Shown one piece after another: positions 1-32,000 of a stretch of 32,000 bases of DNA. Source of the DNA: Thermoproteus tenax Kra 1 (GTDB lineage: Archaea > Thermoproteota > Thermoprotei > Thermoproteales > Thermoproteaceae); assembly GCF_000253055.1 (NCBI RefSeq), contig NC_016070.1:420001-452000 (forward strand). The letters are read 5' to 3'. Positions within the stretch are counted from its first letter, which is position 1; each line of letters opens with the position of its first letter. Below the pieces are notes generated by a model, which made no database searches, was not told the origin of the DNA, and saw nothing but the letters and a program-made list of their open reading frames with translations. The position numbers and the translations under genes were made by a program.

Positions 1-263
1 AGGTACCTCTTCAATGTGTCTATATCGAGGTTGCACCCGTTTTTGTTCAACCATCTCAACATCATTGAGAGGATGAGCTGTGCGTTGTGATCCCCCAGGA
101 GCTCCCTCAGAGCTCCGTAGGTCCGCCACGGCTCCTCCAGGAGTATTTTGTCGAAGGGGTACCCGAAGGCGGCGAGGGACTTGTAGTGGATCAGAGCCCT
201 CAGACTGAAGTCCATGGAGGAGTAGAACTTCACGAGGAGCTCTCTGGTGAGACACCCTCCCAT
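1..263 (-). CDS. Hypothetical protein, 5' part only (continues past the left window edge)
   Basis: The minus-strand ATG at 263-261 opens a frame that stays open to position 1 (MGGCLTRELLVKFYSSMDFSLRALIHYKSLAAFGYPFDKILLEEPWRTYGALRELL...). It has GC-rich third codon positions like neighbouring genes. A TATA-like aaatataattaa lies about 25 nt upstream on the minus strand (283-294). It is absent from the ORF track because the frame is truncated. No family recognised. Confidence 0.5.
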   Translation of the reverse strand, partial: MGGCLTRELLVKFYSSMDFSLRALIHYKSLAAFGYPFDKILLEEPWRTYGALRELLGDHNAQLILSMMLRWLNKNGCNLDIDTLKRY

Positions 264-363
264 GTAGGGTAGTTCGTAACTTAATTATATTTCTTACGTT
301 ATATTTTACGGCTGTAACAGAGGATTTCCCGCAAATCGCTGTAAAAGCCCCAGCTAAAATACG

Positions 364-379
364 CCCCCCCCCCCCCCCC
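364..379. repeat. C16 (G16 on the minus strand) homopolymer in a divergent intergenic region
   Basis: Direct count: 16 consecutive C from 364 to 379, between the divergent genes at 1-263(-) and 459-1487(+). Confidence 0.95.
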
Positions 380-458
380 GATAAAGAACAGCTTACGCGT
401 GCGCCTGCCGTAGCAACCTCCGATTATATAGTATATTAATTGGGATGTTGTATTATTC

Positions 459-1487
459 GTGGACTTTGCGCCCTACTTGCTTAAGGGCATGACTTTAGTA
501 TACGGCCCGCCTGGCAGCGGCAAGACCTCCTTCGTTGTCCGCCTAGCTCTGCTTGCGAGGAAGAAAGTCCTCTGGATCTCTACATCGGACAGCGAGGAGT
601 TCTTCAGAGCTGTCCTCAGGAGGTTGAACGCGCCGGAGGAGAAGTTCGAGTTCTACCACTTCCCGCGCGCTCTGCGCGAGAATATAACTAAATATGCGAT
701 GGAGAAAGGCGAGGACTACGGCATGGTCGTTGTGGATCCCTTAAACGGCATTATCTCAAGGGAGGAGGATCCCACCTCCTTCGTCCACACGACGTTGTAT
801 CAATTGTCCATGGATGTGCCCGTCGTTGTAACTCTCGAGGGAGGGCCGGGCAGACTCCCCTATATAGCCGACCACGTGGTGAAGGTCTGGTATAAAGTGA
901 ACTCCGTGGGGCACGTCATAAGATATATACAGCTCACCAAGTCTAGGTCTGCTCCGCCGAGCCCCCGCTATCTGTTCGATATAATCGAGGGGCGCGGTCT
1001 GGCATATGTGAAGCCGGTCGAGAAGGTCCTTGCGCAGAACGAGGAATATAAAGTGGACGAGAGGCTCGGCGTGCCCGTCTTCAAGGGCGCGATGATCGGC
1101 GTCTTCTCCGACGATGAGTCCAAGGTATCCGAGAAGGTGCAGCCCTTCTTGGACGACGAAAAATCCTATCTGTTGGTTATATCGCCATTCAGCATATCCC
1201 GGAGGCTCAGAGTCCCTCCTGAGAGGGCGGTCGTGGCCGCTTCCTTCAACGACCTCATGAGGTTCTACTCCAGAGTGGTGACGGGCGAGGTGGAGCCCAG
1301 ATATTTGGTGGTCACGGGGCTCCTCCCGGTCGAGAAGCTGTCGCCTGGGGAGGCGGCCGACTATATATTGGTGTTGGGCCCCATGTCGGTTAAAGCCGAG
1401 CTGACGTTAGTGGCCGACGTGGCCAACCCGGAGGAGGTCAGAAAAAACTATGTTTATCAAGCTATGAACCAAAATATAGTGGTTTAG
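459..1487 (+). CDS. KaiC/RecA-superfamily ATPase (single KaiC-like domain) with an uncharacterised C-terminal extension of about 140 aa
   Basis: Walker A GPPGSGKTS lies near the N-terminus and a Walker-B-like hydrophobic strand ends in D (GMVVVDPLNG). The overall layout resembles archaeal KaiC/RadA-paralog ATPases. The start is GTG, about 25 nt downstream of the AT-rich gattatatagtatattaatt. Confidence 0.8.
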   Translation: MDFAPYLLKGMTLVYGPPGSGKTSFVVRLALLARKKVLWISTSDSEEFFRAVLRRLNAPEEKFEFYHFPRALRENITKYAMEKGEDYGMVVVDPLNGIISREEDPTSFVHTTLYQLSMDVPVVVTLEGGPGRLPYIADHVVKVWYKVNSVGHVIRYIQLTKSRSAPPSPRYLFDIIEGRGLAYVKPVEKVLAQNEEYKVDERLGVPVFKGAMIGVFSDDESKVSEKVQPFLDDEKSYLLVISPFSISRRLRVPPERAVVAASFNDLMRFYSRVVTGEVEPRYLVVTGLLPVEKLSPGEAADYILVLGPMSVKAELTLVADVANPEEVRKNYVYQAMNQNIVV

Positions 1488-1621
1488 AAGATTCCTCCTC
1501 CAGAGTTGGTGCCAGTGGGGCTGATAACGCCCAAGAGGGCTAGGGCGAGCGCCAGAGCGAATATGCCTCCTTCTACAAACCGCAACACTGTGACTTTCTT
1601 GTTGGCTTGGCCCGCGTTCAT
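1484..1621 (-). CDS. Possible 45-aa small membrane protein (below the ORF-track length cutoff)
   Basis: Manual translation from the minus-strand ATG at 1621: MNAGQANKKVTVLRFVEGGIFALALALALLGVISPTGTNSGGGIF, stop at 1486-1484. It has one hydrophobic helix. The AT-rich promoter-like region lies immediately upstream (1622-1735). Codon usage is plausible but the ORF is short. Confidence 0.3.
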   Translation of the reverse strand: MNAGQANKKVTVLRFVEGGIFALALALALLGVISPTGTNSGGGIF

Positions 1622-1765
1622 ATCATTTCGATAAATCACTATTAAAATTTTGGTAATATCAGTATAGTAATATTATAGTTTATTATTATTTTATTACAAT
1701 ATGTTTATTGATTTCGGATTGTAGATAGAGGGGGCGTGTTTTTAAATATTGGCCGCCGAAGTCCT

Positions 1766-2974
1766 GTGGCCGAGGTGGAGCCCATAAGGGGGTCCCTCAG
1801 CGGTCTGCTCAGAGGAGTCCGCACGGCGCTCGTCGTCACCTCGGGCATCTCCCTCTACAAGTCTGTGGATCTGGCCAGGCTCCTCATCCGACACGGCGCA
1901 GAGGTGCGCGTGGTTATGTCGAGGAAGGCGGCGGAGCTCGTCAGCCCAGAGCTCTTCAGATGGGCCACGGGCGTCAGGCCTGTGGCCAAACTGACGGGGA
2001 GGGCGGAGCACGTGTCCATCTGTGCATCCTCCCAGCTTCTGGTGGTCGCCCCAGCGACGGCGAACACAGTGGCCAAGGCCTCGTTGGGCATAGCCGACGA
2101 CGTCGCGACCACCTGTATCCACGCCGCGCTTGGGGCGGGGGCCAGGGCTGTGTTCGTGCCCACTATGAATTTGTCCATGTGGAGAAACCCGGCGTTTCAA
2201 GAGGCGCTCGACAGGCTGAAGTCGTGGGGGGCCCTCGTCGTAGAGCCGAAGTTCGAAGAGGGCAAGGCCAAGTACCCCGACGTTGAGGAAGTGGCGGAGG
2301 CGGCCATAGACGCGACGGCGCCGAGGGATATGCGGGGCCTCAAAGTATTGGTGACCGCCGGCCCCACCCACGAGCACTTAGACGATGTAAAGTATATATC
2401 TACGCCGAGCTCAGGCCTCACGGGTGTATACTTTGCACGCGAGGCGGCGGCCAGAGGGGCCGAGGTGACCCTTGTGGCGGGCCCAGGCGTTAGAGCGCCC
2501 CCGGGGGTGAGGGCGGTTCCCGCAGTCTCTGTGTTGGACATGCATAAGGCCGTCCTCGAGCTGGCGCCCCACCAAGACCTCATGGTCTTCGCGGCGGCTC
2601 CCCTCGACTTCTACGTCGAGGGGAGGATCTCGGGCAAGATCGACAGCTCCCTCCCCTTCTACACCGTGAGGCTGATCAGAGCGCCGAAGATGGCCTCTGA
2701 GGCCAGGAGGCTCAACCCGAGGGCCGTCATCGTAGGCTTCAAGGCCGAGCACGGCGCCTCTGAAGAGGAGCTCTTGCGCAAGGCCGAGGCCAGAATGAAA
2801 GAGGGCGGCTGGGACTTGGCGTTGGCCCACGACGTCTCCAGAATGGGCTTCGGCACGCTCAAGGACAAATACATAGTGTTATATAGAGACGGGAGGAGGG
2901 AGGCCTTGGGTCCCGCCCACAAGAGGGAGCTGGCCAGAGAGGTGTTGACAAGAGCGCTCTCCCTAAGGAGATGA
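1766..2974 (+). CDS. coaBC: Bifunctional phosphopantothenoylcysteine decarboxylase / phosphopantothenate-cysteine ligase (CoaBC, Dfp)
   Basis: The N-terminal flavoprotein domain (LVVTSGISLYKSVDLARLLIRHGAEVRVVMS, PATANTVAK) is followed by a CoaB domain (KVLVTAGPTHEHLDDVKYISTPSSGLTG). The longest ORF starts at GTG 1736, but that codon lies inside the TATA-like tttttaaatatt (1738-1749). GTG 1766 or 1775 is therefore more likely the real, near-leaderless start. Confidence 0.9.
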   Translation: MAEVEPIRGSLSGLLRGVRTALVVTSGISLYKSVDLARLLIRHGAEVRVVMSRKAAELVSPELFRWATGVRPVAKLTGRAEHVSICASSQLLVVAPATANTVAKASLGIADDVATTCIHAALGAGARAVFVPTMNLSMWRNPAFQEALDRLKSWGALVVEPKFEEGKAKYPDVEEVAEAAIDATAPRDMRGLKVLVTAGPTHEHLDDVKYISTPSSGLTGVYFAREAAARGAEVTLVAGPGVRAPPGVRAVPAVSVLDMHKAVLELAPHQDLMVFAAAPLDFYVEGRISGKIDSSLPFYTVRLIRAPKMASEARRLNPRAVIVGFKAEHGASEEELLRKAEARMKEGGWDLALAHDVSRMGFGTLKDKYIVLYRDGRREALGPAHKRELAREVLTRALSLRR

Positions 2975-3159
2975 AGTACGCCGCGGTGGTCTGCCCCAAG
3001 TGCGGCATGGCCAGCGCAACGCGCCTAGACGCCAAGAGGCACGTCTGCCCCTACTGCGGCCGCCTAATAGACCTTGACAGAGCGCCTATAATCTACTCGG
3101 GCTCCGCCCGGGAGGTGAGAAAAGCTGTAGCTGAGTACAACTCTAGACGGCCTCGATAA
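2971..3159 (+). CDS. Small zinc-ribbon protein (CxxC...CxxC; DUF1922-like)
   Basis: The 62-aa sequence is MKYAAVVCPKCGMASATRLDAKRHVCPYCGRLIDL..., with two CxxC pairs. Its ATG overlaps the coaBC stop (ATGA), suggesting translational coupling. Confidence 0.7.
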   Translation: MKYAAVVCPKCGMASATRLDAKRHVCPYCGRLIDLDRAPIIYSGSAREVRKAVAEYNSRRPR

Positions 3160-5365
3160 AGTCGGTGGGCTTTGGTATCTCCTCCTTAAGCCCCTTCCTC
3201 TTCCTTATCTGTTTAACCAAGTCCTGCAACATGGAGTCAGGCACTGAGGCCCAGCGCGAGAACTGCATGGACCAGAATATCTTGCCCGTGGCCGCCGCCC
3301 TCAGCTCGTCGCTGATTGTGAAAGACTCCAACACGGGGAGCTCGGCCCTTATCATGGCCATATACTCCTCTTGAGTCATATCCAAGATCTTTCCTCTGTG
3401 TTTGTTCAACACGCCGGTGACGGCGCCTATATAGTCTGGGTGCACCTTTATGTCCAACTTGAGGAGCGGCTCCAAGAGTGTGGGCTTGGCCGAGAGGAAG
3501 GCGGCGAACATGGCGTTCTTCGTGGCTGGCATTATCTGCGCGGGGCCGCGGTGGGCCGGATCCTCGTGAACCACTGCGTCGGTCAACACGACCTTCAGTC
3601 CCCTTATGGGCTCTTGGGCCAGCGGCCCGGCCTCAGTGGCCCATCGGAACCCCTGCACTATGTAGTCTCTTATCTCGCGGAGGTACTGAATGCCGGAGGT
3701 TTTGTCCACCAGGACGTTGAAGTAGCGGTCGTCTATGGCCCAGATGCCCCTCGCCTCGTCTGTGTCCCAACCGGCCTTCTCCCTCAACAGCTTTGCCCTC
3801 TCCCTCGGGTCCATCTCCTCCGTTATCTCCCTTGTGGCTATCATCTCTATTGTGGTCTCGTCGAGCGGCTCCACGTAGAAGTAGAGGCGGTTGTGTTTGT
3901 TGGGCGATTTGCCCTCAAACACCTCGGACCTAGCTCTGACAGCCTCGCGGAACCTTATCAACGGCTGCGACACTGTGAAGTCGAGCTTTGTCCTCTCCTT
4001 CAACAGCCACGCCGCGATCTCAAGGTGTAGAGTGCCCACGCCGGAGAGCAGTATCTGGCCCGTCTCTTGGTCTATCTTGAGGTCGAGCGTCGGGTCCTCT
4101 ATGACCAGCTCCTTGAGCGCCTCCACGAGCTTGGCCAAGTCCGCCGGGTTCTTGGGCTCTATGGCCACGGTGACCACGGGCTCCGAGATATACTTCATCC
4201 TCTCGAAGGGCGGTATCCCGCTGTAGTTCGCCGCAACGATAGTGTCGCCGGCTCTGGCGTCGTCGGTGCCCAGAAGGGCCACTATATTTCCGGCCGGCAT
4301 ATAGGGCACGACGATGCGCGAGGGGCCCATGTAGATATAGGTCTGTAGCACCTTCCTCTTGCTTTTGGCCCCTATGATGTAGACCTCGTCGCCCTCTCTG
4401 ATAGTGCCCGAGAAGATCCTCCCGGTGGTGATGAGGCCGGCGTGTGGGTCGACGTTGACCTTGCTCACGGCTATGACGGCGGGCCCGTTGGGGTCGGCCG
4501 ACAAGAGGGCCTTGCCAACATCGCTGTTGAGGTCGCCTCTCCACAGCCTCGGGATGCGGTACTTCTGGGCCACGTTGGGCGGCGGGATGTGCTCGATTAT
4601 CATGGACAAGAGGGTCTTGTAGAGCGGGAAGTCGGCGGCCAACTTGTCCACATAGCCCTTCTCGTAGGCGTCAACTATGTTGCTGAACTTGAGGCCGGCC
4701 TTCTGGGCCATGGGTATAGTTATGCCCCACTTATGGAGGGCGGAGCCGAGGGCCACTTGCCCTTTGGCTGGATCGACCTTCCAAGAGTCTTTGAACTCCG
4801 GCGGCCCGAACATATCGATCAAGGCGTTGAACTCCTTGACTATTGTGAGGATGCGCTGCATGATCTCCTGCGGAGAGAGGCGCAGCTCCTTGATGAGGCG
4901 ATCTATCTTGTTGATGAAGAGGACCGGCCTGACGTACTCCTCCAGAGCCTGCCTCACCACAGTCTCAGTCTGAGTCATCACGCCCTCGACTGCGTCGACG
5001 ACCACTAGGCCGCCGTCCATTACCCTCAACGAGCGCGTCACATGGCCCGTGAAGTCGACGTGGCCCGGCGTATCGACGAAGTTTATCAGATACGGCTTGC
5101 CCTGGTGTTCGAAGTAGAGCGATATGTTGGCGGCCTTGACGGTCATCTGCCTCAGCTGCTCTATCTCGACGTAGTCCATCGCGAGCGCCTTGCCGGCGAC
5201 TTTGGGGGATAGGAGGCCTGCCCCCATGAGGAGTGAGTCTGAGGTGGTCGTCTTGCCGTGGTCTACGTGGGCAAGTGTGCCTGCGTTTCGTATCTGGGCG
5301 GGGTTCTTGGCTATGGCCAATATCTCATCCAACTGCTTCTCCACTATTCTGACGACGCTCGACAT
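3143..5365 (-). CDS. fusA: Translation elongation factor 2 (aEF-2)
   Basis: GTPase G1 AHVDHGKTTTSDSLL and DTPGHVDF are present, as is the diphthamide-site motif HEDPAHRGPAQ. At about 740 aa the length is typical of aEF-2. The track ORF extends to 5407, but the conserved N-terminus begins at MSSVVRIVEKQLDEI (ATG 5365). Confidence 0.97.
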   Translation of the reverse strand: MSSVVRIVEKQLDEILAIAKNPAQIRNAGTLAHVDHGKTTTSDSLLMGAGLLSPKVAGKALAMDYVEIEQLRQMTVKAANISLYFEHQGKPYLINFVDTPGHVDFTGHVTRSLRVMDGGLVVVDAVEGVMTQTETVVRQALEEYVRPVLFINKIDRLIKELRLSPQEIMQRILTIVKEFNALIDMFGPPEFKDSWKVDPAKGQVALGSALHKWGITIPMAQKAGLKFSNIVDAYEKGYVDKLAADFPLYKTLLSMIIEHIPPPNVAQKYRIPRLWRGDLNSDVGKALLSADPNGPAVIAVSKVNVDPHAGLITTGRIFSGTIREGDEVYIIGAKSKRKVLQTYIYMGPSRIVVPYMPAGNIVALLGTDDARAGDTIVAANYSGIPPFERMKYISEPVVTVAIEPKNPADLAKLVEALKELVIEDPTLDLKIDQETGQILLSGVGTLHLEIAAWLLKERTKLDFTVSQPLIRFREAVRARSEVFEGKSPNKHNRLYFYVEPLDETTIEMIATREITEEMDPRERAKLLREKAGWDTDEARGIWAIDDRYFNVLVDKTSGIQYLREIRDYIVQGFRWATEAGPLAQEPIRGLKVVLTDAVVHEDPAHRGPAQIMPATKNAMFAAFLSAKPTLLEPLLKLDIKVHPDYIGAVTGVLNKHRGKILDMTQEEYMAMIRAELPVLESFTISDELRAAATGKIFWSMQFSRWASVPDSMLQDLVKQIRKRKGLKEEIPKPTDFIEAV

Positions 5366-5445
5366 GCCCCTCCTTTGTGTGGAGGGTATAAATGTGTTTA
5401 CGAACATCGAAGCGTAAAGGAGGGGCTACTGTCATTATTTATATT

Positions 5446-6516
5446 ATGAATAATGTAGCTATTATGTTCTCGAAAAACCCGGTGGAGATAGTCCGAGATA
5501 AGAAGCTGAGCTCCGCCGAGGTGGCGGACGCTCTCAGGCTGGCTATGGCGGCCGAGATAGACGCAATAAACCTATATCTACAATTGGCGAGACTTATAGA
5601 TGACGAGAAGATAAGAGGAGTGTTCGAGGACGTGGCGAGGGAGGAGAAGACCCACTTGGGCGAGTTCTTGGAGGCTCTAAAACGGCTCGACCCTACGCAG
5701 GCCGAGGAGCTCGAGGCGGGCGCCCGAGAAGTGGCCCAACAGGCGGGAGAGGGGAGCAGAGATCCTCCCCAAGGCCCCTCGGCTTTGTCTGAGGAGGACA
5801 TAAGGCTCATAACGGAGAGGGTTAGGCAGAGGGCCGCATCCCTCAGAAAGCTCAGGCGCGTGTTCTCCATATTCTCAGCAGGCCCCGAGGCGGACGTCGT
5901 GCCGCTTGAGGAGACAGCACCGGGAGACGTCTTTACAGCAAAAAGGCGCCAGATACCTCTTACTGAGATCTCGGTCAAGTTCTCAATATCGCAGAGACAG
6001 ATAGATTATTCCAGGAGACAGGGCCAGCCCCTATACTCTGCGACAGCCGACGCGGCCGTCCTCAAGCTCGTTGAGCTTGAGGAATCGCATCTGTTGAACT
6101 CGCTGACGTCCGACGATAGGATAGGCAGAATGGCTCTGTCGCAATGGAGCTCGCCGGGCGAGGCGTTGGGCGATGTAGCTAAGGCGGCGGCTCAGTTGAT
6201 CAAAGGCTACATCCCGGAGCCCTACGTCCTCCTAGTGGGCCCCGAAAGATACGCCAAACTCTTGACAATATCCGAGAGAGCTGGCTTGACAGAGTTGGAG
6301 CGAGTTAAGGGCATAGTGAGGGAGGTCGTCGTGTTGCCTCAACTGAGGGAGGAGGCCGTGGTCGCATCGGCGGATCCCTCGGTCGTGGACGTGGCCGTTG
6401 GAGCCGACACGTCGCTCTCCTTCCTTGGGCCCAGCGATGGGGAGCACCTCTTCAGGCTCTGGGAGACAATCGCCCTCAGAATAAAGAATCCTCAGGGGGT
6501 CGTCCTACTGAAATAG
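5446..6516 (+). CDS. Ferritin-like protein (Flp) fused to a family-1 encapsulin shell protein (Linocin M18-like)
   Basis: The N-terminal roughly 100 aa form a four-helix ferritin/rubrerythrin-like segment with an ExxH motif (AAEIDAINLY..., REEKTHLGEF). The C-terminal roughly 250 aa align by eye to Thermotoga encapsulin: IPLTEISVKFSISQRQID vs LPLIELRATFTLDLWELD, EPYVLLVGPERYAKLL vs GPYTLVINTDRWINFL, and the C-terminus LRIKNPQGVVLLK vs FQVVNPEALILLKF. The start is ATG 5446 or ATG 5464; the track start at 5392 is probably too far upstream. Confidence 0.85.
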   Translation: MNNVAIMFSKNPVEIVRDKKLSSAEVADALRLAMAAEIDAINLYLQLARLIDDEKIRGVFEDVAREEKTHLGEFLEALKRLDPTQAEELEAGAREVAQQAGEGSRDPPQGPSALSEEDIRLITERVRQRAASLRKLRRVFSIFSAGPEADVVPLEETAPGDVFTAKRRQIPLTEISVKFSISQRQIDYSRRQGQPLYSATADAAVLKLVELEESHLLNSLTSDDRIGRMALSQWSSPGEALGDVAKAAAQLIKGYIPEPYVLLVGPERYAKLLTISERAGLTELERVKGIVREVVVLPQLREEAVVASADPSVVDVAVGADTSLSFLGPSDGEHLFRLWETIALRIKNPQGVVLLK

Positions 6517-6578
6517 ATCTAGTTTTTATCGCCGTTCTTGAACCTGGGTCTTATGGACGGACGGCCTCCGACAGATAA

Positions 6579-6886
6579 GGGGAGTTATTGGCGCGATACT
6601 GTTGGCCGTCCCACGGCGTCTCCGGCCCTCTCAGAGGGCTCACGCTCTGCCCCCGCCAGATGCCCGGACGGGCAAGGCAGAGGGGCCGGCCGATTCGGAT
6701 GCGCCCTCCGCCGCTCGGGCGCGGCCGGCCCACTCAGCCTTAAATAGTGGGCTGAGGCCGACCCCCAGCAGAGCCGGGGACGGCGGTGTACATCGCACTG
6801 ATAGCTTCAGCGCAAATCCCCAGGCGGTCTTCGCGGGCACCACCACGGCGAGGGCTCTAGGCCGCTGACGGCGCCGCCTCTCCCCG
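6579..6886 (+). ncRNA. Signal recognition particle (7S/SRP) RNA candidate; boundaries and topology uncertain
   Basis: This roughly 310-nt, very GC-rich gap has no credible ORF; the track ORFs here are Arg/Pro/Gly-rich shadows on both strands. In plus sense, 6651-6685 reads CCCC-GC-C-AGA-UGCCC-GGAC-GGGCA-AGGCA-G-A-GGGG, which matches the SRP helix-8 layout: a short apical stem, a purine-rich symmetric loop, and an asymmetric loop with a single 3' A. The termini pair (GGGGAG 6579-6584 with CUCCCC 6880-6885; GGCGC 6590-6594 with GCGCC 6871-6875). Hairpins lie at 6625-6639 and 6733-6756. A T6 run (6905-6910) follows. Confidence 0.55.
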
Positions 6887-6904
6887 CCGTAAAGGATATA
6901 TAGA

Positions 6905-6910
6905 TTTTTT
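6905..6910 (+). terminator. Oligo-T (T6) tract downstream of the SRP RNA candidate
   Basis: tagatttttt was seen directly. Archaeal RNA polymerase terminates at oligo-T runs. The tract also sits inside the AT-rich thrB promoter region, so the assignment is tentative. Confidence 0.3.
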
Positions 6911-6922
6911 AACTCCCCGCCA

Positions 6923-7834
6923 ATGTATATAGGGAGGGCCCCCTCGACGAGCGCCAACTTGGGCAGCGGCTTCGACGTAGTGGCCGTGGCGCACGACGCC
7001 TACTACGCTGAGGCCTACGCCTCTGTGGGGTCCGGTTGCGGAGTGCACGTGAAGTTCAAGGGCTACGACCCGGGCCCGGACAACACAGTGGCCAGAGCCT
7101 TTAGGCGGCTTTTTGAGACGTTGGGCGTCTGTCGATATGTCGAGATAGTAGTTGAGAACAAGATACCTGTGGCGCGAGGCCTGGGGAGCAGCGGGGCGGC
7201 CTCCGTGGCAGCGATAGCTGCGTTCCTCGAGGAGGCGGGGCTGAGAGTGGACCCCAGAGTTGTAGTCGAGGCGGCCGGCTACGGCGAGGCGGCCGCGGCG
7301 GGGTCGCCCCACTACGACAATGCGGCCGGCGCCGCCTTGGGAGGCGCCGTGGTTATAACTTCTCTGTCGCCGCTGGACCTCGTGAAGTTCAGCCCGCGCC
7401 TCACCTTCGTCGTGGGGGTCCCCGATGTTCCGCCCCTCAAGAGCAAGACCAAGGCCATGAGGGAGGTCCTGCCGAGGGCCGTGGAATTCTCCACATATGT
7501 GAGACAGATCGCCAGAGTCTCGGCCCTAGTCTCCGGCCTGGCCAGATCAGATCCAGCCCTAGTGGCCAGAGGGATGGCCGACGAAGTTGTAGAGCCCGCG
7601 CGGACTAAGTTTGTCCCCGCCTACGATAGAGCGAGGCGCTACGCGCTGGAGGCGGGGGCACTGGGGTTCTGCATCTCCGGGGCTGGGCCCTCCGTGTTGG
7701 CCCTAGTCGAGGAGAGGGACGCAGACGCTGTGAAGGAGGCGATCGCCAGAGCCTACGCCGAGGAGGGCATAAGGGCTGAGGTCAAGGTGGCGTCCACTAC
7801 GGAGGGGGCGTTGAGATATTGGGGCGAAAAATAA
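6923..7834 (+). CDS. thrB: Homoserine kinase (GHMP kinase family)
   Basis: The N-terminal [13 protein letters not shown] motif and the GHMP ATP-binding motif [16 protein letters not shown] are present. The 303-aa length is typical of ThrB. Confidence 0.9.
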
Positions 7835-7856
7835 TAATAGGTTTGGAGAAGATACC

Positions 7857-8411
7857 GTGAGTTTGACGAAAAACTTGATCGAGAGGATAGCCTCCTACAT
7901 TCCCGGCTACGCTGGCTATAAAGAGAGGGAGATAAGGAGGGAGGCGGACGCGCTGGTGAGGAGGCGGATCGCCTCAGATCTCGCCGCAGCGAAGGCCAAG
8001 CTCGCCCTGCCTATAACCTCCGCGCGCCAGGTGGCCTCAAATCCCGACGCCATGTATCTGTGGGATGCAGCAAGGGCGTGGCTCGATAGAGTCATCCAGA
8101 GGATAGACAAAGCCCCCGAGGGCTACTCGGGCTTCTTCGACTTAGTCAAAGTGGACGAACAAGCCTTGGACAGACTCTACGAGATGGACCTCTCTCTGTT
8201 GGACAAGGCGTCAGCAGTCGCCAAGGCGGTCGACGAAATTGCCGCTCTGCAGCCGGCCTCGGAGGATTGGATGAAGAAGATGAGGGAGTTGATATCGCTC
8301 TTGTCCCAACTTGATGCCTCAATAGACGAGAGGAGCAACTATATAGCTGGGCTGGCCGGCGTGAGGAAGCAGGGCGGAGATCTGTTGAGGAGGGCTCTAG
8401 GAAGACAATAG
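7857..8411 (+). CDS. Hypothetical alpha-helical (coiled-coil-like) protein
   Basis: The 184-aa ORF starts at GTG and has a charged, heptad-like composition (YKEREIRREADALVRRRIASDLAAAKAKL...). No family recognised. It sits directly upstream of the SPFH remnant. Confidence 0.6.
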   Translation: MSLTKNLIERIASYIPGYAGYKEREIRREADALVRRRIASDLAAAKAKLALPITSARQVASNPDAMYLWDAARAWLDRVIQRIDKAPEGYSGFFDLVKVDEQALDRLYEMDLSLLDKASAVAKAVDEIAALQPASEDWMKKMRELISLLSQLDASIDERSNYIAGLAGVRKQGGDLLRRALGRQ

Positions 8412-8823
8412 CATACCCCAGGTCATCAAGTGGGTAAACCCAAAGGAGGACGAGATGACCTGGAAGTACCCCGTCGAGAGGATGGAGTGGGGAGCCCAAC
8501 TTATAGTCGCCGAGTGGCAGGCGGCCGTGTTCTTCAGAGACGGCAAGGCATACGACGTCTTTAGAGCGGGCCGCCATACATTGACCACGGCCAACCTCCC
8601 CTCCTCACGAGAATTCTGACGGCCGTAGCCGGCTTTGAGAGGAGTCCCTTTGTGGCCACGGTCATCTTCGTCTTTTGTCTCGAGAGAATACGCCGAAGAG
8701 GCTGGGCGATACGCCTCGGCGCTGAAGGTCAACGTCAAAGATGCGATTAGATTCGAGGGAGTTGTCTATATTCCTTCTGGATCTCGTACAGCTATAAGGG
8801 AAGGAGCTATTCGGCCGTTGTAG
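8401..8823 (+). pseudogene. Frameshifted, start-less and truncated SPFH/band-7 family gene (YdjI / COG4260-like)
   Basis: Frame 1 (8401-8619) reads ...VIKWVNPKEDEMTWKYPVERMEWGAQLIVAEWQAAVFFRDGKAYDVFRAGRHTLTTANLPSSREF*. After a 1-nt slip in the C-run near 8599-8604 the frame continues as LLTRILTAVAGFERSPFVATVIFVF..., matching my recollection of the YdjI-type N-terminus (GAQLIVRESQ.AVF..G...DVFGPG.Y.L.T.N.P.L...SPF..EVYFV). There is no start codon after the in-frame TAG at 8398-8400. Further frame breaks follow. Only about 130 of the expected roughly 330 codons are present. Confidence 0.65.
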
Positions 8824-8840
8824 ACGCAGCCGAGGGCGAT

Positions 8841-9065
8841 GTGGTCTCCATGGAGTACCCCGTGCCGGCTAGGGGCAGACTCTACTCGTTGGGTCTGGGG
8901 GCGTTCATTATGGCGGTCTCAGCCGCCTTGGGAGCTGCTCTGGGGGGCCTGTCTGGGCTAGCCGGAGGTCTCACCGCAAGTCTCGGCGCTGCCGCGGTCG
9001 CCCTGAAAATGGCGGCCGCTAGGATAGGCATATACAGGGCCAGGTTGTCCACCGAGTTGATCTAG
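8841..9065 (+). CDS. Possible small Gly/Ala-rich membrane protein
   Basis: The 74-aa ORF contains two hydrophobic Gly/Ala-rich segments (LGLGAFIMAVSAALGAALGGLSGLAGGLTASLGAAAVAL). The start is GTG 8841 or ATG 8850. No family recognised. Confidence 0.4.
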   Translation: MVSMEYPVPARGRLYSLGLGAFIMAVSAALGAALGGLSGLAGGLTASLGAAAVALKMAAARIGIYRARLSTELI

Positions 9066-9101
9066 CCTCAAATATTTTTAATTGCCAGAGGTGGTCGGCC
9101 T

Positions 9102-9905
9102 ATGAAGCTTGAGTTCAAGATCAGCGCCCTGCCCCGCGACAGGAGGAACAGCCTACTGTTGGCCTGCCCTGAGCCCTCGCTCGCGGGCGTTATCGCCGTC
9201 GAGTACGTGATAGACCTCTTGAAGATGGAGGAGATAGGGGCCATAAGAATACCTGAGCTACCGCCTGTAGTAGCCGTAGTGAACGGAGCGGCCAAGCTGC
9301 CTCACCGCATTTTCTACAACAAAGACGCCGGGCTTTTGGCGATTAGACAACATATGCCCGTGCCTCCTCAGATCTACGCCGAGTTTGTGGGAAAGGTCTT
9401 GGACTGGGCCGAGGAGAACAAAGTGAGAGACGTCATCTGTCTGTCTGCGACTGCGGCCATAGGCGAGGGCGAGTCGGTCTACTTTGTCACAGAGGAGCAC
9501 CTAGTGGATCGCTTCAAATCGTTGGGGCTAACCCCTCTCAAGGAGGCCACAGTGGCCGGCCTAGAGGGCGCCTTCCTAGATGCCGTGTTGGGGAGATCTA
9601 TAGACGGAGTCTTGATATTGGCCGAGTCCAAGCTGCTCACGGCTGTCAAAAGGCTCGTTGAAAGCGGCAAAGTGGCAAGCCACAGAGATGTGCTCATGAT
9701 CTTAAACGACCTAGTGGGCAGAGTGGGACCCGATGTATCCGCCGCCATAAAGCTGATAGATGCAGTGGCCAAGATAACCGGCGTCCAGATTGACACTTCG
9801 AATCTGCAGGAGCACGCCCAAAAGTACGCCTTCTTGGTGGAGAAGAACATAGAGGCTATGATGCAGCCCGCGCAACAGAAAAGGGAGATACCGTTGATGA
9901 TCTAA
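9102..9905 (+). CDS. PAC2-family proteasome assembly chaperone-like protein (COG1938-like)
   Basis: The 267-aa length and the N-terminal pattern (LLLACPEPSLAGVIAVEYVIDLL...IRIPELPPVVAVVNG...HRIFY) are typical of archaeal PAC2/PbaA-B proteins as I recall them. Confidence 0.7.
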   Translation: MKLEFKISALPRDRRNSLLLACPEPSLAGVIAVEYVIDLLKMEEIGAIRIPELPPVVAVVNGAAKLPHRIFYNKDAGLLAIRQHMPVPPQIYAEFVGKVLDWAEENKVRDVICLSATAAIGEGESVYFVTEEHLVDRFKSLGLTPLKEATVAGLEGAFLDAVLGRSIDGVLILAESKLLTAVKRLVESGKVASHRDVLMILNDLVGRVGPDVSAAIKLIDAVAKITGVQIDTSNLQEHAQKYAFLVEKNIEAMMQPAQQKREIPLMI

Positions 9906-9977
9906 GGTTGTTTCAAACATTATTGTCGGTAATAGCCGAAGGTAATGCTTAAAAGGAAAAATAATAAAATATACTCC

Positions 9978-11345
9978 ATGAAAACTTCTGTACTAATAGG
10001 AATTATAGTAGTAGTTATCGTTGTTATTGGATTGTTTTACGCCCTGAACCAAGGCGGTCCTTCACAAAAGTCTATCACGACGACAGCGAGTTCCGCCACT
10101 ACCTCCACGCCGACTCAGACTACAACTTCTCAGTGTCCCGATGAGGTTTTAATAGGCACGCCGGCCGCAATAAGCGGGAAATATTCTACTGAGGGCCAAT
10201 ATATCTTATGGGGCGCCATGGCGGCGGTGAATTGGATCAACGACCACGGCGGAATCAACTGTAGTGGAAAAATGGTAAAAGTCCGCTTGATATATCAAGA
10301 TTCACAGTCAAATGCGCAGTTGGCGGCCAGCATAGCGGAAAATTTAATCACGCAACAACACGTGAACTTCCTCCTGAGCCCCTATGGTTCTGATTTGGCC
10401 ATAGCGGTAGCTCCCGTCGCCGAAAAATACGGTGTCCTCATGGCAGTCGTGGGCGCATCTTCGGATCGCATATTCAGCCAAGGCTATAAGTATATAATCG
10501 GCGTGGCTTCGCCCGCGAGCCACTACTTTTGGTCTGTCCTAGACATGGTTAAATCTATAGATCCCTCGGCCAAGACTGTGGCAATACTCTACAGCGATGA
10601 CGAGTTCGATAGATATGTAGCGTCTGGAGCAAGGACCCACGCACAACAGCTCGGCATGCAGGTGGTGGTCTATGACCCCTATCCTCCTACGACGCAGGAT
10701 GTGACAAACCAAGTATTAGACGTCAAGAACGCTCATCCGGACATAATACTAGTGGCCGCCCACTATGCCGACGGCCAACTTGTCACGCGGACTTTATATC
10801 AACAGAACGTCACTGCGAAGCTCATAGCTATAACCGTGGCCCCGTTGGTTCCCGATTACTACAAGGCCCTCGGCGCTCTGGCGGAGTGTATTGTTGGGCC
10901 GTCCCACTGGGAAATTGGGGTCAGCTATACGCCGGATTTGGCGAAACAGAGGGGTTTAGACTGGTTCGGCCCAACCCGCGACGAGTTTATCCAGTACTTC
11001 AGACAAGTGGCTAAACAGATGTCGGGCAAGGAGGTTGATCCCGGCTATGAGGCTGCGTGGGCAGCTGAGGGCGTGTTGGTGCTCCTCTATGGCGTTCAGA
11101 AAGCAGGTAGCGTGAATCCAGACGCCGTTAGACAGGCCCTTGCTAACGCGGACTTCATGACGTTCTTCGGCGAATTTAAGATGAACTCTACAAACGGGCT
11201 GAACATAGCCCACTCGATGGTGGTAACACAGTGGCAGGCCGGGCAGAGGCTTGTGATATGGCCGCCGGCGGTAGCGCAGAACAAGCCGTTCTATCCCTCT
11301 TTGACGTGGAGCCAGAAGCTCGCCGGGATGGTCTGTAGGCCGTAA
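9978..11345 (+). CDS. Branched-chain amino acid ABC transporter substrate-binding protein (LivJ/K-like) with an N-terminal membrane anchor and a Ser/Thr-rich stalk
   Basis: The N-terminal TM is MKTSVLIGIIVVVIVVIGLF. It is followed by the TTTASSATTSTPTQTTTSQ linker and then a periplasmic-binding-protein type I fold pattern. The gene is first in an operon with livHMGF-like genes. ATG 9978 is preferred over the track start at 9945. Confidence 0.88.
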   Translation: MKTSVLIGIIVVVIVVIGLFYALNQGGPSQKSITTTASSATTSTPTQTTTSQCPDEVLIGTPAAISGKYSTEGQYILWGAMAAVNWINDHGGINCSGKMVKVRLIYQDSQSNAQLAASIAENLITQQHVNFLLSPYGSDLAIAVAPVAEKYGVLMAVVGASSDRIFSQGYKYIIGVASPASHYFWSVLDMVKSIDPSAKTVAILYSDDEFDRYVASGARTHAQQLGMQVVVYDPYPPTTQDVTNQVLDVKNAHPDIILVAAHYADGQLVTRTLYQQNVTAKLIAITVAPLVPDYYKALGALAECIVGPSHWEIGVSYTPDLAKQRGLDWFGPTRDEFIQYFRQVAKQMSGKEVDPGYEAAWAAEGVLVLLYGVQKAGSVNPDAVRQALANADFMTFFGEFKMNSTNGLNIAHSMVVTQWQAGQRLVIWPPAVAQNKPFYPSLTWSQKLAGMVCRP

Positions 11346-12223
11346 TGATTGATGTAATTCCATATTTTTTAAACGGGCTTATAGTCGGTTCCATTTATGG
11401 CTTGATAACCATAGGTCTCAGCTTCATTTTCGGAGTCCTGAAGATAGTTAACGTGGCCCACGGCTCCTTCGTTATGTTGGGCGCATATGTGGCGTATTTC
11501 TCCTTCATTCTCTGGGCAATTCCGCCCCTCCTCTCAGTTTTCACCGGTTTCTTCGTCGGGGGAACGCTAGGTCTTTTAGTCTATTACGGGGTCATTAGGC
11601 CGCTACGTAAAGTTGGAGAAATGCATGTACTAGTGGCCTTGTTCGCGCTGGGCTCCCTCATCGCCGAGGTGGCCCGTATAATGTGGGGGCCCAACGTTGT
11701 GGGCTTCACTTGGGACGTGGGGTCGTTCTCCGTCTCGGGCTATATGGTGCAGTTGTCGCAATTGGCAGGTTCGCTTGCTGCGTTGATAATAGCAGTCTCT
11801 CTACAGATGGTTCTCTACAAGACCTACTTCGGGCGGGCCGTGAGAGCCATAGTCCAAGACCCCGTGGGAGCTCAAGTCGTGGGCATTAACGTTGAGAGGA
11901 TCTACGCCGTAAGCGCCGCGATAGGCGTCGCGCTCACCACAGCCGGCGGAGTGCTACTCACCCTCTTTATACCCGTGGGCATAAATCCGTATATGGGCGA
12001 TCCTTACACACTAATGGCCTTCGTCATCGCCGTAATGGGCGGTCTCGAGTCGACTTTGGGCGCCTATGTGGCTGGGCTCATCTTCGGTGAAATAATATCA
12101 TTGGGTTACCCGCTCTTCAGCAGGCTCGGCTTCGCCGGCCCCTACCAGATGTCCTTATTCACGGGCTTTGTTATATTGATCATGTTCTTGCTCTTTAGAC
12201 CTTCCGGCTTGTTTAAATCATGA
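11345..12223 (+). CDS. livH: Branched-chain amino acid ABC transporter permease (LivH-like)
   Basis: This polytopic membrane protein starts with the typical LivH N-terminus (LNGLIVGSIYGLITIGLSFIFGVLKIVNVAHG). Its start overlaps the upstream stop. Confidence 0.9.
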   Translation: MIDVIPYFLNGLIVGSIYGLITIGLSFIFGVLKIVNVAHGSFVMLGAYVAYFSFILWAIPPLLSVFTGFFVGGTLGLLVYYGVIRPLRKVGEMHVLVALFALGSLIAEVARIMWGPNVVGFTWDVGSFSVSGYMVQLSQLAGSLAALIIAVSLQMVLYKTYFGRAVRAIVQDPVGAQVVGINVERIYAVSAAIGVALTTAGGVLLTLFIPVGINPYMGDPYTLMAFVIAVMGGLESTLGAYVAGLIFGEIISLGYPLFSRLGFAGPYQMSLFTGFVILIMFLLFRPSGLFKS

Positions 12224-13185
12224 GGCCGCACATCCCAGTGGCCATTTACGCCAGCATGATCGCACTCGCCCTCGCAAGGCCTGACCTATCTCAGACTATT
12301 GAGACCATAGCCTTTTATATGACGCTAGGACAAGCCGTCAATATCTTCGTTGGACTGACGGGCTATGTTAACTTCGGCTACGCTGCCTTCCTCGCAATGG
12401 GCGCCTACGGTCTGGGGGTGGTGATAGCGTATATGCCTTGGCTCGGTATATGGACGTTGCCTCTGGGGTTGGCGCTCGGAGCTCTTCTGGCTACGGCGTT
12501 GGCAGCCGCTGTGGGCGCTGTGGCGCTCAGGCTACGGAGCGCCTATTTCGCGATAGCCACCATAGGCATAAATGAGGGTCTAAAGAATTTAATAATAGGA
12601 GCCAATATATGGGGCGGAAGCGCAGGCCTTGTGTTGGGCTACAACATGTTTCAGACGTACGGCCGCGAAACGGCGTTATTCTTGTCTACGACCGGCTCAG
12701 CGGTATTAGTATTAGCCACTGGCCTTCTCGCCGTAGTGGCCACCTATCTGCTACAGAGTGGGCAGGCCGGCTACGCGCTCGCGGCCATACGACAAGATGA
12801 AGATGCAGCGAAAGTAATGGGGATAAATCCCACTAAGTACAAGCTGATTGCCTTCAGCTTAAGCGCTGTGTTCTCGGCTTTATTGGGCTCGGCCGCGTTC
12901 CCCCTGGCGGCCACCCAAGTGTTTCCCGACGTAGTGTTCAGCGTGGGCTATATCTTGGACGGTCTCGCTGTAGCATTCCTAGGAGGCATTGGCACAACCA
13001 CAGGGCCTATAATAGGCGGACTGCTCTACGTGCCCATCAGGTTGTTAGTGGGACAAACCTTGCCCTCTTACCAATCTCTGATAACACCTGTGATGGTGTT
13101 GTTAATAATTCTGCTTATGCCTAGAGGACTAGTGGGCGAAGTTCGTCGGCGTCTGCCTGGGCGGGCCAAGGAGTGGCTGCCATGA
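12220..13185 (+). CDS. livM: Branched-chain amino acid ABC transporter permease (LivM-like)
   Basis: This polytopic membrane protein has LivM-like motifs (GQAVNIFVGLTGYVNFGYAAFLAMGAY; RQDEDAAKVMGINPTKYKL). It overlaps livH by ATGA. Confidence 0.9.
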   Translation: MRPHIPVAIYASMIALALARPDLSQTIETIAFYMTLGQAVNIFVGLTGYVNFGYAAFLAMGAYGLGVVIAYMPWLGIWTLPLGLALGALLATALAAAVGAVALRLRSAYFAIATIGINEGLKNLIIGANIWGGSAGLVLGYNMFQTYGRETALFLSTTGSAVLVLATGLLAVVATYLLQSGQAGYALAAIRQDEDAAKVMGINPTKYKLIAFSLSAVFSALLGSAAFPLAATQVFPDVVFSVGYILDGLAVAFLGGIGTTTGPIIGGLLYVPIRLLVGQTLPSYQSLITPVMVLLIILLMPRGLVGEVRRRLPGRAKEWLP

Positions 13186-13913
13186 CGCTTCTGAGAGTTC
13201 AGAACGTCGTCAAAAGGTTCGGAGGTTTGATCGCTTTACACGGCGTATCGTTGGAGGTCGAGAGAGGCGAGTTTGTGGCCGTAGTGGGGCCCAACGGCTC
13301 GGGCAAGACGACGCTCCTCAACGTAATCAACGGCGTTTATAAGCCGGATAATGGGCGAGTGTATTTCGAGGGGCGCGATGTGACCGACCTTCCGGCGTAT
13401 AAGAGGGCCAAGCTGGGTATGTCGCGCGCATTTCAAGTGCCGCGCCCCTTCCCAGAGCTCACCGTTCTGGAGAACGTTGTAGTTGGCGCCCTATTCAATG
13501 GCGGATATGACCTAGCGGAGGCCAGAGAGGTGGCCAAGGAGGTACTAGGGTATGTGGGGCTGGCTAAGAAGGTAGACGAGCCCGCCGGAAGACTCACGTT
13601 CAACGAGATGAGACTCTTAGAACTCGCAAGGGCGCTCGCGGGCAGACCCAAACTGTTGATGTTAGATGAAGTAATGGCCGGGCTCAACCCGGCCGAGATA
13701 GACTCAATGGTAAAATTGATCAAGAGGATAGTCGAAGAGAGAAACATAGCGGCTTTGTCTCTAGTTGAGCACAGAATGAAAGCCGTAGTGCAATTAGCCA
13801 CAAGGGTAGTGGTTATGCACCAAGGGAGGATAGTAGCAGAGGGGCCTCCCGATGTGGCTCTCAACAACCCCCTAGTTGTGGAGGTCTATTTGGGGAGACC
13901 ATGGCGCTCGTAG
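13173..13913 (+). CDS. livG: Branched-chain amino acid ABC transporter ATP-binding protein (LivG-like)
   Basis: Walker A GPNGSGKTT, a degenerate ABC-signature position (FNEMRLLELARAL), and Walker B LLMLDEVMAGL are present. Confidence 0.9.
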   Translation: MAAMTLLRVQNVVKRFGGLIALHGVSLEVERGEFVAVVGPNGSGKTTLLNVINGVYKPDNGRVYFEGRDVTDLPAYKRAKLGMSRAFQVPRPFPELTVLENVVVGALFNGGYDLAEAREVAKEVLGYVGLAKKVDEPAGRLTFNEMRLLELARALAGRPKLLMLDEVMAGLNPAEIDSMVKLIKRIVEERNIAALSLVEHRMKAVVQLATRVVVMHQGRIVAEGPPDVALNNPLVVEVYLGRPWRS

Positions 13914-14605
13914 TAGATGGCTTGACGTCGGGGTACGGCAAGCTGCAGGTATTATTCGGAGTCTCGTTTAAGGCAGAGGAGAGATCGATCACTGCGCTTA
14001 TAGGGCCCAACGGTGCCGGCAAAACGACCACGCTTAACTCCATAATGGGAATAGTGAGGGCATGGTCGGGCTCTGTGATGTATAGGGGGGCCGATATCAC
14101 GAGGATCCCGCCTTATAGAAAGGTTGAGATGGGACTCGCCATGGTGCCAGAGGGGAGAAGGATCTTTGTAAACATGAGCGTTGAGGAGAACTTGATTATG
14201 GGGGCCTACGTTAAAAGGGCTCGCGAGAAGCTCGACGATTCTCTGGACTACGTATACTCTCTTTTCCCGCGGCTGAGGGAGAGGAAGAGGCAGAAGGCGG
14301 GCACCTTAAGCGGAGGAGAACAACAGATGCTGGCTATAGCCAGGGCGTTGGTATCAAGGCCCCACGTTCTACTAATCGACGAGCCCTCAGCTGGCCTGGC
14401 GCCTAAAATCGTCGCAGACATCTTTGGAGTATTTAAACAGATCAAAAGCGATACGGCTATTGTGTTGGTGGAGCAAAACGTGGCCGCCGCATTGGAGACA
14501 GCGGACTACGGCTATGTCATTGAGAACGGAAGAGTTGTTATGTCGGGCACATCAGAGGAACTCCTCAGATCCAACCACGTGAAAAGGGCTTATCTCGGCG
14601 TTTGA
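13901..14605 (+). CDS. livF: Branched-chain amino acid ABC transporter ATP-binding protein (LivF-like)
   Basis: Walker A GPNGAGKTT, the signature LSGGEQQML and Walker B LLLIDEPSAGL are present. Confidence 0.9.
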   Translation: MALVVDGLTSGYGKLQVLFGVSFKAEERSITALIGPNGAGKTTTLNSIMGIVRAWSGSVMYRGADITRIPPYRKVEMGLAMVPEGRRIFVNMSVEENLIMGAYVKRAREKLDDSLDYVYSLFPRLRERKRQKAGTLSGGEQQMLAIARALVSRPHVLLIDEPSAGLAPKIVADIFGVFKQIKSDTAIVLVEQNVAAALETADYGYVIENGRVVMSGTSEELLRSNHVKRAYLGV

Positions 14606-14613
14606 TCTGGCTA

Positions 14614-15498
14614 CTAGGGCAGCTCGATCCTCTTATTCCCTCTGGCTATCTTAAACTTTGGAGCTCTGCCCTCAACGAACGCCCTCGCGATGGCCAGTCT
14701 CAGCTGGAAGACGTTGGAGACTCTATCGCCGTCCGCCTCTATTATTATGTCGCCTCGCCTGAGCCCCATCTCCTCGGCGGGAGAGCCGGGAGCTACGTTC
14801 AAGACTAACAGGCCTTGCTCCACCGGCAGCTTGTAGACGGCCGCCATTGCCTTATTGACCGCGGCCACGTAGACGCCTATTGCAGGTCTCACGTAGCGGC
14901 CGTACCTCCTCAAGATCTCTATGGCGATTGAGGCGAGGTCGATAGGTATAGCGAACCCTATCCCCTGGGCCCCCGCTATGATCGCTGTATTTATGCCCAC
15001 GGCCTCCCCCCTCGAGTTGACTAGGGGTCCCCCCGAGTTGCCAGGGTTTATTGCGGCGTCCGTCTGTATCAGGAACTCGAACGTCTTGTCGCCGAGCGCG
15101 AGGCTCCTCCCCACCGCGCTAACGATGCCCAACGTGGCCGTGGGCCTGTCCAACATAGCCAGGGGATAGCCCAGGGCCAGGACGGGCTCCCCCACTCTGA
15201 GCCTCAGCGCTGAGCCCAAAGCCAGCTGCGGAGCCCTCAAGTCCGAGGCCAGTACGGCCAGATCGTCGCCGGGATCGGCGGCGACGACGTGGGCCTCGGC
15301 GACCTCGCCATCGGGCGTGGCCAGAACTATTGACTCGGCCTGGGAGACGACGTGATGCGCCGTGATGTACAGCCCGCCGCCCGCTGAAAACGCCGTGCCG
15401 AAGGATCGCCCCTCCTCGAACCCCCAGATGTCTGTCACCCTCGTGAGAACCGCGACGACCGACCTTGAGATCCTCTCGACAAGTTCCGAGTAGTCCAT
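14614..15498 (-). CDS. HtrA/DegP-like trypsin-fold serine protease with a C-terminal PDZ domain
   Basis: The catalytic triad context is present (TAHHV, DDLAVL, GNSGGPLVN), as is a PDZ-like GLLVLNVAPGSPAEEMGLRRGDIIIEADG. I saw no obvious signal peptide. Confidence 0.85.
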   Translation of the reverse strand: MDYSELVERISRSVVAVLTRVTDIWGFEEGRSFGTAFSAGGGLYITAHHVVSQAESIVLATPDGEVAEAHVVAADPGDDLAVLASDLRAPQLALGSALRLRVGEPVLALGYPLAMLDRPTATLGIVSAVGRSLALGDKTFEFLIQTDAAINPGNSGGPLVNSRGEAVGINTAIIAGAQGIGFAIPIDLASIAIEILRRYGRYVRPAIGVYVAAVNKAMAAVYKLPVEQGLLVLNVAPGSPAEEMGLRRGDIIIEADGDRVSNVFQLRLAIARAFVEGRAPKFKIARGNKRIELP

Positions 15499-15512
15499 GG
15501 CTATACTCTACA

Positions 15513-15526
15513 TCTTTTAAATAAAG
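15513..15526. promoter_or_regulatory. Shared AT-rich TATA-like element between divergent genes
   Basis: cttttaaataaagg is centred about 21-22 nt from both the minus-strand ATG at 15498 and the plus-strand ATG at 15541. The entire intergenic spacer is only 42 bp. Confidence 0.4.
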
Positions 15527-15540
15527 GACTCTTCCAGTAT

Positions 15541-16356
15541 ATGGAGACCAAATGTTTTAAGGCACTGGGCTGCATATCGGCGTTGGGCCTCGGCACTTCA
15601 GGACTAGGCGGAGGACTATGGCAGAGGGATGAGGCGCACGACGAGAGACATCTAGCGGTGTTGGCCAACGCTCTAGCCAAGGGCATTTGGGTCATAGACA
15701 CCTCGGAGGTCTACGGGGACGGCCACGCCGAGGAGTTGATAGGCAAAGCCCTCTCCAACTTCGGGAGAGGGGAGAGAGATAGGATCATTGTAATCACGAA
15801 GTTCTGGCCGGACAAGGCCGACGAGGACTCCATAATAAGCTCGGCCAAGTCCAGCGCGCGCCGCTTGGGGACCTATATCGATGTGTTTATGCCCCACGGC
15901 CCCACATCGGACCTCTGCAAAACCGTCAGAGCTATGGAGAAAGTTGTGGACATGGGCTTGGCCAGGTTCTGGGGCCTTAGCAACGTCAAAAGAGTTGATA
16001 TAGAGGGAGCAAGGGGCTGCGCAAAGAAATACGACATAGCCGCCGTAGAGAACATATTCAACTTCATCAACAAGATAGACGCCCACGAGGGGCTGTCCTA
16101 CGCCCAGAGGGAGGGAATATTGTATATCGCAGCGAGCCCGCTCGGGAGGGGGTTGGTGCTCGAGAGCATAAAGCTTAGGAGAATAGCGAACGCGCTGAAG
16201 AGGACGCCAGCTCAGATAGCCCTCCGCTGGCTTATGGACAAGGAGGGGGTCGTCCCAATACCCAGAACGAGTAGGCCGGAGAGAGTTCTGGAGTTCGCCG
16301 AGACGTACGGCTGGAGGTTGCCTGAGGAGTACGCCAGAGAGCTGGACTCCCTCTAA
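15541..16356 (+). CDS. Aldo/keto reductase family oxidoreductase
   Basis: AKR pattern: GLGTSGLGG..., IDTSEVYGDGHAEELIGKAL, GLSNV. At 271 aa it is a short archaeal AKR. Confidence 0.8.
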   Translation: METKCFKALGCISALGLGTSGLGGGLWQRDEAHDERHLAVLANALAKGIWVIDTSEVYGDGHAEELIGKALSNFGRGERDRIIVITKFWPDKADEDSIISSAKSSARRLGTYIDVFMPHGPTSDLCKTVRAMEKVVDMGLARFWGLSNVKRVDIEGARGCAKKYDIAAVENIFNFINKIDAHEGLSYAQREGILYIAASPLGRGLVLESIKLRRIANALKRTPAQIALRWLMDKEGVVPIPRTSRPERVLEFAETYGWRLPEEYARELDSL

Positions 16357-17390
16357 CAGATCCTGGGCACGAGCTCGCCTCTGGGCGGCTCCAATATCCT
16401 CAGTCCTCCCACCGACGTCTTCAACAAGGCGTATCCCTTGTGTCTCTCGGCCGATTTGAACTCGCCTATGACTCTGGCGTTGGAGAAGCCCAGAGATCTG
16501 GCCAACTTGACCACTTCGTCGGCCACAGTCGGGTCCACGGCGAGCACGGCGACGCCCTCGCTGGCCAGATGGAGCGGGTCTATGCCCAACATGTTTGCGT
16601 AGGACGCCACCTCGGGCCTTACGGGCACTGCGTCCTCCTCAACGACGATCACGCCGCCGCCAGCCTTAGCCCAGTCGTTTAACACCATGGAGAGTCCGCC
16701 GCGAGTGGGGTCCCGGGCGGCGTGGATATAGTCTCCGTATCTGTCCAAGAGGGGCAACATGAGCTTCGTCAAAGGCTTCACGTCGCTCCTCAGCTTGAGC
16801 TCCTCGGGCTTCTCCACGTCCCCCATCTGCATCATCAATATCACTGCGCCGTGGTCGCCCACGTAGTCGCTGACGATAATCTTGTCGCCGTCCCTCGGCT
16901 TGTCCACTATGGGCCTCTTGGCCACTCCGATCCCCACTGTGGTGATCACCACTTTGTCCAACTGCCCCTTGGGCATCACTTTGAAATCTCCTCCTATCAG
17001 GGCGACCCCCTCAGACCTCAGCACAGAGAGAAAGGAGTTGGTGATCCTCTCCAGAGTCTCCATGGGGAGCCCCTCCTCGGCTATTACGGCGTCCAACATG
17101 GCCAGAGGTCTCCCGCCCATCATGAGGACATCGTTTATAGACCCGGAGGCCGCTAATACGCCTATATCTCCGCCTGGAAAGAAGGGAGGATTCACCGTGT
17201 AGGAGTCCACGGTGACCACTAGGTACGAGCCATCGCCCATCGGTATCGCCGCCGCGTCGTCGGGGAAGTCCAGGCCGACTCCGCCCTCGACCCTCTTCAG
17301 CGAATCGGCGAGCTTAGATATGAAGAGCCGCTCCACAATCTCGGACGTCTCGACGCCTCCAGAGCCGTGGGACAGCTTGACTACAGACAT
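16353..17390 (-). CDS. hypE: Hydrogenase maturation protein HypE (carbamoyl dehydratase; PurM/AIR-synthase-like fold)
   Basis: The N-terminal LSHGSGG motif, the AIR-synthase-related domain architecture and the diagnostic C-terminal PRIC ending are all present. Length is 345 aa. Confidence 0.85.
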   Translation of the reverse strand: MSVVKLSHGSGGVETSEIVERLFISKLADSLKRVEGGVGLDFPDDAAAIPMGDGSYLVVTVDSYTVNPPFFPGGDIGVLAASGSINDVLMMGGRPLAMLDAVIAEEGLPMETLERITNSFLSVLRSEGVALIGGDFKVMPKGQLDKVVITTVGIGVAKRPIVDKPRDGDKIIVSDYVGDHGAVILMMQMGDVEKPEELKLRSDVKPLTKLMLPLLDRYGDYIHAARDPTRGGLSMVLNDWAKAGGGVIVVEEDAVPVRPEVASYANMLGIDPLHLASEGVAVLAVDPTVADEVVKLARSLGFSNARVIGEFKSAERHKGYALLKTSVGGLRILEPPRGELVPRIC

Positions 17391-17518
17391 GCCGGAGTCT
17401 GTGGTTGGCTTTTAAAATCTGTCCAGTGCGCGATACAGTGTGCACAGAATTGTTAATAATTCAGAGAAAATCCAAGCATTTCGTGCACAATATTTTAATA
17501 CTTGCGGAGGACGAGACA

Positions 17519-18476
17519 CGTGATCGCGCGGGTCGTAGTCCTCGGGCTTGCCCTGTTGGCGATAGCTGCGTGGGCGACTACGATAGTCGTCACCTTCCCC
17601 GCCTACGATCTATACCTCAAGGAGGCGTTCCCTCAAGCCAACGTTGTGTTGTTGACTAAGGGCGTGTCCGACCCCCACGAATATCAGCTGACCCCCAGCG
17701 ATGTGCAAATGCTCTTATCTCTGGGGCCCAACGATGTCATCGTCACGTCTCTACACGCACAGTTCGAGCTCAGAATATTGCAGATGGCACAATCCGGCGA
17801 GATCAAGGCCAAGGTCGTTGTGGTTCCCCAGATCGCCCAGTATCTCACTTTCGACGGACGGCTCGTCCGGGGTAATTGGAGCGAGGGGGGCGTCAACGAG
17901 CACGAGCACGGCCTTTATGTCCCCAACGCCATACGTATAATCGAGGCTGTGGCCAACGCAACTGGGCTGTCGCCCAACCAGACCTACCTGGAACAGCTCT
18001 TGGAGCTCAACAGGACCTACTGTTGTAAATTCAGCGGGAGGGCGGTCGCCGTGACGCCCGCAGCCGAGTATATACTCTACTGGCTAGGCTATAGAGATAT
18101 TGTAGTATTGATAAAAGAGGAGGGGGTGCCGCCCACTCCGCAAGATCTTCAGAGGGCGGCTGAGTACATGGAGGAGGGAGCCCCCGCTTTAGCCGTTGGA
18201 GTAAGCGGCGAGACTCTTAGGATCGCCCAGAGCCTTGAGGACAAACTGAGGGAGATGGGAGTCTCCAACCCCCACATAATCACCGCTGTGTTTAACGGTA
18301 GCTATATTGGGACTATGGAGCAAGTGGTCGAGCAAATATCTCAACGGACGCAGACGGCTCAGCCGGCGCAGGCGGGATCGGCGCCAGGCTATCTACTGCT
18401 CATTATCGCTGTAACGGTAGCTGTGGCGGCTGCGGCGATAGCCGTATTTAAGTTCAGACGGGCCTCTGTGCACTGA
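17519..18476 (+). CDS. Metal (Zn/Mn/Fe-type) ABC transporter substrate-binding protein, ZnuA/TroA-like, with a C-terminal TM anchor
   Basis: A DPHEYQLTPSD motif (cf. the DPH.W motif of the TroA family) and a His-rich NEHEHG loop are present. The C-terminal hydrophobic helix LLLIIAVTVAVAAAAIAVF is followed by KFRR. GTG 17519 is about 25 nt after the TATA-like atattttaata. The track start at 17502 is TTG. Confidence 0.75.
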
Positions 18477-18543
18477 GCCGCGAAAATCTCGTCGATTTTT
18501 TCAAAGCTTCGTGCATTTTTATAGTCGAGGGGGATACTCCTCC

Positions 18544-19269
18544 ATGTTGACCGTGGAGGGGCTTGAAGTCAGACTGGGGAGTAAAGTCGTTCTTGAGGGA
18601 GTTACATTCACAGCTGGCAGAGGGCTTCTGTTAATCGCCGGGCCCAACGGGGCGGGGAAGAGCACGTTGTTCAAGGCGGTGTTGAACTTGCTACCCTATA
18701 GGGGCAAGATCTGCGTCGACGGCGTCTGCGGGCCCGAGCGCGTGAGGCACATAGGATATGTGCCTCAGAGGATCCAGATCGAGGCGCCGGCCACAGTGTG
18801 GGAGTTCGTGTATATCCCAACGCGGCTGAGGGGGGCCAGAGATGCCGCAGAGAGGGCGAGGGAGGCCTTGAAGCTCGCCGGCATTTCCGAGCTGAGGGAT
18901 CGGCCCGTCGCCGCCCTTTCTGGGGGACAGCTTCAAAGGGCCGCAGTGGCGCGCGCCTTGGCCACCGGCGGTGAAGTGCTGCTTCTTGACGAGCCGCTTT
19001 CCAATATAGATCCTCAAGGCAGAATAGAGATCTTGTCGTTGTTGAGCGAACTGAAGAGGGAGAGAGTCGTCCTAATGACGTCCCACGAACTCACGCTTCC
19101 GTCGGACCTCGCCGATAGAGTCCTCCTCTTAAATAGGAGGGTTGTTGCGTTCGGAGCCCCGGGGGAGGTGCTCAGAGAGGAGGTATTGAGGAGGATATAC
19201 AGATATGTGAGAATAGCCAGAACTCCAGAGGGCCTCGTCTGCGCCACTGAGGACTATGGGGCGCATTGA
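18544..19269 (+). CDS. Metal ABC transporter ATP-binding protein (ZnuC-like)
   Basis: Walker A GPNGAGKST, the signature LSGGQLQR and Walker B LLLDEPLSNID are present. ATG 18544 (MLTVEGLEV) is about 25 nt downstream of the TATA-like gcatttttatag. Confidence 0.85.
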   Translation: MLTVEGLEVRLGSKVVLEGVTFTAGRGLLLIAGPNGAGKSTLFKAVLNLLPYRGKICVDGVCGPERVRHIGYVPQRIQIEAPATVWEFVYIPTRLRGARDAAERAREALKLAGISELRDRPVAALSGGQLQRAAVARALATGGEVLLLDEPLSNIDPQGRIEILSLLSELKRERVVLMTSHELTLPSDLADRVLLLNRRVVAFGAPGEVLREEVLRRIYRYVRIARTPEGLVCATEDYGAH

Positions 19270-20137
19270 GCCTATTGCGGCAGCTATGGCCGCCGCCGCG
19301 TTGCTCCATGCCTACATAGCGGCGAGGATCTTCCTCTGGCCGCTCGCGGCGTTGTTGCTCACCTCGGCTGCGCTGTCCGCTCTAAGCCCCATGGCGGTCA
19401 ATAGGCGGATGACCTTCCTGGCCCACGCCCAGAGCCACTCCATCTTGACTGCGTCTTTGTCGGCTGCGGTCACCACAGCCCTCTTGAAGATATCGTGGTT
19501 CTCCCCCTACTTCACGTTGGTCGTGATAGCGTATACGATCGCCTTGAACCTCCTCGTGCTCTTAGTGGCCCGCTCGGGTTTCAAGGAGGACGTAGCCACC
19601 GGCATAGTGATGTCGTTCCAACTGGCCGCCACAATATTCTTGATATACGTCCTGAGGTCTCTCGTGTCCACCTCTCTCGACCCTCTGGCCCTCTTCACAG
19701 GCGAGTATCTGTTGATAACGTCCTCCGATGTAATCCAACTGGCGCCGGTCCTAGCCGCTACATCGCTCTTCGTAGCGTTGGCTGGAGTGCCCTTCCTCTA
19801 TATCGCCCTCGACCGCGAGTATGCCTCGTCCTTGGGCTTGAGGCCGACTTTGTACGAAGTCCTCTTCATAATAGCCATGTCCTCGGCGGCGGCCGTGAGC
19901 GTCAACGTCATGGGGGCGTTGATACCTGCCGTAGTTCTGGTCGTGCCGGGCGCAGCTGCAGCGAAGACGACGCAAAGTTTAGTGAGACAGATCCCCACTG
20001 CTTCATCTTACGGCGTCATCTCCGCCTCTGTGTCGCACTTCATATACGCCGAGCTCCCTTGGATGTGGCCCAACGTGGCGGTAGCGCTGGTCTTATTGGC
20101 GATCCTTCTGTATAGCATAAGGCCGTTAACGCGTTAA
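19256..20137 (+). CDS. Metal ABC transporter permease (ZnuB-like)
   Basis: This 293-aa polytopic membrane protein immediately follows and overlaps the ATPase gene, which is typical ABC-3 family context. Confidence 0.75.
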   Translation: MGRIEPIAAAMAAAALLHAYIAARIFLWPLAALLLTSAALSALSPMAVNRRMTFLAHAQSHSILTASLSAAVTTALLKISWFSPYFTLVVIAYTIALNLLVLLVARSGFKEDVATGIVMSFQLAATIFLIYVLRSLVSTSLDPLALFTGEYLLITSSDVIQLAPVLAATSLFVALAGVPFLYIALDREYASSLGLRPTLYEVLFIIAMSSAAAVSVNVMGALIPAVVLVVPGAAAAKTTQSLVRQIPTASSYGVISASVSHFIYAELPWMWPNVAVALVLLAILLYSIRPLTR

Positions 20138-20190
20138 AGAATAGGCATTTGCCATAAAGAAATATTATATATTGCACTATAGAGGAGGTC

Positions 20191-22830
20191 ATGCCTTATG
20201 TAAAGGCAGAGGCGAAGCTCTCAGTAGGCCCCCGCACCTATAAGATCTACAAGCTGAGGGCTCTGGAGGCCGAGGGATATGACGTATCTAGACTGCCTTA
20301 CAGCATAAGGGTGCTTCTGGAGAACGTGCTCCGCAACTACGACGGAAGAGATATCGCCCAAGAGCATATCGATGCGCTGGCTAGGTGGAACCCCAAGTCG
20401 CCGGAGGGAGAGGTGGCGCTGAAGGTGACGAGGGTCGTTATGCAAGACTACACAGGGGTTCCAGCCGTAGTGGACTTGGCCACTATGAGGGAGATAGCCG
20501 CTAAATCGGGGCGGGACCCCAGTGTAGTCAACCCCAGAGTCCCCGTGGACCTTATCATAGACCACTCAGTCCAAGTGGACCACTGGGCATCCCCCCAGGC
20601 CCTCTCTTTGAACATCCGGCTCGAGATAGAGAGGAATAGAGAGAGGTATGTCTTCCTGAAGTGGGCCCAGAGCGCCTTCAAGAACCTCCGCGTATTCCCG
20701 CCGGGCACCGGCATAATACACCAGGTAAACTTGGAGTATTTGGCCAGAGTGGTGTGGACTGAGGGCGATACGGCCTTCTTCGAGACTCTCGTGGGGATGG
20801 ACAGCCACACTACGATGATAAACGGCCTCGGTGTCGTGGGGTGGGGAGTAGGGGGCGTAGAGGCCGAGGCAGCGATGCTCGGAGAGCCCATAACCATAAG
20901 AGTGCCGAGGGTGGTGGGAGTGAGGCTCTACGGCGAGCCGCGCCCCGGCGTCACTGCAACCGATATAGTCCTGGCGGTGACCGAGGCGTTGAGGAAGGTG
21001 AACGTAGTGGACGCGTTCGTAGAGTTCTTCGGCGAGGGAGTAAGGAAGCTCTCGGTGCCGGACAGAGCCACGATAGCCAACATGGCGCCCGAGTATGGAT
21101 CCACGGTGGGGCTGTTCCCCGTCGACGGCAACACTCTGGACTATCTGTCTGCCACCGGAAGACCTGAGGAGTTGATAGCCTTGGTCAAGAAATACTACGA
21201 GGAGCAGGGCGTGTTCAGAGGAGTTGAGGACGCCGAGTACAGCCAGGTGGTGGACTTCGATTTGTCTGCAGTGGAGCCGTCCGCCGCCGGTCCCACCCTC
21301 CCGTGGCAGAGGAGGTCGCTCCAAGACGTCCCCAAAAGCTTCGTCGAGTTCCTGGCACAGAGGAAGAAGAGGGACAAGAGGAAGGCCGTAGAGATAGAGA
21401 TCGGAGGGAGGAGGACGGAGTTCGGAGACGGCGATGTGGCCATAGCGGCTATAACGAGCTGCACCAACACGTCAAATCCCTATCTTTTGGTCGCGGCGGG
21501 GCTAGTGGCGAAGAAGGCCGTGGAGGCCGGCTTGTCTGTGCCGCCGTACGTCAAGACGAGCTTCGCGCCCGGCTCCCGCGCCGTGGAGGAGATCCTGAGG
21601 AGGGCAGGCTTGATGCCATATTTAGAGAAGCTGGGCTTCCACGTAGTCGCCTATGGGTGCACCACGTGTATAGGGAACTCAGGCCCTCTGCCGCAGCCCG
21701 TCTCCAAGGCCATAAAGGAGTACGACATAATGGCAGCCGCAGTGTTGTCGGGCAACCGCAACTTCGAGGGCAGAGTACACCCGGAGATAAGAGCCGCCTA
21801 CCTCGCCTCGCCTCCTCTCGTGGTGGCCTACGCCCTGGCCGGATCGGTGTTGAGGGATCTATCGAGGGAGCCCCTCGGCGTAGGGAAAGAGGGCAAGCCC
21901 GTCTATCTGAAGGACGTCTGGCCCAGCCCAGAGGAGGTCAACGAAGTCGTGGCGAGGGCCATGGATCCCAAGATCTATATAGAGAAGTATTCAAAGATAG
22001 GCGAGCTAGTCCCCGAGTGGAGCGAGCTGAAGGTTCCATCGGGGAACCTCTATCAGTGGAGATCCGACGACACCTATATACAGCCATCGCCGTTGTTCGA
22101 GGGGAGGCCGACCACCGGCGACATCATCAACGCAAGGCCGTTGTTAATCTTGGGCGACAGCATCACCACAGACCACATATCGCCCGCCGGCTCCATCCCG
22201 CCGGACAGCCCTGCGGGGAGGTACTTGGCCGAAAGAGGGGTGCAACAGAGGGACTTCAACACGTTCGGCGCCAGGAGGGGCAATTGGGAGGTTATGGTCA
22301 GAGGCACTTTCTGGAGCAAGGGCTATATCAACAAAATCGAGGGCGGCCTCGAGGGGGGATACACTGTAAAGTACCCAGAGGGGCTCAAGACCACAGTATA
22401 TGAGGCCGCCATGATGTACAAGAGGGAGGGCGTGCCCGTGGTCGTCGTTGCCGGCAAAAACTATGGCGCCGGCTCCAGCAGAGATTGGGCGGCCAAGGGG
22501 CCGAAGCTCTTGGGAGTCAAGGCCGTGATAGCAGAGAGCTTTGAAAGAATACACAGGTCTAATTTGACGATGGTGGGAATTGTGCCTATACAGCTGCCCC
22601 AAGGCGTGACAGTGGACAGCCTAAACCTCAAGGGCCCCGAGACCATCGACATAATAGGACTGGAGGATCTGGCTCCGGGGAAGGAGCTAACGTTGAGGAT
22701 ACACAGGCCAGACGGCAGGACCGACGAGCTGAGGGCCAAGGCCGCTGTCTATACGTGGGCTGAGGTCGAGTATATAAAGCACGGCGGAATTCTGCCGTAT
22801 GTGTTAAGGAAATTACTCGAAAAGAGTTGA
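20191..22830 (+). CDS. acnA: Aconitate hydratase (AcnA/IRP type)
   Basis: The 879-aa ORF carries Fe-S ligand contexts (ITSCTNTSNP, GCTTCIGNSG) plus the DSHTTM and RGNWEVMVRGTF motifs. Confidence 0.95.
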   Translation: MPYVKAEAKLSVGPRTYKIYKLRALEAEGYDVSRLPYSIRVLLENVLRNYDGRDIAQEHIDALARWNPKSPEGEVALKVTRVVMQDYTGVPAVVDLATMREIAAKSGRDPSVVNPRVPVDLIIDHSVQVDHWASPQALSLNIRLEIERNRERYVFLKWAQSAFKNLRVFPPGTGIIHQVNLEYLARVVWTEGDTAFFETLVGMDSHTTMINGLGVVGWGVGGVEAEAAMLGEPITIRVPRVVGVRLYGEPRPGVTATDIVLAVTEALRKVNVVDAFVEFFGEGVRKLSVPDRATIANMAPEYGSTVGLFPVDGNTLDYLSATGRPEELIALVKKYYEEQGVFRGVEDAEYSQVVDFDLSAVEPSAAGPTLPWQRRSLQDVPKSFVEFLAQRKKRDKRKAVEIEIGGRRTEFGDGDVAIAAITSCTNTSNPYLLVAAGLVAKKAVEAGLSVPPYVKTSFAPGSRAVEEILRRAGLMPYLEKLGFHVVAYGCTTCIGNSGPLPQPVSKAIKEYDIMAAAVLSGNRNFEGRVHPEIRAAYLASPPLVVAYALAGSVLRDLSREPLGVGKEGKPVYLKDVWPSPEEVNEVVARAMDPKIYIEKYSKIGELVPEWSELKVPSGNLYQWRSDDTYIQPSPLFEGRPTTGDIINARPLLILGDSITTDHISPAGSIPPDSPAGRYLAERGVQQRDFNTFGARRGNWEVMVRGTFWSKGYINKIEGGLEGGYTVKYPEGLKTTVYEAAMMYKREGVPVVVVAGKNYGAGSSRDWAAKGPKLLGVKAVIAESFERIHRSNLTMVGIVPIQLPQGVTVDSLNLKGPETIDIIGLEDLAPGKELTLRIHRPDGRTDELRAKAAVYTWAEVEYIKHGGILPYVLRKLLEKS

Positions 22831-22869
22831 TTTTGTGAAACACATAAAAGGCAGTCCCCGTCCTTGACC

Positions 22870-23550
22870 ATGAGGCTTCCGATTCTGATAATAAACTTCA
22901 AGGCATACGGCGAGGCGGCCGGCAAAAGGGCCGTTGAGTTAGCCAAGGCGGCCGAGAGAGCTGCCAGAGAGCTCGGCGTAAATATCGTTGTGGCTCCCAA
23001 CCACTTGGAGCTGGGCTTGGTCTCTCAGTCCGTCGACATACCTGTCTATGCCCAGGGCGCCGATGTAGAGGCAGGAGGAGCCCACACTGCACATGTGTCG
23101 CTGGAGAACATAAAGGAGGCGGGCGGCTCAGGCGTGATATTGAACCACAGCGAGGCTCCTCTGAAGCTAAATGATCTAGCCAGACTGGTGGCCAAGGCCA
23201 AGTCCCTAGGCCTCGATGTAGTCGTGTGTGCTCCAGACCCGAGGACCAGCCTGGCGGCGGCCGCCCTGGGGCCTCACGCAGTGGCCGTGGAGCCTCCGGA
23301 GCTCATCGGCACCGGCAGAGCGGTATCGAGATACAAGCCAGAGGCCATTGTTGAGACGGTGGGCCTAGTGTCGAGGCACTTCCCCGAGGTGTCCGTGATA
23401 ACGGGCGCAGGCATAGAGTCGGGGGACGACGTGGCCGCCGCGCTGAGGCTTGGGACCAGGGGGGTCCTGTTGGCAAGCGCCGCCGTGAAGGCGAAGGACC
23501 CCTACGCCAAAATAGTTGAGCTCGCCAAGCCTCTGTCAGAGCTCCGCTGA
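22870..23550 (+). CDS. tpiA: Triosephosphate isomerase (short archaeal type)
   Basis: The N-terminal [20 protein letters not shown] and EPPELIGTG motifs are present. At about 226 aa the length is typical of archaeal TIM. ATG 22870 is preferred over TTG 22864. Confidence 0.92.
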
Positions 23551-24723
23551 CTCCAACTGCCTCAGGACATAGCGCCTTATCTCGTCCTCGCTTGGGATAC
23601 TCTCCACTATCTTGCCGTCCTCCATGTACTTCTTGATCAAGGGCCTCCCCTCGGAGCCATCGGCGCATTTGGGCGGCGGCTCGCCCCACGGCCTCACAAC
23701 CCTCTTGAGGCCGCCGCAGTCGTAGAGCTGTTTGAAGCCGGGGAGCTTCCCCCTCTTGGTTATGGGAGTCCACGCTCCTCCCACCTTCACCTCAACTATG
23801 TCCATAGAGATGTCCACGCTGGGCGGGAAGGCTATGGATGTGCCCACGCCGAATGCATCCACTATATCGGCCAGTTCCGCCACGGCCTCCTCGTCCAGCC
23901 CTCCGCTTACGACGATCTTCACGTCCCTCCGCCCCATCAGCTCCAACGTCCAACGGACCTCCTCCACTATCCTCCTCATGTTGCCCCTCCTGCTCCCCGG
24001 CGTGTCCAAACGGACTCCCCAGAGCCTTTCGCCCAACCTCTTGACCGCGAGGACGGCCTCCTCCCTTTCGTCGAGGAAAGTGTCAGCGAGCACAATGCGG
24101 GGGACTTGGGGAGGGGCCGCGGCGTCGAACCAGACCCAAGCCTCGGTGTGGTCCCCCTTGAGCGCTCTGAAGATTATCATGAGGGCGTGGGGCATCGTGC
24201 CGACCGCCTGCTTGCCCATAAGTTCTGCGCCCAACACGCCCGCCACGCCGTCGCAGCCTCCAATGTACGCCGCTCTGTCGGCCATTGGCTGGACGGCCGG
24301 GTGGAGGACGCGCGCGCCGAAGAATAGACAGCTCTTGTCGCCGGCAGCCTTCTTAACTCTCGCCGCCTTAGTGGCAATGCTCGAGTAATGTCTCAGAATG
24401 CCCAAAACTGTGGTCTCGAACACAGCGAAGTCCACGTATCTGCCCTCTATTACCATGAGAGGTTGGTTCTCGCCGAAAAGGGTCCCCTCGGGGAGGGCGT
24501 AGACAGTAACGGGCTTGCCCTCGAGGGCGTAGAGCGCCTCCTTCAGACCGGCGAAGACGGCCCACTTATATCCCTCCGGCAGAGATGCAACGTGGAACTC
24601 GGCCCTCACCACCGCGTCGTCGAGCCCGGCGGCCTTCAGCGTCTCGACGGTCCTGATAAAATAGATGTCTGTGGCACGCCCGGAGATTATATCGTCGGCC
24701 GTAGCTATGTGGAACTTCGCCAT
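23536..24723 (-). CDS. pncB: Nicotinate phosphoribosyltransferase (archaeal NAPRTase family)
   Basis: The 395-aa ORF has an N-terminus ([22 protein letters not shown]) and internal [20 protein letters not shown] and GGLDEE patterns typical of the type II PRTase family. Confidence 0.8.
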
Positions 24724-24836
24724 AGCCTAGAACAGAAGGGAGTTTTTGAGCATTAGTTTCCTCGCTCATTTAACTCCACAATTACAAAATTATAATTATA
24801 ATTATTGCCAATTGAACAATCTATATAAATATTATG

Positions 24837-24867
24837 TATCAATTAAAATAAAAATAATATATTGATA
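24837..24867. promoter_or_regulatory. 7-bp inverted repeat (tatcaat N17 attgata) overlapping the presumed citrate synthase TATA region
   Basis: Seen directly: tatcaat at 24837-24843 and attgata at 24861-24867 flank aaaataaaaataat. The gltA ATG is at 24875. Confidence 0.3.
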
Positions 24868-24874
24868 TACGCCT

Positions 24875-25999
24875 ATGCAGTACAGCCCAGGTTTAGAGGG
24901 AATAATAGTAAAAGAAAGTAAAATTTGTTTAATAGACGTCGAGAACTCCAAGATATACTACAGAGGCTACGACATAGAGGAGCTCGCCGATAAATCGACC
25001 TTTGAGGAGACGGCATATCTGTTGATCTACGGCCAACTTCCGAGGGCCTCCGAGCTCGATGCGTTCAAGGAGAGGCTCGCCTCGCTGAGGCGGCCCCCCG
25101 AGCATGTGGTGAAGTTGCTCGGCCTGCTCCCCAAAAGCGCCGAGCCTATCGACGTCCTCAGAACCGCCGTCTCGGCCATGGGCATGGGCAGAAATCTGTC
25201 GGACAGATCCCCGGAGGCGGAGCTGGAGAGAGGCTTGGAGGTGATCGCGTCTATGCCCTTCATTGCCGCCAACTGGGATAGAACGAGGCGCGGGCTTGAG
25301 ATCGCGGATCCGCAGGCCGAGGGCCATGCCGAGTATTTCCTCAGAGCGCTCAAGGGGGATGCGTCCCCCAGACAGATCAAGGCGATGGACGTCATGTTGA
25401 TAATCTACGCCGAGCACGGCATGAACAACAGCGCCTTCACAGCTGTGACAGTGGCCTCGACGCTCTCCGATATGTACTCAGTGATCTCGGCAGCTATAGC
25501 GAGCCTCAAGGGCCCGCTCCACGGAGGGGCCAATATAGATGCGGCCAAAATGATAGAGGAGGTGGGAGAGCCGGGGAGAGTCCAGAGGTGGGTGGACGAG
25601 GCGCTCGCGGCGGGCAAGAGAATACCTGGCTTCGGGCACAGGCTCTACAAGAGGGGGCCCGACCCGCGCCTGAGGGTTTTGAGGCGGCTGGCCCGCGAGC
25701 TCGCCGAGGAGGCCGGCGACTATAAATACTACGAGATCGCTGAGAGGCTCGAGGAGTACGTCCACTCTAGGCTTTCTCACAAGGGGATCTACGCAAACAC
25801 TGACCTTTACGCCGCGGTCATCTTCAAATATCTGGGCCTTCCCACAGACCTCAATCTGCCGGCCTTCGCCATGTCGCGCGCAGCCGGCTGGGTGGCGCAC
25901 GCAGTGGAGTATAGAAGGAACAACAGATTGATACGCCCCACCGAGAGATACATTGGACCAGTCGGCCTTAGGTATATCCCTCTGGAGGCCCGGGGCTGA
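24875..25999 (+). CDS. gltA: Citrate synthase
   Basis: The catalytic GFGHRLYK motif, HGGANI, and EHGMNNSAF are present. At 374 aa the length is typical of archaeal citrate synthase. Confidence 0.93.
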   Translation: MQYSPGLEGIIVKESKICLIDVENSKIYYRGYDIEELADKSTFEETAYLLIYGQLPRASELDAFKERLASLRRPPEHVVKLLGLLPKSAEPIDVLRTAVSAMGMGRNLSDRSPEAELERGLEVIASMPFIAANWDRTRRGLEIADPQAEGHAEYFLRALKGDASPRQIKAMDVMLIIYAEHGMNNSAFTAVTVASTLSDMYSVISAAIASLKGPLHGGANIDAAKMIEEVGEPGRVQRWVDEALAAGKRIPGFGHRLYKRGPDPRLRVLRRLARELAEEAGDYKYYEIAERLEEYVHSRLSHKGIYANTDLYAAVIFKYLGLPTDLNLPAFAMSRAAGWVAHAVEYRRNNRLIRPTERYIGPVGLRYIPLEARG

Positions 26000-26274
26000 T
26001 TATCCCGCCCTTAAGGGAGGACATAGCTCTCTCACACTTCTTGATCGTTGAAAAATTCTGTTCTGGCGCAGGCGGGAGGCCTAAATCACGCGCGTGCGTC
26101 TACGGCGGCTGGGGGGGCAGTGTCTCATGAGGGGGCTCTGCCCTGACTGGAGGGGGACCTGCCGCCCGGCCCCACGCCCGATGGCCCCGCGCCGGAGGTA
26201 TTTTGGATACCGATGAAGGCGTGGGCGAGGAGGAAGCCCCTAGGCGCAACAGCCTAGGGACAAGCGACAAACGG

Positions 26275-27765
26275 TTACCCCAAGGCTGTAATATTGTAGA
26301 CCCTCAGCAGAGCCGCCGTGCTGTATCCAACGTAGGCCGGTTGGGCCGAGTAGAAACAGCCGTACCTCGCCAATATGTTCCCATAGACATCGCGCAGTAT
26401 TATATCGCCCCAGTCGTTGAGCGGCCTCAGCTCGACCCACGCGGACGCAGGGTAGTTGCCCAGATAGACCGAGGTTGAGCCACAGAGGGCATAGAAGTTA
26501 TCGCCCGATATGTTTACGCCGAAAATCGGCGTCAAGCTCTGGCTGAATACGGCGTAGGTGCCGGCCCCTGTGAAGTTGGATATATAGGTCAAGGCCCCCG
26601 ATATGAGGGATCTATAGAAGACCACATAGGGAGAGCCCTGAAGCACTAGGGCGCTACTGGTCTGAGCGGCCGACTGGCCGTAGACGCTCCAGTTTGAGGG
26701 CAGAGGGCACTGGGTCTCCGTCAAATTTACGTTCTTCCACTCGATTATGGTATTGCCGTTGGGCGAGTAGGTGACTAGGGCGAAGCCCACGATATACCCC
26801 GTCGAATACACCTGCGGTATACTGAGCGGAAGCCACTGTTTCTTTTTGTTTGTTATATTGAGATATATGGAAATGTAGGGAACACTGTAGCCATAGATAT
26901 ATTTGGAGAGGTTTGCAGGGCTTCTACCGTTCACTGAGTAGTAGTATATAACCTCTAGATACGGCTTTGGGTCGTTTGGACTGCTACTAATGAAGAAGTT
27001 GACTTGCAGATAGTCGTTGCCTGTAAGCGATGCTTGCAGATAGTAGTATACCGTGAAGCTGGAGCTGGCCGGTATAGGGCTACCCAGCCATTGGGTCACG
27101 TTGACGAAGCCTGCCGCCCATCCGTTCTTGCCGTCGGTATACAATATCCCGCTTGTGACATTTGCCTCCGATTTGCCCGTTGTAATAAGGTAGAGCCACG
27201 GGCTGGAGCTGTTGAATGAAGAAATGGAGTATGAGGGGCACGTGAAGACGTAGCTGTACAAGCGCGACATCGGCAACGCCGTGAAGTTCACCAACTGGAC
27301 AGCGCTGATCCCGCCGTTTTGGAACACGGCTTGGGCGAGCACTGAGTACCTCTGCGAGGAGATCGATGTCCATGTCACCGTGGCTGGAGTCGGCACAGGC
27401 GGGCCGGAGCTCTGGTAGCTAGAGATCTCGACCGAGCCGTCCAGCGATATGGCGTAGTTAGCTGTCCCTATCTGGGACAGTCTCTGGAGGCTGGCCGACC
27501 AGCCGGTGAACTTGGGCACAAAGACGCCGACCTCATAGTACTCCGGCCAGCCGGGAACAAATTTCATTATATAGTAAGTCACATTGTAGCCGCCGGCCGG
27601 CGCCCAGTAGGCCCTCGCCAGAGGATATAGGGAAAGGTTCCCGTCCTTCATGACCGGGGGGAGCGTCGCGTTTATGGAGTACTGGGTCTCGTTGAAGAAA
27701 GCCAGAGAGGCGAAGACGGCCGTTATAGCTAAGGCAAAGAACGCTGCCAGAGCTAGAGCCCTCAC
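26275..27765 (-). CDS. Large secreted, heavily sequon-decorated beta-rich protein of unknown function (operon gene 6; shares its N-terminal segment with gene 1)
   Basis: The signal peptide MRALALAAFFALAITAVFASLA is followed by FFNETQYSINATLPPVMK. I counted about 15 N-x-S/T sequons by hand. The composition is Tyr/Ser/Asn-rich and there is no TM after the signal. The ATG lies 2 nt after the upstream stop. Confidence 0.8.
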   Translation of the reverse strand: MRALALAAFFALAITAVFASLAFFNETQYSINATLPPVMKDGNLSLYPLARAYWAPAGGYNVTYYIMKFVPGWPEYYEVGVFVPKFTGWSASLQRLSQIGTANYAISLDGSVEISSYQSSGPPVPTPATVTWTSISSQRYSVLAQAVFQNGGISAVQLVNFTALPMSRLYSYVFTCPSYSISSFNSSSPWLYLITTGKSEANVTSGILYTDGKNGWAAGFVNVTQWLGSPIPASSSFTVYYYLQASLTGNDYLQVNFFISSSPNDPKPYLEVIYYYSVNGRSPANLSKYIYGYSVPYISIYLNITNKKKQWLPLSIPQVYSTGYIVGFALVTYSPNGNTIIEWKNVNLTETQCPLPSNWSVYGQSAAQTSSALVLQGSPYVVFYRSLISGALTYISNFTGAGTYAVFSQSLTPIFGVNISGDNFYALCGSTSVYLGNYPASAWVELRPLNDWGDIILRDVYGNILARYGCFYSAQPAYVGYSTAALLRVYNITALG

Positions 27766-27767
27766 GG

Positions 27768-28481
27768 CTAAGACGCCATCAGATCGAGCTTCTCTCTATC
27801 CTCTAGGGAGAGCGATGAAGGATCCACCGATGAGAGGATCACTTCAGCCGCGGCGCGCGCGTTGACGAAGTAGTAAGTGAAGGGGCCCACCTTGATAGAC
27901 TTCAGCTTACCCTCGCGCTCTAGCACATAGACGTGCCACTGCACAGCGCCCCAGCTCTTCCCCACCGCCTTGGCTATCTGCGAGAGCGTCGCAGCGCCCA
28001 TTTTCTCTACCGCCGCTATGATCTGCCTCCTGATGGGGTCGTCGGCAACAGCTCTTTTGACCCTCCCGATCGCGGGCAACCCCAGCGCTCCCAATGCGCC
28101 GAGCTTCTTGGCCAGAGGCCCCAACGCCACTGTTATCCACTCCCTCCTGTTAGTGGCCACATAGCTGGCGGCCCCCGCGGTCGAGGCTACGGCGAGGGCC
28201 ACGACAGCCGGGGGCAGGCCACCGGGCGCCGGGGGCGGAGGCGGCGGAGGACTTCCTTCAACTAAGACGTAGCCCCTGACTTCAACTGTCCTGTTGGTGG
28301 GGTTTTTACAGATGATAACCGCCGAGCCGGACGCAACGAAGGGGACGTTTGGCGTACAGTACGGCGGCAGATGCGGCGTTACTGTATAGTTACCGTAGGG
28401 TAGCGCTAAGTTTATGGGATACACGGTGAAAGGCAAGAGCATCACAGCAACAGTTATATTGAACACATAAAAGTTGAACAA
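27768..28481 (-). CDS. Membrane-tethered winged-helix (ArsR/MarR-like wHTH) protein with an extracellular N-terminal domain and a poly-Pro stalk (operon gene 5)
   Basis: From N to C: a hydrophobic N-terminus; a roughly 50-aa Cys-containing segment with sequons; PPPPPPPAPGGLPP (P-run encoded at 28230-28250); the TM AVVALAVASTAGAASYVA followed by NRRE (positive-inside). The C-terminal part reads DDPIRRQIIAAVEKMGAATLSQIAKAVGKSWGAVQWHVYVLEREGKLKSIKVGPFTYYFVN, a classic wHTH pattern. The start is TTG 28481 or ATG 28442. Confidence 0.75.
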   Translation of the reverse strand: MFNFYVFNITVAVMLLPFTVYPINLALPYGNYTVTPHLPPYCTPNVPFVASGSAVIICKNPTNRTVEVRGYVLVEGSPPPPPPPAPGGLPPAVVALAVASTAGAASYVATNRREWITVALGPLAKKLGALGALGLPAIGRVKRAVADDPIRRQIIAAVEKMGAATLSQIAKAVGKSWGAVQWHVYVLEREGKLKSIKVGPFTYYFVNARAAAEVILSSVDPSSLSLEDREKLDLMAS

Positions 28482-28506
28482 GATAGATATAAATTTTGCG
28501 TAGAAG

Positions 28507-28857
28507 TCAGAAGATGAAGGGGTCTGGAAGCCCCAAGAGCTTGGCCAACCCCAATAGAGCTGTAAGGTAGAGCCAAGCGGCTGCTGCGAAGACGTATGCG
28601 GGCCACCACCGCTTATACATGCCCCACCAACTGAAGCCTATGGAGAGGGCCAAGAGGAACAACGAGAGGAGGTAAGTGAAACGCAGATGGAAGAGGGGCC
28701 AGAGCTGGGCCAATACCCCGAGCGCAAAGCCGGCGACGAACGAGGCTATTAGGCCTGCTCCTCTGATGTAGTCGATCTGAGCGCCGAAATAGAGCGCGAC
28801 AAGTGCCGGGAGCAGAGCCGTGAACCCACCGGCTAGAGCGGCCAAAAGGGGGTCCAT
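28507..28857 (-). CDS. Small integral membrane protein, about 4 TM (operon gene 4)
   Basis: I read four hydrophobic helices by eye. ATG 28857 overlaps the upstream stop by 1 nt (TGATG). The longer track ORF starts at 28905. Confidence 0.65.
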   Translation of the reverse strand: MDPLLAALAGGFTALLPALVALYFGAQIDYIRGAGLIASFVAGFALGVLAQLWPLFHLRFTYLLSLFLLALSIGFSWWGMYKRWWPAYVFAAAAWLYLTALLGLAKLLGLPDPFIF

Positions 28858-29258
28858 CAGAAGAGCCAGAGCGTGTAGGAATTTAACAACTGCGCCGCCG
28901 TCCACAGAACGAAGAGGTAGACGAAGGGAGCACAGGCGATCAGGGCTAGGTCCAGATCTCGTCTCGAGGGCTTCAGCGCTATGGTCACCACCAACAGTTG
29001 GCTCGCCACTGTAAGCGCCAGCGCTATAAGGGCCGAGAGTCTCTCGTACACTTGAGGCGCGCCCGATGCTATCATGAGGGCGTCGTAGACGTTGCCCGCG
29101 GTGGAGGCCACGATGAAGAAGAGGACGGACGCCCTCTCCTGAAAGAGGGCCTTGGGATCTGCCCCCTCGTGTGAGGCCACTATCTGCTCCATCCAGAGTC
29201 TGGCGACTCCCAACGCCATCCCGAAGACGGCGCCTGCCAAGAGAGGCGTCAGCTCCAT
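28857..29258 (-). CDS. Small integral membrane protein, about 4 TM (operon gene 3)
   Basis: The 133-aa ORF has four hydrophobic segments. Its start overlaps the upstream gene end by 10 nt. Confidence 0.65.
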   Translation of the reverse strand: MELTPLLAGAVFGMALGVARLWMEQIVASHEGADPKALFQERASVLFFIVASTAGNVYDALMIASGAPQVYERLSALIALALTVASQLLVVTIALKPSRRDLDLALIACAPFVYLFVLWTAAQLLNSYTLWLF

Positions 29259-30499
29259 GGCTTCAACGTCTCTACAGAGACCGAGAGGACGCTAGGTGGA
29301 CCGCCCCATCTGCCGGTGGCGTCGGCCACTATAACGAAGGGGCCCACATAGCCCGCAGGTAGGCCGAACGGCAGAGGCGAGTCACGGGCGTAGGGCTGGA
29401 GTGGGCCAAAGTAGTAGTACGTCGTGCCGTTATAGCGGAAGAGCCACGCGTTGCCGGATTTGCCCGCCGGCGGCTGGGAGCCGAAGAGGACGAGGTCGGT
29501 CGACAGGAGAGGCGACTGAGTAAACTCCGCGTAATAATAGATCAGATACATGTCCACCGGCGTGTTCACCGTATAGAGGTAGTATCTGCTGACTGCCGTA
29601 GTCCCGTTGGCGGTCGATATAGCCGCTATAGCTCCTCGCTCGCTCCAACCCTCTTTCCACTCCGGAGTCGACAGCACGTAGCCGTAGTTCTCTGGGACTC
29701 CCACGATGCCTATGTCGTTCTGGGCTGCAGCTGACGAGGCGTCTAGAGGTTCGGCAGCTGTATAGGTGGGGGGAATACACGGCGCCGGATAGATGTAGAG
29801 CGTTGTAGGCCCCGACATGTTCACTAGGAATGTGTACCTCTCCACGGGCCCTCCAGGGTGCGGAAGTAGGGCCAGCTCTCCGCCCAAAACGAGCCCCTCC
29901 CTCAACGGAGCGTAGTCGATTACCTGCACAGTCGCCAGGGCGCCGGCCTGCTCGACCACACAGCCTGGGAATGGCAGTCTGCCGATAGGGATCGACCAGG
30001 CGTACAGCTCGCCGCTCTCCCCGATCTGCAGTAGCTGCCAGCCTGTGCCGTTCAGCTTGAGGACTACCCTCTGTGACACATCGGGATACCAGTCGATCTC
30101 CTTGACTTTGACCCACACAGTCTGGAGCCAGCGCATATAGGTAAAATTGACATAGCAAGTCCCTTGGAAGGCCGGCGGCACGACGAGGTTCAAAGTATAC
30201 GTCCCGGGGCCCGATAAATAGGGCGGTATACCCAGGGAACAGTTCGTCGCTATATACATATAGGGCCCGTTGACCGCAATCGAGAGGGCGTCTGGGTAGC
30301 TCCACGAGCCGTACGGCGAGCTGTACAAGTAGAGCGTCCCATCTCTGATCGCCATGCCGGCGCCCGCGACGTTCAAGCTAACGGAGGCTGGCTCAGTCGC
30401 CTTGAACATGCTCCCTCCAGTGGAGGGGGCGGCTATGTAGATGGAGAAGACTAAGAGGGGGAAGAAGGTGATAAAAAAGGCCTTTAGTTTAGCCCTCAC
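29249..30499 (-). CDS. Secreted beta-rich protein of unknown function (operon gene 2)
   Basis: The N-terminal signal/anchor is MRAKLKAFFITFFPLLVFSIYIAA. I counted about 6 sequons. The composition is Tyr/Gly/Pro-rich and there is no further TM. The GTG start overlaps the stop of gene 1. Confidence 0.75.
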   Translation of the reverse strand: MRAKLKAFFITFFPLLVFSIYIAAPSTGGSMFKATEPASVSLNVAGAGMAIRDGTLYLYSSPYGSWSYPDALSIAVNGPYMYIATNCSLGIPPYLSGPGTYTLNLVVPPAFQGTCYVNFTYMRWLQTVWVKVKEIDWYPDVSQRVVLKLNGTGWQLLQIGESGELYAWSIPIGRLPFPGCVVEQAGALATVQVIDYAPLREGLVLGGELALLPHPGGPVERYTFLVNMSGPTTLYIYPAPCIPPTYTAAEPLDASSAAAQNDIGIVGVPENYGYVLSTPEWKEGWSERGAIAAISTANGTTAVSRYYLYTVNTPVDMYLIYYYAEFTQSPLLSTDLVLFGSQPPAGKSGNAWLFRYNGTTYYYFGPLQPYARDSPLPFGLPAGYVGPFVIVADATGRWGGPPSVLSVSVETLKPWS

Positions 30500-31071
30500 T
30501 GAGGCGACATCACTATGTTGATCTGGTAAGTGGCCAATACGGTGTTACCGTTGGCGTACGTAGCGGGCAGAGTTGGATCTACGTCTATATATGCGCCGAG
30601 CGTGATACACTGGCCATAGCCGATAGTGCCCAAGTTGGCCGTGCTCTGGACTACGCTGGTGCCTTTGAACTCGACGTACTGTTGAGGATTGGCGCTGTTG
30701 TACACCCTGAAGTCGTCCACATAGCTCTCAAGGCCGGTCGAGCCAACTGTGCCGACGGCTTGTAGAGTAACTTGTATATTGCCCTGGTAGTACTTGTTGC
30801 AGATCAACAACAAGTTGCTGTAGTTCGTGGGATCGCCCGTGAAGCCTATGATGGATATCCTGGTTATGTTTACGCCGTTGCTGTAGTAGTAGCTCACTTT
30901 GGCGAACTGTCCATTGGCGGTTTGTGTGTCCAATCCAGGGTACTTCATGGCGGGAGGCAGAGTGGCGTTTATGACCCAATAGGATACATTAGTGAACGTT
31001 ATCGTCGCCATCGTCAACGCGGCCAGTCCCAGTGCAGCCAGCGCCAGTAGGCCCAGCTTTCCCTTTTCCAT
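30496..31071 (-). CDS. Small secreted beta-rich protein, candidate major subunit of a surface structure (operon gene 1)
   Basis: The signal peptide MEKGKLGLLALAALGLAALTMA is followed by TITFTNVSYWVINATLPPAMK. The mature protein is about 170 aa with alternating beta-like sequence, 2 Cys and 4 sequons. The track start is 31092, but the TATA-like aatatatat abuts it, so ATG 31071 (leaderless) is more likely. Confidence 0.75.
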   Translation of the reverse strand: MEKGKLGLLALAALGLAALTMATITFTNVSYWVINATLPPAMKYPGLDTQTANGQFAKVSYYYSNGVNITRISIIGFTGDPTNYSNLLLICNKYYQGNIQVTLQAVGTVGSTGLESYVDDFRVYNSANPQQYVEFKGTSVVQSTANLGTIGYGQCITLGAYIDVDPTLPATYANGNTVLATYQINIVMSPQ

Positions 31072-31092
31072 GTCCTTCCGCAAGAAGCCCAT

Positions 31093-31101
31093 ATATATTC
31101 T
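31093..31101 (-). promoter_or_regulatory. TATA-like box for the six-gene operon
   Basis: The minus strand reads aatatatat, about 25 nt upstream of ATG 31071. It lies in the 100-bp gap after the moeA stop. Confidence 0.4.
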
Positions 31102-31193
31102 TTACGTACCGCTTTTCGGCCGAGCCCCGACTGCTCGTCTGCCCGCAACAGAGGTACAGTCGATCCATACAGCGATGCAGCCGTAGGCGCCGG

Positions 31194-32000
31194 CTATTCC
31201 TCCACTGGCCTCAACAGCTGCACCTCGACCTCCTCCCCCTCGTCGTAGCCCTCTCTATTCTCGGGGACTATTAGGAGTCCGTTCCCTCTGGTCAATGTGG
31301 ACAACACGCCGCTTCCGGTCACAGCCAGAGGCTCAATATACGTCCTGTCCCCGGCCCTATACACGCGGACTCTGGCGTACGTCCTCACGTTTATAGGGGT
31401 GGTCACGCGCCGGGTCAGAACTCCTCTCACAGTGGGGACTGGGTCGGGCCTCCCGCCCACCATTTTGAGGAGCGCAGGCCTTGCGAAGATCTCGAAGCCC
31501 ACTACGGCGGCCACGGGGAAGCCCGAGAGCACCACGACGGGCCTCCCGCGGACTACGGCGGCTCCGTTGGGTCTGCCGGGCCTCGCGGCTATCCCCCTCA
31601 CGTAGAACTCGGCGAGCGCCGAGACGGCCTTGTGCGTTGCATCCGGGTCCCCCACCGAGGCTCCCCCAGTGGTTAAGACTATGTCGTACGTCGAGATAGC
31701 CCTCTCTAGGGCCGACTCGATGGCCTCCACGTCGTCGGGCAGTAGGCCGAGGTATGCCGGCTCTGCCCCCGCCTCCTTCAACAGGCCCCATAGAGCGAAG
31801 CGCGTTGAGTTTATCACTTTGCCAGGCCTGGGCCCTTCCTCCACCTCGACCAGCTCGTCCCCAGTGGACAATATGGCGGCTCTGACCTCGTACACGGGCA
31901 CCCGCGATATGCCGACAGACGCCAACACTCCCAAGTCCCATGGCCTCAGCCTGGTCCCGGCCCTCAATATGCGCTCCCCCCTCGCCACGTCCTCGCCCCT
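31194..32000 (-). CDS. moeA: Molybdopterin molybdenumtransferase MoeA (3' part; the gene continues beyond the right window edge)
   Basis: MoeA motifs are present: STGDELV, PGKVINS, and LTTGGASVGDPD. The frame stays open upstream of the GTG at 31988 to position 32000 (RGEDVARGERIL...), so the N-terminal domain is off-window. Confidence 0.88.
   Translation of the reverse strand, partial: RGEDVARGERILRAGTRLRPWDLGVLASVGISRVPVYEVRAAILSTGDELVEVEEGPRPGKVINSTRFALWGLLKEAGAEPAYLGLLPDDVEAIESALERAISTYDIVLTTGGASVGDPDATHKAVSALAEFYVRGIAARPGRPNGAAVVRGRPVVVLSGFPVAAVVGFEIFARPALLKMVGGRPDPVPTVRGVLTRRVTTPINVRTYARVRVYRAGDRTYIEPLAVTGSGVLSTLTRGNGLLIVPENREGYDEGEEVEVQLLRPVEE

What the first reader, a model, noticed from the sequence alone, without database searches (positions are those of the whole stretch)
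26275..31092. Six-gene operon of secreted beta-rich glycoproteins, two 4-TM proteins and a membrane-tethered wHTH: candidate uncharacterised surface filament/adhesion system
Six minus-strand ORFs are packed with overlapping or near-abutting stop/start codons: overlaps at 30496-30499, 29249-29258 and 28857, a 25-nt gap at 28482-28506, and a 2-nt gap at 27766-27767. They follow a 100-bp promoter gap. This argues for one transcription unit.

Content:
- (1) A roughly 190-aa secreted beta-rich protein.
- (2) A 416-aa secreted protein.
- (3, 4) Two roughly 120-130-aa proteins with about 4 TM helices each.
- (5) A bitopic protein with an extracellular domain, a poly-Pro stalk, a TM helix and a cytoplasmic winged helix.
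- (6) A 496-aa secreted protein with about 15 N-glycosylation sequons.

I recognise no enzyme, ATPase, prepilin peptidase, sortase-like or S-layer signature in any of them. I cannot place any of them in a named family by eye.

The architecture has three parts: a small abundant-looking subunit, larger accessory secreted proteins that share the subunit's N-terminal segment, and membrane components with no secretion or assembly ATPase. That is what one would expect of a Sec-exported, self-assembling (donor-strand-type) extracellular fibre. Known examples are bacterial TasA fibres and the archaeal bundling pili (AbpA) described in Pyrobaculum.

One anecdotal point: gene 1 contains NKYYQGNIQVTLQA, which resembles the NKYQGNSIKLQF segment I remember from B. 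subtilis TasA.

Local composition also differs from the housekeeping flanks. For example, 26820-27000 is clearly AT-richer because of Tyr/Asn/Ile/Ser-rich coding.
Basis: partly seen in the sequence, partly recalled or inferred. Interest (0 to 1): 0.85.

Follow-up and report, generated by a model that had tools for sequence, protein, structure and literature searches.

The report
Thermoproteus tenax archaeal bundling-pilus operon
These six genes are the Thermoproteus tenax copy of the already published archaeal bundling-pilus (AbpA/TasA-like) gene cluster, so the system is known; the one fresh detail is that the last gene's protein carries a copy of the pilin's own insertion strand and probably plugs into the filament.

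Summary
The window is from Thermoproteus tenax.

Gene 1 is an ortholog of AbpA, the archaeal bundling pilin of Pyrobaculum calidifontis (PDB 7UEG; E = 2.9e-66, 58% identity). All six genes are collinear orthologs of Pcal_0910, 0909, 0908, 0907, 0905 and 0904, the ABP operon published by Wang et al. (PNAS 2022). The same gene order holds in 11 Thermoproteaceae loci.

Refinements:
- The true starts are probably 31071 (g1), 28857 (g4) and 28466 (g5).
- A TATA box conserved in 11 of 11 loci lies upstream of g5. This argues for two leaderless transcription units, abpA-abpB-g3-g4 and g5-g6.

One detail I did not find in the literature:
- Only g6 (the Pcal_0904 family), not AbpB, shares AbpA's signal-peptidase site and donor strand. 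hhalign on those 20 residues gives E = 2e-18, with one strand face conserved between the families.
- Among 1.84 billion representative proteins the module occurs only in these two families.
- g6 is thus predicted to insert into an AbpA groove as a TapA-like initiator, cap or adhesin.

Novelty: already known. Interest: low to moderate.

The parts
31091..31103 (-). TATA-like box (AAAGAATATATAT) of the abpA promoter. Its centre lies about 24 nt upstream of ATG 31071, which implies a leaderless transcript.
   Evidence: Read from the sequence. It is one of only two A/T-only runs of 9 nt or more inside the locus. The promoter function is inferred.
30496..31071 (-). abpA (g1): the bundling-pilus major pilin, 191 aa from ATG 31071. 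The longest ORF starts at 31092 (198 aa).
   Evidence: phmmer against PDB 7ueg_A 'Pilin' gives E = 2.9e-66. BLASTP shows 57.7% identity to Pcal_0910. The 100% identical NCBI T. tenax protein is 191 aa long. The three glycosylated Asn of P. calidifontis AbpA are conserved as N42, N75 and N90.
30943..31005 (-). Codes for the AbpA donor strand TITFTNVSYWVINATLPPAMK. This is the mature N-terminus after the predicted cleavage TMA|T.
   Evidence: Aligns with the experimentally determined mature N-terminus (T25) and donor strand of 7UEG. Nearly invariant across 112 homologs.
29249..30499 (-). abpB (g2): a 416-aa protein with an N-terminal hydrophobic leader or anchor, ortholog of the TapA-like protein Pcal_0909.
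   Evidence: 38.7% identity over the full length, E = 1.4e-72. Sits immediately downstream of abpA, or of the second abpA paralog where one is present, in every locus where that stretch is on the contig. The TapA-like fold comes from the literature and was not re-modelled here.
28857..29258 (-). g3: a 133-aa membrane protein with four hydrophobic segments, ortholog of Pcal_0908.
   Evidence: 46% identity, E = 1.4e-22. Four hydrophobic segments. The 11-sequence alignment keeps conserved R20, E24, R42, N56, Q87 and D101. No Pfam or PDB relative.
28507..28857 (-). g4: a 116-aa membrane protein with four hydrophobic segments, ortholog of Pcal_0907. The start is ATG 28857; the longest ORF starts at GTG 28905.
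   Evidence: 47% identity, E = 1.1e-23. The ortholog alignment supports the MDPLL start. Not a detectable paralog of g3 (hhalign probability 0.7%). No PDB relative.
28486..28497 (-). Internal TATA-like box (AAAATTTATATC) in the g4-g5 gap, about 24 nt upstream of GTG 28466.
   Evidence: An equivalent A/T box ends about 20-22 nt upstream of the start codon of all 10 g5 orthologs examined. The promoter function is inferred.
27768..28466 (-). g5: a membrane-tethered winged-helix protein, ortholog of Pcal_0905. It has an N-terminal hydrophobic segment, a roughly 55-aa ectodomain with two invariant Cys, a poly-Pro stalk, a TM helix followed by NRRE, and a cytoplasmic wHTH. The likely start is GTG 28466; the longest ORF starts at TTG 28481.
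   Evidence: 46% identity, E = 6e-56. Pfam HTH_24 E = 2.1e-6. The 11-sequence alignment is and the hydropathy analysis.
27903..28040 (-). The wHTH (HTH_24 / ArsR-like) domain of g5.
   Evidence: Pfam residues 148-193. NCBIfam ArsR/SmtB-type E = 1.1e-5. It is the most conserved part of the protein.
26275..27765 (-). g6: a 496-aa secreted protein with three beta-rich domains and 15 sequons, ortholog of Pcal_0904. T. tenax has the short form; most Pyrobaculum orthologs are 710-760 aa.
   Evidence: The N- and C-terminal domains show 48% and 38.5% identity to Pcal_0904. 93 homologs were found. The AF2 model has pLDDT 89.6. Foldseek returns only generic beta-sandwich or carbohydrate-binding-module-like hits.
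27646..27708 (-). Codes for the AbpA-type donor-strand module of g6, SLAFFNETQYSINATLPPVMK, which follows the predicted cleavage VFA|S.
   Evidence: BLASTP finds 12 of 23 residues identical to AbpA. hhalign on the donor segment alone gives probability 99.1%, E = 2e-18. The register and the invariant Ala at position -1 match AbpA. One face of the strand is conserved between the families. AF2 leaves the segment unpacked, with pLDDT below 50.

Best explanation
Identity. The locus is the Thermoproteus tenax ortholog of the archaeal bundling pilus (ABP) gene cluster described in Pyrobaculum calidifontis.

What is shown here or in the literature:
- g1 is AbpA.
- In P. calidifontis, AbpA is cleaved by signal peptidase I, N-glycosylated at three Asn that are conserved in T. 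tenax, and polymerises without an ATPase, chaperone or usher. It does so by inserting its N-terminal beta-strand into the jelly-roll sheet of the neighbouring subunit. The filaments then form antiparallel bundles that bridge cells.
- g2 is AbpB, whose P. calidifontis ortholog was assigned a TapA-like fold.
- g3 and g4 are conserved 4-TM proteins of unknown role.
- g5 is a membrane-tethered wHTH protein.
- g6 is the Pcal_0904-type large beta-rich protein.

What I infer:
1. The T. tenax proteins do the same job as their P. calidifontis orthologs.
2. The cluster is transcribed from two TATA promoters as leaderless mRNAs: abpA-abpB-g3-g4 and g5-g6.
3. g6 is cleaved at the same position as AbpA. 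That exposes an AbpA-type donor strand, which inserts into the acceptor groove of an AbpA subunit. AF2 builds g6's first domain as a complete fold without that strand, so g6 probably donates a strand but does not accept one. It would then sit at one filament end as an initiator or cap carrying adhesin-like beta-sandwich domains. This is the role shown for the N-terminus of B. subtilis TapA.
4. g5 most likely regulates the locus from the membrane.
For: Identity and synteny:
- AbpA identity.
- All six genes are collinear orthologs of the published operon (PMC9245690).
- The gene order is conserved in 11 loci from Pyrobaculum, Thermoproteus and Thermoproteaceae MAGs.
- The glycosylation sequons and cleavage site are conserved.

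Two promoters:
- The only two A/T-only runs of 9 nt or more in the locus sit about 24 nt upstream of ATG 31071 and GTG 28466.
- The second box is conserved upstream of all 10 g5 orthologs.
- NCBI's 191-aa AbpA model matches the 31071 start.

g6 donor strand:
- Full-profile hhalign gives 98.1% probability, E = 7.7e-14.
- The signal sits entirely in the 20-residue donor segment (E = 2e-18), with nothing significant after it.
- The same donor profiles score E = 0.03-1 against AbpB, g3 and g4.
- The register from the invariant Ala at -1 to NATLPP is identical in genome-matched pairs.
- Mean cross-family BLOSUM62 is 3.46 on one strand face and 0.34 on the other.
- An exhaustive profile search of 1.84 billion representatives found 29 proteins. 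Every one long enough to classify is an AbpA-type pilin or a g6-family protein.
- AF2 leaves the segment unpacked while the rest of the protein is confident.

TapA precedent: mature TapA begins AFHDI against TasA AFNDI, and its complete Ig fold restricts it to the filament start (PMC10151520).
Against: - No expression, proteomic or imaging data for T. tenax were available, so filament production in this species is inferred from orthology.
- Foldseek with the g6 domain-1 model did not return 7UEG. It gave only weak hits to chaperone-usher pilins and the FimH lectin domain (E about 1e-3, TM 0.37-0.43). Structure therefore neither confirms nor excludes a groove in g6.
- Wang et al. described the Pcal_0904 N-terminus as a transmembrane domain, not a cleaved signal peptide. 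I could not run SignalP.
- The shared segment includes the cleavage site and a glycosylation sequon, so part of its conservation could reflect processing rather than groove binding.
- T. tenax lacks the Pcal_0903 and Pcal_0906 genes of the reference operon.
- The promoter calls rest on sequence and conservation only.
Confidence: 0.88

Rival explanations
1. g6 (the Pcal_0904 family) is not a filament component. Its N-terminal hydrophobic segment stays in the membrane as an anchor, as annotated in the 2022 paper. On this reading, the segment shared with AbpA is conserved because both proteins use the same export, signal-peptidase and oligosaccharyltransferase recognition context, not because both bind the AbpA groove.
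For: - Wang et al. list Pcal_0904 as having a single N-terminal TM domain.
- The shared segment spans the cleavage site and the NAT sequon that is glycosylated in AbpA.
- Nothing beyond the donor segment is significantly similar.
- 7UEG was not recovered by Foldseek.
Against: - Processing signals do not normally demand about 20 conserved residues downstream of the cleavage site.
- They also would not produce conservation on alternate positions, which is the pattern of a strand with one buried face.
- AbpB and g5 are exported from the same locus and glycosylation-prone, yet they lack the module.
- The module is found in no other exported protein among 1.84 billion representatives.
- The -3/-1 residues (V-x-A, A-x-A) and the spacing are those of the experimentally cleaved AbpA.
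Confidence: 0.25
2. All six genes form one operon transcribed only from the promoter upstream of abpA. The A/T-rich box before g5 would then have no promoter function.
For: - Four of the five junctions overlap or abut.
- There is no obvious oligo-T terminator after g4.
- Wang et al. call the cluster a potential operon.
Against: - The g4-g5 gap is the only real intergenic gap in the locus.
- It holds one of only two A/T-only runs in 4.9 kb, at the same distance from a start codon as the abpA TATA box.
- The box is conserved in all 10 orthologous loci, including P. calidifontis, where a GTPase gene is inserted just upstream.
- Read-through from abpA and an internal promoter are not mutually exclusive.
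Confidence: 0.3
3. A previously unknown surface filament or adhesion system that merely resembles TasA/AbpA.
For: - None of the six proteins has a Pfam or NCBIfam family beyond the wHTH.
- The NCBI names are 'hypothetical protein'.
Against: - Direct orthology to a pilin whose structure has been solved.
- Gene-for-gene orthology to the published operon.
Confidence: 0.02
4. The secreted proteins are S-layer, glycoside-hydrolase or substrate-binding proteins unrelated to filaments.
For: The Foldseek hits for g6 include carbohydrate-binding modules and glycan-binding proteins.
Against: - Those hits are to generic beta-sandwich modules at TM below 0.3, and no catalytic domain was hit.
- The proposed T. 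tenax S-layer protein is a different, much larger gene (TTX_1887; preprint 10.64898/2026.08.21.746120).
Confidence: 0.02

Closest known systems
Archaeal bundling pilus (ABP) operon of Pyrobaculum calidifontis, Pcal_0910-0903 (Wang et al., PNAS 2022; PDB 7UEG)
   Same: - Same gene order and orthologs for AbpA, AbpB, the two 4-TM proteins, the wHTH protein and the large beta-rich protein (36-58% identity).
- Same cleavage site, donor strand and three glycosylation sequons in AbpA.
- No ATPase, chaperone, usher or dedicated signal peptidase.
   Different: - T. tenax lacks the small GTPase (Pcal_0906, already reported as non-conserved) and the last gene, Pcal_0903.
- Its g6 is 496 aa instead of 754 aa: the internal repeat domains with DxDxDG-like loops are missing or degenerate.
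- No experimental data exist for T. tenax.
Bacillus subtilis tapA-sipW-tasA (TasA fibres; TapA as strand-donating initiator, Roske et al., PNAS 2023)
   Same: - A major jelly-roll subunit that polymerises by donor-strand complementation.
- A low-abundance accessory protein whose mature N-terminus mimics the subunit's donor strand (TapA AFHDI against TasA AFNDI; here g6 against AbpA).
   Different: - There is no dedicated SipW-type peptidase in the archaeal locus.
- The AbpA-TasA homology is visible only by HHpred in the literature. hmmscan against Pfam PF12389 finds nothing for g1.
- The protein that the literature assigned as the fold homolog of TapA (AbpB) is not the one that carries the donor-strand mimic (g6).
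- The archaeal proteins are N-glycosylated.
Accessory tip and minor subunits predicted in archaeal AbpX and Tafi loci (preprint 10.64898/2026.01.04.697558; PMC12337348)
   Same: Loci that encode a major donor-strand pilin together with predicted tip, minor-subunit or anchor proteins and a transcription factor. AF3 predicts that the accessory proteins co-assemble by donor-strand complementation.
   Different: - They belong to different subfamilies of the TasA superfamily.
- Those loci usually encode a dedicated signal peptidase I and a DUF5305 protein, which are absent here.
- In the papers I could search, no such assignment was made for the Thermoproteales abpA operon.
Chaperone-usher pili (Fim/Pap)
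   Same: - Donor-strand complementation between subunits.
- Specialised end subunits: an adhesin at one end and a terminator that donates a strand but does not accept one.
- g6 domain 1 gives weak Foldseek hits to the FimH lectin domain and to AggA, CooA and CfaB.
   Different: There is no periplasmic chaperone, no usher and no outer membrane. The fold matches are weak (TM 0.37-0.43) and there is no sequence relationship.

Membership tests
ABP (AbpA) operon of Thermoproteales | A major pilin homologous to AbpA (PDB 7UEG) | tested here: met
   phmmer E = 2.9e-66. The family profile scores E = 4.8e-93 against 7ueg_A. 57.7% identity.
ABP (AbpA) operon of Thermoproteales | A signal-peptidase-I site followed by the N-terminal donor strand, with the three N-glycosylation sequons seen in the cryo-EM map | tested here: met
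   TMA|TITFTNVSYWVINATLPPAMK aligns with AMA|TLTFTNLTYWLINATLPPAMK. N42, N75 and N90 correspond to N37, N78 and N93. Actual cleavage and glycosylation in T. tenax were not tested.
ABP (AbpA) operon of Thermoproteales | An AbpB (Pcal_0909) ortholog immediately downstream of abpA | tested here: met
   38.7% identity over the full length, E = 1.4e-72. The position is conserved in the loci compared.
ABP (AbpA) operon of Thermoproteales | A TapA-like beta-sandwich domain in AbpB | not tested
The claim rests on orthology to Pcal_0909 and on PMC9245690.
ABP (AbpA) operon of Thermoproteales | Collinear accessory genes: two 4-TM proteins, a wHTH protein and a large beta-rich protein | tested here: met
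   Orthologs of Pcal_0908, 0907, 0905 and 0904 lie in the same order. The order is conserved in 11 loci.
ABP (AbpA) operon of Thermoproteales | The eighth gene (Pcal_0903) and the GTPase (Pcal_0906) | tested here: not met
   tblastn finds no hit anywhere in the window. Pcal_0906 is reported as non-conserved. Pcal_0903 homologs are present in 6 of the 11 loci (L001, L004, L006, L007, L009 by tblastn; none detected in L005 or L012 where the contig continues), so these genes are not defining.
ABP (AbpA) operon of Thermoproteales | Formation of donor-strand filaments that bundle between cells | not testable with these tools
   This needs microscopy or cryo-EM of T. tenax.
TasA / camelysin family (Pfam PF12389, Peptidase_M73) | A match to the PF12389 profile | tested here: not met
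   hmmscan of g1 against Pfam at E up to 1 does not list PF12389. The AbpA profile finds no TasA chain in the PDB. The literature reports a 97% HHpred match for P. calidifontis AbpA, so the relationship is at superfamily level only.
TasA / camelysin family (Pfam PF12389, Peptidase_M73) | A dedicated SipW-type signal peptidase in the operon | tested here: not met
   None of the six proteins hits a signal-peptidase family. The same is reported for P. calidifontis.
TapA-type strand-donating initiator (functional class), for g6 | A mature N-terminus that mimics the donor strand of the major subunit | tested here: met
   For comparison, TapA AFHDI against TasA AFNDI.
TapA-type strand-donating initiator (functional class), for g6 | Its own fold is complete, so it cannot accept a strand | tested here: inconclusive
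   AF2 builds domain 1 confidently with the donor segment left out (pLDDT below 50). By contrast, AbpA is reported to self-complement in AlphaFold. No multimer modelling was possible.
Chaperone-usher pili | A periplasmic chaperone and an outer-membrane usher encoded with the pilins | tested here: not met
   No such families appear in the locus.
Type IV pili / archaella | A class III signal peptide, a prepilin peptidase, an assembly ATPase and a platform protein | tested here: not met
   No ATPase, peptidase or platform family is hit. AbpA has a signal-peptidase-I-type site and a beta-rich fold.

The most novel reading that the evidence does not exclude
The Pcal_0904/g6 family is the strand-donating end subunit of archaeal bundling pili. 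After cleavage at the same position as AbpA, it would insert an AbpA-type donor strand into the free groove of an AbpA subunit, nucleating or capping the filament and displaying lectin-like beta-sandwich domains. On this reading the functional TapA equivalent in archaea is g6 rather than AbpB. In addition, g6 is co-transcribed with a membrane-tethered wHTH protein from a separate, conserved promoter. That arrangement would let the cell control filament initiation independently of subunit supply.
Probability: 0.5. Interest if true: 0.5.

Novelty: already known. Interest (0 to 1): 0.3.

Why it matters
The locus confirms that T. tenax carries the complete core of the TasA-like bundling-pilus system. 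Its proteins are still labelled 'hypothetical protein' in the public records I retrieved, so it can be annotated accordingly.

The finding does not reveal a new kind of system. What it adds are testable details for people working on donor-strand filaments in archaea:
- A candidate initiator, cap or adhesin subunit (g6/Pcal_0904), recognisable by a donor-strand module found nowhere else among 1.84 billion representative proteins.
- A conserved internal promoter that separates the structural genes from the regulator-plus-g6 pair.

How chaperone-free donor-strand polymers are started, ended and anchored is still an open question for the ABP, thread and cannula systems.

Tried and rejected
1. g5 as a third donor-strand carrier. 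Its orthologs have a look-alike segment (for example VINASLPPICNATG), but hhalign gives under 1% probability with full profiles. The donor-only profile gives just a marginal hit (E = 0.0077, probability 5%). I treat it as unsupported.
2. g6 domain 1 as an AbpA-type jelly-roll paralog. The 98% hhalign probability collapses to 2.5% once the leader and donor strand are removed. Foldseek does not return 7UEG. I rejected it as a demonstrated claim.
3. g3 and g4 as paralogs of each other, or as relatives of any solved structure. hhalign probability is 0.7%, and there are no PDB hits at E up to 10.
4. Pfam and NCBIfam for all six proteins. Only the wHTH is found.
5. PDB sequence hits for g2 and g6. 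None is meaningful.
6. Whole-model Foldseek for g6. Only generic beta-sandwich or carbohydrate-binding-module-like matches at low TM.
7. It is a weak, non-collinear local match to a TasA sequence recalled from memory, so it is not evidence.
8. Pcal_0903 and Pcal_0906 homologs in the window. None found.
9. RNA genes, ORFs or conservation in the 275-nt gap downstream of g6. None found.
10. The supplement of the ABP paper, to see whether T. tenax appears in its synteny figure. It is not held as text.
11. A deep alignment for AbpB. The indexed search returned only 4 homologs, so AbpB was not modelled.

Full report
**Observation.** Their junctions are as described:
- GTGA overlap between g1 and g2
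- 10-nt overlap between g2 and g3
- 1-nt TGATG overlap between g3 and g4
- a short gap between g4 and g5
- a 2-nt gap between g5 and g6
- a 100-nt gap to the upstream MoeA-type gene

The descriptive claims also hold:
- g1, g2 and g6 have hydrophobic leaders, and g3 and g4 each have four hydrophobic segments.
- g5 has an N-terminal hydrophobic segment, a poly-Pro stalk, a second hydrophobic segment followed by NRRE, and a C-terminal winged helix (Pfam HTH_24, E = 2.1e-6).
- g6 has 15 sequons.
- GC drops to 0.398 at 26820-27000.
- Pfam and NCBIfam recognise nothing else in any of the six proteins.

**Identity.** A sequence search of the PDB with g1 gives one strong hit: 7UEG chain A, 'Pilin', at E = 2.9e-66. 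That entry is AbpA, the subunit of the archaeal bundling pilus of Pyrobaculum calidifontis (PMC9245690).

Homolog searches show that g1 and g6 are 100% identical to 'hypothetical proteins' of Thermoproteus tenax on a 1.84-Mb contig. The window is therefore T. tenax DNA.

I fetched the P. calidifontis locus and compared it gene by gene:

| T. tenax | P. calidifontis | Identity |
|---|---|---|
| g1 | Pcal_0910 (AbpA) | 58% |
| g2 | Pcal_0909 (AbpB) | 39%, full length |
| g3 | Pcal_0908 | 46% |
| g4 | Pcal_0907 | 47% |
| g5 | Pcal_0905 | 46% |
| g6 | Pcal_0904 | 48% (N-terminal domain), 38.5% (C-terminal domain) |

The non-conserved GTPase Pcal_0906 and the last gene, Pcal_0903, have no counterpart anywhere in the window. 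A scan of one genome per species with an AbpA profile returned ten further loci from Pyrobaculum, Thermoproteus and Thermoproteaceae MAGs. All have the same gene order wherever the contig is long enough.

The 2022 paper already describes this cluster as conserved in Thermoproteales. It names AbpA and AbpB, and it lists the 4-TM proteins, the wHTH protein and the large beta-rich protein.

**How it works (shown elsewhere, inferred here by orthology).** In P. calidifontis, AbpA is cleaved after AMA and is N-glycosylated at N37, N78 and N93. It polymerises by inserting its N-terminal strand into the jelly-roll sheet of the next subunit, and the filaments form antiparallel bundles that bridge cells. 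T. tenax g1 keeps three of these features:
- the cleavage context, TMA|T
- the donor strand, almost residue for residue
- all three sequons

The link to bacterial TasA exists only at superfamily level. hmmscan does not find PF12389 for g1, and the AbpA profile finds no TasA chain in the PDB. The published link rests on HHpred.

**Refined gene starts and transcription.** Inside the 4.9-kb locus there are exactly two A/T-only runs of 9 nt or more.
- The first, AAAGAATATATAT at 31103-31091, overlaps the longest-ORF ATG of g1. Its centre lies about 24 nt upstream of the second ATG at 31071. That is the start NCBI uses (191 aa), and it fits the orthologs' N-termini.
- The second, AAAATTTATATC at 28497-28486, fills the g4-g5 gap. 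It lies about 24 nt upstream of an in-frame GTG at 28466. Starting there gives MFNITV..., which matches the MN(V)TV... start of all the orthologs.

An equivalent A/T box ends 20-22 nt upstream of the start codon in all ten g5 orthologs examined. That includes P. calidifontis, where a GTPase gene is inserted just upstream.

From established knowledge of archaeal promoters (a TATA box about 25 nt upstream of the start site, and frequent leaderless mRNAs in Thermoproteales), I infer two transcription units, abpA-abpB-g3-g4 and g5-g6. Read-through is not excluded. The ortholog alignment also fixes the g4 start at ATG 28857.

**The shared N-terminal segment.** That is true for g6 only.
- BLASTP aligns g1 residues 28-50 with g6 residues 18-40 at 12 of 23 identities. 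g2 shows nothing.
- The motif is conserved through both families: 112 AbpA and 70 g6-family sequences, including Pcal_0904.
- A profile-profile comparison of the two families gives 98.1% probability, E = 7.7e-14.
- Trimming shows where the signal lies. The 20-residue donor segment alone gives 99.1% probability, E = 2e-18. The domains after it give 2.5%.
- The same donor profiles score E = 0.03-1 against AbpB, g3 and g4, and only marginally against g5 (E = 0.0077, probability 5%).

In genome-matched pairs the two strands are in identical register. Both have an invariant Ala at the -1 position of the cleavage site, and the same 12 residues separate that site from NATLPP. Conservation between the families alternates along the strand: mean BLOSUM62 is 3.46 at positions -11, -9, -7, -5, -3 and -1, against 0.34 in between. 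This is what one expects of a beta-strand with one face buried in the same groove.

An exhaustive HMMER search of 1.84 billion representative proteins with a leader-plus-donor profile found 29 proteins. Every one long enough to classify is an AbpA-type pilin or a g6-family protein.

**Structure of g6.**
- AF2 with a 24-sequence alignment gives a confident model (pLDDT 89.6) with three all-beta domains. The donor-like segment is the only low-confidence part and is not packed into the fold.
- Domain 1 modelled alone behaves the same way.
- Foldseek with the whole model returns generic beta-sandwich and carbohydrate-binding-module-like proteins at low TM.
- Domain 1 alone returns weak hits (E about 1e-3, TM 0.37-0.43) enriched in the FimH lectin domain and the chaperone-usher pilins AggA, CooA and CfaB. 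It does not return 7UEG.

I therefore do not claim that g6 contains an AbpA-type jelly roll. I claim only that it carries an AbpA-type donor strand on a different or highly diverged beta-sandwich body.

**Interpretation of g6.** The closest precedent is B. subtilis TapA. Its mature N-terminus (AFHDI) mimics that of TasA (AFNDI) and is donated to TasA. Its own Ig fold is complete, so it can only sit at the start of a filament (PMC10151520).

By that functional criterion, the TapA-like component of the archaeal system is g6/Pcal_0904. AbpB was called TapA-like on fold grounds, and its N-terminus shows no mimicry.

Tip and minor subunits assembling by strand complementation have been predicted for AbpX and Tafi loci. 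I found no such statement for the Thermoproteales abpA operon in the papers I could search. The library does not cover everything, so 'not previously noted' is provisional.

The main rival reading is that the g6 leader is an uncleaved anchor, as annotated in 2022, and that the shared segment reflects processing signals. I rate this at about 0.25, because of the alternating conservation and because the module is exclusive to these two families.

**Other components.** g3 and g4 are conserved 4-TM proteins with invariant charged and polar residues. They are not detectably related to each other or to any solved structure, and their role is unknown. A membrane platform or anchor is a guess.

In g5, a small two-Cys ectodomain is joined through a TM helix to a highly conserved cytoplasmic wHTH. 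Its position behind its own conserved promoter suggests a membrane-bound regulator of the locus.

**Verdict.** The locus is an ortholog of a published, structurally characterised system. The g6 donor-strand module and the internal promoter are modest, testable additions.

Noticed in passing
L004:10668-11249, L006:7475-8074, L008:10661-11248: Several Pyrobaculum loci carry a second AbpA paralog between abpA and abpB. It is about 31-34% identical to T. tenax AbpA and has its own donor-strand variant, SVxNVTYWYVNTTxPPVxKYVG. It is absent from T. tenax and P. calidifontis. It could be a minor pilin.
   Followed up: partly
window 26275-27765 (g6), especially 26820-27000: T. tenax g6 is 496 aa, while most Pyrobaculum orthologs are 710-760 aa. 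The internal repeat domains carrying an NNVAYxxxGVDxxGDGxxDxEYI motif (a DxDxDG-like, possibly Ca-binding loop) are missing. Other short forms of about 500 aa exist in Thermoproteus-like metagenome sequences (P0122, P0124, P0127).
   Followed up: partly
window 26000-26274: A 275-nt GC-rich gap lies between the convergent citrate synthase gene and g6. It has no tRNA, Rfam match, plausible ORF, Pcal_0903 remnant or conservation in related loci. The first oligo-T run on the minus strand is about 220 nt past the g6 stop, at roughly 26053-26057.
   Followed up: yes
window 24786-24863: A very A/T-rich intergenic stretch (three A/T-only runs of 14-23 nt) lies immediately upstream of the citrate synthase gene (24875-25999, Pfam Citrate_synt E = 3.7e-122). 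It is probably a promoter region.
   Followed up: no
window 27768-28466 (g5) and its orthologs in L001, L004-L012: All g5 orthologs begin with an invariant M-N-x-T sequon at the extreme N-terminus and lack any positive charge before the first hydrophobic segment, which is unusual for a Sec signal peptide. They also keep two invariant Cys in the small ectodomain and an LPP-containing segment that superficially resembles the AbpA donor strand. That resemblance is not statistically supported.
   Followed up: partly
L001:12256-12780 (Pcal_0903) and homologs in L004, L006, L007, L009: The last gene of the reference operon is present in many Pyrobaculum loci but absent from the T. tenax window. No homolog was detected downstream of g6 in L005 or L012 either. 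It has no Pfam family. By eye, its C-terminal half looks like a small beta-sandwich rather than a purely 4-TM protein.
   Followed up: partly
window 31194-31988: The upstream neighbour is a MoeA-type molybdopterin molybdenumtransferase (MoCF_biosynth plus MoeA_C). Its N-terminus runs off the window. It is unrelated housekeeping context.
   Followed up: yes

Follow-up and report, generated by a model that had tools for sequence, protein, structure and literature searches.

A segment resembling the AbpA donor strand at the predicted mature N-terminus of a Pcal_0904-family protein encoded in the archaeal bundling pilus operon of Thermoproteus tenax

The closest described system is the archaeal bundling pilus of Pyrobaculum calidifontis, a biofilm pilus whose subunit, AbpA, is known from the cryo-EM structure 7UEG (Wang et al. 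2022, PMC9245690). Cleavage of the P. calidifontis precursor was observed at AMA↓TL (arrows mark cleavage sites throughout), and mature AbpA begins at T25. Its N-terminal segment is a donor strand that lies in the groove of the adjacent subunit and supplies strand B of the jelly-roll. N37, the Asn of an INAT motif on this strand, is glycosylated in the structure, and in the AlphaFold model published for the AbpA monomer, the strand complements the fold of its own subunit (PMC9245690). The operon runs from Pcal_0910 (abpA) and 0909 (abpB) through two membrane proteins (0908, the type of which is described as 4-TM, and 0907) to 0906 (a GTPase, not conserved), 0905 (a winged helix-turn-helix protein, wHTH), 0904 and 0903. 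No chaperone or usher was found for this pilus, and AbpB was proposed as a strand donor purely from the resemblance of its fold to that of TapA (PMC9245690); a TapA-like role has continued to be attributed to AbpB in later work, up to 2026. Pcal_0904 is mentioned once in that work, which gives it an N-terminal transmembrane helix (PMC9245690).

In Bacillus subtilis, the mature N-terminus of TapA is homologous to the donor strand of TasA (Roske et al. 2023, PMC10151520). TapA donates this strand and starts the filament, but it cannot accept a strand and is thus found at a filament end only (PMC10151520). Comparable end subunits have been proposed for other archaeal filaments. Saci_0405 of the Sulfolobus threads is a proposed cap that has the strand and lacks the acceptor site (PMC9715654), and TafC of the haloarchaeal Tat-fimbriae is a proposed tip and activator that combines a donor strand at its N-terminus with a lectin-like laminin G domain facing outward (PMC11821415).

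Here, we describe a minus-strand cluster of six tightly packed genes that occupies the last 6 kb of the T. tenax window (the whole stretch of 32,000 nucleotides that was analysed). Gene 1 (30496..31092) is abpA and encodes an archaeal bundling pilin with a TasA-like jelly-roll, identified by a phmmer search against the PDB. Gene 2 (29249..30499) is abpB, encoding the protein that Wang et al. described as TapA-like; it was assigned by synteny and by 32-48% identity to the gene downstream of abpA in 10 of 10 related loci, and it lacks the strand motif. Genes 3 (28857..29258) and 4 (28507..28905) encode small membrane proteins that resemble Pcal_0908 and Pcal_0907, respectively, with synteny in nine of the ten genome loci and no match in the remaining one (L004). 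Gene 5 (27768..28481) encodes a Pcal_0905-like regulator, supported by synteny and by a Pfam HTH_24 match (E = 2e-6, residues 148-193) to its C-terminal winged-helix domain, ahead of which lie a hydrophobic/ecto region, at the N-terminus, and a poly-Pro stretch. Gene 6 (26275..27765) encodes a protein of 496 aa that belongs to the Pcal_0904 family by its homologues and synteny. In the window, abpA is therefore accompanied by abpB, two membrane-protein genes, a wHTH gene and a Pcal_0904-like gene, and the gene order is that of the published P. calidifontis operon minus the GTPase gene and 0903. The six genes contain no peptidase, sortase or transferase signature in Pfam or NCBIfam. Scans of the window for bacterial-type promoters and terminators were uninformative, the host being an archaeon. 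A TATA-like box, rich in A and T, lies immediately next to the first ATG of gene 1.

The gene 1 product has one strong match in the PDB, chain 7ueg_A ('Pilin'), with E = 2.9e-66. The alignment is nearly full length, pairing query residues 12-196 with chain residues 7-201, and gene 1 is, as judged by this similarity, an AbpA orthologue and the predicted major pilin of an archaeal bundling pilus. In the numbering of the 198-aa ORF, its Sec signal peptide, M8-A29 (MEKGKLGLLALAALGLAALTMA, 31006..31071), ends with a cut after an invariant Ala, and the mature N-terminal donor strand, T30-K50 (TITFTNVSYWVINATLPPAMK, 30943..31005), was placed by alignment with 7UEG. The T. tenax sequence TMA↓TITFTNVSYWVINATLPPAMKYPG matches AMA↓TLTFTNLTYWLINATLPPAMKYPG of 7UEG residue for residue (T30-K50 versus T25-K45), and a signal-peptidase I site is followed directly by the conserved strand, TMA↓TITFTNVSYWVINAT aligning with AMA↓TLTFTNLTYWLINAT. 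As the segment aligns with 7UEG in this manner, it is the donor strand of a known pilin, and its INAT Asn corresponds to the glycosylated N37. Residues A29, N35, W39, N42, A43 and T44 are invariant among 20 AbpA orthologues. NCBI annotates the protein as starting at M8, the second ATG (31071), with a length of 191 aa, and this is probably the true start. The role of the strand in gene 1 is thus already known biology. A sequence-only reading of this DNA had suggested a donor-strand pilin with its tip or anchor protein or, alternatively, a shared sorting or processing tag as the setting of the segment; the AbpA structure bears out the former, whereas nothing was found in support of the latter. 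The same reading had made its proposal depend on the motif lying outside the cleaved signal peptide, which agrees with the start of mature AbpA at T25 in 7UEG.

What is apparently new at this locus is the occurrence of a similar segment in gene 6. Translation of 30943-30996 on the minus strand, the last 18 residues of the AbpA donor strand, gives FTNVSYWVINATLPPAMK, and translation of 27646-27699 on the same strand gives FFNETQYSINATLPPVMK. These segments are identical at 11 of 18 positions in an ungapped alignment, reproducing the count of the sequence-only reading. A BLASTP comparison of the whole proteins returned this stretch alone, with 12/23 identities and E = 2e-4 in a single comparison. 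That reading had called for an alignment of the two families, and when the profile of 20 AbpA orthologues was aligned with that of 25 gene-6 orthologues, the match rose to a probability of 97.8% with E = 7.6e-13. The motif is conserved in both families: the AbpA consensus is A↓T[VL]TFTNVTYW[LV][IV]NAT[LK]PPAMKY, and nearly all full-length gene-6 homologues conform to A↓x[LV]x[FY]xNxxx[WL]x[VI]NA[TS]L[PA]Px[SML]K. Within INATLPP, five of the seven identical residues are encoded by different synonymous codons in T. tenax genes 1 and 6. This means that the match has been kept at the protein level and does not reflect a recent DNA copy or gene conversion. Both sequons had been described as conserved in register, and this holds for the second, as NA[TS] is nearly invariant in the gene-6 family. 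It does not hold for the first (NVS/NET), where the Asn itself is invariant but Ser or Thr is found at +2 in only 18 of 46 distinct gene-6 segments; in 7UEG, no glycan is reported on the equivalent Asn of AbpA (PMC9245690).

The two families also share the distance between the strand and the cleavage site. In both, an invariant Ala lies six residues ahead of the first invariant Asn, and the strand of gene 6 is in register with its predicted cleavage site as that of AbpA is with the observed one. In gene 6 this residue is A19, which is invariant among 25 orthologues and occupies the register of the -1 Ala of AbpA. As A19 shares this spacing with the observed -1 Ala of AbpA, the protein sequence argues that cleavage most likely falls at VFA19↓S20, three residues upstream of the ASLA↓F site that had been suggested earlier. 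The predicted Sec signal peptide of gene 6 is then M1-A19 (27709..27765, minus strand), and the predicted mature N-terminal extension, which carries the AbpA-like strand, is S20-K40 (SLAFFNETQYSINATLPPVMK, 27646..27708, minus strand). With a cut after A19, the mature N-termini of AbpA and gene 6 would be in the same register.

Along the strand, conserved and variable positions alternate when the two families are compared. Counted from the cut, conservation is seen at positions 2, 4, ..., 16 (V/L, F, N, T/V/A/S, W/L/F, I/V, A and L), and the cross-family mean BLOSUM score is 3.2 at these positions versus 0.39 at positions 1, 3, ..., 11 (permutation p = 0.006 for alternation over positions 1-12). 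The glycosylated Asn falls on the odd face of the strand. As this residue is necessarily solvent-exposed, beta-strand geometry suggests that the conserved even face is the buried one that would face the groove. The alternation indicates the strand residues that would matter for groove binding.

The motif is specific to these proteins. We scanned six-frame fragments (n = 2,509) from the window and 10 related loci with a strand HMM, which matched only AbpA, an AbpA paralogue and the gene-6 orthologues, while the next best score was 11 bits. The paralogue, present in some Pyrobaculum loci, scored 30 bits despite its absence from the training set, and AbpB had no match in the window or the 10 related loci. 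A word-indexed search with a 43-column strand profile returned two gene-6 fragments and missed known members, and it was replaced by an exhaustive HMMER search against 1.84 billion representative proteins (E <= 1e-3). This retrieved 30 representatives, all of them AbpA-like, AbpA-paralogue or gene-6-like proteins or fragments. As the motif is restricted in this way, it is, on the basis of these profile searches, not a general secretion or glycosylation context, and the concern that it might be a generic feature of secreted proteins is answered by the same 30 of 1.84 billion.

A hypothetical protein of T. tenax matches gene 6 with 100% identity. The 93 homologues of gene 6 include the 754-aa P. 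calidifontis protein P0079 and come without exception from Thermoproteus, Pyrobaculum or metagenomic contigs. In related loci, the family follows the wHTH gene, and this position matches it to Pcal_0904. Searches with gene 6 gave no match in Pfam, NCBIfam or the PDB sequences, and Pfam searches with 25 orthologues gave sporadic FG-GAP matches only, in a Pyrobaculum-specific insert. In the protein, the N-terminal strand is followed by a conserved beta-sandwich (approximately residues 38-175) and, after a middle region that varies, by a beta domain at the C-terminus that is again conserved. In a full-text literature search, no paper besides Wang et al. named Pcal_0904, and its AbpA-like strand was not mentioned in the literature searched.

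To gain insight into its fold, we modelled gene 6 with AlphaFold2 from a 25-sequence alignment. The full-length model has a mean pLDDT of 88.7 and is all-beta from residue 50 on; the only stretch with pLDDT < 50 is residues 25-39, the shared segment, and residues 2-34 are drawn as one helix. A model of residues 20-182 is a confident ten-strand sandwich in which residues 20-35 form coil (pLDDT < 50) that is not folded back onto the domain, in contrast to the strand in the published model of the AbpA monomer. Foldseek searches of the PDB with the whole model found beta-sandwiches of the CBM, lectin and Vip3 C-terminal type at low TM scores, and the N-domain gave weak matches to many FimH lectin-domain entries and to the chaperone-usher pilins CfaB, CooA and AggA (E about 6e-4, TM 0.41-0.44, below the usual 0.5). 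Neither 7UEG nor TasA was among the matches listed for the whole or the N-domain model, and TapA was not among the top 50 of either. As the strand is left unpacked by AlphaFold and Foldseek detects no similarity to 7UEG, gene 6 may lack an acceptor groove. We refrain from assigning a pilin domain to gene 6: when the signal peptide and the strand were removed, the AbpA and gene-6 profiles aligned in the same register with E = 0.024 and a probability of 2% only, and 7UEG and TasA are absent from the Foldseek matches. Given the weak similarity in register, the N-domain may still be a very diverged pilin domain.

A gene 6 follows abpA not only in the window but also in eight of the 10 genome loci and in a divergent, minimal locus from a metagenome (L011). 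One of the other genome loci ends before the gene 6 position (L010), and in another (L008) an abpA gene takes the place of gene 6, which is not found within the 10 kb that this locus covers. In some loci, tblastn with AbpA matches the start of the gene-6 orthologue over about 105-110 residues (two loci). Locus L011 contains an abpA-like, an abpB-like and a gene-6 gene in a row and is devoid of the membrane-protein genes. At position 4, Ile replaces Phe in both of its strands, position 9 is Glu in both, and the NAT sequon is missing from each. These parallel changes are suggestive but, coming from a single lineage, carry little weight, and the gene-6 strand of L011 is about equally similar to canonical AbpA strands and to that of its own partner. 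A comparison of partner with non-partner strands in 16 genomes revealed no general co-variation (permutation p = 0.38; p = 0.9 without L011). We therefore dropped general within-genome co-variation of partner strands as a line of argument, the joint changes being found in L011 alone.

Based on these observations, we propose that gene 6 donates its strand into the groove of AbpA and sits at one end of the filament, a reading that we favour with reasonable, if far from complete, confidence. AbpA would be exported through Sec and cleaved by signal peptidase, and the new N-terminus, TITFTNVSYWVINATLPPAMK, would enter the groove of a neighbouring AbpA, as has been shown for the P. calidifontis orthologue (PMC9245690). 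Gene 6 would take the same route through Sec, with cleavage after Ala19 in the register of AbpA. This would free an extension, S20-K40, that is probably glycosylated at N32 and keeps the side of the AbpA strand opposite the glycosylated Asn, presumably the groove-facing one, and the extension would dock into the empty groove of an AbpA subunit. As the strand of gene 6 is not folded back and its fold is not detectably AbpA-like, the protein is probably unable to accept a strand. Apparently without a groove of its own, it would sit only at the groove end of the filament, with one copy per filament. Subunits emerge at the membrane, and if the filament grows at its base, gene 6, as the supplier of the initial strand, would be carried to the distal tip with its beta-sandwich domains displayed; with the opposite polarity, it would be a cell-proximal terminator or anchor. 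A starter at the distal tip with lectin/CBM-like beta domains is the most likely arrangement, and a proximal terminator or anchor the less likely one.

Could the shared segment have another origin or purpose? Chance similarity between genes 1 and 6 can practically be dismissed: the segment is short (18-23 residues) and its pairwise E-value is only 2e-4, but the profile-profile value is 7.6e-13, the distance from the cleavage site is the same in both families, and the motif is restricted to these two families among the 1.84 billion representatives. Alternatively, the similarity may be the remnant of an abpA duplication in which the N-terminus was retained for export and cleavage, with no present-day interaction with AbpA. 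The profile alignment, which with the strand included continues in register to AbpA residue 118, the weakly positive score that remains without the strand (E = 0.024) and the tblastn matches at the starts of gene-6 orthologues in two loci are all in line with such a duplication. Yet the strand is far better kept than the rest of the N-domain, with its N, P and K invariant and its alternating face preserved. A sequence kept only as a context for cleavage would not have to extend 20 residues past the cut, and the divergence of synonymous codons shows long-term selection on the peptide, so that we give little credence to a functionless remnant. Another possibility is that the segment serves chiefly for recognition by a processing or assembly factor that both proteins share, gene 6 being co-processed and secreted but staying outside the pilus; this also seems unlikely to us, if somewhat less so. 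Candidates for such a factor are an oligosaccharyltransferase that modifies the NAT sequon and the operon's pair of small membrane proteins, which are conserved. In its favour, the NATLPPxxK half is conserved on both faces, beyond alternate residues, and neither family varies in the PPxxK linker that follows the strand. Against this, the segment is a structural part of the finished AbpA filament (PMC9245690), the six operon genes hold no peptidase, sortase or transferase signature, the set of clients would consist of AbpA-like proteins and gene 6 only, and L011 keeps both strands without the membrane-protein genes or the sequon. A dedicated sorting or processing signal of the SipW-cognate or sortase type was rejected on similar grounds, as the segment stays in the mature AbpA filament and no enzyme signature was found.

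A different location of the protein follows if the signal peptide is not removed. Gene 6 would then be a membrane anchor at the base of the pilus, its strand capturing the most cell-proximal AbpA subunit. Such an anchor would fit the helix that AlphaFold draws over residues 2-34 and the N-terminal transmembrane helix that Wang et al. give for Pcal_0904, which makes cleavage of gene 6 less than certain, and no anchor has been identified for this pilus. However, the hydrophobic stretch comprises approximately 16 residues only, in a segment of 17-19 residues ahead of the invariant Ala, and this is little for a helix that crosses the membrane. The -3 residue is small or aliphatic, the -1 residue is an invariant Ala, and both are in the exact register of the observed cleavage site of AbpA, while over residues 25-39 the helix has pLDDT < 50. 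An uncleaved anchor is thus improbable, and we return to strand donation by a cleaved gene 6 at a filament end.

A more specific version of strand donation is that the Pcal_0904 family, rather than AbpB, comprises both the strand-donating starter and the distal tip adhesin of the pilus, having arisen by duplication of abpA with closure of the groove and gain of lectin/CBM-like domains. We put this forward tentatively, as a possibility that we ourselves regard as doubtful. If it is true, assembly would be triggered by one protein without a chaperone or usher, and Pcal_0904 could direct the pili of different cells to glycans.

How does the T. tenax locus compare with known systems? P. calidifontis AbpA shares with its T. 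tenax orthologue the cleavage site, the donor strand, three sequons that are glycosylated in 7UEG and the operon. Differences are that T. tenax belongs to another genus and that its operon lacks a GTPase gene, does not continue beyond gene 6 with a Pcal_0903-like gene, and has no second AbpA paralogue between abpA and abpB. A FimH-type tip adhesin is, as proposed for gene 6, a multi-domain end subunit of a donor-strand pilus. However, the polarity is opposite, as FimH offers an acceptor groove but lacks a donor strand, and gene 6 carries the strand but apparently no groove; chaperone-usher pili depart further from the T. tenax operon, which contains no chaperone or usher. We therefore rejected gene 6 as a FimH-like chaperone-usher tip adhesin, as its resemblance to FimH amounts to TM scores of 0.41-0.44 only and its N-terminal extension is the opposite arrangement. 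TafC and Saci_0405 are end subunits, both proposed from modelling, with a strand that fits the major pilin. They are unrelated to the gene 6 family: TafC is exported by the Tat pathway, and Saci_0405 is pilin-sized and has no Sec signal, whereas no resemblance to a pilin was detected in the N-domain of gene 6.

There is also a functional parallel with TapA, as gene 6 is also an accessory protein that is encoded in a pilin operon and has a donor-strand-like N-terminus. The two proteins share no sequence or fold similarity, and gene 6 and its homologues are larger (496-760 aa, several beta domains). By this analogy, gene 6 may at most be a functional analogue of TapA, not a member of its family. 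AbpB, which was called TapA-like by its fold (Wang et al.), has no strand, whereas gene 6 carries one, and the sequence comparisons point to gene 6 as the only accessory member of the operon with an AbpA-type strand. The assignment of gene 6 as a strand donor is apparently undescribed, but it lies within a known kind of system. The advance is incremental, within a known assembly principle and not a new one, and it provides a target for locating the ends of the bundling pilus and the polarity of its filament, in which gene 6 would take the place that TapA has in the TasA filament.

The operon is set among housekeeping genes on both sides (20191-25999 and 31194-31988 of the window). As read from their translations, the flanking genes encode an aconitase, a triosephosphate isomerase, a nicotinate phosphoribosyltransferase-like protein, a citrate synthase and a MoeA-like protein; the citrate synthase gene is convergent with gene 6, and the MoeA-like gene lies upstream of the operon. 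No sign of a mobile element was found, and the GC content is even.

Within 31071-31105 (minus strand), an A/T-rich, TATA-like box (AAAGAATATATAT) immediately adjoins the first ATG of the gene 1 (abpA) ORF at 31092. The second ATG, at 31071, lies approximately 25 nt 3' of this box, a spacing that fits a leaderless gene 1 transcript and the 191-aa protein annotated at NCBI. As listed, gene 3 and gene 4, which encode small membrane proteins, have ORFs sharing 49 nt (28857-28905). Orthologue alignments of gene 4 only begin at its residues 17-20, which probably places the real start codon of gene 4 downstream of the listed one. Gene 5 (27768-28481, minus strand) encodes an N-terminal hydrophobic segment, a small Cys-containing ecto region, a run of eight prolines, another hydrophobic segment and, at the C-terminus, a winged-helix domain. 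With this architecture it resembles a transcription regulator that spans the membrane, and it might sense the cell surface.

Two related loci diverge from this gene order. The divergent minimal locus L011 (158-4518) consists of consecutive genes for an abpA-like (195 aa), an abpB-like (475 aa) and a gene-6-like protein (688 aa), and the membrane-protein genes and the winged-helix gene are absent from it. Its abpB-like protein matches T. tenax AbpB with an E-value of 4e-4, and the NAT sequon is missing in both of its strands, abpA-like and gene-6-like. In a Pyrobaculum MAG (L008, 2-3682), an AbpA-like fragment is followed by abpB, two membrane genes, the winged-helix gene and a full abpA, which occupies the usual position of gene 6; gene 6 was not found within 10 kb after it.

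Gene 6 itself varies in length. Compared with the T. tenax gene (26275-27765), most Pyrobaculum orthologues among the homologues P0003-P0079 (710-760 aa) contain an insert of approximately 250 residues, which T. tenax gene 6 and three close relatives from metagenomes (496-507 aa) lack. DxDGDG-type motifs occur in this insert, and it matches the Pfam family FG-GAP in 2 of 25 members.

Two metagenomic ORFs, P0227 (152 aa) and P0231 (84 aa), appear to be hybrids. In one of them, a gene-6-type signal peptide, strand and N-domain start are fused to the AbpA C-terminus, and the other is fused to the AbpA-type MKYAG linker. They may have arisen through chimeric assembly or through genuine recombination at the shared segment.

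AbpA has variants as well. P0224 (302 aa) is an AbpA homologue with an additional beta-rich C-terminal domain of approximately 110 residues. Several Pyrobaculum loci contain a second AbpA paralogue, ~33% identical, between abpA and abpB (L001 10668-11249, L003 7475-8074 and L005 10661-11248), which has a strand variant of its own (SVINVTYWYVNTTAPPVIKYVG); T. tenax has no such paralogue. Like TafE, this second paralogue could serve as a minor pilin or as an adapter.
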